The notes beneath the pieces are model-generated. The model saw nothing but the letters and a program-made list of their open reading frames with translations, was not told the origin of the DNA and made no database searches. Positions 1-64,000 of a stretch of DNA of 64,000 bases are shown here, one piece after another. Source of the DNA: Oikopleura dioica (taxonomy: Eukaryota > Animalia > Chordata); contig OU015568.1 in assembly GCA_907165135.1 (NCBI GenBank), positions 2,914,001 through 2,978,000 on the forward strand, in the 5' to 3' direction. The stretch's first letter is position 1. Every line of letters starts with the position of its first letter. A program made the translations under genes and the position numbers.

Positions 1-1257
1 ATATATTGAAATTTGCTAATTGAAAATGGTCATTTCACCATTTGCAGAAGGACTGAATTATGATAAATCTTTCTTTACCGAATCACAAGCGGGAAACTTG
101 CTTTTATACGAGAATTCCAAGATTAAATACAAGGTAGAGTAGGGATTTAAACCGTCCATATTGAGGTATAGTGAGGCATATTGAGGCATATTGGTGAACT
201 ATCAATATCATGTTTTCACTATAAAACTGAAAAGATATTTTTTACTTGTTGACCTAGAAAAAACAGTATTTTTGGACATAGAATTTGAATGAGACAAAAT
301 GAACTGCTTTCTATCAATTGAACCTGTCGGCAAATCCGATACAAATTTAAATTTTAAAACGCTTGAAGCACTAAAAGATTCAGATATCAAACATTGTTCG
401 CGGGACAATAAGTCTGACATTCCAAAAAGACGGGTTTAAAACCCTCTTTCTCGCATTTTGACTCGATTTTTGGTTGATAGAGAGCTTGATTTTTTAATCG
501 CGAAGAAAATGGATTTTAGGTAAATTTAAATATAATAAAAATGGCTGAGTTGAAGTTTACTGATCCAGGCATGAAAACCGCTAATTATTTCGGTAAAAAG
601 AACGGTTAAACCGTCTGACTTAGACATAAAATTAGTTAAAGTAGACAATTTCGACCCATTTTTGAGATTTGATGGAGTTATTCGGCAATTTTCGTGTCGG
701 TTTTTGCTACAATCTAGGTCTTAGGTTTTTTTTCTGTCAAATAATCAGAATATTTTTAAGGTACAGTGTCTGAATAATTCATTTTTGAGTTTATATGAGG
801 ATTTTTTCAGACAAAACTGACACGTATAAGATAGGACGTATAATTTGAGATAAAGTGTCACATATTTCAAACAAGATTTTTTTTAATATTCTGTATATAT
901 CCAGTAAACTCTACCGGCGCGCATTTTTGCATAAATATTTCACTACATGAACGCATCAAGCTTCAATTAACGGTCGAATAAAGGCTTGCCACTTCACTGA
1001 TTGAGAATAATTTGAGCGATGATAAAGTATGCAGCATCGTTCAGTATAGGTACGTCAGATCTTCTTTGAATGCAGGAAGATTAACGACTGTTTTTGAGAC
1101 AAGAAAATGCTCATTATTGTCGAGAAACTTCAAAAATTTGGAATAATAAGAGGTTTCGCTCAAAAGAATGAGAAAAAGAGGTTCGTTGATTATTTGATAG
1201 AAGGACCTTACAAGGGCCTCCGACTCGGTAATCTGTGTAGAGGCCTAGAGAGTAGAG

Positions 1258-1596
1258 CCCCCCCCCCCGTCAGCTTTTTTCGAAGAATCAAGTTTCGGAA
1301 TTTAAAAATTTTGACCCCGGAAATCGATTCTACAGGTCAAAAAACGAGGCTGCATTTTTCGGGGGTCTATCTCGACTCTTTTACCCTCAAAATCGCATTT
1401 GAAAATTGGACTTTTCGTCAAAAATTGACGAATTTGTCCTAATTCTGGCGAAAATATTGATTTTTCTTGGTAAAAAATTCCTCCTATTACCTTTTTTGAA
1501 GCAAGTTTAACCTGAGGACGCAAAAAGAACCAAAAATATGGTGTTTTTAAAAATTTTCATTTTCGAAGGAAAAAGCTGACGGGTGGGGGTCCTTAA
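1258..1596. mobile_element. MITE, TTAA-GGACCCC family (left end eroded)
   Basis: Left CCCCCCCCCCCGTCAGCTTTTTTCGAA and right TTCGAAGGAAAAAGCTGACGGGTGGGGGTCCTTAA are inverted. The interior (TTTTGACCCC..GAAAT, TATCTCGACTCT..ACCCTCAAAATCGCATTTGAAAAT) is shared with 36801-37050 and 43629-43962. Confidence 0.75.
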
Positions 1597-2177
1597 ACAT
1601 TAAAAATTCTTGGAAAATCAGAAAAATAAGGTTTGAAAAACAAAAAGATCGAGGTTGAAGCTTTGAACTTTATAGCATCACCAAATGTATCCGTAAGCGT
1701 CAATGCATTTAAAAACAGTACTGTTGGTCCGTATCTAGGGCACTCTCAATGACGCCCCGAGAACAGAATGAACACAACTGTAAAGAGCTATTTTAATGAA
1801 CTTCATGACGACAGGTCACGGTATAAAGGCATTAAGAATGCAGAGCTAGCAGCAGAGGGATTAAATTAGCCAGCAACTTTTTCTTCTTCAGAGAAAACCG
1901 AAAACAAAAAATAAACAAAAAAAACATGCCTGTGGCAAGAGATTCCCCTTACAGGCGACTTCAGTCGGGAAAATTTGAAAATTCTTTCAAAAATATTGCT
2001 AAAAGATTTGCTTCAAAGGGGTAATAACTTATATTATTGATAAGGGCGTTTTTTTGCCTTATTCGAAAACAACCAAGATTCTTTTGTAAAAGACAAATGA
2101 AAAATCTTTCGATTGACTTTACTATTTTTAGGCGTGTGCAAGTAAAACTTGAAGACGACGCGAAAAAGGACACAACA

Positions 2178-4316
2178 ATGAAATGGTATTCCTACCTGAT
2201 CCTCCTCCTCATGTACATCGTCTATTTGGCCATCGGAGCAATGGTTTTTCAAAAATTTGAGCAGCCAAATGAGGTTAGCAATGAATAGTCTTCCATGTCT
2301 CCAGAAAAATGACCTCTTCTATTTCAGAAAAATAAGTGTATAGAGGCGAAAGAAAAAGTCAGGACGAAAATCAATCAATTTGGAGATGACTATTTTTACA
2401 CTCTCGGCTTGAACTTGAAATTTTGCCGAGGAGTCAATGAATTTCTCGACACCCAATCTGCCGGTGTTCAGCAAGGAATGGGCTTTTGATAAAAAGAAAA
2501 GATATTGAATTCAAGTTTAATTTGGATCACGGAAAAGCCACAATCAAAAGATGTTATTGACATTATATCGAATTGGGCGAAAACGAACTGTTCGCAAGAA
2601 GCTTATCCAATAGTTGAGCAGTCATTGGCGAAGAGGGAGGACGATGATGAATTTGTCGCTCGTTATAATTTAGCTTGGAATAGTAAGTCACATCTCAATA
2701 TATTCTGAGTCTTTGTAGTCTTTTGTCCTTCATAAACATTTGGAATCATCCATTGCCTTTAGAATGCCAGGATCTTGCGAATATGGAACCAAACTTTGAC
2801 CTTGAAGAAATAACGCTCACTGGCAAAGGTTTGCCATTATCAATGTTTGACGTCAAAATTCAAATCCATCCCCATTATTAGCTCTCCGGGCAATTATGCA
2901 GAAAACCGCGCAGTTCGGCGTGAACAACTATCTATCGCTCAATAAGGACTGCCACGAAAGGTTAGCGAACTCTTCTCAACCCGAAGACAAAATGAGCCTT
3001 TAAAAGAATCGGCAGCTGATTCGATAATTGGCTTATCTTTTGAATAACTTATAAGTTCAGATGGAACTATCATAATGCATTTTTCTTCGCGGGAACATTG
3101 GCATCTACCATTGGCTATGGCAACATCGCTCCTGAAACTAAGTATGGCAAGATCTTCTGCCTGGCTTTTATCTCATTTGGAATTCCGTACTTTGCCTACA
3201 TGATGTCAGTAAGTACTTTTATGGCGTTAAAAGCCCTTTGGTGCATGTTTTTAGAGTAAAAAATAATTAAATGACCTGTCATTTTTAGACTGATAATTAT
3301 GCCTCTGTAAAGCTTAACAAAATTATTCATAAGAAAGAAAATCGGGCAAAAATGAGAATAAGCCGTTTCGTAGTTATGTGTCTAAAAATGCTTGACAGCT
3401 AATTAAAAAATAGCTCAATTACAGTAAGCCCTGATATAAGACTTATACCAGCGCCATCATAAAAATCTTTTTTAGGCAATATCGGACTTGATCAACCACC
3501 AAATGGACCGGATCCGCGACTGGCTGGAAAAGCATGTCTTTCCCGACGGAGTCAACTACTATTTCATTCCAAGTTGCTATACCTTTGGAGGACTCATCTT
3601 TTTCATCGCAATTCCGAGCTACATATTTACCATTATGGAAGGTACGCATTATCTTTTCTGGCAGATTTGTTACTAATTAAACAGATTGGACGATGCTAGA
3701 CGCGATCTATTACAGCTTCATTTCTCTCTCGACGATTGGCTTCGGTGATTTTATTCCGTCCATGGAACCGCCAAATAAATACGCAGAATATGTCCGAAAC
3801 GACACTGCTTGACACGGGTCTCTTCTATTTAGATGAGAAATGATCTTGAGACATAATGTCTTGACGATTTTTTTATGAAATCAAGATGACCCACTCGAAG
3901 TTTTGAAGCATTAATCAACCCTATTCCGACCGAACAGGATGATCAAAACGACGATGGACTTTCAAAATTATGCAATCCTTCAATTTGGCCGGAACATATT
4001 GAAATCATTTTCAACATGTATCGTGTCATGGTCTTCTTTTGGATCCTCTGCGGATTAGGTTTCAAAACTTCCGATTTTTCCGAAATCAAAATTTTCTAGT
4101 CTGGCTTGGTGGTGTGATTTCCATCATGACAGAAATGATTCGACACCGAGGAAAATCGCTCGACGACGAAAAACAGAAAAATGAAGAAAACGAGGAGAAG
4201 AAAGACAAGAATTTGAGACAACAGTCGACCAAGAGATTGAACAACGGATCGTTGCAAAAGGTGAGCAAAAGAATCTGCCAAAGATCAAGGAAATTTTATA
4301 GGTGGTGAAAGTCTAA
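2178..4316 (+). CDS. Two-pore-domain K+ channel (K2P/KCNK family), multi-exon
   Basis: M1 [28 protein letters not shown]; P1 [26 protein letters not shown]; M2 [15 protein letters not shown]; P2 [25 protein letters not shown]; M4 [19 protein letters not shown]. Last exon VVKV-TAA at 4314-4316. Splicing near 3800-3900 is unresolved. Confidence 0.93.
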
Positions 4317-4394
4317 TGAGAACGCGCTCTTTCTTGTATATTTGTAATAAATCAAACTTCCAGTTCAATTCTACGAATCATTTTTATTCTAGTT

Positions 4395-5108
4395 CTACAG
4401 CTCGTTGTGCACAGGCTTTTTGATAGTCTTGACGTTCGGCGCATTCGGGTTGAATCCGACAACTGGCTTCTTCACTTTGTGGAGATTGTCAGCGATCATC
4501 TTGTTGATCGCCTCGTCAGTCAGTTTATTGTCTTCGGGACTATCCGCGTTCAATCGAACGACGCCGCTGGAATTTCAAGCGTTTCAAAATTTAACCCGTC
4601 GGAGAAAAATACCTGCAAGCGTCCGAGAGCTCATGACAGAGCCAAACGCCCATTTTGTGATGAAATTTTCGAACAAGCGCTTCTTCGAGAGTGTCTTCGT
4701 GGCGATTTAAAAATGCTTGGCAAGATCGAACCATCTAAAAACGATTAAAATTGGTCCTTATATCTAAATCCTACCTTGTCCACAGGGAATTTGAACTCCT
4801 TTGCTGCCTCCCTGTAATTCCTCTTTCCACAAATGTGGTCGAGAATGATGATGACTTCGTCGTCCCAAGTCAAGCCTTTTCCATCCAGTTCATCGAGCTT
4901 TCCGACCAGCTCTAGAAAGAGTTGAAAATGGACAGAAGAAGAGGGCTTACCTTTAGCCATGATATGACATGTTTCGCAGTAGATTTGTCGGGAGATTCCT
5001 AGGGGAACTTCAGTTATGGCAGCGACTTGACCAAGGGTGGCAATGAAAGGGATGAAAAATGCTCAGAAAAAGAACGGAATATGCAAAGTTAAATTGGCGC
5101 GTTGTCAT
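4395..5108 (-). CDS. Saposin-B-type/canopy-like ER luminal protein
   Basis: Spliced frame: IYCETCHIMAK..LDHIC..VRSCQAFLNRHEDTLEEAL..VWLCHELSDAC, ending KPVHNEL-TAG (KDEL-type signal). The 5' start is uncertain. Confidence 0.75.
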
Positions 5109-5500
5109 CGATAGACTTAGATCTTTCGTAACTACAAAAAAAAACACTTAAAATTTCATCCCCTTAGGCAAGAAGAAAATTGAGCAGCTTCATTATGATA
5201 ATGCTTTTTTTCAATTAATTTCTCTGTTTATAACTTGTGGATAATCCTCTTTGTTATGGCGGACAATAAAAAAGCAACGCAACGGTGACGAAAAATATTC
5301 AAAGCCACGGGCTGCGTTTTTATCATAAAAAATCTCTAAGCTCAACATGAGAAAGCATCGCCTCGGGGCAAGGATGAAGGAAAATGTTTCTTGAGATCTG
5401 GTGCAGATTTTAGCTTCATATCGTTTTAAATTGTTGTTGTGTTTATTCAAAATCAAGAATCTAAAAGTGGCAGGCTTGAAACAATGATAGTAAGAAGAGA

Positions 5501-6930
5501 TTAGACAGCTTGTGTTGGTGTCATTTCAGTTTGATCTTCATTCTGGCGAGTGCTTTCGCTAACCATGCTTCCTGATGATTGCTTTCCAGGATTGTAATCG
5601 CCATTGCCGTCATCATTGCCACCTTTTCCAGCAACGAAGTAGTAGACAAGTCCAGCAATGAGTCCAACTCCGACGAGACAACCGATGACGATTCCAACAA
5701 TAGCTCCGGTTGACAGTCCAGTTGGGCAAGGCTCAGAGACAGGGAAGTTCCTAACAATGAGATATTACAAAAATTATCACTGAAAAATCATCGCATCTTG
5801 TCAACTTACACTGGTGCGTCAGGATGAGCCTTGTTGTATGCAGGTTCTTTGACATCCTTGATGAATTTGATGATTGAAGTTTCTTGTCGAGGATCGACGC
5901 AAATATTATCATCATTACTTTCTCGGAAAAGTCCACTGGTAAATTTATCGCAAAATCGGGCTGAGCTGGGTTCTTTTGGCACTTCATCAAATTTTTCTTT
6001 GAGCTTTTGCTTGAGCGGACCATCCGGAATTGCGCCCAAATCTGGTTGGTATTTTAGTATTTGACGCTTTTTCGGCAATTCGTACCTGGTTTGTTGGCGA
6101 TGAAACTTTCGGAAATCTTGATACAGTCATAGTCTTTTTCACAACGGGTAATCAAATAATCTTTTCCATCGACAACTCCGCCGTTGTAGTACAGATCATT
6201 GAGATATTCACCAAGGCCTTCAGGATTGAAGCAAATGTAATCATTCTGGCAAGCTTCGAGGAAGGACTGGCAGAATGCCCGGCATGCTTGGATTTGAACC
6301 CTTTCGCTTTGATTCCTCTGGAAAGCGTAAATATTGGGAGAGCACTGGGAGGTGCAGAAATTGCTCTGCACATACGCCTGGCATGTAGAACTCATTCCGG
6401 CTGAATTGAATCGTTTAAAATTTAACAATGCCTACTCATCGCTTTTCTTGAGCAAATACTCTGGTGCTTGACCTTTTTTGATCAAATTTGTTAAGGAAAA
6501 AAATTGAAAACATATTCTACTCACCATTTTGGACTTTGTTTCCTTGGGCGTCGCAGCCGGAGAAGTCGAAGATGCCGTACTTGGTCAATTTTCCATCAAC
6601 ATTTTTGAATTTGTTGAACTCGGTGGAAACTTTCGCGTCGTCGCAGCAAGAATAACACGAATACTATGAATAAAAATAATAGAATGGCAATTTTTTCTTT
6701 CATTGTTTTCTTACCGAAGGACAAAGATCTTTTCCAGTCGGTTCCGGGCCATTTTGGAAATGATAAGGTAAGTTTCCGCATCTCTCTTCCCTGGTTACTT
6801 TGTCCGCCGGAGTCGTTGTTGTTGTGGAAGACATTGTCGGCACCGGAGTCGGATCAGTAGGCAATGGAGGGAGCGACGGCATAGGATCCTGGCTCATGAC
6901 GCCAGCAAAGGCGAAAGCAAAAACTCTCAT
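5501..6930 (-). CDS. Folate-receptor-family Cys-rich protein with signal peptide, P/T-rich linker, one TM helix and a cytoplasmic tail
   Basis: MRVFAFAFAGVMSQDP; ERCGNLPYHFQNGPEPTGKDLCPS; YSCYSCCDD; TCQAYVQSNFCTSQCSPNIYAF..IQACRAFCQSFLEACQNDYIC (FOLR-type Cys spacing). TM GAIVGIVIGCLVGVGLIAGLVYYFVA; stop at 5501-5503. Confidence 0.78.
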
Positions 6931-7369
6931 TGTTCTTTTGGCTCTAGTTTCGCGTGTGGAACTGGAGGATAAGAAGGCAGAAACGGCAATTTTTATTTGC
7001 GCGCGGGAATCATCTATTGCAAATATTGAAAAAGCATTATTCGTAGCGCTCGGTCACGATTCTTGCTGCCAAATTTGCCAAATATGGAAGGCGTCGAACG
7101 ATAGTTTAGTTAATGATGAATGGATAGTAACAATCATAAGTCAATGACTCTTAATTTTTTGCCAAGGAGCCGTATTTCCATTTTAACCCCTTTTGATCAA
7201 AGATCAAAACGGTGCTAATCAATTTACTTCCATAACACCTAAGGTCCCTCTCATCAAAAGCCCCTCCTTGACCTTCTTCATCTTTCCCCGAAAGCCGCGC
7301 TAGAAAAGAGAGACCGTAAAATTTTCAACATACAAATTTGAAAATTTTCAAAGTTCGTTTTAGATTTCG

Positions 7370-7520
7370 CGCAGCTGGGCCGCCGGCGGGAGCTCGATTG
7401 TGGCCGATTTCACGTGATAATTGCCCGCAGCGGGTGCCTTGATTGCCTGGGGCCGACCTTGCGCTCACCTGCGTAGCTGGTTGGTCACGTGGCCTCGTGA
7501 GCGGCTGGTGGCGCTCTTTT
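7370..7520. promoter_or_regulatory. GC-rich putative divergent promoter with two E-boxes
   Basis: GC-rich island between head-to-head genes (ATG 6930 minus, ATG 7688 plus). CACGTG at 7411-7416 and 7486-7491. Confidence 0.4.
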
Positions 7521-7687
7521 TCGGGGAATATAATCCGCGAGAAAAGCCAAGAAGGCATATTCACTCCAAACTTCAAGCAGAAAAACAGCTTCTTACAGAA
7601 AAACTCGCCTTTCAAGCGCGAAAAAGCTTCATCAAAACTTTTTCTTCAAACTCCCTCTCCACCAAAAGAATCTTACTCCTCAGAAAA

Positions 7688-8098
7688 ATGGTTCAAATCG
7701 ACCTCAACGACACCATCCGAAAAGATGGCCTCTTCGCCTGCTTCCGCCCTAAGCTCCCCAAGAACCTCCCTCGCCTTCCAAAGCTCAAGAAAACCACTGA
7801 AAAGTTCGAAGAAACCGCCGACTTTGAGTTCGAAATCCGCCGCTTTTCCGGAGAAGACAACGACAGCGAAGACCGAGTTTCCTGGCGACGAGAAGTTCGA
7901 AAATCCTGGTTCGAATTCGATCAATTCCAGCAACAGAAAAAAGAACAGGGATCTGAAACGCTCGAGAATCTCCGCCTCCAGTCCCAGGTCTACAGAGAAG
8001 AGGTTAACTCCCTAAAGCGACAAATCGACGAGCTGAAGGAGGAAAAACGACATCTTGCTGAAAACATGCTCCCGAAAACTGCAAGATATCTTTTGTAA
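7688..8098 (+). CDS. Uncharacterised ~136-aa protein with a C-terminal coiled coil
   Basis: Uninterrupted ORF MVQIDLNDTIRKDGLFACFRPK..LENLRLQSQVYREEVNSLKRQIDELKEEKRHLAENM, with coding-like composition and a downstream AATAAA. Confidence 0.6.
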   Translation: MVQIDLNDTIRKDGLFACFRPKLPKNLPRLPKLKKTTEKFEETADFEFEIRRFSGEDNDSEDRVSWRREVRKSWFEFDQFQQQKKEQGSETLENLRLQSQVYREEVNSLKRQIDELKEEKRHLAENMLPKTARYLL

Positions 8099-8319
8099 AT
8101 ACCGTTTTTCTACTTTTTTCTTCAAATAAAACTTCAAAAATTTAAGTTTTCTATCGCTTTTTTCCCGAAAAACAACGATGTTCTCGAACCTCCAGTCAAG
8201 TTATTACACACTTTTCTGGCCAATCAAATCAATTCAAATATTTGGTATCATAAAAAACTCTTCAAAAGAATACCCATTTTTTTAAAACAGAGATTTTGCC
8301 CAAACCTCCTTTTCGAAAA

Positions 8320-11202
8320 ATGAGCGAAAGAGACAGATTGGTCGATCGTTCGCTTTTTCCGCAGCTTGGAGAGAAAATCTATTTTGACAACGCTGGAGCA
8401 GCGCTTTATAATTCGAAGCATGTCGATCGTGTTTCTGAGGCATTGAAAAATACTCTTTTAGGTTAATTTTCAGAAATCAACGAAGAGAATTACGTTTATT
8501 TCTTTTAGTAAATCCGCATTCTTCAAGCGATTCGGAGGTGAATTCAATTGAGCTGGAATTGAGAAGTCGTCTTCGAGATCTCTGGTCGATGCCAGAAGAT
8601 TATGAAATTATTTTCACTCGGGAATGGTTTTCAACATCTATTTTTTCTTCTTTCTAGCCCTTCTGCTTTTTGAAAACAAAAGAGAACGCAACAGAAGCAA
8701 TCCAACTGACAGGCAGAATCTTCAATTTCCAACCTAATGACATCTTTTTCTACACCCTCGACAATCACACTTCTATCGCTGGCCTTCGAAAAATGGCGAA
8801 GGGAAATGTTTTCTGCTTCGAAAATCGCCACAAGACTCATGTCATCCAAAGCTCTTCTGAAGAAGATGGCCGATTGCTGGTCGCGTACCCAGCTCAAAGT
8901 AATTTCGATGGCTTTCGAGCTGACTCGCCAGTTGAAACGATTTCAATGCACTATCCCAACGCCACTTCAACCCTTGTTCTTCTCGACATTGCTTCCTTGG
9001 TATCTTCATCTCCCGTTCCTTTTGCAACGCACAAGTTTGACTTTGCCCCGTTTTCTTTCTACAAACTCTTTGGGTTACCAACCTCTCTCGGCGGCTTGAT
9101 AATCCGGAAGGAGCATTTAAAACCGCCAAATGATTTCTTCGGCGGCGGATCTGTCAAAGCGTGGCTCCCGACCGAAGCAATAACGATGGAAAAAGATGGA
9201 GTCGAGTCTTGGTCGCTTGAAGTCCACCTAGCGCGGAGATGCTCCAAGCGTTGATTGGGCTGAACACCTGGTTGGAATTGACGAATGGCTTGGAGAACTT
9301 ATCGTCCTTTCTTCAGTCATTGACGGAATTCGCTCTTGAATCATTGAAGAAAATTGCGTATCCTGATGGAGCCCAAGCATTTGAAATTTACAACCGTGGA
9401 GATGAAGAATCTTCTGGGCCAATAATCGCCTTCAACTTGAAAAAACAAAACGGCTCGTTTTTCCGGCCAGGGGATATTTCAAGACTTTTGGCGTCCGAAG
9501 GCTTCATAATTCGATCTGGATGCATGTGCAATTTAGGGAAGGGTTGATAGACAAATCGGTTGGTCATACGTGGCCTTTGCGCAATTTCTTTTTCCTGCTG
9601 AATTTCAAAATTCTACATTCCACCGCGAATTCGATTTCTAAGTCAATTTCTATTCAACCTAAGAAAAGGCGCCTGCATGCAAGCTTTGCAGAATTCAAGC
9701 GCGGATGTCAAGAAGAATTTTCTCGCTGGACATAGCTGTGGGGATGAACTGGATTTGGATGAGAATGGGCGGCCACAAATGGCGCTGAGAATCAGCTTTG
9801 GCTATCATAGTTCAAAGGGAGATGTGGAGAGATTGGTCACCTTTTTTGAAGATTTCATCAAAAATTCAACTTTTTCTCATAAAGGTAAGAGCACAAATCT
9901 GTCGGAAAATGTGTGAAATGGTTAATCATTATTTTAGAAAGACTATTAATTAACATTCGCTTAATTAGATAAAAAATAATATTTGTCTATAAAAATTTAA
10001 GAGAAACTTATGGTTTTCTCTTCATCGAAAAATATTCAGATAACAACGAAGCATCCTTTTCATCTTCTACGAAAAAAGTCCGTCTCCAGTCGTTGTTTGT
10101 GTTTCCCTTGAAATCAGCAGGGGCATTATCTCTCAACGAGATGCGATTTCACGAGAACGGCACGCCGCTGCTAGACCGAATCTACTGCGTAGCGAGTGGA
10201 ACATCTCGTCAGGTTGTTCAAGGCAAGCATCTGCCCAAGCTAGCGAAAATCCAGCCGAGAATTGACTTTGAGACCGGGAAATTGACTCTTCATTATACGG
10301 GGTTAGAAGATTTACTAATTGAAGAAAATAATGACGATGAAGAAGATGAGGAAAATGGCAATACGGAGGGCTTGTCGATTTGTGAGGAAAGGATAGATGA
10401 AAGTTGACGTCTGTGGGACTAGATGAATGTCAGCGAGACAATAAACGGATTGTCAAAGCGTGATCCTATAAAAAGACCAGAGTTTGTTTGAGGAAGATTC
10501 CGATGAAAGATTGTGGAGAAAAGGCTTCATGTTGGCTCAAAAAATGTCTCAACAGACAGCTCAGGAAAGAGATGCGAAATCTTACTACAGACATTTTTAC
10601 GAAATCGAAATCGAATTCTTTGAATCCTCAGATTATTTTATTATCAATAAATTCATATTTTGAAGGTAGTCCGGTCACCATCAAAAATAAGATATCAGGT
10701 TTTTTGAGAAATTCATCTTACTGAGTCTTAAAAATTTGTTAATAATTAGATAAATATATCAATTATGGTATCTTTCGAAAGACTTTTGAAAATTTCTTCT
10801 TCAATCGACGGCCTAAATCTTCAAATGAAATCGCCTCTTCTCCTCGTTACAACAGCTTCACTAGAATGGTTGAGGAAGAAACTTGCGGAAAACGGCGTAA
10901 AAATGACAATCAATGATCTGGTCATGCGTTTCCGGCCAAATTTACTTCTGGAAACAAATGAAGCGTTTGAAGAAGAGTCGTGGAAAGAACTGAAAATTGG
11001 TGATTTCCTTTTGACTGTTCAGGGAAACTGTACTCGCTGCGGAGCTGTCTGCACAAATCCAAAACTGGGGATAAGAGAGGGCGAACCGTTGAAAACCCTG
11101 ACTCAGATTCGTGAAAAGACGCAATTTGGAATCTACGTCGAAATTTTCTCCTCGAAAATGCTGCTCAAAAGAGGCGACTTTATTGAACCTGTTTTCAAAT
11201 GA
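8320..11202 (+). CDS. MOCOS: Molybdenum cofactor sulfurase (NifS-like domain + MOSC); apparent 1-nt frameshift near 9220
   Basis: IYFDNAGA, GNPHS, FTR/NATEA, SFYKLFGLPTSLGGL (PLP Lys), FGGGSV, RSGCMCNLG/AC, HSCGDELDL..LRISFGY, LFVFPLKSAG (MOSC-N), RFRPNLLL..CTRC (MOSC). Confidence 0.93.
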
Positions 11203-11346
11203 CTTTTTTTTTTGACTTCATAAATAAAGAAACCCAAGACGCATCATAAAAACGCGGCAAAACAATAAATGACCTGGCGCTTCTTTTGTCTCACTTTTAG
11301 CAAGAATGAGAGGTGAAGTTTTTCAAAGAAAAGGGAAATATTGCGG

Positions 11347-13648
11347 ATGAAATTGTGCAGTACAGAGATGGCAGCAAAAAGCGTTATTTTCTTGTTCGGA
11401 TTGAATATTTTCCTGACGATTGGGCTTTCTTCTATGCTGGTAAGTTGAAAGAAGAAGGAGGTAGACGAAGACAAATTGAGAAATCTTGTCTGAAATTATA
11501 TTTTCTTTCTTCAGCATTTCTAAACTGAAAAGATAACAATTAATTATCTCTGCGAAATCAAATGATTGTTCGGACAAATTCCGACAAAACTTCAGCTCAT
11601 TATTATTTGTTTATTACCAAGCGGCTTTTGACATTTTCGGCCTTTCCGATCAGAGATAATTCATTTCACGATTGAGGAGCCACGCTTAAAAGAAAGTCTC
11701 AGAATCACGCTCCCCGTAAAAATTGACTTTTAACCAAGAGTTGGAATTCACGTTTTTTGAAATAAATTTTATCACTTGCCACTTGAACTTACACAAAAAT
11801 CAAGTGAAAGAGAAGTAAAAGAGAGGAGGGAGATGATCCCGAAGATTCACTGCCCGAGATCTACGATCACCAATTTTTTGGTGATCTCTTTATTTTTAAA
11901 TTTTGTTTCGGTAAGAAAATAGGTTGAGGGTCACTATAATTTATAGTCTATAAAAGCCCAATTATCAGCATCAATCTTCCGTTGAAAACCAGAGGATTCG
12001 GCCTTTTTGACTTCCTCTTTGATATTAAAATGATTCTTTTAGTTTTATGTTTACCGTGAGACGCTACTTCAAGTCAACGGCCAACACAACCACCAAGCTC
12101 GTTCAGTCCCAACGGCGGTTGTCGAAATGGATTCGCCAACTTTCAAGGGAATGTCCAATTCAAAGGATAGTCAAGGAAAAATCAACCCGAAAATAATAGA
12201 AACAGACGAGGCGCAACCTCAGAATTCAAAAAGAAAAGCTTATTTACTCGTGACGATGTACAGAAGCGGCAGTACGTTGACAGGAGAAATGTTCAACAGA
12301 AATCCGGACTTTTTGTACTACTTTGAGGTATGCCTTTTTCTGAAAAAATGATAAATAATGAGTGAAGCCACTTGCAATTTTTGGAAACAACAATGCTCCA
12401 CTTCAAAAGATCAAGATGTTGAACGATACTTTTCACTGTCATGCGCCAAATGCTGAGAATTTCAAGAAATATGCAAACCCAAAAGAATCCACGACAAAAA
12501 ATTGCCTGAACGAGGTAAGAACATGTTCACTGAATTTTTTTTTGGAAAATTTCATTCCGTTATTTTTAAGAAAAGTCACTGTTCATCCTCTTTTATAGGG
12601 AGTCTGCATGTACCAACTCTCAACTCGTTTCTGCAAGCCTCCATTTTGCTGGAACCCTGAAGCTCCGGCGACTCAGTGCAAGAAGCAATGCTCCCCACCC
12701 GGCTCAGATCGCGCAAAACTTGATCACATGGAGCGAATCTGCAAAGAAGAAGTGGATACAGTGGCAATCAAGACGATCCGATTCTTGGATTTGAAGCGGC
12801 TTCATCCTTTTTACGCAGATAGCTATCCGATTGATTTCAAAGCAGTCTTTCTTGTTCGTGATCCTCGGAGCATGTATCACTCCAGGTAGGGATGATCTTA
12901 CGTAACAACTATGAAGAAGGATTTCAGAAAGAAAATTCACCTTGAACTATTGCACGGAAAAGCGAATGAAATGGGCGGATTCATGAAGATGCTAGAGCAA
13001 GAATGCGACCTCGTCGCGCAGAACTTAGAGCTCTTGAGCAATACAAGGACTTTGGAATCAAGGAAGACCTTCTCTCTTCGATACGAGGTAGATTCGCCGA
13101 AGGGGGGGTATTTTTTCTAGATCGATATACTGATCACCAGAATAATTGTTTAATTTTTGTGAAATCAAATTTTAAATGTTTCTGATTTCACTGAAATATA
13201 ATGTAAAATTCCAAGATACGTATTAAGTAGGAAGTAACCGATCATTATCTATTTTTTTAGGATATCGCTCGGGACCCGATTAAATATTCCAAAGCAATCT
13301 ACAACTTCCTTGGCGAAGAATTCAACGACGAAGTCAGCGGATTCTTACACGATGCAATCGCTCCGCCAAAGAATAAGCTCGACAAATCAAAAGCTACTTA
13401 CACAACTAGCCGAGCTATCAACGAAACAACCGTAAAAAGAAAAGATAAAGCAGAAAAATGAAAATTTCCTTTAGATCTTGAACGGTTGGAGATTGGATAA
13501 AATGGTCAACCCGTCGGAACTAAACCAAATTCAAGAGAAATGCGCGAAAATGATGAAACTTGCCGGATACTTACCTATAAAGCCCGATCAAAAGAGAGAT
13601 TTAACAATTGAATCCGTTGATATAAAGAGCAAATACGGAAATCTGTAG
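11347..13648 (+). CDS. Golgi carbohydrate 6-O-sulfotransferase (CHST1/3-like), type II membrane protein
   Basis: Anchor exon MKLCSTEMAAKSVIFLFGLNIFLTIGLSSML; 5'-PSB YRSGSTLTGEMFNRNPDFLYYFE/PL; VAIKTIRF; 3'-PB FLVRDPRSMYHSR; LRYE/DIARDP. All introns are GT-AG. Confidence 0.9.
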
Positions 13649-13755
13649 TCTTATTAATCATTTGTTTCCTGCATATCATCATTCTGCCAATAAATTCAAA
13701 AATCTATGAACGCTCAAGCGTTACTGCTCTTCCTTGTTTCCGCTTGATTGAGGAT

Positions 13756-15169
13756 ATGGCTGAGACCACTTCCAAAGTACCCTTTCATATGTAGATTTAA
13801 AACAGAAGTATGGAAAAGAAACTTATTTTTCTTCTTTTTGTCATTTTTTCATCGCCCTTTGCCTCCCGATATACCCACTCATCATCGCATTTCGAGGAGA
13901 AGAAGTTGATGAACCTGTGGTTATGAATGCGACGAGATATACGAGATTGAGTCCTGACGAAAATGATACGCTAGTAGATGAACCAGAGGTTTTGAATGCG
14001 ACGAAATATACGAGCTTCAGTCCTGATAAAAATGATACGCTCGCTACTGAGGAGGTGATAAACTTGGAAATTTCGGAATATACCGGTAAAGCTTTTCATC
14101 GTGGAAAATGGGTGGATGCTATTCTGTCACCGATACTTTTACGTAAGAAATTTTCTGGTGAACCAATGTTTTAAAAGAGTCAACTGGGGCTGCTTAAACT
14201 TTTGAGTGAAAGATCAAAATTTTCACCACCCGGCCATTTTGAAATTCAGATTATCTATTTTCTTTTAGACTATGAAGAGGCAAAAAATATTGCAAAGAAA
14301 ACAACAGTACAATGGTTGATTCGAAAGTCGACAATTTGATGCCCGCACCAAGGCATACTCGTCGATTATACAGTATTGCCTCTTCATAGTCTAAAAAGAA
14401 AATAGATAATCTGAATTTCAAAATGGCCGGGTGGTGAAAATTTTGATCTTTCACTCAAAAGTTTAAGCAGCCCCAGTTGACTCTTTTAAAACATTGGTTC
14501 ACCAGAAAATTTCTTACGTAAAAGTATCGGTGACAGAATAGCATCCACCCATTTTCCACGATGAAAAGCTTTACCGGTATATTCCGAAATTTCCAAGTAA
14601 AATTAATACTATTGGATAAGGGCAGAGTATTCTACAGATCTTGAAGGCCTCGAAATAGACGACGAGTACCGAATGAAAATACAAAGCGAGCTTGATCGCG
14701 AAAAAGAAAAACCTCTCGGAAAAATTCTCGTTCAAGTTGATACTCAACCTGACTGTGATATTCTGAAGGTAAATTAACTGATTATAATTAGTTATTAGAT
14801 GTTGTATAGGTAGTAATTAAATACAATTTCAAGCTTAACTCAACATTTGTTAAAAAACATCAGCTACTTGTGGGGCCGGACGTCAATCCTTACTGGAAAC
14901 GAGTAAATGATACTGCATCCAAGCACGGAAGGCTGATTCTTTCAGGATATTTCACAGGTAGTCGCGGAAATGCAATATTTTTTATCTTATTTTTTCATAA
15001 AGGCGATGAAATTGGTGATATTTCTTGGTGCCCTGGTAATCCAAATTATCTTCAAGGAGCGTTTATTTACGAGGACGATGTTTTCCTCGGAACAAATTCA
15101 AAAAGGTTAGGACTGGTTTTCAAACAATTCTTAATTTCATTTAGGGCTTATGCGATTTGTCTCCGCTGA
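13756..15169 (+). CDS. Type II membrane glycoprotein with a repeat stalk and a degenerate C-type-lectin-like C-terminus
   Basis: Hydrophobic FFIALCLPIYPLIIAF near the N-terminus; two 23-aa N-glycosylated repeats; phase-consistent exons ending ISWCPGNPNYLQ..AYAICLR-TGA. The lectin assignment rests only on WxPGxPN and the terminal AIC. The 29-nt first intron is tentative. Confidence 0.55.
13905..14042 (+). repeat. Two tandem 69-bp coding repeats
   Basis: VDEPVVMNATRYTRLSPDENDTL / VDEPEVLNATKYTSFSPDKNDTL. Confidence 0.9.
14062..14598. repeat. Long inverted repeat: arms 14062-14283 and 14376-14598, 92-bp spacer
   Basis: By manual comparison the arms are exact reverse complements except for one T in a homopolymer (TTCTTTTAG vs TTCTTTTTAG). 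Confidence 0.95.
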
Positions 15170-15789
15170 TTCTCATTTTAAACCATATTACCATGAATAT
15201 GCTTCAGCAAAAATTACAAAAAATAACAAAATATACAATACTCTTCTATGTCTTCAAATATTTTAACTCGGTGCCACGCCGAGGCCATTTTTATGCGCGA
15301 AGAAAGCTATCATTGATAGCCTATCAATAATCCATTAATAGACCGCAACGGACCCAAGCACAAAAATCTCTCTGTGTTTTCCACAATGCATTTTGGTGCT
15401 GGCGAAAACGCCCAGCGGGCATTCCTGCTCCTGGTGGTGGAGCAAGCGCCGCTATTGGTTGCTGCCCGGCCTGCTCCACCAAAGCCAAGGAGTAGAAAAA
15501 GGAAGAATTTTTATTAAGAGAAAGAGGAACCCCTTCCCTTTTTCTTCTGAGTGGGGCTAAGAATAACCGGCTTTGGCCGGAGAAACGGCTTTTAAAATGT
15601 TGAATCAGAACAGGAAAGGGTTGAAAACTCGCAAAGAGAAATAATTCGAAAGAGAAATTTTCTTTGGTCAAATCAAATTTATCTTTATTCAGATAATTTA
15701 TTTGCCCATAAAAATTTAAGACAAACAAATAATTTAATAATTAAATAACAATTCAGTAAGAACGTCATCTTTTATTTGATATTTGTGAA

Positions 15790-18681
15790 ATGAAAGAGCA
15801 AGTAGAATTGCTTAAAAGTCTGCGCAAACAATTATCAACCAATAAAAGATCCCGTATGGGGATCAGTTCTGTTTCATCTGGCGGCTACGTCAGTGGCGGT
15901 GGCCATTCCCGGAGTTTTTCCCGGCGTTTTGGCTGTCCGACCCTTCCTTCCCGAGCTGGAATAACATTCTTTATGTTCATCCTCTCCTTCGCGACAAATG
16001 TCTATTTCTACATTGAAAACCAAAACTTACTTCACAACTTGGCCTACAAAGAACTTCACGAAGCAGTCAAAGTTCAAGAATGCCAAAAACTGCTAGCCAT
16101 GAAATCAAAGAAGATTCAAGAGCAAATGCTCCAAGCATACGCTCACAAAAACAACCTAAACGGATTCATACCCATGCTTGACGACGATGACGGATTTGAC
16201 GATAACGTAGGCAAAGTTGATGGAATTCATGGAATGCCTATGCCCAAGCATTTGAATCTCCCGCAACCAGGAGTGAATAGGGCGCCAGCGTTGGTTCAAA
16301 ATAACGATTATGGGCACGAATTTGACACGCACCTCGACCAGGATTCTTCTGAAGCGCCGGAGCCGGATTTCGCGTATGATTTCGCGCAAGAACCGAATCC
16401 TAGAATCCAAGCGCCAGCGGCACCTGTGGACTCCTGGAATCAGCAAGTTGCTCTTCCCGCTGCTCCTGCGGCTCCTGTCCGATACGAATCGCCAGTGATC
16501 GACCCTCAGGAACAAGAAGACCGGGAAAAGGAACGAGAAGTGATTCAAAAACTAAACGACTTTATCGAAAATATCAACAAAAACGGCGGCGCGGAAGCAT
16601 TTGCGAATCAGCTAAAAGAAGAGCCGAAACTCGAGGCGCAAATCGAACACGTCCAGATGGCAGAGCAGATAATTTCTGATGCGGAAGACAATGGCAGCGA
16701 ACTAGAGGTCGCCGACACGCTTCATGAAATTGCTGAAGAAGTGGCTGAAATAGTCCAGGATCCAGTGATGGAGGACATTGTCGAGGCCCAAGATGACGGA
16801 GAGATCCAAGATGAGTTTGATGAAATCAAGGAAGAGACCCTTGATGAAACGGCTCAAGGGGATCCTTTCGAAGAGGCTGCTCCGGCAGATACTTCTGAAG
16901 AAACGGCTGACCCATGGGCTGCACAGGAAATTCCTCAAGAGCCGGAAGCCGCAGAACCAGCATTTGAGCTTCCAAAAGATTTTGGAGAGCCGGAAACTGG
17001 CGATTCCTTCGGTCAAGAAGAACAAGAAGAGAACACCGAGAACAATTACCAGAACGATAACTACGAGAACGATGACAATAACAACGAAGTTTTCCAACAA
17101 GAAGAGGAAAACGACAATGGTGAGATTGCAGACCCTTTCAGTTTTGGCGACGCGCCGCAAGAAGATGGCGGCGAAGATGATTTGTCAAAAAACTGGGAGC
17201 GCCCGATTGGGATTCAGGAGTCCCAATCGACGAGGGCAGAAAACCTCCAGACATCGGAGGAGAATATCCTGAACCAGGAGAACCAGCTGGCGGACTTCGA
17301 ACCGACGGTAAATCTCTTCTTCGTATTCATTAATATTCATAAATTTTTAGATGGAGCGACAACCGTTGCCCCAGGAGCCGGAGACGAGCTGGATGGAACC
17401 ACAACAACCGATAGTGGAACAACAACTACAACAGAGCACTCAACAACAGCAGCTCAGTGAAAATAGTGACGTTGATCCCCTTAAACCTGTTGTTGTCCTC
17501 GGCGGAGGAGCATCGCAAGCTGCTCTTGGCCAAAGATGGGACAACGAGGAAGACGAACTCATGCCAAATCAAGGGTAAAAAACCATATCTATCCTTCAAA
17601 ATCATTATTTTCATTCAGATTCGGACAAATCAACCCTTACAACCAATTCGGCCAATTCAACCAATTCGGTCAGCCAGTTCAGCAACCCTACGCCAACCAA
17701 TTCGGCATGAACCAATTCGGCCAACCAGTTCAAGTTCCAAAACCAAAGGAAGAAGACCCTGATGAGATAAGCCCCGTTCAGATCAAAAACGTACAATCCT
17801 TGGCTGAATCCGGAGGCAATGCGAGAGACTGCAATCATCTTTACAACCTTGGAGTTTCACAAAACGGAGTTTATATGATTCGACCAAGTCCTACCGACAC
17901 CCCTGTTCAAGCGAAGTAAGATATACAAAAGCCTTATCTTTTTAACTTTTTTTTCAAGATGCGATTTCCGCTACTCTGGTGGCTGGACCGTCATTCAGCA
18001 TCGTTTCGACGGCTCGGTTGATTTCAACAAGGACTGGGCCGCCTACGAAGCTGGTTTTGGCCAAGCCCAGTCCGAGTATTGGCTTGGCTTGGAACACATA
18101 AGCAAATTGTCAAAAGCTGCCGACACGAGAATAAGAATCGATCTCACCGACTTCCAAGGGCACAGTGCTTATGTCGAGCATGAGAATTTCTTCGTCAATG
18201 GACCGGAGGATAACTACAGGTAGACAGTAAAGAATTTCCTTTTTTACAATTTTTCTAGACTTCATGTTGGAATCAAGCGACACGGAGACTTAGGAGACTC
18301 TTTCCAAGTGACTTCTGGCGAGAAATTCACGACCTACGATCGCGACAACGATGGATGGTCCGGAAATTGCGCTGAAGACCTCCGTAAGTTCACAAAAGTA
18401 AGATTTCTCTAAAACGCTTCTCAGAGGGCGGAGGTTGGTTCTCAAAATGCTCGTACGCTAACATCAACGGAAAATACTATCCAACGGGGATTTCATCAAG
18501 AAGAGACGGTATTTATTGGGCCAAGTTTCCAGCGGATTACAGACCTCCAGGTAAAGTGCCTCTTTTCAGTCTAAACTGATCATCTTCTATAGATCCGGAG
18601 AAACCAGGCTACCGATTGAACTCGTTTTTCTACTCGATGAAAGAGATCAAGATTTCAATACTGGTCGATCCAAACAAATAG
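15790..18681 (+). CDS. Type II membrane fibrinogen-related-domain protein (FIBCD1-like topology) with a long acidic stalk
   Basis: TM ITFFMFILSFATNVYFYI; coiled coil; D/E-rich stalk; NQFGQ repeats. FReD: ARDCNHL..GVYMIRP/CDFRYSGGWTVIQHRFDGSVDFNKDWAAYEAGFG..EYWLGLE..FTTYDRDND..GGGWFSKC..NINGKY..YSMKEIKISI. The start may be ATG 15856. Confidence 0.9.
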
Positions 18682-19121
18682 CTGCCAACAATCAACTTTA
18701 TAGTATCAATTATATAATAATAATATCCTTCTTTCTGTATCTATTTAAAACTATGTTTGTTCAAAGCACCAATTCCTAAATACAGTTTATTGAAATATCA
18801 ATCTACATTTGATAGATAACAAGTTCAACTTATCGACTCTCTTGCATTCGAAAAGATCTGGTTATGTAATGAAAACATAAAAAAACTTAGTAAGATTTTG
18901 TGTAAGTTTATCTTGTTCTGTGAAATATACAGTAACTGTTCGATGGGCACACACAATATGCACAATTACCATAAATAATAATAATTGTGTAGAGCGAGTT
19001 GAGTTGAGCTTTTTTCAACAGAGTGTGGATTGTTTCTTTAAAAAAAGTAAGGCGGTATTTGATTTTTACTTTTCATAGGTTTTGGGAACAGGAATTATTA
19101 CAAGGTTTCTTTAGTTATAGA

Positions 19122-20033
19122 TAGGGATTCTCACGGAAAAACAAATCGTACTCAATTTTCGTGAAACTTTCACTCTAGATGTAATTTTTTCCGCTGATTC
19201 CAAATATGCAAAAATCATTATGAAATTCTGAGCAAGTGGCAAGCTATAGCCGATAAGGTAGCTTGGTGGTAAGCCCTAGTATTTGGTTCGTTTTGGAAGT
19301 AATCCTTGAATATTAGTCGGCTAATTTTTAGCAAAATGGTAGCTTACCACTTCCGGGAACTTTTTTGTTCAGATAACCCGCCGTTATTTGTGACTGATTT
19401 GCTACAGTAGGTCAGAGTGTGCACCCACCGAGATTATGGGGCGCGCTAATGCTTTCCGGGCCTCCCACGGAGCGCGTAAAGCACTACCGCGCCGTCACTT
19501 TCAGTCAATCATCGGTTGTTTTCAGAGGTTCTAGGGCTCCCCCGGTTTTCAAACTTATATATGATCTAAAGAAAGGTCTTTTATTGAACATATATAAAAA
19601 TCTGAATTTAAAAAGGTCGGTTAGGGCTTCAAAAGTAAGAGAAACCAATTTTGGGGCCGCGCTCGCCGCTCAATGTACTATCGCGCCGCCACCAAGACTC
19701 CATCAACGGGACATTTGAAGGCCTTCTAGTTTCTCCCCGGTCTTCAAACTTTAACAGACTCAAGAAAAACATCTGTTCTTAGACATATCTCGGAATCAGA
19801 GATTCAGAAGGTCGGTTAGACACATAGAGAGCAGGTTTTCTTTGAATTTTCGAGAAAACTACGCTTTTTAGATGAAAATTTAAGTTTTTGAGCTCAGTTA
19901 ATGAACAAGCGTCATCTTTTTTCATATATTCAGAAGTTTTTCACTGAAATTCTTTCAAGTTACGCGAAATAGATTGCCATCATTTTGGGCGAGTAGCGCC
20001 TCACCGCGCACCGTTTTTCCGTGAGAATTCCTA
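19122..20033. mobile_element. Non-autonomous hAT-like DNA transposon (912 bp)
   Basis: 21-bp TIRs TAGGGATTCTCACGGAAAAAC / TAGGAATTCTCACGGAAAAAC; 8-bp TSD GTTATAGA at 19114-19121 and 20034-20041; internal ~100-bp direct repeats near 19527 and 19723; no transposase ORF. Confidence 0.85.
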
Positions 20034-20266
20034 GTTATAGATAAGAATGAAAATAGAATTGTTTCTTTTGAACTTCACCGACGATCAATAGCGAGATAAA
20101 TACTGATTGAGTAGGCAAATTAAGGCTGTTTTGATTGGTCAAGAAAATAACACCCGTTTCTTGGCCACGGAGGAAATAAGGCAAAACTGAAATAGTTACA
20201 GATTTTTTCTTTGAACGAAATTGCGATTGTCTGTCACTTTTTTGTCACTTTCGAACTGTTGAATTT

Positions 20267-23200
20267 TTAATTTGTGGGTTGATTGCGGACTTCCTTGAGC
20301 TGGGCCAGTTGGGATTCGAAGACGCGGATCTTTTCTTCGATCTGGCACTGTTCGTCGAGATATTGGCGCTTTTCCTGGACGTATTTTAGGAAATCGTCGA
20401 ATTCCTCCGCCTGAATTGCTACTGTTACGATTTTGAATGATGAAAGGGCTTTACCTCAAGCTGGCGCTGTAGGGCTTCTGTAACAAAGGCCTCTCTTTGC
20501 ATACAGTGCTCGGAGCACTTGTCGGATTCGGACATTTGCGACTTCAGAACTTGGTATTTTTGCTTTAGGGCTTCGGTTGTTGCGAGATCATGACTAAAAC
20601 TCCATCAGAAACAATCAAAAAAGGAAGACTCTAACCTTCCGTTTTTTAAACTTGCTTCGGCTCGCATAAGCCGCCCAGCCAATTTCGACCTGAGTTTGAA
20701 ATTCGACTCGATGTCCTCGACAAACAGCATGTATTTGGAAACAATGTTTCTGGGGCACTTGTCCTTGATGATCGCATTGACGCTTTCGCCAAAAGACTCA
20801 TTGTCCCTGTAGCCAAGAATCACTTCTTCCTTCAAGTTCGCCATGTCTACAAAAGAAAGTTTAAAAATCACGATTGGCTTTGGAAATCAACAAAGACACA
20901 AAAATATACAAACTTTGCATAATCTCATTACTCGCGGTCTCGAGCCTGCCAGGCTTTCCAATTACCAAAAAATGCAGAAAACTTGCTTACCTAGAATTCT
21001 CTTCTCATGTTGCATGATGACATCGCTCAAGCTCGTTTCATCCGAGTCCGAATCGTCCACATTATTCGCTTCTTTCTCCTTCAGTTTGAGCAAACCACTT
21101 GGGTCAAAATAATCCTTGGGCAAAAGGCATGCGTCAGGTTCTGGTGGAGGTGGTGGAGCATCTTCTTCTGGCGGATCCGTGCTCGCGCGCTTGATCTTGT
21201 CGAAGATTCCAGAGATTTCAGATGGGATTTCGACCTCGATACTTGCTTGGGGTTCAAGTTTAGGCCGTGAGCTCCCCTCAGGCGAGTGAGGAGGAGAATC
21301 ACAAGGGGGCAAGACAGGAGGATCAGGGAATTCGACCGCTTCTTCGGGGATCGACGAGTGCGAGATATTTAGACTATCAGTACTAATCGGCCTGAAAAAC
21401 GACGAAGAACTCGGCGTTGCAGGATTGGGGTGATTCGCACTTTCACTTATTGAATCTAGAGTTCCACGGGATGCCGTCATTGCCGGACTAGCGGAGGTGG
21501 AACGCAGTGCTTCTTGAGACAATCCAAGAGCTCTGAAGAAAGAAAAGTTTAAAAAGAGACATAAAATTATTTTGAGCGTTTAAAGAGGCTCTGAGTTAAC
21601 CAAACGACTAAGCCATTTGTCAGATTTATGGGAAGGGCTATTTTTAGCTCAATCAAAAACGATGTTCAAAATAAAAGAATTTTTTGTTGATGATCACTAT
21701 TTTAAATAGTCTATTTATAACTGAAAACAAAGTGATTTTAATCCTTTCTTACAGTCAATATAAAGATAAGAAGAAGAATAAATAAAGAAAAACATTTCTA
21801 ATAATCAGTTTTATAAAGGAGATTTCAAAGAAGAAATTATGTGTGTTTACCTAATCTTGTCGGCAATAGCTGATCCTCGTCTGGAACTATTCGGTGTCGA
21901 GTTATTCTCATCATCAGAATTCTTCCTCACGGGGGTTCGAACTTTTCTGAAAGTAACATTTCCTCCATAGGGACTTCCGTTTGGCGTGGTCTCTTCTTCT
22001 CTAAGAATCTCCATACTCTGACTGGGCATTAAATTCGTCGCGTTTAATTCATGATTGTTTCCTCCTCTTATCTGCCCTCGAAGCCCCGAATCTCCTGCCG
22101 AGTTGAGAGCAGCGAGACGGCTTGTAGGAGTTGTTGTGAGCTGAGTCATGTTCTCGGCGGAACGACAACGATCCAGTTTCATTATATGGCGGTGATGCGT
22201 CCGCGCATTGTGAAAAGACGTAACACTCGAGACTTGGGCAACTTTTGGCGCTGGCGGCGAGGCGGGCGTTCCGGGGGTCGAGATTGAGGATTGGGGAGAA
22301 ACTGGGGAGGCAGGAAGGGGCTTGTCCGCAGCAGGGCTAAATATAGTTTCTCTTAATTTTTCTTGAAAAAAAAATCGTACCTTTCGGGCGAAGAACTTTG
22401 GTCCTCGTTGAGGGGAAAAATAATCGGCGTCCTACGTGAATCGGAAGGCGTTCGGAAGTGAAAGACGCGCGGCGACGACGGACTTGACGAGTTTTTCCCA
22501 CCTGAAATTGATCGACTTTGATTTTGATTGATTGAGGGAAGTCTTACCGGAAAGAGAGCCAGTGGAATTGTCGAAGGAGGAAGAGGAGACGGGCGGTAAA
22601 GGCATGCTCGGCAAGAGTGATTCGGGGAAGGAGACGGGTCTAAAACACAGGGTTAATACAGGAAGAAGTTTTCTTATCAGCAGTGGGCTTAGAATTCGAA
22701 GGTTTACCTGGAGGAGTTTTCATGATTTCTTTGATTATGATTGTTGCGCTTGAACTGGAGTGGTACGTAGGACGAGTTTAATGCACTTGTGGTGGAACGA
22801 GTAGTAGAAGGCGGTATGGAACTTTTGTGTAGACTCTGACTCGAGCTGGTAGTGCCCGGTTGGTTCGACGCGTAGGCGTTTCCAAGGCGGTTTGCAAGGG
22901 CGATCGAGCTCGGCCCGGGAGGCGGAATCTCCGTTCGATTTCGGATGTCGGGAGAAACGACGCTGCTCGTTGAAGTCGGAGTTTTGATGACGGGAGTTCG
23001 CGCATTCGTATTTGGAGAAGTGACATTGTTGCTGGGCGGAGTCGGAGAAATGGAACTGTGAAAAGGTCCCTGGATGAACTTTTTTTAAAAAATAACTTGA
23101 TTTAGCTCGTCGGTCAAGCTGAAATTGCGATTGGCTTGTGGCGGCGCTCAAGGGTGGAGCCGGTAATTGAACTGATTTCGTGAGTGGTTCTCTTATCACG

Positions 23201-26200
23201 GCTCCCGCTGGCAAATGAAATTTTAGCCCTCCCATTCTAGCGTTTTCCCAAAAACGACAAATTCAAACGACGACCTTTTTTGATCGATGGGAAAACGACC
23301 TTATCCAAAACTATTGTATTTCAAAATTGAGCGACTTAAAAAGTTTTCACTCAAGAAAGATAGATAACTTTTCTTCCCAGATGGGGCTTTTTGGCTAAAT
23401 CTGAAATATTGAGATTCTGAATTTCTGAAATCCTCAAATCTTGCATTTTTTCAAAAATCCAAAGAGCCACTTGTCGACTCTCAGCGAGGTTCATTCGTTT
23501 TCTCAAGTGACGCGGATAAGACCGCTCTCCAGCGCCAACTTGAGGTTTATTTTTTCTGCATCATATGATGCATTACAAGCACAAGACTCCTAAGAATCAT
23601 CAGCTAGTAAGATTCTGCATGTTATAATGTATTTTTAGGGCAAATTTGAAAATATAACGAGACTCCCTTATTATCAATTTACAGTAATTTGTCTACGGTT
23701 CAAGTCATAACTTTCTGGCAGAGTTTATAAACAGATCTGAAATGCCTTTCCCATAGCAGTAGTTATACGATTGAAAAATGGAACGGCGCGGTAATTACGT
23801 TTCAGAATTCTTGTGGGCGCAGGTACCCGGGCTTAAATTGCTGCCTCAAAGGAAACCGAGTCGAGTTTTAGATTGAGGTTCTTTCACGATTTTCAATCCC
23901 CGCAAAATATGTTCATGCGTTTTTTCGTGTTTCTGTTCCTTCCTATTCGAAAAACGAAATTTATCTATAAACAGAGAATTTAATTAATTGATCTTTTTTC
24001 TTGCTTCTAAAATCTTGCTGTTTGATATAAAATGTTAGATAATTGCCTGTAAATATTCACTTCATTAATGAGCATATTTTATGATCGAAAAAGTCATCCA
24101 ATTTTCTAACCAAAAAACTAGAGACAGGACCTTGTATGGACCACCAATGGTGGCATAATGTGAATGCCTGCCTGTGTAGATACCTGAGTCAGGGTCCTGA
24201 GCAGTATTTTTCAAGTTCTTTTTCAGGACTCTAAGTCAGGTTTCTACGCAGGTAACCCTTCATAAATATACAGTAAAAGATCAATTATGCTCGAAAATGA
24301 GAGCTGGAAGTCCAACTGGAAGACTTTTAAGTCCCTATTTTGGCTAGTATGGGAATATGCTAATCCATATTATTCACCGCTCAGAGGGAAATTCCTTCGC
24401 CAAGTGGCACGTGACTGAGTTCAGGATTTACCACGCTCAAGTGCGTGGGAACGGAATGCTTACACGGACGACAAAAGAGATTTTTCGCCCTGTTTTGTTA
24501 GTAGCAACTAGTACAGTTACTCTCTGTTTGGACCTGTTCCTTTTAGGAGAAGTTGGCGAGGTCGGATTCGTGCGGTCGAGGGAGCGGCGCTTGACGAAAT
24601 CGCGCAGTTTTTCGCGAATGTTGTCTGGGTTTGATTTTACAGGCAGATGCGCTAGAATCTAGTAGAATTTTCTCTAAATTGGAAAACGTACAGGAGCCAT
24701 TGGAAGGGGCAGAAGAGCGGCTAATATCAGCCAGGTCGGAAATACTCTGACTTCTTCGCGTCTCTGGCGGCGGCACGGAACGACGAGTTACAGGCCTAAA
24801 CGATTACAGTAACTCGACTGCATATGCATCGGAATTGAACTGGCTACCTGTTGAGAGCAGCAATCATCTCCTCGTCTCTGAGAGGCGCACTCGATTTCGA
24901 AATCTCCAAAATCGGTTCCGAGCGCCGCGGTTGACGATGATTCTGATTCTGTGGGTTGATGCCCCTCTTCGGCGAGATGCACAGTTCTTTTCTCTTCAAA
25001 CTCGTCCTGCGCAAAACCTGAGCGGTCACTTGCGAGTTGATATAAGTCGAAATATCGTCTTGGAAGAGATCGTCCTTGGCCTCGTCTTTTTGATGGATAC
25101 AAAATTTGGTACTCGACTAAAGGGGGTGATCAATCAAAATTTGGAAAAATTTGAAAAGGAAGAACCTTGAGCCAGAATAAACAAAACAAAAAAATGGAAA
25201 TTTACCACGATTTTCGCGATTCGGTTTTATCTTCATAAAAAAACGAATGAATTTCAAGAAAAAATACTGCAACTTCTGTCGATTTTAATTAAACCCTAAA
25301 CAGCGCGCAAAGTGCCAATTTCGCGCTGCAATTTTCGCACTAAAGGGGAGAAGCAATTAACCTCTCCAAATTCCAAATTATCGCCGGAGCTTCTTGAAAA
25401 AAGGCTTATATTTTAAATTATGAATTGGATGAGTCAAATACGCTCGCGGTACTCATCGCACGAAATTCCGTTTAGCCTTCTAGTTTATTTAAAAAAAGCC
25501 TTTATCCGGGCGCAGCGTGGATAATCGCTTTGTAGAAATGGGCTCCTGTCAGGGCCACAGGACGATAAAGGAACGTGGGGCGGAATGCTCGCTAGAATTT
25601 TGGTGCGACTGTAGATACCTGATTAGCCGAACTAATGTGTTACGTTCTAGCGCGCCCACTAAGTGTCCTAATAAGGGTTTACAAACGTAAAAGTACAAAA
25701 AAAAAAATCGAGAAAAATCGCTATTTATACGCTGTTACAGTACGTTCTGTGAAAGAAAAGAGGACCCGAGTAGATCGCCATATGTCCCCGAAAGCTCAAG
25801 GGCTTTGCACAACATATGTCCTTTTCACTCGGCCCAGAACCTCTTCAAAATGAATAGCTGCTCGCCCATTGTCCCGCAATATGTCTCCCTGTTCTGTAGA
25901 TTCAATTGCGCCATTATTGTTTGGCCGCCTCTTGGTTGATTAAGGGCCCCTACTGCATTTAGCTTTTGACTCTAAAAATATTTTCATGAACAGGCAAAAA
26001 GGATCATCCAAGATTATCCTGCTATCGCTTTTGAAATGTAAACGGAGGAATTTGAGGTTTGGAACTATGATCGCTATCGCATCATTTTTCGAATTCGAAA
26101 TGTCAGATAATTTATCTTTTCTGCAGTTGATTACAGTAACACTCCTTTTTTCTAAAATTGAAGGGTCTTTCTAAATGCCTCTGTAACTAGAAAATACATA

Positions 26201-28412
26201 ACTAGCCAAAGGTAATGCATAATCTTGCGTTTTCATACCCACAAATTTCGAGCCGCAGGTTTTCTTTCTTGTGGCTCCTAGAATTAATGAATTCTCCTTC
26301 ATATACAAACATACAGGTAATTTTATTCCTAGCAACTTTTTTCTATGATGAGAATTTTCATCGTTTCCTGTTGGTTTGAAAGAACTAAAGACCGGAAATT
26401 TGAACTCAGTCCAATTACACGAAAAGAGGCGGCTCTCCTGTCTGCTGTGCTCCTTAATCTTTTCATTGTTCCGTTTTTTTTGGCGAACAATTAGCACGGT
26501 GCGAAATAATTTACTGCCCAGTAGCGGATGCGCCAGGTTATAACCGCGACAATACTGAACAAAACCGCCGCCAGAAGAATACACTTCTATTCGAAAACTG
26601 AAAAATATATTTCCAACTAAGTTTCTAAACCTAATTCGCGTGTTCACCCAGCCGCCAAGCTACCGCAGAATTAGGTAAAAAAGAAAGTTTTTCGTGCATC
26701 TTTTCCGAATCAAAGGGGGCCAGTTTTATTACTGTATGCATTTTCTTCCGCAAAAAATCTTCTTGGCTTTTTTGAAGACCCTTTCAGGACCCTGACTCAG
26801 GTTTTCTACACAGGTTACTACGGAAAGACTTTGAATAAATAGAAAATCGACGTTAATATAATTTCTTGGAAGTGACTTAGTACCGTAATTCCTTGTTCCT
26901 TCCTGATAAGAACGAACATGTAAGGAAAAACTTTTCGGAAAAAAAAAGTAACTCGTGGAAAAACGAGATAGAACACGCAAAATGCATCCGGATAGGAGCA
27001 ATTACGGGGACGAGTTGTGTCCACTTCTGGAGCAACAAAAAGCGAGCCGATCCCTCGACAGGCGAAGTGACAAGCACCTGCGGAAGTGGCAGTCGGATAA
27101 CCGCCCCGGCCCCGACTTGATCAAGCTTCTACTAATTCCAAGCTATAAGTTGGCCTATCGGAAAGTGGAAACAGGAGGTGCTCTCTTATACTTTTAGTCG
27201 CATTTTACGAGAAGGATACGCAAGTTATCAGTAGAAGCTTACTCAATAACAGTCTGTTTTAGATCGAGAAGCCGCTTGCGGCTCTGAGTGAAACCAAAGT
27301 TGAGCCGCGCGTAGCGCGGTTTTTACTCGAAGCCGCAAGTGGCTTTTCGATCTATAACAGACCGTTATTGAGAAAGTTTTAACTGATAACTAACGTAAAT
27401 TTCTCAAGAAAATTTATTTCAGAAACAAGGTGCAAAAATCCAAGATAGCACTTGTTTGATCCAAACAATTTAGCTTTCCAAGAGGCAGTTTTGCTTCCTT
27501 TGCAATCCTGTCTACTTCTTTTAACTCCATTTCCGCGTTATCTTATCAAGCGTTCTTTTTTGCGCAAAAGGCATGTGTTCCGTGTCCAGCATACACATTA
27601 CCAGGTTAAGTCGCTTATCGCCCAACCGGCTGGTCAAAAAAGATGAGAAAAGCACGCTCCACTGAGCCCGGCACACCACATTTTGACGCTAATTGCCTCC
27701 TTGCATTCCCTAATTCCATTCCCGACATTCCAAACAAGGCGAAAAAAAGGGGGACACAAAAGTAGGGGTGACAAAAAGAAAAAGTCTGAACACCTGCAAA
27801 ACAAAGAATAAGCTTTTGGAAGAGAGGGCTTTAGAAGCAGATTTTGTGGTTTTGGGAGCATTTAGCAAAGGTGGGGCGAAATCGCGGTTCAAATTCAAGC
27901 AGGCGAAAGAAAAGGAGACGATAAGGGGAAGTTCATAATAAGGACCTACCTTAGGTACACTGGACTTACGAATCCCGCATAACAACAAAAAATTGATAAA
28001 AATCCATTAAAATCAGAGTTCTAGTCATTATCAAAAGAAGGTTCTAAAAAGCTGAGCTGAGTCTTTGCCCCGATAAGAAACGCGTCTTATCATCCCGTCC
28101 ATAATTTTTCCATTAACTCTGCTGCTATCCGTTTTTTGCGCGTTTTATCTAAAACGAGCTGGCCTTGATTACGCTCCTCATTACCCGCTCATTCCCGTAA
28201 ATTTCCACTATTACAATCAACATTAATTTTGTATCCATTCCTACACCAGTAATCGAGGACGAGCGCGAGTGCATGAAGCTCGAAGTATTCCCGCTCGCAT
28301 TGAAAGAAGTTGGCGCTGGGGAGGAATTTTGAGCAGCGTTGTTCCCAGAAGAAGCAGGTTCTTTCCATCGCTCCAAATTTTCGCGGATCGAAGGCGCTTG
28401 CTTGATCACCGG
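20267..28412 (-). CDS. SHROOM: Shroom-family actin/ROCK scaffold (ASD1-like + ASD2); 5' end not resolved
   Basis: ASD2: NLKEEVILGYRDNESFGESVNAIIKDKC..KYMLFVEDIE..KLAGRLMRAEASLKN..EEFDDFLKYVQEKRQYLDEQCQIEEKIRVFESQL. ASD1-type motif AQVLRRTSLKRKEL near 25000. Long S/P-rich exons lie between them. Confidence 0.85.
24171..24252. mobile_element. Short palindromic MITE, CCTGAGTCAGG family
   Basis: CCTGTGTAGATACCTGAGTCAGGGTCCTGA ... TCAGGACTCTAAGTCAGGTTTCTACGCAGG; related copies at 26782 and 29327. Confidence 0.7.
26782..26821. repeat. Solo arm of the CCTGAGTCAGG-family MITE
   Basis: TTTCAGGACCCTGACTCAGGTTTTCTACACAGGTTACTA matches the right arm of 29327-29419. Confidence 0.7.
27223..27391. mobile_element. 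Palindromic MITE, GCCGCAAGCGGC family
   Basis: ~70-bp imperfect arms AGTTATCAGT..CTCAATAACAGTCTGTTTTAGATCGAGAAGCCGCTTGCGGCT and their inverse; shorter relatives at 44780-44864, ~49200 and ~31455. Confidence 0.75.
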
Positions 28413-28851
28413 CTGAAATAAAGAAGGGTTAGTATTTAGGGTAATTACTGTTGATGGATAATTCATTTTTCTTCAATGCGATTTTTGAAACAAACTCAAT
28501 TTTCTTCACGTGCAAATCCGGAAACATGAAAAAGGTTTTCTCTCAAAATACAGCCCAATTTAAAATTTTCCCTCCCCGGAAATCGTGCTCACGAGATCAC
28601 GTGACGAATTTTTTAGGGCTTCTCTTCCCTAGTCATTTTTTTGGAGAAAAGGGTGACGCGATTTTCACACACGTCTGCGGTTTTCGCCACAATAATAAAA
28701 TTATGCAAATGTCGCGAGTTTTTCTTGCTAAAGTAAAGATTTTCTTTAAAAATAAATTTCACGCTCTGACGTCGCCAGATATCCGGACGCGCTTTTTGCT
28801 TGACAAAATACTGTAAGAACTCTTGCTTACTAAAAGTTCAAATTTTAAGGG

Positions 28852-28930
28852 AGTGATACCCTTAAGATTTTTCGTTATCATCTTTTAGGTAAGTTTGATT
28901 TTTCAGGCCGAAAATCTTAAGGGTATCACT
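28852..28930. repeat. Short inverted repeat
   Basis: AGTGATACCCTTAAGATTTTTCG ... CGAAAATCTTAAGGGTATCACT. Confidence 0.7.
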
Positions 28931-29326
28931 TCGAAATACCAGATTTATATTTAATTACTAATAAATGTTTGAAAAAAATGCTTCTTATAAATTTTCTCTA
29001 CTTTTTTTACAAACAAACAAAAAACGAAGGCTCCACCCTTCTTTCTCATTCCGATCTTGTTTAAAACTAGCAGTTGTATGTTTTGAAAATGGTACTCTTC
29101 CGCCAGTACTCAACTCAAAATAAATGAAAAACATGTCGATCCCAAATCTTATCAAGCTTATTTTTTTTGAAAAGTTACAATAAATTCTTAAGATTCTACT
29201 TTTTTCGTTCATTTTCTTACAAGCATGTCTAATTCGATTTTACAGTCGCTCAAAAACACAGTAATTATATGAAGAAAAAACTGACCAGGGTCAATATCTT
29301 CGCAGAAAAAAAGAAGCAAAAAAAGC

Positions 29327-29419
29327 AGTAACCTGTGTAAAAACCTGAGTCAGGGTTCTGAAAGAGCCATAATTAAAAAGCCGTTTCAGAACCCTGACTC
29401 AGGTTTTCTACACAAGCTG
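29327..29419. mobile_element. Short palindromic MITE, CCTGAGTCAGG family
   Basis: CAGTAACCTGTGTAAAAACCTGAGTCAGGGTTCTGAAA ... TTTCAGAACCCTGACTCAGGTTTTCTACACAAGCTG. Confidence 0.8.
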
Positions 29420-31606
29420 CTGAGCTCAGAAATTCCTTCTCAAGAAATCTGATCCTCTCAGAATCTCAGACTGATGACACAATCATCTTTGTCCGTAAAA
29501 AGCTTCGTCATGGTCATGGATACGATGATTTGTGATGAAAAGCATCAACTCACCCTTGACGGGTTAGATTTCCTTTTTGTTTATTTTTCCGGGACCTGTA
29601 GCCACGTTTTTTTCTTGTTTTAGAAACAGAATGCTTTGAATTTTTAAATCAATCTTTTGGTCTCGAAATGTTTTAAAACAGGCAAAGGTCAACTTGATAA
29701 ATTAAGGGAGGTCGACATTAGAAGCATCTAACTTTAAAATAATTCGTGTTAAAAATGAAACAAGTTTCGTTACTCGAGAAAAATGGGCTTATTTTGAATG
29801 CGGGCGGAGTTAAAAATAATAAATCCTCGAGTTCAGATTTTTCGTAAATAATGAAACTAATCTCATCGGATTACGAGCCGATCACCTGAAAATCAAAATA
29901 TTTGCGCTGGAGCGCGTTATTACACGCACGTCAAATTCCGAATTTGCGCTTCTGAATTTTTCTCTCCCGGCGAAAAAAAAGCAGGGCGAAAGGTTAACCC
30001 GGTTTCATTTTATAATAAGAGCTTTGAGAACTTTCTCTTCAAAATCTTGTTTATCGCTTTTTTTGTGATTATAATTTCGAGCCGAAAATTTGCTTCAGTC
30101 ATAAAGCAAAATGAGCGAAGCAAATTTTCGCTTCGAAATCTTTTTTGCCTTTTTCCCTACAAAAATTTGAGTCAGAGATTCGCTTCGCTTCCTGTGCTTT
30201 CAGTTTGAAGCGAATCTTCGACTCAAAATTTTTAGATCGAAAACAGGCAAAGTTAAAATTTTTAGCGAATATTCTGTTCCTCCTATCAAGGGTCAATTTT
30301 GCGTCGTAATAATTGAAACTAGTTATGTTTATTTAAACGCAATGATCCTAATTTACTGCCCTGGGGGACGTGTTATTTGAAAAGGTGCCGGAAGCGGTAA
30401 CCAAAACGAAATAATGATGTCACAATTTACTCTCGCCGTAATCATGGGCAATTTACGGAGCAAGTACGGCGTCAGGGGCAAATATTAAATATTTGAAAAT
30501 TTGGGCACGTGAATTTGACTTTTACTATTCACTTTTACGCGGAAATATCATTTATTACACTGCCGTTTCCGGAATTTGGGCGAAAAAAGGATGAAATAAA
30601 ATGGAATTTAAAGGGCTGAAGCTTTTTTTAAGGTTGTAGCACGCGATAAAAATGTATTTCAAGAACTCTTGCTGCCAAAGAATCAGTTTTCTTTCGTTAA
30701 TTTTCCTAATAAAAATAATTAATAAATTAAATTTTTGCTGTTTATCAAAATCTTACGCGATGAAAGATCATTTTTTTCGTGTCAAAAGCCTTTAAAATAC
30801 TCATTTCATCGCTTCCTATGCCCTCAGTACACACAAATGCAAATAAGGGGGTGTCTTACCTTAACTTTCGCCGTAGGCTTATTAACAAGTCTTCCAAAGG
30901 GTTGTTGCTTTGGCAAATTATTGGAATTATTTTCCATTTTCTTTCAAATTCTTTCTTCTTCAGTTTTATTATCTTCTATTTTTTCTCTTTGAAATTCTAG
31001 CGGCCATCTTTTTTTCTTTCTTCTTTGTTTGTCTCTCTTTCTTTCTTTGTTTTTATTGACTTACATTTTAATTAAAAATTTTTAAAATTGCAATTTTTGA
31101 AATTGAAAAATTCAAACTTGGCGAAAGCAAAAAAAGAGAAAAAACGCGGCTTGGGAGCTCGAGTTTGAGAAAAAGAGCGCGGCGCCGCCCACGCCAGGCG
31201 GAGCTCTTTTTTGGCGCAAGAGCGCACCTACGCAACTCCACCACCAGATCAAGTCCGCGAACTTGAATCGCCCCCACAGCGCCCAGCGAAATGACTCTGG
31301 AATGCGCAACATTCTTATTATAGCGATTTTACAGTAATTTTTGTATCTTTTCTAGAATTAGATTTTCTAGGCAAAAAAAAAAAAATTTACAATTGTAAGC
31401 TCCTGAGCAAAAGTTTTAATTCGCTGGAGCCGCTGTAAGACTCCGTTCTTAAAAAAGCCGCATCGCGGCTTTTCATTCAAGATCTTTCAGTCTTTCGGAT
31501 TTTTACACAGGCTACTCAGTGCATCAAGTATGCGAAGTAATTGATAATAGTAATTGATGATAATTAATAAAGTTTTTATTCTGGTAAAACTTGTATTAAG
31601 TGCAAA

Positions 31607-32645
31607 TTACAGAGCATTTTGTGCGATAGTGTAATTCAACTCAGCAATTTCTTTCTCGATGAAGCCGTTTCTCAAATTTTGGAATCGCTGCGCTTTCAGA
31701 ATCTTCTTGTAGAATTCCGCATCTTTGAAATACGCACCCATCCAAGCGATGAGAACAAGGAAGACGAGCATGATCGTATCGAAGGCGACATGGCTAGTCA
31801 GCTGATTGTTTGAATCGAAGGGGAGGAAGATGTTGATGCTACTGAGAACAAGAAGGAGTAAGGAGATGCCGAAAAGATAGGCCAGAGAAATTGTGTAGAG
31901 ATGGAGGAGACGTTCGGTTTCGTTGGCGCATTCTTCCTGATAAGGATGAATACGAGGGGTCCCGAAGTGGAGGGGGCGTAGGAGTTGATTAAAATCTTAC
32001 CTTGACATAATTCTTGAGATGATGTTTGAGCTCGTCCACCGAAGCTTGTTGAGGTCCAGTTTCTTCGTTTTCGTTTGCTTCTTCTATCAGCGTCGCTACT
32101 TTCTGCTTCTTTATTGAGTGTCTAAAAATGAATTTTGATCAAAGAAGGAAGAAGGGTTCTCACCGTCGAGCATTTTGACTTGTGGCGGAAATTGCAAAGG
32201 CTGATTTTTCGTCGTATTTTGAAAGTTTTATGTCGGACTGACGAACTGACACGGTCGATTTGCTGGAACTGATGGAATTTGACCGAGCGGGTTTGATTGG
32301 AGACACTGCGTTTTGAGAGACTTTCTCAGTTGTTGGGATTTGGACTGAAGAGGTTGAATGAAAGCCTTCATTGAAAAGGGAGGAGAAAATGACTTACTGG
32401 AGAGCTTTCTTTGTCGAGTTGGATGTTTGTGCTTTTGCTTTTCTTTCTCTTTGATGACCTAGAAAAATGAGTCAATTCTAGATTCATGGATTCTTCTTTT
32501 ATCGGACCAAATAGTAACTGAGGGTGTTAAATGAATTACAACTTGTAAGTGAAGCTGATAAATTACAGGAAGGTAGTCTCGCTTCTACCTTGTCTTCATC
32601 TTCCGGCTCGGGGGCTTTTCTCTGCGGGAGTTCCTGTTTTTCCAT
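31607..32645 (-). CDS. Uncharacterised protein with a low-complexity N-terminus and two C-terminal TM helices
   Basis: Spliced frame ..ELKHHLKNYVK/EECANETERLLHLYTISLAYLFGISLLLLVLSSINIFLPF..FDTIMLVFLVLIAWMGAYF..AQNAL-TAA; probable ATG at 32645 (MEKQELPQRK). Confidence 0.7.
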
Positions 32646-32949
32646 TTTTTTACTTCGCTCTGGAGAAGGAAAATGGGAAAATTGAAAACAAAAATTAGCA
32701 TCTAGAGAAAAAACCATATCATCTAGAGATACTCTTGCCAATCCCGATTACTGGCAATACTGTATTGCGCATACAAAAATTATTGATAAGTTTTTCAACA
32801 GATTTGAACTCTTCCACTCATTAGATACAGTTATTAACCTCGAATAAGCATGCTCAGTAAGATAATTTCTAAAATCAGATATCGTGTTATTAGTTTATTG
32901 CCAATAAATTATTGGGTTTATTCGAGTACAGTTACAGTATCTGCCAAAA

Positions 32950-33583
32950 CTACTCGCAGCAGCCATCATCCCTAAAGACAGATTTATACGGTAAAATCTT
33001 CTTGTTCCATGTTACCTTGTTCCCGAATTCGATCGGAGAACGGCTTGGAAGACGAAGTATCCAACAGTCAGACCAACAACAGCTGCGAAAAAGATTCCAG
33101 GGTGGAAAGTCATGACAGCTAGCATCAGAATGTATCCAAAGGTGATTTGGACAAAGTGAAGGAGAGAGGAGCCAAGAGCATAGAGCCATTTGCTCGAGGT
33201 GCCGAACGAGTTGTTTTGCTTTCTCGCGATTTTGGCTTTACCGAACTAAAGGAGCTCGAGTTTAGTAAGAGCTTGGGGAAAAAGAGTACCTTGATGAATT
33301 CGACCAGAAACCCTAGAATGCCAATGACGACGCATGTCCAAGCAACATCTCCAGTATTTTCGACGTTCCACTTTTTGAAGATGAAGCCTTGAATCGGAAG
33401 AATCTTGTTGAAAGCGAGAAAATGCCCTGTCCCATGCGAAAGGTCTGCAAAAAGAGAATCAGCTACTTTTGAAGATAAAAGAAATTTACCGGCTCCGTGA
33501 TCTCCATGATTACCTTCCATATTGTGCCCCGTATGGTCCATATTTTCGCCCATATTGCCGTCCATATCCATCCCGTTTTCCAT
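32950..33583 (-). CDS. SLC31A1: High-affinity copper transporter CTR1
   Basis: Met/His-rich N-terminus MENGMDMDGNMGENMDHTGHNMEGNHGDHG; FIFKKWNV; TM2 LLHFVQITFGYILMLAVMTF (MxxxM); TM3 with GLTVGY; C-terminal DDGCCE. Confidence 0.93.
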
Positions 33584-34679
33584 ATTTATATTGTCCGTTT
33601 TTTCTCTGGTCAAGAATCAAATTCGAAAATTGAAATAACTTTTGAATTCGGGCTTTATAAATCAACGAATTATGGCTCTGAAATGGCCCCCGAAGTCGAT
33701 TTTACGACAGTTTCTTTGATAAAATCTTCATTGTCCCATAAAAGAATGTGATTATGTAACACAAGCTAATAAAGTTCAGAAACTCATGATTGATTTTCTG
33801 ATAAAATTGGTTATAGTTAGAAACGAACTTTTCCAAAACGATCAAATATTTTCTCGTCCAAGTTTAAACCGAGTATAAGAAGAACGGAAAGAATACTGTC
33901 GATGAAAAGACCGGCTCAGCGGGATAAGAACTGATCGTTTCTTCGACCTTTTGTGCGATTACAAGGCCCTACTTTCTGAAAAAAAAAACTTAGAATTTCC
34001 AATTCTCAGTTCATTGCAGACATGAGTAAATGCGTTTTAACAGTGATTGAAGACAAGTAAAGAGGATGATTTTGTTGGAACAGGCGCTGCCACGAGACGT
34101 CAGAGCAAATTAAATCTGTTTACAGTTATTTACAGCAGGGTTTAAACCATGTTAACATTCATTTTTCAACAGAGAATATATTTTCGCCCTGATTGTGGAA
34201 AAACCAAATAACCTCTTTTTCTGCAAGTTCATTTCTTTTTCAAAATTTTCTGTTGAAAAATCCCTTGCTCTTTTCCATACTCTAACCCTAACCCTTATTT
34301 TTGCAATCAGGAGAAAAAAAAAGGAAGTTTAAAAGCTAAATGTCCTGTTCTTTTTTAACCCGTTTTAAAATTTAAAGCTTTTCTATATCTTCTCCATCAA
34401 CATTGCCGCTTCAATTCTGTCATCTCCTGTTTAATATAAGCGCTCATCCTTTTTAAATATACTGTGCTGGCCCAGTAAATATACAGGGGTCGCTCCAGAG
34501 CATCCTTTTCTGCGACCAGAACGCAAAATTATTGCTTATTCAAATTTTAAATTCAGATAAAAAAAGTAAAATTGCGTCTGGCGTGAGCGGTTTCTCTTGT
34601 GGTAGCTCGATATTGCAAAGGATAGAAAAAAGAAACATGGGAACTGGAGTTTAGACGCTTCGAAAATACAGTCAGAGAC

Positions 34680-35659
34680 ATGGAAAGAGACGGAAATGAT
34701 GCCTGTAACTCGAGGAGCGCCAGTGGCAGGGCTTTTGCTGGAGAATCGCCGAGATTTTTTAAAGCGAGAAATTCATCTGTGAGAAGTTATGTGGCGATAA
34801 GCATGTTGGAAGACTGTTGCTCAGAAGCGAGTTTGATTCTGACTGTAAGTACTTAGAGACATGCAAAATTTTTCTCGAGAATCCTAATTTTACTGTCAAT
34901 TAGTTTCTAAGATAGTCTAATTTATGCATAGCTAATTAAGGGAAAAAGAGAAAACACGTGACATCTGTTGATTGAGATCTTAGGCTCATATGCACCTAGA
35001 TCCATATTTATTTTTGACGCAAGCAACATTTTGGAAGGAATAAAAATACGTATGTCTGCATTTGCCCTTTGAGCTCTGCTCTCCAAATTATCATGACTAG
35101 GGATGCAAAACAAGACCTGATTAAAATTCGCTTCGCTTAGTTTTAATCATGGGATTCTCCAAGATTCATGAACTTGGCACTGTCCTTTCCATCCATGGCG
35201 AATTCGATCCGGGCTATGTGAAGTGAAAACTAATTCTTCTAGACAACTCTGTGTTTAATCAAAAAACAGTGGTATGATACAGTATCTTAGATGCTTATAG
35301 ACGGAAGGCACAAAAGTCGCCGAAAATGACGTCTTCAACTGCAATTACTGTAATTGACCCGGTAATTTAAGGTCTTCATCATTGCAACTGCGTCTGGCGG
35401 ATTAACTGCCTTTTACGCAGAATCCAAGCTCCACAGGGCAACGAGAGTATTCGGGTACACTCACAAAGACGCCTACAAAATCAGCTCTGCCTTCTTCATC
35501 GTCACTTCTTTACTCGTTTGTACATTGCTTCTGCTCTGTGTGAGGTGAGTTTATTGCTTATACTCGGCTTTTCATTTGATTTTCAGAAACTCGGCAAAGA
35601 GCCGCGAAAGGTTTTCGAATCTCTCCACTTCTACTCACACGACTGTTTCTGCCTAAATA
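34680..35659 (+). CDS. Possible small single-pass membrane protein (exon chain not resolved)
   Basis: Exon-like blocks with GT/AG flanks. The penultimate block reads AYKISSAFFIVTSLLVCTLLLLCVR; the last reads NSAKSRERFSNLSTSTHTTVSA-TAA followed by AATAAA. Upstream phases do not join cleanly. Confidence 0.35.
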
Positions 35660-36002
35660 AAAGTCTATTTCTCTCAATTTTCATTTGATCAAAGCTTCTT
35701 ATTAGTAAGCGTTAGATGATTCCAAAATAACTTCACGAGAAAATCATCTTCCGAGTTTCAAAGTTCAATCATATCATCATGGAAAGAAATCCGTTTCTAC
35801 TCACGCGCCTCGGGCGAGATCAGAAGCTTTCTTGTCACTATCAGTAAGCTGTTTGTCACCCTTCTTTATTCCACCGTACGGGCCGGACCTGCGCAAATAT
35901 GACATTACGTACTGTCGATTTTTACGTAGCGCCTGACGTTCTCTATAAAAACCAGCTCGAATCGCTCTCCTCCAAAACGAAAAAAACGAATCAGAAAAAG
36001 AA

Positions 36003-36528
36003 ATGTCTGGCTGCGAAAGAGAATGTCTAAACAACGGGCTTTGCGAGGGACCTTTTCACGGACGGTACATGTGCAACTGCGCTACTGGTTATACCGGAGA
36101 CAGTGAGTTTTCCCCTCTTTCCGGAGTTCTATTTCTTTTCTAGCGTGCCAACTGGTCTCATGGGATCATCACGAAGTACCCCTCTGGTTCACGAAAGAAA
36201 TGAACGAGCGAAACGATGTCCTCGAAGCTGAAAATGACCTCTTGACTGGACTCTGCATCTTTATGGGCTTTGGATTCATGATCATGATTTGCGTCTCAAT
36301 CTTCGTCTACAGAAGGTAAGAGCCTCTTTTCATGATATCAAGGAAGAGATTTTCAAAAATGCGCTCGAAAAAACGGCTAATTCTCGTCATTTTAGATATC
36401 AAGCCGCAGCAGTTTCTTATCATCATCAAGAAAACGCGATAATTCGAAACTTCAGCAAATCATCGATGGAGAACTCGGAGCATGAGACGGTTTTCATTCC
36501 TTCTGCGAAAACTGCAGGGACTGATTAA
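36003..36528 (+). CDS. Single-EGF-domain transmembrane protein (EGF-ligand-like); 5' exons probably upstream
   Basis: GCERECLNNGLCEGPFHGRYMCNCATGYTGD/TC (6-Cys EGF); TM LLTGLCIFMGFGFMIMICVSIFVY; RR stop-transfer. Two canonical introns join in phase. Confidence 0.8.
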
Positions 36529-36800
36529 TTAATAATTATACTTTTATCACTGACGATTTTATTTGATTTTAATAAATGAGACGAAGAGTTTTGTAATCAG
36601 TAATTATCATTTATTGTCAAAGAAAATACCCATAAAGCACTCCAAATTCTATTTGCAAAAACGCATGGTTAAGTTTTTGCAAAGCATCCATCTCGTCGTC
36701 GCCATGTTCTCCATGCTCGTCATTCACAATGTCTAAATTGAGTCCTTGAGAAGGAGATCCTCCAGTTGTGTGTCCAATATGCGACAGGGACATAGCTGAA

Positions 36801-37050
36801 TTAAGGACCCCCCGTCAACAATTATCGAAAAATCTATTTTCGGAATTTCATAATTTTGACCCCAGAAATGGATTCTATTTTTGGGAGTCTATCTCGACTC
36901 TAACACCCTCAAAATCGCATTTGAAAATCGGACTTTTTGAGGAAAAATGACGAAAAAGTCCCAATTTTGCTAAAATTTTGGATTTTTATTGGTCAAAAAT
37001 TGCTCCGAATAAGTTTTTATGATGTATTGAACTTCCAGGCACACTAAGAA
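36801..37050. mobile_element. MITE, TTAA-GGACCCC family (3'-truncated)
   Basis: Starts TTAAGGACCCCCCGTCAAC; collinear similarity to 1258-1500. Confidence 0.75.
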
Positions 37051-37051
37051 G

Positions 37052-37622
37052 CCCCAACATTGTGCAAGTTAGCGTCTGGGCAAGTAAGCGTCAAAGTTGC
37101 CGGTTATATAAAATAATTTTTTTTTCTCGAAATTTTTATATCGAACACTGAATACAGTATTCAGAAAGTATAGGAGCCATTATTTCTAAGTTATTTAGAC
37201 AGAGGTTTGAGAATTCAGGCATTTTTTGTTCTAATAATAACGCTTCGAAATAATCAAAAATATTTTATTATAAATAATAAGAGCTTAGAAATTTTGAAAT
37301 CGACTGTCAAAATGAGTGTACTATCGGAGTACGAAAATATTATTTCAAAACGTTAAATTAAATTTGCTCAAAAGAAATGGAAAATATGACCGCTTTTCAC
37401 ACGGAAAGGTCGAGGTTAGATTCTACGAGGGGACTGACTGTCTACCAGACTAAGACATGCTGAAAGAGCCATTCAACGCTCCACGGATCGCCCACGCACT
37501 TTAGACGCTAACTTGCCCAAGACGCTAACTTGCCCAAAACGCTAATTTGCACAACCTTGGGGAAGTTAGCGTCTGGGGAAGTCAGCGTCTGGGGAAGTTA
37601 GCGTCTTGGGGAAGTTAGCGTG
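37052..37622. mobile_element. Foldback-like element whose inverted termini are built of 16-17-bp tandem units
   Basis: Left TTGTGCAAGTTAGCGTCTGGGCAAGTAAGCGTC (37060-37092); right (GACGCTAACTTGCCCAA)x3-like (37504-37554), then TGGGGAAGTTAGCGTC x4 (37557-37622). Confidence 0.65.
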
Positions 37623-38150
37623 ACTCAAAAGACACGGTTTAGTTTTAGCAATTCAATGGAAAAATTTCGAGAAATCAAGAGAGTAAGATTTGAAATCGCT
37701 CTAAAAGGAAAATTTTCAATAAATTTTTTTTTTAAAAATACCATATTTGAGTTTACCGTACATTTTTAGGTAGGATTGCTTTTGAAATGAAAATGATACT
37801 ACTTCGCATTTAGGCGCTACGAAAGTTCAAATTCATAGCTTATATCCTTAATTTATAATTGCTAAGCTTCAGCTCAAGTTTCCAACTCAACCCAACATCA
37901 GAAAAATTTAGCTCTTCGGTTCAAGAGAGGCCTGATATTGACCCCTTTTTTCGCTAAAAGGTCTTAATTGATCGGCTTCCTGCTGGTCACTCTGTGACAA
38001 AGTAGAAAATGACGCAATGATTTTGAGTAAAATGATTTTGGCACAATCTGCTTATTTGACCGCTGCTAAATTGACCATACCCACTAATTGAAATCCTTTT
38101 TAGAATTATGCGAAGAAAGAGTATCCTCAAAAAACCACTCTGTCGAAACA

Positions 38151-38474
38151 ATGAAAATATTTCTTTTTCCTTTTTTCACCTGTAAGCTTTTTCGAACTGG
38201 TAAGCTCATAAGAACTTTTAATAGATTTCTATATGATAGATCTTTACTGGGAAAATTGGAGCAAGCAGCGAGAAGATTATGTGATTGACGATGCGCAGTT
38301 TCTCAACCATTTGTCATTCGAAAAAGAGTTCGGACCACTTGGGTATTTTCTTTGACCTGTTATTTATCCTAGGCAAATAAATATATTTCATTTTATTGAT
38401 AATTCACTATCTTTAGGCCTTTCAGTACAAATTACTCTGAATTTGCATTCCCTTTGGAGGTAACTTGTGGATAG
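38151..38474 (+). CDS. Small uncharacterised protein
   Basis: MKIFLFPFFT../LYWENWSKQREDYVIDDAQFLNHLSFEKEFGPLG/PFSTNYSEFAFPLEVTCG-TAG; GT-AG introns in phase; AATAAA at ~38521. Confidence 0.5.
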
Positions 38475-38614
38475 AGATTACACTTCTGACGGATTATGAC
38501 GTCAATCAGAAAGTTATATTAATAAAAAAACATATGCCTCAAAATCTCAATATAAGGGCCGCAAAAAGAAAGACCTTCATCAGATTTTCCTTTGTTAAAA
38601 AAATCAGAAACGCG

Positions 38615-38809
38615 ATGAGAACCATATTTTTTTCTTTTGTTCTCACGAACATTTTTGCAATGAAATTATCGACATCATGGATACATGATCGACAAAACAC
38701 GGGCGATCAAGAAAAATTGAAAGATGCTAAAATGGAGAAAGTCGACGAATGTTTCAATCAAATGGAGTGCTTTCTATTTTTTGGATATTTTTGAACTGTT
38801 TTTAGATAA
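38615..38809 (+). CDS. Small putative secreted peptide (~51 aa)
   Basis: MRTIFFSFVLTNIFA (signal-like) + MKLSTSWIHDRQNTGDQEKLKDAKMEKVDECFNQME; either one short intron precedes the stop, or the frame reads through to TGA at 38794. Confidence 0.4.
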
Positions 38810-39296
38810 AATCTTACTTTGAAATCAAGGAAGAATAAAAAGAGAAATAAGCATATATTATTTATTATATACTATAATACAGGTTAAAGTATGTACAGAT
38901 AGTGTTTTTTCTTTTACCACACGAAATATTCTTAGTGATTTTGGGCATTTGAACTTTGAAAGATTTTCTTTTACCTTGTTAAACCTGTATCAAACAGATT
39001 TTTTTGAATATCGTCCCTCTCAAAAATATTTCTCAAAAGCAATTTTTCATGAAAATTTTTAATTTAAATTTTCCACTCAAAAATCAAAATTGATATCGAA
39101 AGCCTTTGATATCTTCTTTCACCCAAAAAATTGTTATTTTAAGTCACGTGTGTCATATTGAATTAAAAAAGAAGGTACAGTTCAAGCAGCATCTGAAGTT
39201 ATTTTGATATTGACAAATGGATATTGAAAGTAAGGAGCCGGCGCTAGACATTTTTAGTGCTTTGGCGCTGTTAGGGGGTTAACCCGCGTTCGCCGG

Positions 39297-45660
<6,364 letters not shown>

Positions 45661-46426
45661 CTCACTCGAGCAAATAGTTCGGACGTTTCAACCCCTCGAG
45701 AATCGGAAGTGTCCAGACATCGCCGATTCACCTTCTCGCGCTCTGATCTCGAAAACCTCAAAAGGAGGCGATTTCGAAAACTCGTCATTAGAAATCGCAG
45801 CGTAAGGAGGTCCTCAAGAACACGATTTTTTCAAAAGCGCGATTTAATGACTTTTCTTGCTCCAAATTTGAGCTGAAGAGGGGAACCTCCTTAATTTCTA
45901 ATTCAATAAATGGTTGATTTATGGTTTTTAATTGATTTTAATTCATTTTACTAAAAGTTCATTTTAAAAGGTACGCCCTTAAATCCATTTCGGAGTCGGA
46001 TTTTCCATAAAAAATTCAGATTTTGACTATTAGCTTAGACCTCGCTCGTTACTCTTGAAAAAACAATCAATTCCAAATACTCTTCCTTTTCTCTTTCAGT
46101 CTCTACCTCCGATAAGAAAGAGCAGCTCGCAGGCATAATCACTGTAACTCAGAGTAAAATCAAGTGCCGAAGACATCCGAGGATGCGATGATTTGACTGC
46201 TAGTAATTGACTCCTGTCGCCGAGAATAGAGAAGGAGAGAAAGAGAGTTAATGAGCATACTGAGCTTTAATAAAAAATGGATCATTTTTGCGCCTAGACC
46301 TACTCTCTTTACAATGTTTTGTCTGTAAAGGGCACTAGACCTAACTGTAACCACTGAATTCACATTGCCAAATACGGCGACTGGAACAGCATGAAAAGAT
46401 AAAAACCATATCTTTGTGACACCCTT

Positions 46427-47013
46427 AAGAAACCCGCTATAACCGAAAAAGTACCTGAAAAGCTCAAAAATTTTAGGCAAGAATCTCGATTTTCAGAAAA
46501 TTTTCTCTCTTTCGGAAAAAGATTGTTGAAGATGGTGTTAAACGAGGACTGTAATGGAATGGCGCGTGTAAAATTTTCTACAGCAATGAAAATATTAACA
46601 CTTTGGACATAAAAATTTCTCCTCGGCAAATATGCTTTAAGCCGCGGGGTTTTACGGATTTTGCCACGGAATTAACCACATTTTTTCTACTGTCAGTACT
46701 GTCTGTTTTTTGATTGGTCTAATGGAAGTGTTCCTCGAAACTGAAAATTTCTCCAGAGGCCAAAATAAGGGTTCGAGCTTAGAACTGAAAAAATCAACAA
46801 GTGCGTCACTTTACTATTTATCAATGGTATACCCTTAATTTGGAGCCTAAAATGTTGTGTCGAAATCTCGAGCCATTTTTTCTCTACGTCAATTTGAGCT
46901 TCTCAAAGCTTCGAAATCGCGTAAAAATCCACAATTCTCTGATGTTCACCAGCTCCGGGACAGGGCTCAAATAGAAAACGCAAGTCACTTGACAGAAACA
47001 CTTAGAAAACGGA
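46427..47013 (+). CDS. Possible 3' exons of an uncharacterised gene
   Basis: Open frames KPAITEKVPEKLKNFRQ..NEDCNGMA and PIFSLRQFELLKASKSRKNPQFSDVHQLRDRAQIENASHLTETLRKRTR-TAA join in phase 1; AATAAA directly follows. No start found and no homology recognised. Confidence 0.3.
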
Positions 47014-50000
47014 CTCGATAAATAAACGATAAGCCCCCCTGATGCCCGAAAGGGCGAAGCTGTGATTTTGAGCGGTAATATTTGAACTCGTTCTGGATAA
47101 ACTTGTTGAATGAGCTTTTCAAATTTGCGATCAGAAAAGATTTTATGCAAGAAAATTCCGAATTCTTTTGATGAAATCGCAGTTCTTGCAATTTTCTGAT
47201 CTCTATCGAAGGCATACCCTTAAGAAATTTGGAAATGACTGGTCCGAATCGAGTATACACCCTTAAATTGAAGCTTGATCAACACAAAGACCTTCTTTTT
47301 TAGGGCAGATACCCTTAAAATCAAAATTCTAGAGATAATGCTACTCACAGCGGGGTTTATTTGACGCAAAAGCACATGACTCGCTGATAATTAGAACCCC
47401 GCGATAGGACTATCCTTCCATGTATACACAAGTTATACAGTCATCTTCATTCTTATCACACGTTGCGAAAAGTTCAAACTTTGCATGAAAAATTTAGCAA
47501 TTCAAATATTCTCCTCAGGCCGATTTTTACGGTCCTTCAGTAGCGCAAATACCAGCGCAATAAATCGCCATAAAAATTACACCGCTCCGAATAACAAAGT
47601 CAAGCTACAGTAGCTCGAGAAGATTTACTGTGCGGTTTTTTCATGTGTTATCAAAACAAATAAAAAGTATATGCGCGAGAGTTCATTTCCTGTCGTAGGA
47701 CAGGGGGTGTCACGATCTGGCAGGTGCACTTTTTTAATGTTGGTTTGATACTGTTGGATCTGACAGTAGATGATAAGGATGATGATTGAATGGCTCGAGG
47801 ATTTGAGTCAAGTATTTTATGAGATTTAGGGTCAGCAAGAAATTGAAGGTCTTTTAAATCGTGAATTTTCATGATGAGTCATCGAAAATTATATCTCATT
47901 CTATAGACTGAAGCTCACTCTATAAAAAATATAGAATTTGATGCATTCTTTAAGGGTGTACCAGACGATAAATCAATTTTAAACTTTAGCTCTTACTTGT
48001 GGCCCAGTTTTTCGTCTCTTCGAGCATCCTTTTTTCCGTCTCAAAGAAGCTTTATCCATAAAAAAAAGCCAAAGTCAAAGTCAAAAAGAAGCGTGTGCCC
48101 AAATGTTTCAAAACTCGCGGAACAGTCTAGAATTCAAATATGTTCCGAATCTCTCGAAAGTGCTCCCGGGGTGTGGTGACGTGCGAATTTGAGAGAAAGA
48201 AAAAAAAGTATTCAACTAAATCAACTCGCGTTTTGATACAATTAGAATTTGGAAACAAGAGAACTAAGACTTGCCAAATACTCGCACCGCCCCGGGCGAG
48301 TGGAATTCTAAAGAAGTAAAAAATGAATTCAATATTGCGAAAAAAGATCGAACGATAACTTCAGACATCCTTTTTCCGAAGAAAGGTTGGCTTAAGGTTA
48401 TAACCTTCCTTAAGGCCAAAAAGCATGCGATTCTTAAAGGCGTACCTTCGATATTCAAGCTCCAAAATCGTTTTAAAACATGACTTATTTATGTATACAA
48501 TAGATTATCGACAAATCCTTCCATCCAAGGAAATCGACCTTGACTCTCTTAAGGGCCTCCCACTTGTATTTCCCGCCACTTATTCTCTTATCAGTGCTTT
48601 ACTCAACAACAAGTACAGCAGCAAAAATAGTTGTCTAAACAAAAACCAAATGTTCCGTGTAATCTGCTAACCCCCTCTGCACATGTTGGCAACAAAATTG
48701 ACCAAATCCCCGTCGCCTACTGTTAAAAACAGCGCTCCTCGGGTTTTTCGTTTATTGTTACTCGATAGTTCTGAGTTCTAAATTTTAAATAGAACAACAC
48801 GATTCGAACAATTGTTTTAACAAGTGTCCCTATTTTAAATTTCATGGAGCTTCAGGTTTATTTTTGAGCGATTTAAATTTAATGTGAGCATATGTGTATT
48901 ACACGAGTCGGGACATGAATTAAGGGTGTACCTTTAACCCGCTTTTTCTCTAGTATTTTCGAGGTACAGTAGATTTGGAGCGGTCCTCGTGGGAATGGGG
49001 CGATGATTTTATACTGTCATAAGGAGCGCGGCTGAGAAAATATGGAGGTTATGAAATTATGATGACAGAAGCAATAAATGTATTTCAACAGAAAATTGAC
49101 TAGGGTGGGCGATTTGGGAAAAGGGCTAAGTTGATTTTTAGCCAATCAGATGCTAGAAAATTTTCGCTCCAAACCCGAAGCGCGGCTTTAACCTCAATAT
49201 CACTCGAAACCGCAAGCGGCTTTTTGACCCCCTGAGGAAGATTTTAGGGTACACCAGTCGATATTTTTAGGTTAAAGAGGATCCAAAATTTATCTACTAC
49301 TTCTCTTGTTCCCCTACACTCAACCGTAAGGAACCACGGAAGGCTAAACAGTTATCAAGATAATGATCCCTCTCGACTCAAGAACGAAATGTCAAGTTTA
49401 TCTTGATCCACCAAATCCGGCGATTATCCCCCAACTCGACTGCAGCACCTCTAAGGAGAGACCGCTTGTTTTCACCTTGGTCAGATTTGCTAAACAGATA
49501 TTTTGGAGATGGAGGATTTTCTGGATCGTGTTTCTGAACCCCACGGTTTTAGAATTGCTTCTAAAGCTGTGGCGGCTTGGTGATAAGGGCAGTGTGTGAT
49601 AAGAGAGATTGGTGAATACAGCTTAGCGGGGTACTTTGCATCTGAGCTGGGATTTTTGCTGATAACGAAATTTTGAAGAATATAAAAAATGTCGACTCGA
49701 AGAATTGTTTCTAAAAGGCGTCATTTTCTAGCACCTATACCAAAATCGAAATTCAATTGAGCTCCGTTTCTAAATGAAAGCGAGAGCCCAAGTGTCTGTG
49801 GCTTTGGCGTAATGAGCTGGTTAATCAGGCGGCGGAAAATCGTGATTTTCCTTTGAGACACGAATTCTAGCGTCGCATTCGACATGGACAGGCAAGATTG
49901 TGAACCGCCGAACTGTGTGCGCCGCGACCGCCACAAATGCGCAAGCTACCCGAGCTCACGGTTTCTTGGGATTTTGGTCGAACAAAAACAGTTCTAATTT

Positions 50001-53000
50001 GAGAATAAACTTCTTATTGGAGCGTTTTCCATTTCAGGGGACCTCGAGCCGCAAATTCCAAAATCCTTTTTGCAGATTTTTAAAGAATAGACTCGCCTTA
50101 AATTTTCATATTTTCTTTTAAAAATAACGACTGGTAGAGCCTTAAAATCGTAGAAAAAGATACCTTTTGATCTCGCTTCATGTTCTATTTTTCTCAAAAG
50201 CTTCAGCTCTTCTTACACAATTTTAAAAATCTCTCCTTTTCTCTTGAAAAATCAGCCAACAAAAATATTCAGTGGATACAACACTAACTGGTGCGTTCGT
50301 GTGTCCATGGGTTGAATTTTTAATAGCCCGGGCTCCTTACGCGTTACCAGGTTTCTGTGGCAATGTTAATGCTAACACTGGCATAATTAATAAATTAATG
50401 AAAAGTTATTTTTTCAAAGAAAAGCCGCGATGGAAGAATTCATCAGGAAGTGTAAGAAATTTTATGAGAAGTTGAAAGTATCAATTTTTAATTTTTCTTT
50501 GACGAATTCTTTTGTCGGTTCCTGACAACTCCCCTTATTTCAACTAAGAAGGAACGCAAAATTTGTTGTTTTTTTTCAGTTATTCTTGGATACAGTTACT
50601 GTCGATGACCTGAAGTTCATGCCAATTTTTCGCTACAGTCACTTCTGACTGTATTTGACAGTCAAATAGCCAAGTATTGAACTGTTGTTCATTTCTTTCT
50701 TTTCGTTTCATTGAATTTCGCGGCCAATTCAAAAGTGTCGAAATAAAACTATCATTTACAGTTGGTAGTTCATACAGTCCCCGATACAGTCAACTTTTGT
50801 GACAGTAAGCGATTTCTGTATTTGTTCCGCTAAGACCGGAACTTACATTGTGATGATAGGAATTTCAAATCGGGAGCTCTTGGAAATATGATAGACAATC
50901 CATTTATCGCTATCCTCCGGGAAAACATGGAATTACGAGGAATTACGTGTAATCTTCCGTATCTCTATCTGGCTTTCTGGGGTCATTTTCCTGAATTTGA
51001 AAAAGGGAAGGGGAGCGAGAAGAAGACTTTTGGACATCCTGAAGTCGACCACAAGTGAGATCATCCGCGGACGAGGATACTTATTTTCCGCTCGAAAATT
51101 AGTACCTCCCTCGTGATGATAACAAATATTGCTTCGCCGCAATATTGATAAAAAATTATCGGCATCGTGAAATTTTAAATTATAGTCTTGTAATGTTATT
51201 AGAAAGAGGTGCCCTCACTACCGTCCAATCAGATAAGGAAAGTAGAGAAATAGCGCCATCTTTCTTTTTCAGCGAATCAGGGTGCGTTTTAAATTATGAT
51301 CGAGAAAGAACAGAAAAATAGCTCGCAGCCAATCTGCTGCAAGAAAAGACAGAACAGCGCCATCATCATTTTCGACCAATCAAAGAGCTTGATTGGTTTT
51401 ACCTCTTGAAAAGGCGATTTGTGGCTTTATCCAATCGAAAATTCTCTTTTCCTGACATTTCTTTATCAGTCAAAAAGGATGACATCACCCGCCGCGTTTT
51501 TTCGCTTTCAACAAATCCGGAAACCAACGAGCCCCCGCTGTGTTTAGAACTGATAGCGGAATTGTGGTGCAAAAAGTGTTGTTTCACGCGATTTCACCGC
51601 GCAAAAGTCGTAAGTAAAACGGGTTCTTGTTTTTATCACGGCGCGAAAAGCAGCTGGGTGATAAGAAGACTACGGCTGGCTCTGAAGAAAGCAGCATATT
51701 TTGACAAATAGCCGTTTGAAGACGTGGAGACTTTTGTCAGTAGAAATCTCCTGTAAGAAGGCGAACACGAATAATACTTAGGAAGAAAACTTCAATCTCA
51801 ATTACGGATGGGACGCCCTTAAGTTAGGCGAAAGAAACGGCGCGTTTCTGAGTCAGGAAAGTACCAAAAAAGGGGTCATTAGGTGATCAGGAGTTAAAAG
51901 CGAAAAAGTACGCTATTATATAATTCCATGCAGCTCGTTTTCTCGTGAACTGGCGAATAACATACACCGCATCTGTAATAACACACAAGCAGCTCATCAA
52001 AAAGGCATTATCCGCGTGCCGAAAAATCTCGGCTCGCGTTTCTAAAGATTTCAAGAAGCAAACGAGCCTTTAAAAATGGTTTAAAAAAAGGTTGAATAGA
52101 GCTCAACAGTTTTTTTTTTAATCCATCAGCGAAGGGAGTTTTTGTTATCGCGACATGATTGGATTTCTGTTGCGCGAGATATTTTGCTGATTGAGCTGAC
52201 AGCTTTTAAATCATAGAAGAAAAACGGATTACTCTTTTTTTGAAGGATTAGTGGGGAAAAATGTGCACGAAAATTAAAAGCCACGTTTTCTAAATCCGCT
52301 TGAAGTCGGAAAAATAGTATCTTTACTCCCTAATTTCTCGAGTTACTGAAAGAATTCTGGCTGAAGAATAATCCCAAATTTCTGTCAAAAACTAAGCTTC
52401 TATTTCAACTCTTTCACTTTTTATAACTAAACTTCAATTTTAAATCAATCTTAAATCCCTTTTTACTTATTGAACCCCTTAATTTTTCAAAAGAAATAAA
52501 CATCAAATGGCTCGTAAACCCTAAAAATAAGCAACAAATATAATTTTTCAATAAAAAAGGACTCAAAATTCCGCCTAAAAATGCTTATTCTTGTTCTCAT
52601 CCCTGTATAAAAAATCATAACTGTTCACCTTTTTACCTGTAAATCGTCTCGCACAAACTCGGCAGGAGATCCGTCCTTATCAGCAGAGGAGAAACTCAGG
52701 AGCAGCAACTGGAATCTGAAATATACCCTGGTCGGGAATACCTTGGTATCCCGCCTAAAAGTTTTAAAATAAAAATCTATAAAAAGCAAGCCAAGCTATA
52801 AAATGCGATGCCGATCCAGCAAGAAGAAGGAGCAAAATCACCACGTGATCAGGAGGAGGAGGATGAAGCTGCACGTTCCATTAACGCGTGTTGGGTACAG
52901 TCAGCAGGTGAAGACCTAGAAGTATATCATAAATACGCGTCGGACGGATTCAAATTCGTAAAACGGGAAAAAAAAAGTCATAAAAACGGAGGTGGAAAAA

Positions 53001-55217
53001 TGAGAAACTTCCGGAAAAAGAGGATTTTGAGCATGCGATGGACAAATAGCGGGCCGGATTTTTGATAATCAAATCGCGAAATTTTTGATTTCTAAAAATC
53101 GTGTTTCGGAGACTCGACTGTTTTGAGATTTTCAGAATTTCCGTCTTCCTTGTTTCAAAATCAAGGGTCTTTGGCGAGATATTTTGGGATTCATGAGCGA
53201 AAAAGTAAAAAAAAGAGACTCGACTTATTGAAAATTTTTATAGAGAAAATAAAAAAATAGGAACATCTTTTTTGCTGTTTTTGTAAAAATTATTATCACA
53301 TTTATTTTACGGCTATCAGTAAAAACAAGAAGCAACGTGGGAATCGATCGGGCTTGGGAATTTATTACTTAACCACGGGAGTGCTGAAACCACATTCTAG
53401 TGATCCTGCGGGCACGATTCGGTAATCGCCCTCCATTAAATGGCGCTACTTAGTGGAAATCCATCTACCCATAATAATTATGAGGTTGCTGATTTTCGAT
53501 AACCTCGAAATTTTCATCATGTTATCATTTATTTTTAATCGCTCGTGACGCCCTTAATTCTCAATAGAAAGGCAAAAAGGTTACAACTTGTAATCTTCTT
53601 AACGAAAAAAATAGACAAATGTTTAATTATAATAAACATGAAAATAAGGGTGTCACAAGACAATTTACAGAATTTTCACATGAATTTAAAGCCGTCTGTT
53701 TTTAATTTTCATCAAAAAATATCGAAAAATTGAACTATAACATAAAAATCAAGCGATAATCGAGCTTTGTTCCCAAACCAGCGCTTCCAGTATCAATTCA
53801 TGATTCATACAGTATCAAACTCAAATACGTAACAAATATCGATCAGATGAAAAATCATCTTCGGCGCGCTCCCACGAATCTCCTCATTTTTCAGCTAATT
53901 GCGCGTAATTTGTGCTTTTTTCAAAACTGACTCGCCCTTGAGTAGTTTTTTCTTCTTCTTCCGCTGAGAAATTTTCAGATTTCTACTCTTCAAAGTAGAA
54001 TGTAGAAATAAAAAGAGAAGGAGAAGCGCTAATGGATCTTGAACCGACAAGAATTTTAGGTAACAAAATAAGCTCGTGAAAAGAGAAGAAATTTGCGTTA
54101 ACCGATTCGCGCGAATAGACCAAAGATTTGGTCATAAATACAGGTCTTTTATTCTTTTCGATTTTCGGGTACAAATTTGAGAGATTTTGAGGGAGTTGAT
54201 GTAGAGAGAAAATATTTATTTCGCCTCAAAAATTAATTATAAATTTAACCCGTTTGCGGATTTGGGCCTTTTCTGTGTCAATTTTCAGAATTTTCTGGAT
54301 ATCTCATTATCAAAACGATAAATTTGAAGCAATTTACTTCTTCAATTACTATAAAAATGAATTTACTTAAAAATTTGACTCAAAAAGCCAATATCCGACA
54401 ATGGGTTAAAATTTCTTTTAAGAGACTTTTAACGAGACACTGAAATCCTCCTTGAGAGAGAATTCTTCAACTTGAGACTTCTCAATTTTCTCAAATGAAT
54501 CGTTCTTTTTGTTATTTTAATTGTGGAATAATTTCTTTCAGAGAGGAAATAACTCCTCCTGAAAAGTTGATATTTGAATTGCTGAACTGACTTTTGACTT
54601 TGTTCACCTTTGTTTGATAAATAGAGAGTTTTTCTTGGTTTGTTCAAGCCAAATCACCTCAATAAGAGATTTTATCTGACACACCTGACTTCTTTTCAAA
54701 AAATATCAAAAAAACGACTCATTCACCGCGCCGCTAGAATTTTGAAAATCGGACAAAAGATAGAATAAGAAAAAAGAAAATGGAGAATTTTGAAAGCTCA
54801 AGAATTTTGGGTAAGACTTAATTTTAACCCATCGACGCGAATATTTCCAATTTATTGGAGGCTTGCCAAAAAGAAGCCAAGTAACAAGATAAAAGTTTTT
54901 GATAAAAAATGCATAAACAGTTTTCATTTATGCCAAAAAATTGGTAAAAACCGCGCTAAAGAGTTAATTTTTTGAAACTTTTTAACCCCTTTCCGCGATC
55001 CTCACCATTTTTCTGTACTTTTGGAAAACGTCGCTCGATGTTTCTTGAATTCGATTTTTTTTTCACCAAAAATTGGTCATTTTCTAAAATGGGTTAACTA
55101 TTGAACATTCAGTTGATGAAGATTGCTCAATAAGAATTTTTCTGAAAGGAATTTTGCGCAACAAAAATGCTCACGTTGGAAAGCTGAGCTGAAAATTATA
55201 AAATTCGTGGAATCCAG

Positions 55218-58200
55218 AGAGGAATCTCGCAAGGGTGTGCGGCAAGGGACACGATACGGGAGGTGTCACGAGCAAGAGAGGGCTCTTTGCTGCGGTCCCC
55301 TCGTTGTTGCCCCCGTTATTGCACCTAGTACTGGAATGCGCCAAAAAACGTGATATAACATGGATTTTTTCTGAATCGATATTGAGAGTTTATAATTTAA
55401 GTAAAATTCATTTTTAGAAAATATTTTCTAAAAAGCCTTTTTGAACCAAAATTTCAAGAGCTAGAAATAGAGCACTCACTTTCGAGTATTTAAAGTGCCC
55501 TTTTCTTTTCTCGTTTTTACGACAGTTTTGTTGATACAGTGGTCTGAATCGACATTTTTGGATTCAGACGGAAAATATTTCTGAGAAATTTTTTTTTTTG
55601 ATGAATCGACAAAAATGGAAAAAAACGTGATAGATAAAATTTCACGCGCCGAAACGTTTGGCCAATTTTTTCAAATTGATTTTTGAAGCTCATAACGACA
55701 AGAAGAAACTATGATCTCATAACATTTAAAACATTTGGCGCGAAATTTTTGTTCAGTCATATTTTCCGTTCTTTCGTTTCATTTACTATCATTGTTTTAG
55801 GAATTGGAAATCCGACACTGGAAATATGTGCTTGCGCAGGAAAGAGGTGGCTCCTTAAAAATTAAGGGGGTAGCGTGAAAAAACGCGATTTTGGACTGGG
55901 CTTAGGTTTTCTTCCCTTTTGGCCGCCGCAAAATTGAGTAGAACAGTGTAAAATTTGTTAACGCGTTGATGGCCTTTTGGAGTCCACCTCCTTAAAAAAG
56001 CGCCGGGTTATCTGCGCCGCTGGGAAGTTTTAGAAGGCTCAAACACAGAAGGTTCCGAGAAGATGATTGAGGAAAGGTTATCAGCGCCCTAGTTACGATT
56101 ATCCGTTCACGAACAATTATGCCAATATTGTCTTTATTGCTTCGTATTCGTAGTTTTTTGTATATTTTTGGTACAAAGAGAGTTCATAGTTTTTCGTAAT
56201 GAAGTTGACTAAAGTACGAACCTACTATTATTAGCGCTAGAATTCAGTAATCGATGAAATAATTGGTTAACCCCTGCCCGCATATCGACCTACGCGTAGG
56301 TAAATTTTCTTTTAATCGCAATTATACTTATGGAAAAACGACATTTGTTCACGTTTGACATTTGACATTGGAAATTTGATCATGTCCAGAAGATAGCTCA
56401 GCCTTTTATCTTTCCATTCAAGTCCTTTCGAAAATTTTATCACGACTCAAAGACCCTTAAAGGGCCCGACCTACGCGTAGGTCGATATGCGGGCAGGGGT
56501 AACAAATTTTCCGTGCGGGCAGGGGTTAACTAAATATCGTTGATGTTGTAATTTAACCTAGATTCTGTGGTTGATTTGTCCTCTGCCAATAATTAATCGG
56601 CTTTTCGACTTTTTCGCAGTCTTGAAATCAAGGAATAATTTCTCAGTTCTTTGGATAAGGTGTACTAGAAACTGAAATTCGAAAACTCAAATCGCCGATT
56701 AAAGCCTCTATCTCCGATTTGCTTACACCCCCCATCCACCAGTAACCCGCCGCCCCTCCCTTAAGATAAAACATAAGAAGCCGCTCACCTTACGTGAGTC
56801 TTCGATTCTAAAAGCAAGAAATTTTATATTCGGTTATGATTCGCGCATAATCGCGAATTTCGCGACACGAAATCGAGCCGATATTCATCGAATAGAAGCT
56901 TGGTCAATATTTGAGTGGGATGTTTATGAGGTCATTCCCACGTTTTGACCCTTAATTTTTAAGTGCTTCTGATACCCTTAATCTATTTGACCAAAATAAC
57001 ACCAATAAGCTCTTGCTCAAAAAGGTCTTATTAGATAAATCAAATGTTATTAAGAAAAATAGGCAAATCTTTATAATATAGACTATATTTTCGAGCGCAT
57101 ACCCTTATTTTATTGACCGCTGCTAACCAAAATCGAAGGAGATACTTGCATACTTTCCCGTTCGAATGATTCCATCTGGTTCAACGCTCAACGTGCTGAA
57201 AGCATTCCAGTGGCTGGCCAGGAATCAAAACCGCACCACATTCCTGGGCCGCGTCGGGACACGGATCTTACACAGCTGATCTCGCCTTTTTCCTCGCGAA
57301 AAAGAGACCTTCCATGATCGTAAAATCAACCATTTTTCTTGTTATCCTAAATTTTCTGCAGAAAAAGCCCCATTCTGTAATCAAAATTTCAAAATGAAAA
57401 AAATGGAGAAAATCACGAAAATCGAAGCTTGTAAATATCCGAAATTCTAGAGACGACGAAATGTCGAACATCTTACGCGACAGTATACAACGTTGCGGAA
57501 TTCAGGTTCGTTTGTGGCTCGAACAAAAGCGGAAATAGCTTCTCCCTAAAGCTCCTTCCGAATTCAACTTGAAATGAAGATACTAAGAGAGTGCTTCTTT
57601 CATAATCTTCATTTCTAGGCTCATTTTCGAACGGTTAACCAGTCGACTGGAAAACGCTTGGTTCTTGCGACCAGACGTCAAAGGAATCGGTTCTACAGTA
57701 TTCACCCGTTTTTAAGGGTGTCACAATCATATTTCATAAAAGTAACTTATTCGACCAACCTTACTGTAGTGTCGTCTGACCAATGAAAATGTCCCGCTAA
57801 AATTAACCCTTTTTAATTTGATGCCCTAAATCTGACCAAAAATTAACCCTAACTACAGGTAGTACACAATGAAAATATTTTAGCTAAAAACATTTCGGAA
57901 CTCCGTGTTCACGTTATCATTTCCTCCACCATCAATAACCACGATAAGAATAAACAAAAAGGAAAAAGTGATCAAGGAGTACCGGCGTTTCCGCCCATCA
58001 ATATTATTAAAAGGGCCCTTCCCTGTTTCCAGCGCCCGTGTTTTCCGGCTCAAAAACAGCGAAAACGCGTGTCCCCTTTTCGATTCAATTTTCGACTCAT
58101 TTCAGAAGCTAGTTTATCCCGAAAATAGAACCGAATAAGAGGCCCTTATGTTAAACCAACCGTCGTGCGCTGTGAGCAGCCCCTAAAGCTTCCTTCAAAG

Positions 58201-60061
58201 GTACCTAATTCAAGCATGAAAAGAAAGGTTCAAATCAAGATGATCTTAGGTTGACCTAAGACGTTCGAAAATGCTGTTTGTGTCAAGCATCGAATTCTCG
58301 TCCCGGGTTTCCGCTTCCGGAGCTGTCAAGTTATTCAGACAGGCGATTGGAGAGAACAAGGTGAGACCTTAAGGTTAACTCAACAGCGTAATCGGACATT
58401 TTACGGGCTACTCTGGCTGTATTTTCGATAAACATTTGTATAATCAAAATAATGCTAATGTTTATAGACATTTGAAGACATCTAGGGACATTCAATGTCC
58501 TCGAATGTCCGTAAATGTCTATTGATGCCAGAAGATGTCTCAAAACATCTGTAAATGTCTTCAAAATCCCAATTATAACCGAAAATGAAGAGCTATTTTG
58601 TTTCATAAGAACTCAATTTCGTCTGTTAGACATTTTCCTAAACCAATTATTCCTAGCTAACTGCTCTTCAAATCAACCACCGCCGAAGCGAAGTAGCTCC
58701 TAAGGAAGAACTGCTTGAGTTGATGCTTCATTCACGTTTCATATTTATCACGTCAAGCTGTGTTCGAAGAACCTTTGGAACTTATGAAGAATTTCTCGAT
58801 CAAATTCCATCTTCAAGTGCACACTGTCTTGTCGTCACTCGAGTACGTATTCGCTTATTTCGCTGTATTTAAAAGGGGTTTTTCGAAGGCAAATTTGATG
58901 GTTTTCTTGAAAAACGATTTTCCTCCATTTAGGCTGATCCTAAACAGTCGTCTTCTTGATCCGCTGAAATGTGAAAGATTACGCTTTCTCGAGACGCAAA
59001 TCTGTCACGATTGAGCTCGGCGAAAATTTATTTGATTTAGAACCGGTTGGAAGTTCCGTTACCGCCACAAACGCCGCGGTCTAAGGAATTTGATTCAATT
59101 CAAAATGCATTCGCCAGGGCTTGCGTCTGAATGTCGCCGCATTAGAGCGATGCAAGGCCCTTAAAATCGAAAGAAAAAGAAACGAACAAAATGTGATCAA
59201 AAATCCTCTTACACATTCTTCAGAAAACTAATCGCCGCGAAAGAATTCAGATCAACTAACTTGGGGAACCCAGCATTCTTGAAATGAGCGAGGAGATCTT
59301 GGCCCCTGTTACTATTCGCGAAAATTTTTGAAAAATAAGGGGATCTAAAAGAAAGAACGCGATTTTTAGATCAGCTGAAGATTCATACGTAGACCAAAAT
59401 TTTCCGAGTTTTTACTTTAAGGACCCCCAAATCAAAATCATAGCAGCATGACCTTTAACGGCCTGTATATCCTTAAGTTTCTGGTGAGAGATCACGATTA
59501 AGGGTGTATCAAAGATAGCTTCCGAGAAAAACTTGCTCCAAGAAGGCCTTTTTTCGCAATTCTTGGTGGGGGATCCTTAATTAACTTTTTCTAAGAACCA
59601 AAAAGAACGCTTCTCCAAGAATAACAAAAACCCTACCGGAGCGTCTTTTTCGCCACTGAATAAATTGGCTTTTTCAGGGGCGAAATCCGACAAAAGTTAC
59701 TTGCGGGCGCTTATCGGTTGAGCTTTCGGTCATCGCGGCGGAAAAAGTGAACGACACTCAAGGTACCGTAATCGTATTATTTTATCAATTTGCGCAAGTC
59801 TGGTTCAGGCGCGAACGATGCCTTCGTCGGCGCTTTCTTGCACCAGATTATCGATGAAGAAGAGTTGAATGAAGAAAATATCAAAGAGGCGCTTACGGCT
59901 GGGCATTGGGCGAAATCGGAAGTTCTTCAGCGACACGGGGCGAATATTCCGAGACAGAAGAATTACTATGCTTGGAGAGCAGGTATCGAAAAATTCTTCT
60001 CTTTCTGATATTTACCTCGAATACAGGGACCGCCGATTACTCCCATCGCTGCCGTGGCTAG
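55218..60061 (+). CDS. Divergent adenosine-kinase-like PfkB-family protein, at least 13 exons; start codon not found
   Basis: Exons: ..55294, 55801-55839, 56001-56071, 57139-57257, 57451-57505, 57619-57697, 58014-58068, 58140-58200, 58250-58360, 58657-58842, 59678-59762, 59809-59982, 60027-60061. Translation: LCCGIGNPTLEICACAAPGYLRRW..PSGSTLNVLKAFQWL..TFLGRVGDDEMSNIL..AHFRTVNQSTG..VSASGAVKLFRQAIGENK..LVVTRGRNP..VNDTQGANDAFVGAFLHQI..AGHWAKSEVLQRHG. This is collinear with ADK motifs as I recall them. Confidence 0.85.
55862..55996. mobile_element. TTAA-flanked MITE-like sequence filling an intron of the ADK-like gene
   Basis: TTAAGGGGGTAG ... GGAGTCCACCTCCTTAA; the intron 5' end AAAGAGGTGGCTCC is also an inverted match to the 3' end. 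Confidence 0.5.
56267..56529. mobile_element. piggyBac-like MITE with a duplicated right terminus
   Basis: TTAACCCCTGCCCGCATATCGACCTACGCGTAGGT; inverse at 56468-56503; a second GCGGGCAGGGGTTAA ends at 56529. Confidence 0.8.
58466..58563. repeat. Mirror-arranged GACAT/ATGTC micro-repeat cluster (intronic)
   Basis: AGACATTTGAAGACATCTAGGGACATTC followed by AATGTCCTCGAATGTCCGTAAATGTCT..AGATGTCT..AAATGTCTTCAAA. Confidence 0.6.
59417..59580. mobile_element. Short MITE with TTAA-GGACCCC ends
   Basis: TTAAGGACCCCCA ... TGGGGGATCCTTAA. Confidence 0.6.
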
Positions 60062-61966
60062 AACCCCTCTTGGACTTTCGTTCGTCCTGACCGCAATCAA
60101 TCCAAAAACTCCCAAAACTGCACTTTTTGAAAACGAAAAAATCAACGAACAACGAACAACTGATAAGAAGCACTTCTTTTAACCTCTCAAATTAAGGAAA
60201 AGGGGGTCCACCTTTCTCTGCCTTTTCTCGAAAAGATAAGCTAAGTACACCCCTTATTGAAGAATCTCACTTTTTCTCCGTCTTTTTCCCGTTTTTTCTG
60301 AAAATTTGAATCAAAAATTACCTGAAAATAAATTGATGAGATTCTGGATCGTTGGTGTTTTTGTTTGTTTTACCTGGGAGACCAGTTTCCAGCTCTAGAA
60401 TGGAAATTTTTTAAGTGAAGATCTAAAGAGCTAAAAACGTGTCCTCTTTTCAGGAAGCTGAAAATTTGGCAGAGCGAATTTGGTTCCACTTATGCGCTGT
60501 ATAATTATTTTTTCGAATTATGGATTTATGCTAAGTGCCATGAAAGTCAATTTTTACATACCTGAATTAAAAAGATTAGAGTCAAAGTTCAATTCACTAA
60601 AAAAATTAACAACCCCCGAACCTCTAACTAATAGTCTAAAAGTGATAGTTACAAAGAAGCAGGTTCTTCTGACTGTAATTGAGTTTGCTTGAGTTGAGAT
60701 GTGAGTCACGTGATGATGTTTTGGGCGCGGCTAGAAGGATTTAGTTAGAGGGTGATAGTATTTTGATTTGATTCGATTTGATTTGGCAAACTCGGATTTA
60801 TGAGAAGGAAAATTTCAAAATTTGAATAGTAAATATACAAATTCCAAGTCTTAGAATTTCGGTTTTTCCAAATATTTCGAAAAATAGAAAATCAAGCAAA
60901 AAATATCCTTGAAAAATCAATTTCAACTTTTTTCTGAATAAAACTTTTTGTTCATTTAACCATTCCTCAAAATGAACGAGCAATTTAAATATTTTACTAC
61001 GTAGTAGTCTTTAGAGAACTCGGACGGTCGTAATTTTATCGCCGCGTTCCTACAGTTGCGAAAATAGTACCTTGCGGTGTTTGAGGTACACGCCGCGTTA
61101 GAAATCATTTTCCTTATCTCTAATCACCCCAAATTCGCAAGTTTTAGTCGTCACACGCGGTGGATCACTGATAAGACACTGATAAGAACAATTTTAATAG
61201 AAAACGGCTCCGATCGTTTGATTCCTCTTAATTTTAGAATATACAAGCAAAAATGACCGCGAAAAATCAGTAAGTCAGTCAGGCCATGAAAGTGAATCTG
61301 ACCGTGACATAATTTTCGCCGTTGCGGGCTCAGGATGCGACCGCCAAAATCGGATCAGATTATCCAACCTGCGGTATCGACAATACCTTTTTAATGTGAG
61401 GCAAAATAGGAGGGCCCCCTCCTCCCCATCGATAATGTGGTTTCTAACCGATAACACGACTGTATCAAAGAAAAATTATTCTTACAGTCATCAAGCTATC
61501 GATAATTAAAGAATCAAAATCAAGAAAAATAAATAAAGGCAAAGAAAATCAATTCTCTTGTCAAAATTCTCGCTCAATTTGGTCTCATCTTTTGACCCAT
61601 ATTTTCTCGAGTTGACAAGAACGCCTATCCTGGATAGGCTATCCACTCAATTAGAAGTGACACTCCGGGTGGGTTAATGTTTGTTTCTATCAATCGCGTT
61701 TTTCTTTAGAAAAAACGAATCTCGTTATTTCCGTTAATCCTTTAACTGTTTCAACTCCACGATTCCAAACTTCTTATTTCACTGCATTTATAATCGGTTT
61801 AATAAAGGGCGTACCTTGCATATTATGGTGAATACAGTAGAAACGTCTTCTACGACGTTTAATATTGATAGAAAAATATTTTAATGAAGAATATCATAAC
61901 ATGGAAGCATAACGATTTTAACCTCCTGTCGCGTAGAATAAAATTGCTTGCCCCGAAAATCAAAGC

Positions 61967-63515
61967 TCAAATAAGCGACACCAAGCGAGCAGATTTCCTT
62001 TTCTCGAGTGCCTGGAGGACCCCCTGCTGGAAGAATTCTTAGTCACAAGTAGAATAATCTCTTCGAGGGGATTGAAGATAAGAATTTTAGTTTTCTATTC
62101 GAGAAGAAAAATAAGGGTGTCATTGAGCTATTTTTATAATTAATATTTTTATTATATAATTCAATTAGAAAGCTAGGATAAAATCAAAAAAATATTTTAG
62201 ACATTTTTCTTCATCATTTCTTTTCAATAAAGGTCTGTTGAAACTCATTTCAACTCGGGCTGAAAAACAGTTTCTGCCAAATTCATAATTAGTCAAAAAT
62301 ATCAGGCAGCTCAGGATTTAATTAGAAAGCTTAGAGCACAACCTAAAATAGCGAATCAACATCAATTCAATTAGGAGTTGCTCAACGTGGTATTTTGGCT
62401 AGAATTTGTTTTGCGCCAAACGCGAAAAACAGCAAAATTAATTAAGCGCTGTTAATTTTCAAAAAACATCAATAATTTAGTATAACACGAAGTTTTTCTG
62501 TCTCTAGAAAACGTATGTTGCTCGCACTCATTCCAAATGTTAAGCTGTGTTCACAAAGTTATTGGTCACAATTAGCTATTAATAGAAGTGGAATTTCTGA
62601 AGAGGCGCCACGAATTAACTGAGAGGGCCTCCTTAGCACGTCAGAATTGTCAAGTAGACAGAATTCTTTCTGATCGGTTTATGCATCTAGGAATTTCAAG
62701 GGAACCTCTCTAAAGAAACTTCTGAATTCATCGGTATTAAGTTGTAAATTCTAAGATTATTTTATTTAGGGTTTGAGCATATTATAATCGATTTCGAGCT
62801 TCTTAATCAAGGTTTTTGACATCAAGAATGACAGTTTTTATTAAGCAATTTACCAAATTAACAAAGTGATACCCTTAATAAAAGTAGCTTATACGAAGAC
62901 AATTCAAGGCAAATCTTCCAAGAAAGAAATATATCCCCACTGAACAAAAAATATTAGGAAAGAAAATGTTTATACTTATAAGTAAGAATTTATAAATAAA
63001 CTATTTATAAAAACCATAAAGTTCTTTTCGAGATATAATTATAAAAAATTTTTTGTCAGTTCACCCTTTGATAGGAACAAGCTACAACAAACAAAGCACT
63101 TAATTTTAGGACACCCTTTCTGCATACACTTGGGGAGAAATAGAAAAGCAGAACCATAATTTTAATTTTTGAAATTAAAAAGGCGCTAAGAATATTTTGT
63201 CGTCTTATTTTTAAATCATAATTGTAATCGCTTTATTTACAAGTCGTCGCCGCCTTCTGAATCTCATTTCCTTTGGAAACCTTCCAACCGGTTTCTTTGT
63301 ATAAAAACCAAGTGTTGAAAGATTATCGGAAGCGTCATCTCCAGCCGAGAAAGACGCTTCCGATTGGCCTGCAATCAAATCGGCATTTTCATAGAGGCCG
63401 TTTTGTTTGTAAACTGATTCGAAAGCAATTCAGAGCGTCCCGTTTGTTTTGTCAGTTGAAGCCGACTGTTTACTTTCGACTTCTAAACATGAAACATCTT
63501 CGCGGAAACATCTGA
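61967..63515 (-). CDS. Possible 3' exons of a gene entering from beyond the window
   Basis: Exon-like YKQNGLYENADLIAGQSEASFSAGDDASDNLSTL (~63310-63410) joins in phase 1 to EFFQQGVLQALEKRKSARLVSLI-TGA (61967-62037). No homology recognised. Confidence 0.3.
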
Positions 63516-64000
63516 TCGATTTTTAAACAGCACTTGATCATTATTTTGATCAAGACTTTTTCTTAGATAATTTTTAATTGAAAGAAAAACGATGGAAAAG
63601 CCAAGATTTTGAACAAAATTTTTACAAATGTATCTTTAAAAAGGCGAACAAAAGAATCTTAAAGAAAAATAAGAAAGTGACTCACTTATTTTTCATGAAA
63701 AATTTTATTTTTATCATAATAAGAGATTGTTTCCCATTAAAACGAAATTTTTGGCAAAAGTCTTTTAAAAATACGAAATTTAAAAGAAGCGTTTGACAGA
63801 AAATTGATCAGGCGCCGATTTTGGGTTAAAATAATTGTCTGAATTGCATAATCTACAACAGGCTCCGCTAATTCTCTCCCTCTTTCCCCTTGTTACCACA
63901 AATCTCTGCCTCAAACACCATTACTAGCTCCGAGCGAAAAAGTCATCCTGTTTCTGCGTTTCCGGGACCGTGACATTCGCTTCAAAAGAGATCCGCGCCG

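Follow-up and report, generated by a model that had tools for sequence, protein, structure and literature searches.

A 223-nt inverted copy of its own exon-intron-exon segment in an Oikopleura dioica gene, a candidate template-switch scar

We report that a gene of Oikopleura dioica carries a 223-nt reverse-complement copy of its own exon-intron-exon segment, placed in what comparison with its relatives indicates to be the middle of an ancestrally continuous coding exon. On balance, we think it probable that this copy is a very recent insertion, made by a template switch or by alternative end joining, in a decaying paralogue or null allele of a genome that lacks Ku. The process to which we commit ourselves is a templated strand switch during repair or replication, and nothing more specific. 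The 222-bp hairpin that the two arms can form would be a mutational scar, not a device.

Positions are those of the window, by which we mean the whole stretch of 64,000 nucleotides that was analysed. The features of the gene and of the inverted repeat are as follows.

13810..14142, + strand: exon 1, with a signal-peptide-like start, two 69-nt/23-aa repeats and a -1 shift in the T6 run 13844-13849
14062..14283, + strand: left arm (template), covering intron 1 together with the closing 81 nt of exon 1 before it and 15 nt of the exon after it
14143..14268, + strand: intron 1 (GTAAGA...TTTAG, 126 nt, phase 1), at a position common to the paralogue L008
14269..14375, + strand: middle exon, first part (YEEAK...RRLYS), with a -1 shift in the A6 run 14282-14287
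14284-14375: hairpin loop, 92 nt, within the first part of the middle exon
14373..14637, + strand: candidate intron of the first-pass annotation (GTATTG...TACAG), 265 nt (42 nt without the copy)
14376..14598, - strand: right arm (inserted reverse-complement copy), 223 nt, with one extra T
14599..14769, + strand: middle exon, second part (..KN(stop)YYWIRAEYSTDLEGLEIDDEY...DCDILK), with an in-frame TAA at 14604-14606
14834-14957 and 15003-15105, + strand: downstream exons (LNSTFVKK...SGYFT; GDEIGDISWCPGNPNYLQG...), open and conserved with the paralogues

Geometry and uniqueness of the inverted repeat

Repeat search and global alignment agree with the first-pass annotation that the right arm (223 nt) is the reverse complement of the left arm (222 nt). 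The repeat search pairs 14062-14266 with 14394-14598 at 100%, and 14258-14283 with 14376-14401 with one indel, while the global alignment contains no substitution and shows a sole difference between the arms: the pyrimidine run ahead of the tttag acceptor is one T longer in the right arm (T5, against T4 in the left). In a whole-genome search of the 64.28-Mb, 19-scaffold OKI2018_I69 genome the arm sequence occurs at 2 places, which are the two local arms, and self-comparison of the 64-kb window revealed no second comparable inverted repeat.

The direction of copying follows from context. The left arm sits in a normal gene setting, collinear with the paralogues L008/L009 and with the annotated model P0011, which splices ...SL/P/YEEAK at the intron 1 position; the content previously ascribed to this arm (exon, whole intron and start of the next exon) matches the intron position in L008 and P0011. 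Because the copy keeps intron 1, its template was DNA or unspliced RNA, and the description of the right arm as a secondary, DNA-templated, intron-retaining reverse complement of adjacent gene sequence is borne out.

To place this insertion among similar structures, we surveyed 264 kb (the 64-kb window and 200 kb more), and no other inverted duplication there was both unique and gene-derived. The remaining long local inverted repeats of this sample (L016:726-1326 and L027:9325-10000) are multi-copy elements with long terminal inverted repeats (TIRs), each with at least 170 candidate places at 79-97% identity. Could the insertion itself be a transposable element, marked by TIRs or by a GTA target-site duplication? 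GTA stands on both sides of the insert (14373-14375 and 14597-14599) and long-TIR elements are common in this genome, but the insert is single-copy in the assembled sequence, consists wholly of the host gene's adjacent sequence and has no internal TIRs, and we give this origin next to no credence. As to the GTA triplets, their presence at both ends had been correctly noted, but the duplication read into them gains no support: the second GTA takes its GT from the templated copy, and frame arithmetic favours a clean 223-nt insert without a duplication. For these two reasons the pair is most simply a coincidence.

The host gene, its relatives and the site of insertion

The upstream gene ends at 13646, with an aataaa signal, and the ATG of the host gene lies at 13810, preceded by an acag acceptor. 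Paralogues on C5 and C1 (L008-L012) were found by a genome search with the GDEIGDISWCPGNPNYLQG exon, and exons were aligned one by one by tblastn, the searches using single exons and not the joined protein. The annotated protein of one paralogue is CAG5109573.1 (Oidioi.mRNA.OKI2018_I69.chr2.g4093.t1). Six relatives could be compared across the insertion site, two of them ENA fragments (P0010 and P0012) and the other four paralogous loci, for one of which an annotated spliced model exists; those that read through it are listed as P0010, P0011, P0012, L009, L010 and L012. Scans of JGI metagenome contigs with exon 1 and with the middle-exon alignment returned no relatives, and Pfam gave zero matches, Lectin_C (PF00059) included, for any exon of the host gene or of the paralogues. 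The language-model neighbours of the family are mostly Lectin_C clusters (0.91, at a low feature count, and thus a lead only), and the AlphaFold model of the paralogue P0011 has a pLDDT of 36, too poor for use. As far as the searches reach, the family consists of small secreted proteins specific to Oikopleura, which are possibly C-type-lectin-like.

The host copy departs from these relatives in several ways. It had been claimed that the open reading frame stays intact despite the insertion, but this is contradicted by a TGA at 14337-14339, which the frame from exon 1 meets in the assembly as given, by the TAA at 14604-14606, 6 nt beyond the insertion, and by the A6 and T6 runs, each one base short. 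In exon 1, the orthologue fragment P0001 (137 aa, from ENA) is 90% identical and reads continuously from MEKKLIFLLFVIFF... to ...PIYPLIIAFRGEEVD, continuing into the intron as a genomic ORF; relative to it, the T6 run 13844-13849 is one T short of an open frame, and the window copy needs a frame change inside this run. In the middle exon, YEEAKxFC...MPIP...R is encoded in a single frame by the relatives; the host copy leaves that frame within the A6 run 14282-14287. The second part of its middle exon is also without a Cys-rich block of ~43 codons that is present in all relatives.

Two other explanations of the frame changes were considered and rejected. A non-canonical GA...AG intron would account for the change in exon 1, and P0001 reads through it. 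An alternative acceptor at 14279 would mend the frame of exon 2, but the conservation of YEEAK in the family speaks against its being ancestral.

Given the in-frame TAA and the two -1 homopolymer shifts in the assembly, the host copy would most likely be a recently inactivated paralogue or null allele. As far as it relies on the frameshifts, this pseudogene reading may be mistaken. The host gene has three exonic homopolymer runs of at least six nucleotides, of which two (A6 and T6) are one base short; these short homopolymers, together with the difference in T-length between the arms, resemble residual Nanopore error.

Turning to the insertion site, the reading frame provides a simple guide. 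If exactly 14376-14598 (223 nt) is left out, the flanking frames become continuous, reading ...RRLYSKN(stop)YYWIRAEYSTDLEG..., collinear with the paralogues and with the TAA in frame; if 224 nt is left out, the frame is broken. L008/L009 run uninterrupted from YEEAK... through ...HIHR(Q/L)TFLYWIKAE(Y/F)S.DL.GLEINEE..., and L010, L012, P0011, P0010 and P0012 do likewise. Positions 14610-14639 of the window code for YWIRAEYSTD, in frame with the 'exon 3' that follows, and are conserved as well as the flanking exons, and Y, W, I, A and E of the YWIxAEY motif are invariant in the family alignment (A3).

These comparisons do not support the earlier view that the gene is intact and that the copy lies just within one of its downstream introns, since coding is continuous there in six relatives. 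Removal of the copy had been said to restore a normal 41-nt intron; in fact, taking out the 223 nt leaves 42 nt containing a TAA, and since the relatives read through this stretch and YWIRAEYSTD is conserved, the supposed intron is former coding sequence. Judged by alignment, the insertion site is the middle of an ancestrally continuous coding exon and no old intron. The pre-insertion state on which this rests is reconstructed from paralogues and protein fragments, not from orthologous outgroup DNA.

The same evidence bears on whether the gene is functional after all, GT14373...AG14637 being a recently intronised segment by which the TAA and the copy are spliced out, the frameshifts being sequencing errors and the hairpin being built into a working gene, where it might tune splicing or supply dsRNA pathways. 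Several observations speak for this. The GT...AG pair is similar to the gene's other splice sites and its removal preserves the frame (14372 joined to 14638 reads ...RRLYNLEGLE...), the downstream exons are open and conserved, and the genome contains A_deamin and Dicer-dimerisation domain loci. Both frameshifts lie in runs of at least 6, a classic Nanopore error, and the assembly paper warns about homopolymers (PMC8008620); moreover, intronisation after a premature stop has been proposed as a route of intron gain (PMC3443670). Nevertheless, we judge a functional gene to be quite unlikely. The position is coding in all six relatives and an intron is found there in none of them (0/6), the conserved YWIRAEYSTD codons ahead of the AG argue that the stretch was exonic until recently, and splicing would delete the invariant YWIxAEY motif, which is encoded in the 3' 30 nt of the candidate intron. 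Several in-frame GT...AG pairs are, in any case, expected by chance in such AT-rich sequence. Against sequencing error as the source of the frameshifts, other long ORFs of the window hold A6, T7 and T10 runs without a frameshift, so polishing generally worked. Finally, protein searches did not find an annotated model of the host gene, though the paralogue's model is in the database.

A variant of this idea is that an intron has been caught at birth, with the latent GT14373...AG14637 sites removing repair filler and stop together and thereby making a new 265-nt intron. Were this so, the 222-bp stem would tie the new intron to the previous one in the pre-mRNA. To our knowledge, O. dioica has the highest intron turnover known for an animal genome; still, we regard an intron at birth as decidedly unlikely here. 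A direct splice from 14142 to 14638, which had also been suggested, was checked and does keep the frame.

Insertion into a decaying copy remains our preferred reading. Among the observations counting against it are the downstream exons, which have stayed open and conserved, and a usable in-frame GT...AG pair with the insertion and the TAA lying between its two sites.

Origin and age of the insertion

How might such an insertion have arisen? During break repair or replication, a nascent strand ending at 14375 would have switched template, used 14283 down to 14062 as the template for a reverse-complement copy, and then resumed at the base that followed (14599 in the present numbering), the flanks losing nothing. 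This would constitute a '3-2-1-4' event, a class of template switch that leads to inverted repeats (PMC5453318). The template lies 92-313 nt upstream of the insertion and was copied contiguously, and a search of the flanks of the insert found no further templated patches. Set beside the 1-4 nt that would prime each junction in a Pol theta-mediated insertion, microhomology amounts to at most 2 nt (GT/AC) at the junction 14598/14599 and is absent at 14375/14376.

A side observation concerns the switch point. Position 14283 falls within the A-run in which the -1 shift occurs, and this may matter.

The repair background of the species is consistent with an event of this kind. A domain search of the genome found no Ku domain (PF02735), and O. 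dioica is reported to lack c-NHEJ (the classical pathway of non-homologous end joining), to rely on error-prone microhomology-mediated end joining (MMEJ) and to gain insertions at repaired breaks (PMC12426944, PMC6635534, PMC11067885). Size and microhomology count against a plain Pol theta event: templated insertions of that type are usually shorter than 25 bp (PMC12426944). A single strong family-A polymerase locus was found (C2:9907815-9908945). Among its solved relatives bacterial Pol I ranks first, ahead of Pol nu and Pol theta; a Pol theta identity was not found for this locus, its pieces matching bacterial Pol I best.

With 0 substitutions over 222 aligned positions, arm divergence has a 95% upper bound of ~1.35%, to be set against a heterozygosity of ~3.6% in the sequenced animal (PMC8008620). 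Since the bound lies below the heterozygosity, the insertion is younger than a typical allele pair, and it is probably polymorphic. The earlier annotation took the near-identity of the arms to mean either a very recent event or an assembly artefact. With arms that are essentially identical and unique in the genome, this alternative is upheld.

The insertion is known from one haplotype-merged assembly (OKI2018_I69), and the inverted copy could have been made in consensus, polishing or haplotype merging and be absent from the animal's DNA. We consider this unlikely, though there is a concrete route to it: a heterozygous inversion of ~314 bp (14062-14375), combined with a haplotype switch inside it, would give the observed order a-B-C-B'-D. 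The assembly is a HaploMerger2 mosaic of two haplotypes from that heterozygous animal, and its Pilon polishing used Illumina reads from DNA subjected to phi29-type whole-genome amplification (PMC8008620). The homopolymer-length anomalies in the region are a further hint, of weak local polishing. On the other side, unamplified DNA went into the Nanopore library (221x), and assembly with Canu was followed by Racon and Pilon polishing and then by haplotype merging (PMC8008620). A fold-back at the read level turns the entire read into a palindrome and would not leave a 223-nt insert flanked by normal sequence. Nor is a consensus-level artefact likely where both junctions are clean, stand 223 nt from each other and lie in the interior of a 17-Mb scaffold. 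Amplification chimeras are individually rare and should not win the consensus, and haplotype switches are expected at the scale of contigs, not within 300 bp. Furthermore, the copy fits the reading frame exactly, as an arbitrary mis-join need not, and an alternative haplotig of the locus is absent among the 19 scaffolds. We continue to treat the copy as probably a real insertion, one that a templated strand switch would have produced.

RNA consequences, significance and comparison with known systems

In light of the near-perfect pairing of its arms, what might the inverted repeat do in RNA? Folding of 14040-14660 gives a minimum free energy of -425 kcal/mol, against -130 +/- 5 in shuffles (z = -56). 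If the region is transcribed, intron 1 would have its two splice sites hidden in this predicted, very stable stem, whose 92-nt loop would contain the greater part of the next exon segment. The endo-siRNAs, ADAR editing, exon skipping and self-silencing suggested earlier are putative consequences of such a structure. Editing or dicing of such a hairpin is possible in principle, because the genome has the A_deamin and Dicer-dimerisation domain loci mentioned above.

A further step would be to see in the structure a selected hairpin-RNA locus, an endo-siRNA or proto-miRNA source that arose by inverted duplication of its target gene. In its predicted fold the region is indeed built like a long hpRNA precursor, and the genome has a Dicer-like domain. 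However, with identical arms the event is too recent for any selection to be visible; an arm matches nothing else in the genome, so the paralogues are no targets; half of the stem is intronic; and an Rfam scan of the window gave zero matches. A tRNA scan of the window was likewise empty. We hold a selected hairpin locus to be highly improbable. Thus, a regulatory role for the inverted repeat is not supported, and a scar of templated repair or replication is most likely what it represents.

Should reads bear it out, this would be a natural template-switch or templated insertion of unusual length (223 nt) and cleanness, in a chordate that no longer has classical end joining. It would also show the raw structural variation that a repair regime of this type brings into genes, in the form of perfect hairpins, disrupted exons and possible intron precursors. 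A new regulatory mechanism is not revealed on present evidence. For the annotation of OKI2018_I69 the case carries a caution, in that a plausible GT...AG 'intron' proved to be conserved coding sequence.

It remains to compare the insertion with known systems. Drosophila hpRNA genes and young plant MIR genes are separate loci that target another gene and are kept by selection. The present structure resembles hpRNA and proto-miRNA loci in that gene sequence has given rise to a long and perfect inverted repeat that could be transcribed, and differs from them in that the copy lies inside its own source gene and is half intronic. The long-TIR or foldback elements L016:726-1326 and L027:9325-10000, whose arms of 150-200 nt lie a few hundred bases apart, are similar in arrangement, but those elements are multi-copy, whereas this insertion is single-copy and made of host gene sequence. 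Intron gain by intronisation offers a third parallel, there being extra exonic DNA with a short end repeat and a stop between latent GT...AG sites; here, however, splicing would delete an invariant motif and not restore coding.

Two further likenesses lie among repair and replication events. As in Pol theta-dependent and microhomology-mediated insertions, the template is in cis within a few hundred bases, the reverse orientation is possible and the host is without c-NHEJ; those insertions are typically shorter than 25 bp, whereas ours measures 223 nt with 0-2 nt of microhomology. As in the four-point template switch (Loytynoja and Goldman 2017), a nearby reverse complement has been copied contiguously and the point of return adjoins the point of departure. 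The published events of that class are short-range, with a filter requiring a copied fragment of at least 14 bp (PMC5453318), whereas here the fragment extends to 223 nt and takes in a whole intron.

Host gene and its 3' neighbour

Exon 1 of the host gene, a small secreted-protein-family gene opening at ATG 13810, carries a tandem pair of 69-nt units at window 13904-14041 (87% identity between units). Translated, each unit is a copy of the 23-aa repeat VDEPxVxNATxYTxxSPDxNDTL and contains two N-glycosylation sequons. The same repeat is found in the ENA orthologue fragment P0001.

At the other end of the gene (window 15105-15144), the conserved family C-terminus, K-AYAICLR-stop (AYAVCLR in P0011, the annotated spliced model of paralogue L008), is accessible only via a GG...AG intron. 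If the canonical GT at 15106 were used, the result would be an unrelated tail of 60 aa. The GG...AG segment is a candidate non-canonical G*-AG intron. In a second paralogue, L009 (G000:C5, about 720.5 kb), an insert of ~120 nt (L009:549-669) sits mid-way in an exon that is uninterrupted in L008/P0011; it shows no obvious GT...AG ends and could represent either a non-canonical intron or a lesion.

The 3' neighbour of the host gene (window 15790-17460 and beyond) is an acidic ORF of 556 codons, whose metagenomic relatives (P0003-P0005, about 800 aa, identity 64-67%) bear a fibrinogen C-terminal domain.

Family-A DNA polymerase locus

Among solved structures, bacterial Pol I was a better match to the sole strong family-A DNA polymerase locus in the genome, G000:C2:9907815-9908945 (L003/L004), than either Pol theta or Pol nu. 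Given the species' reliance on MMEJ, the existence of a genuine POLQ orthologue in O. dioica is a question of note.

Inverted repeats and foldback-like elements

Two long-TIR (foldback-like) element families were found in other sampled stretches of the genome, with at least 170 candidate places genome-wide for each (identity 79-97%).

Long-TIR elements (arms 160-205 nt, spacers 190-360 nt)
L016:726-1326, first family
L027:9325-10000, second family

Within the window, 56261-56301 and 56469-56508 form an inverted repeat (arm 41 nt, 95% identity, spacer 167 nt). Palindromic, self-complementary stretches of 80-190 nt (75-83% identity) at window 43754-43929, 37503-37621 and 29334-29414 are MITE-like.
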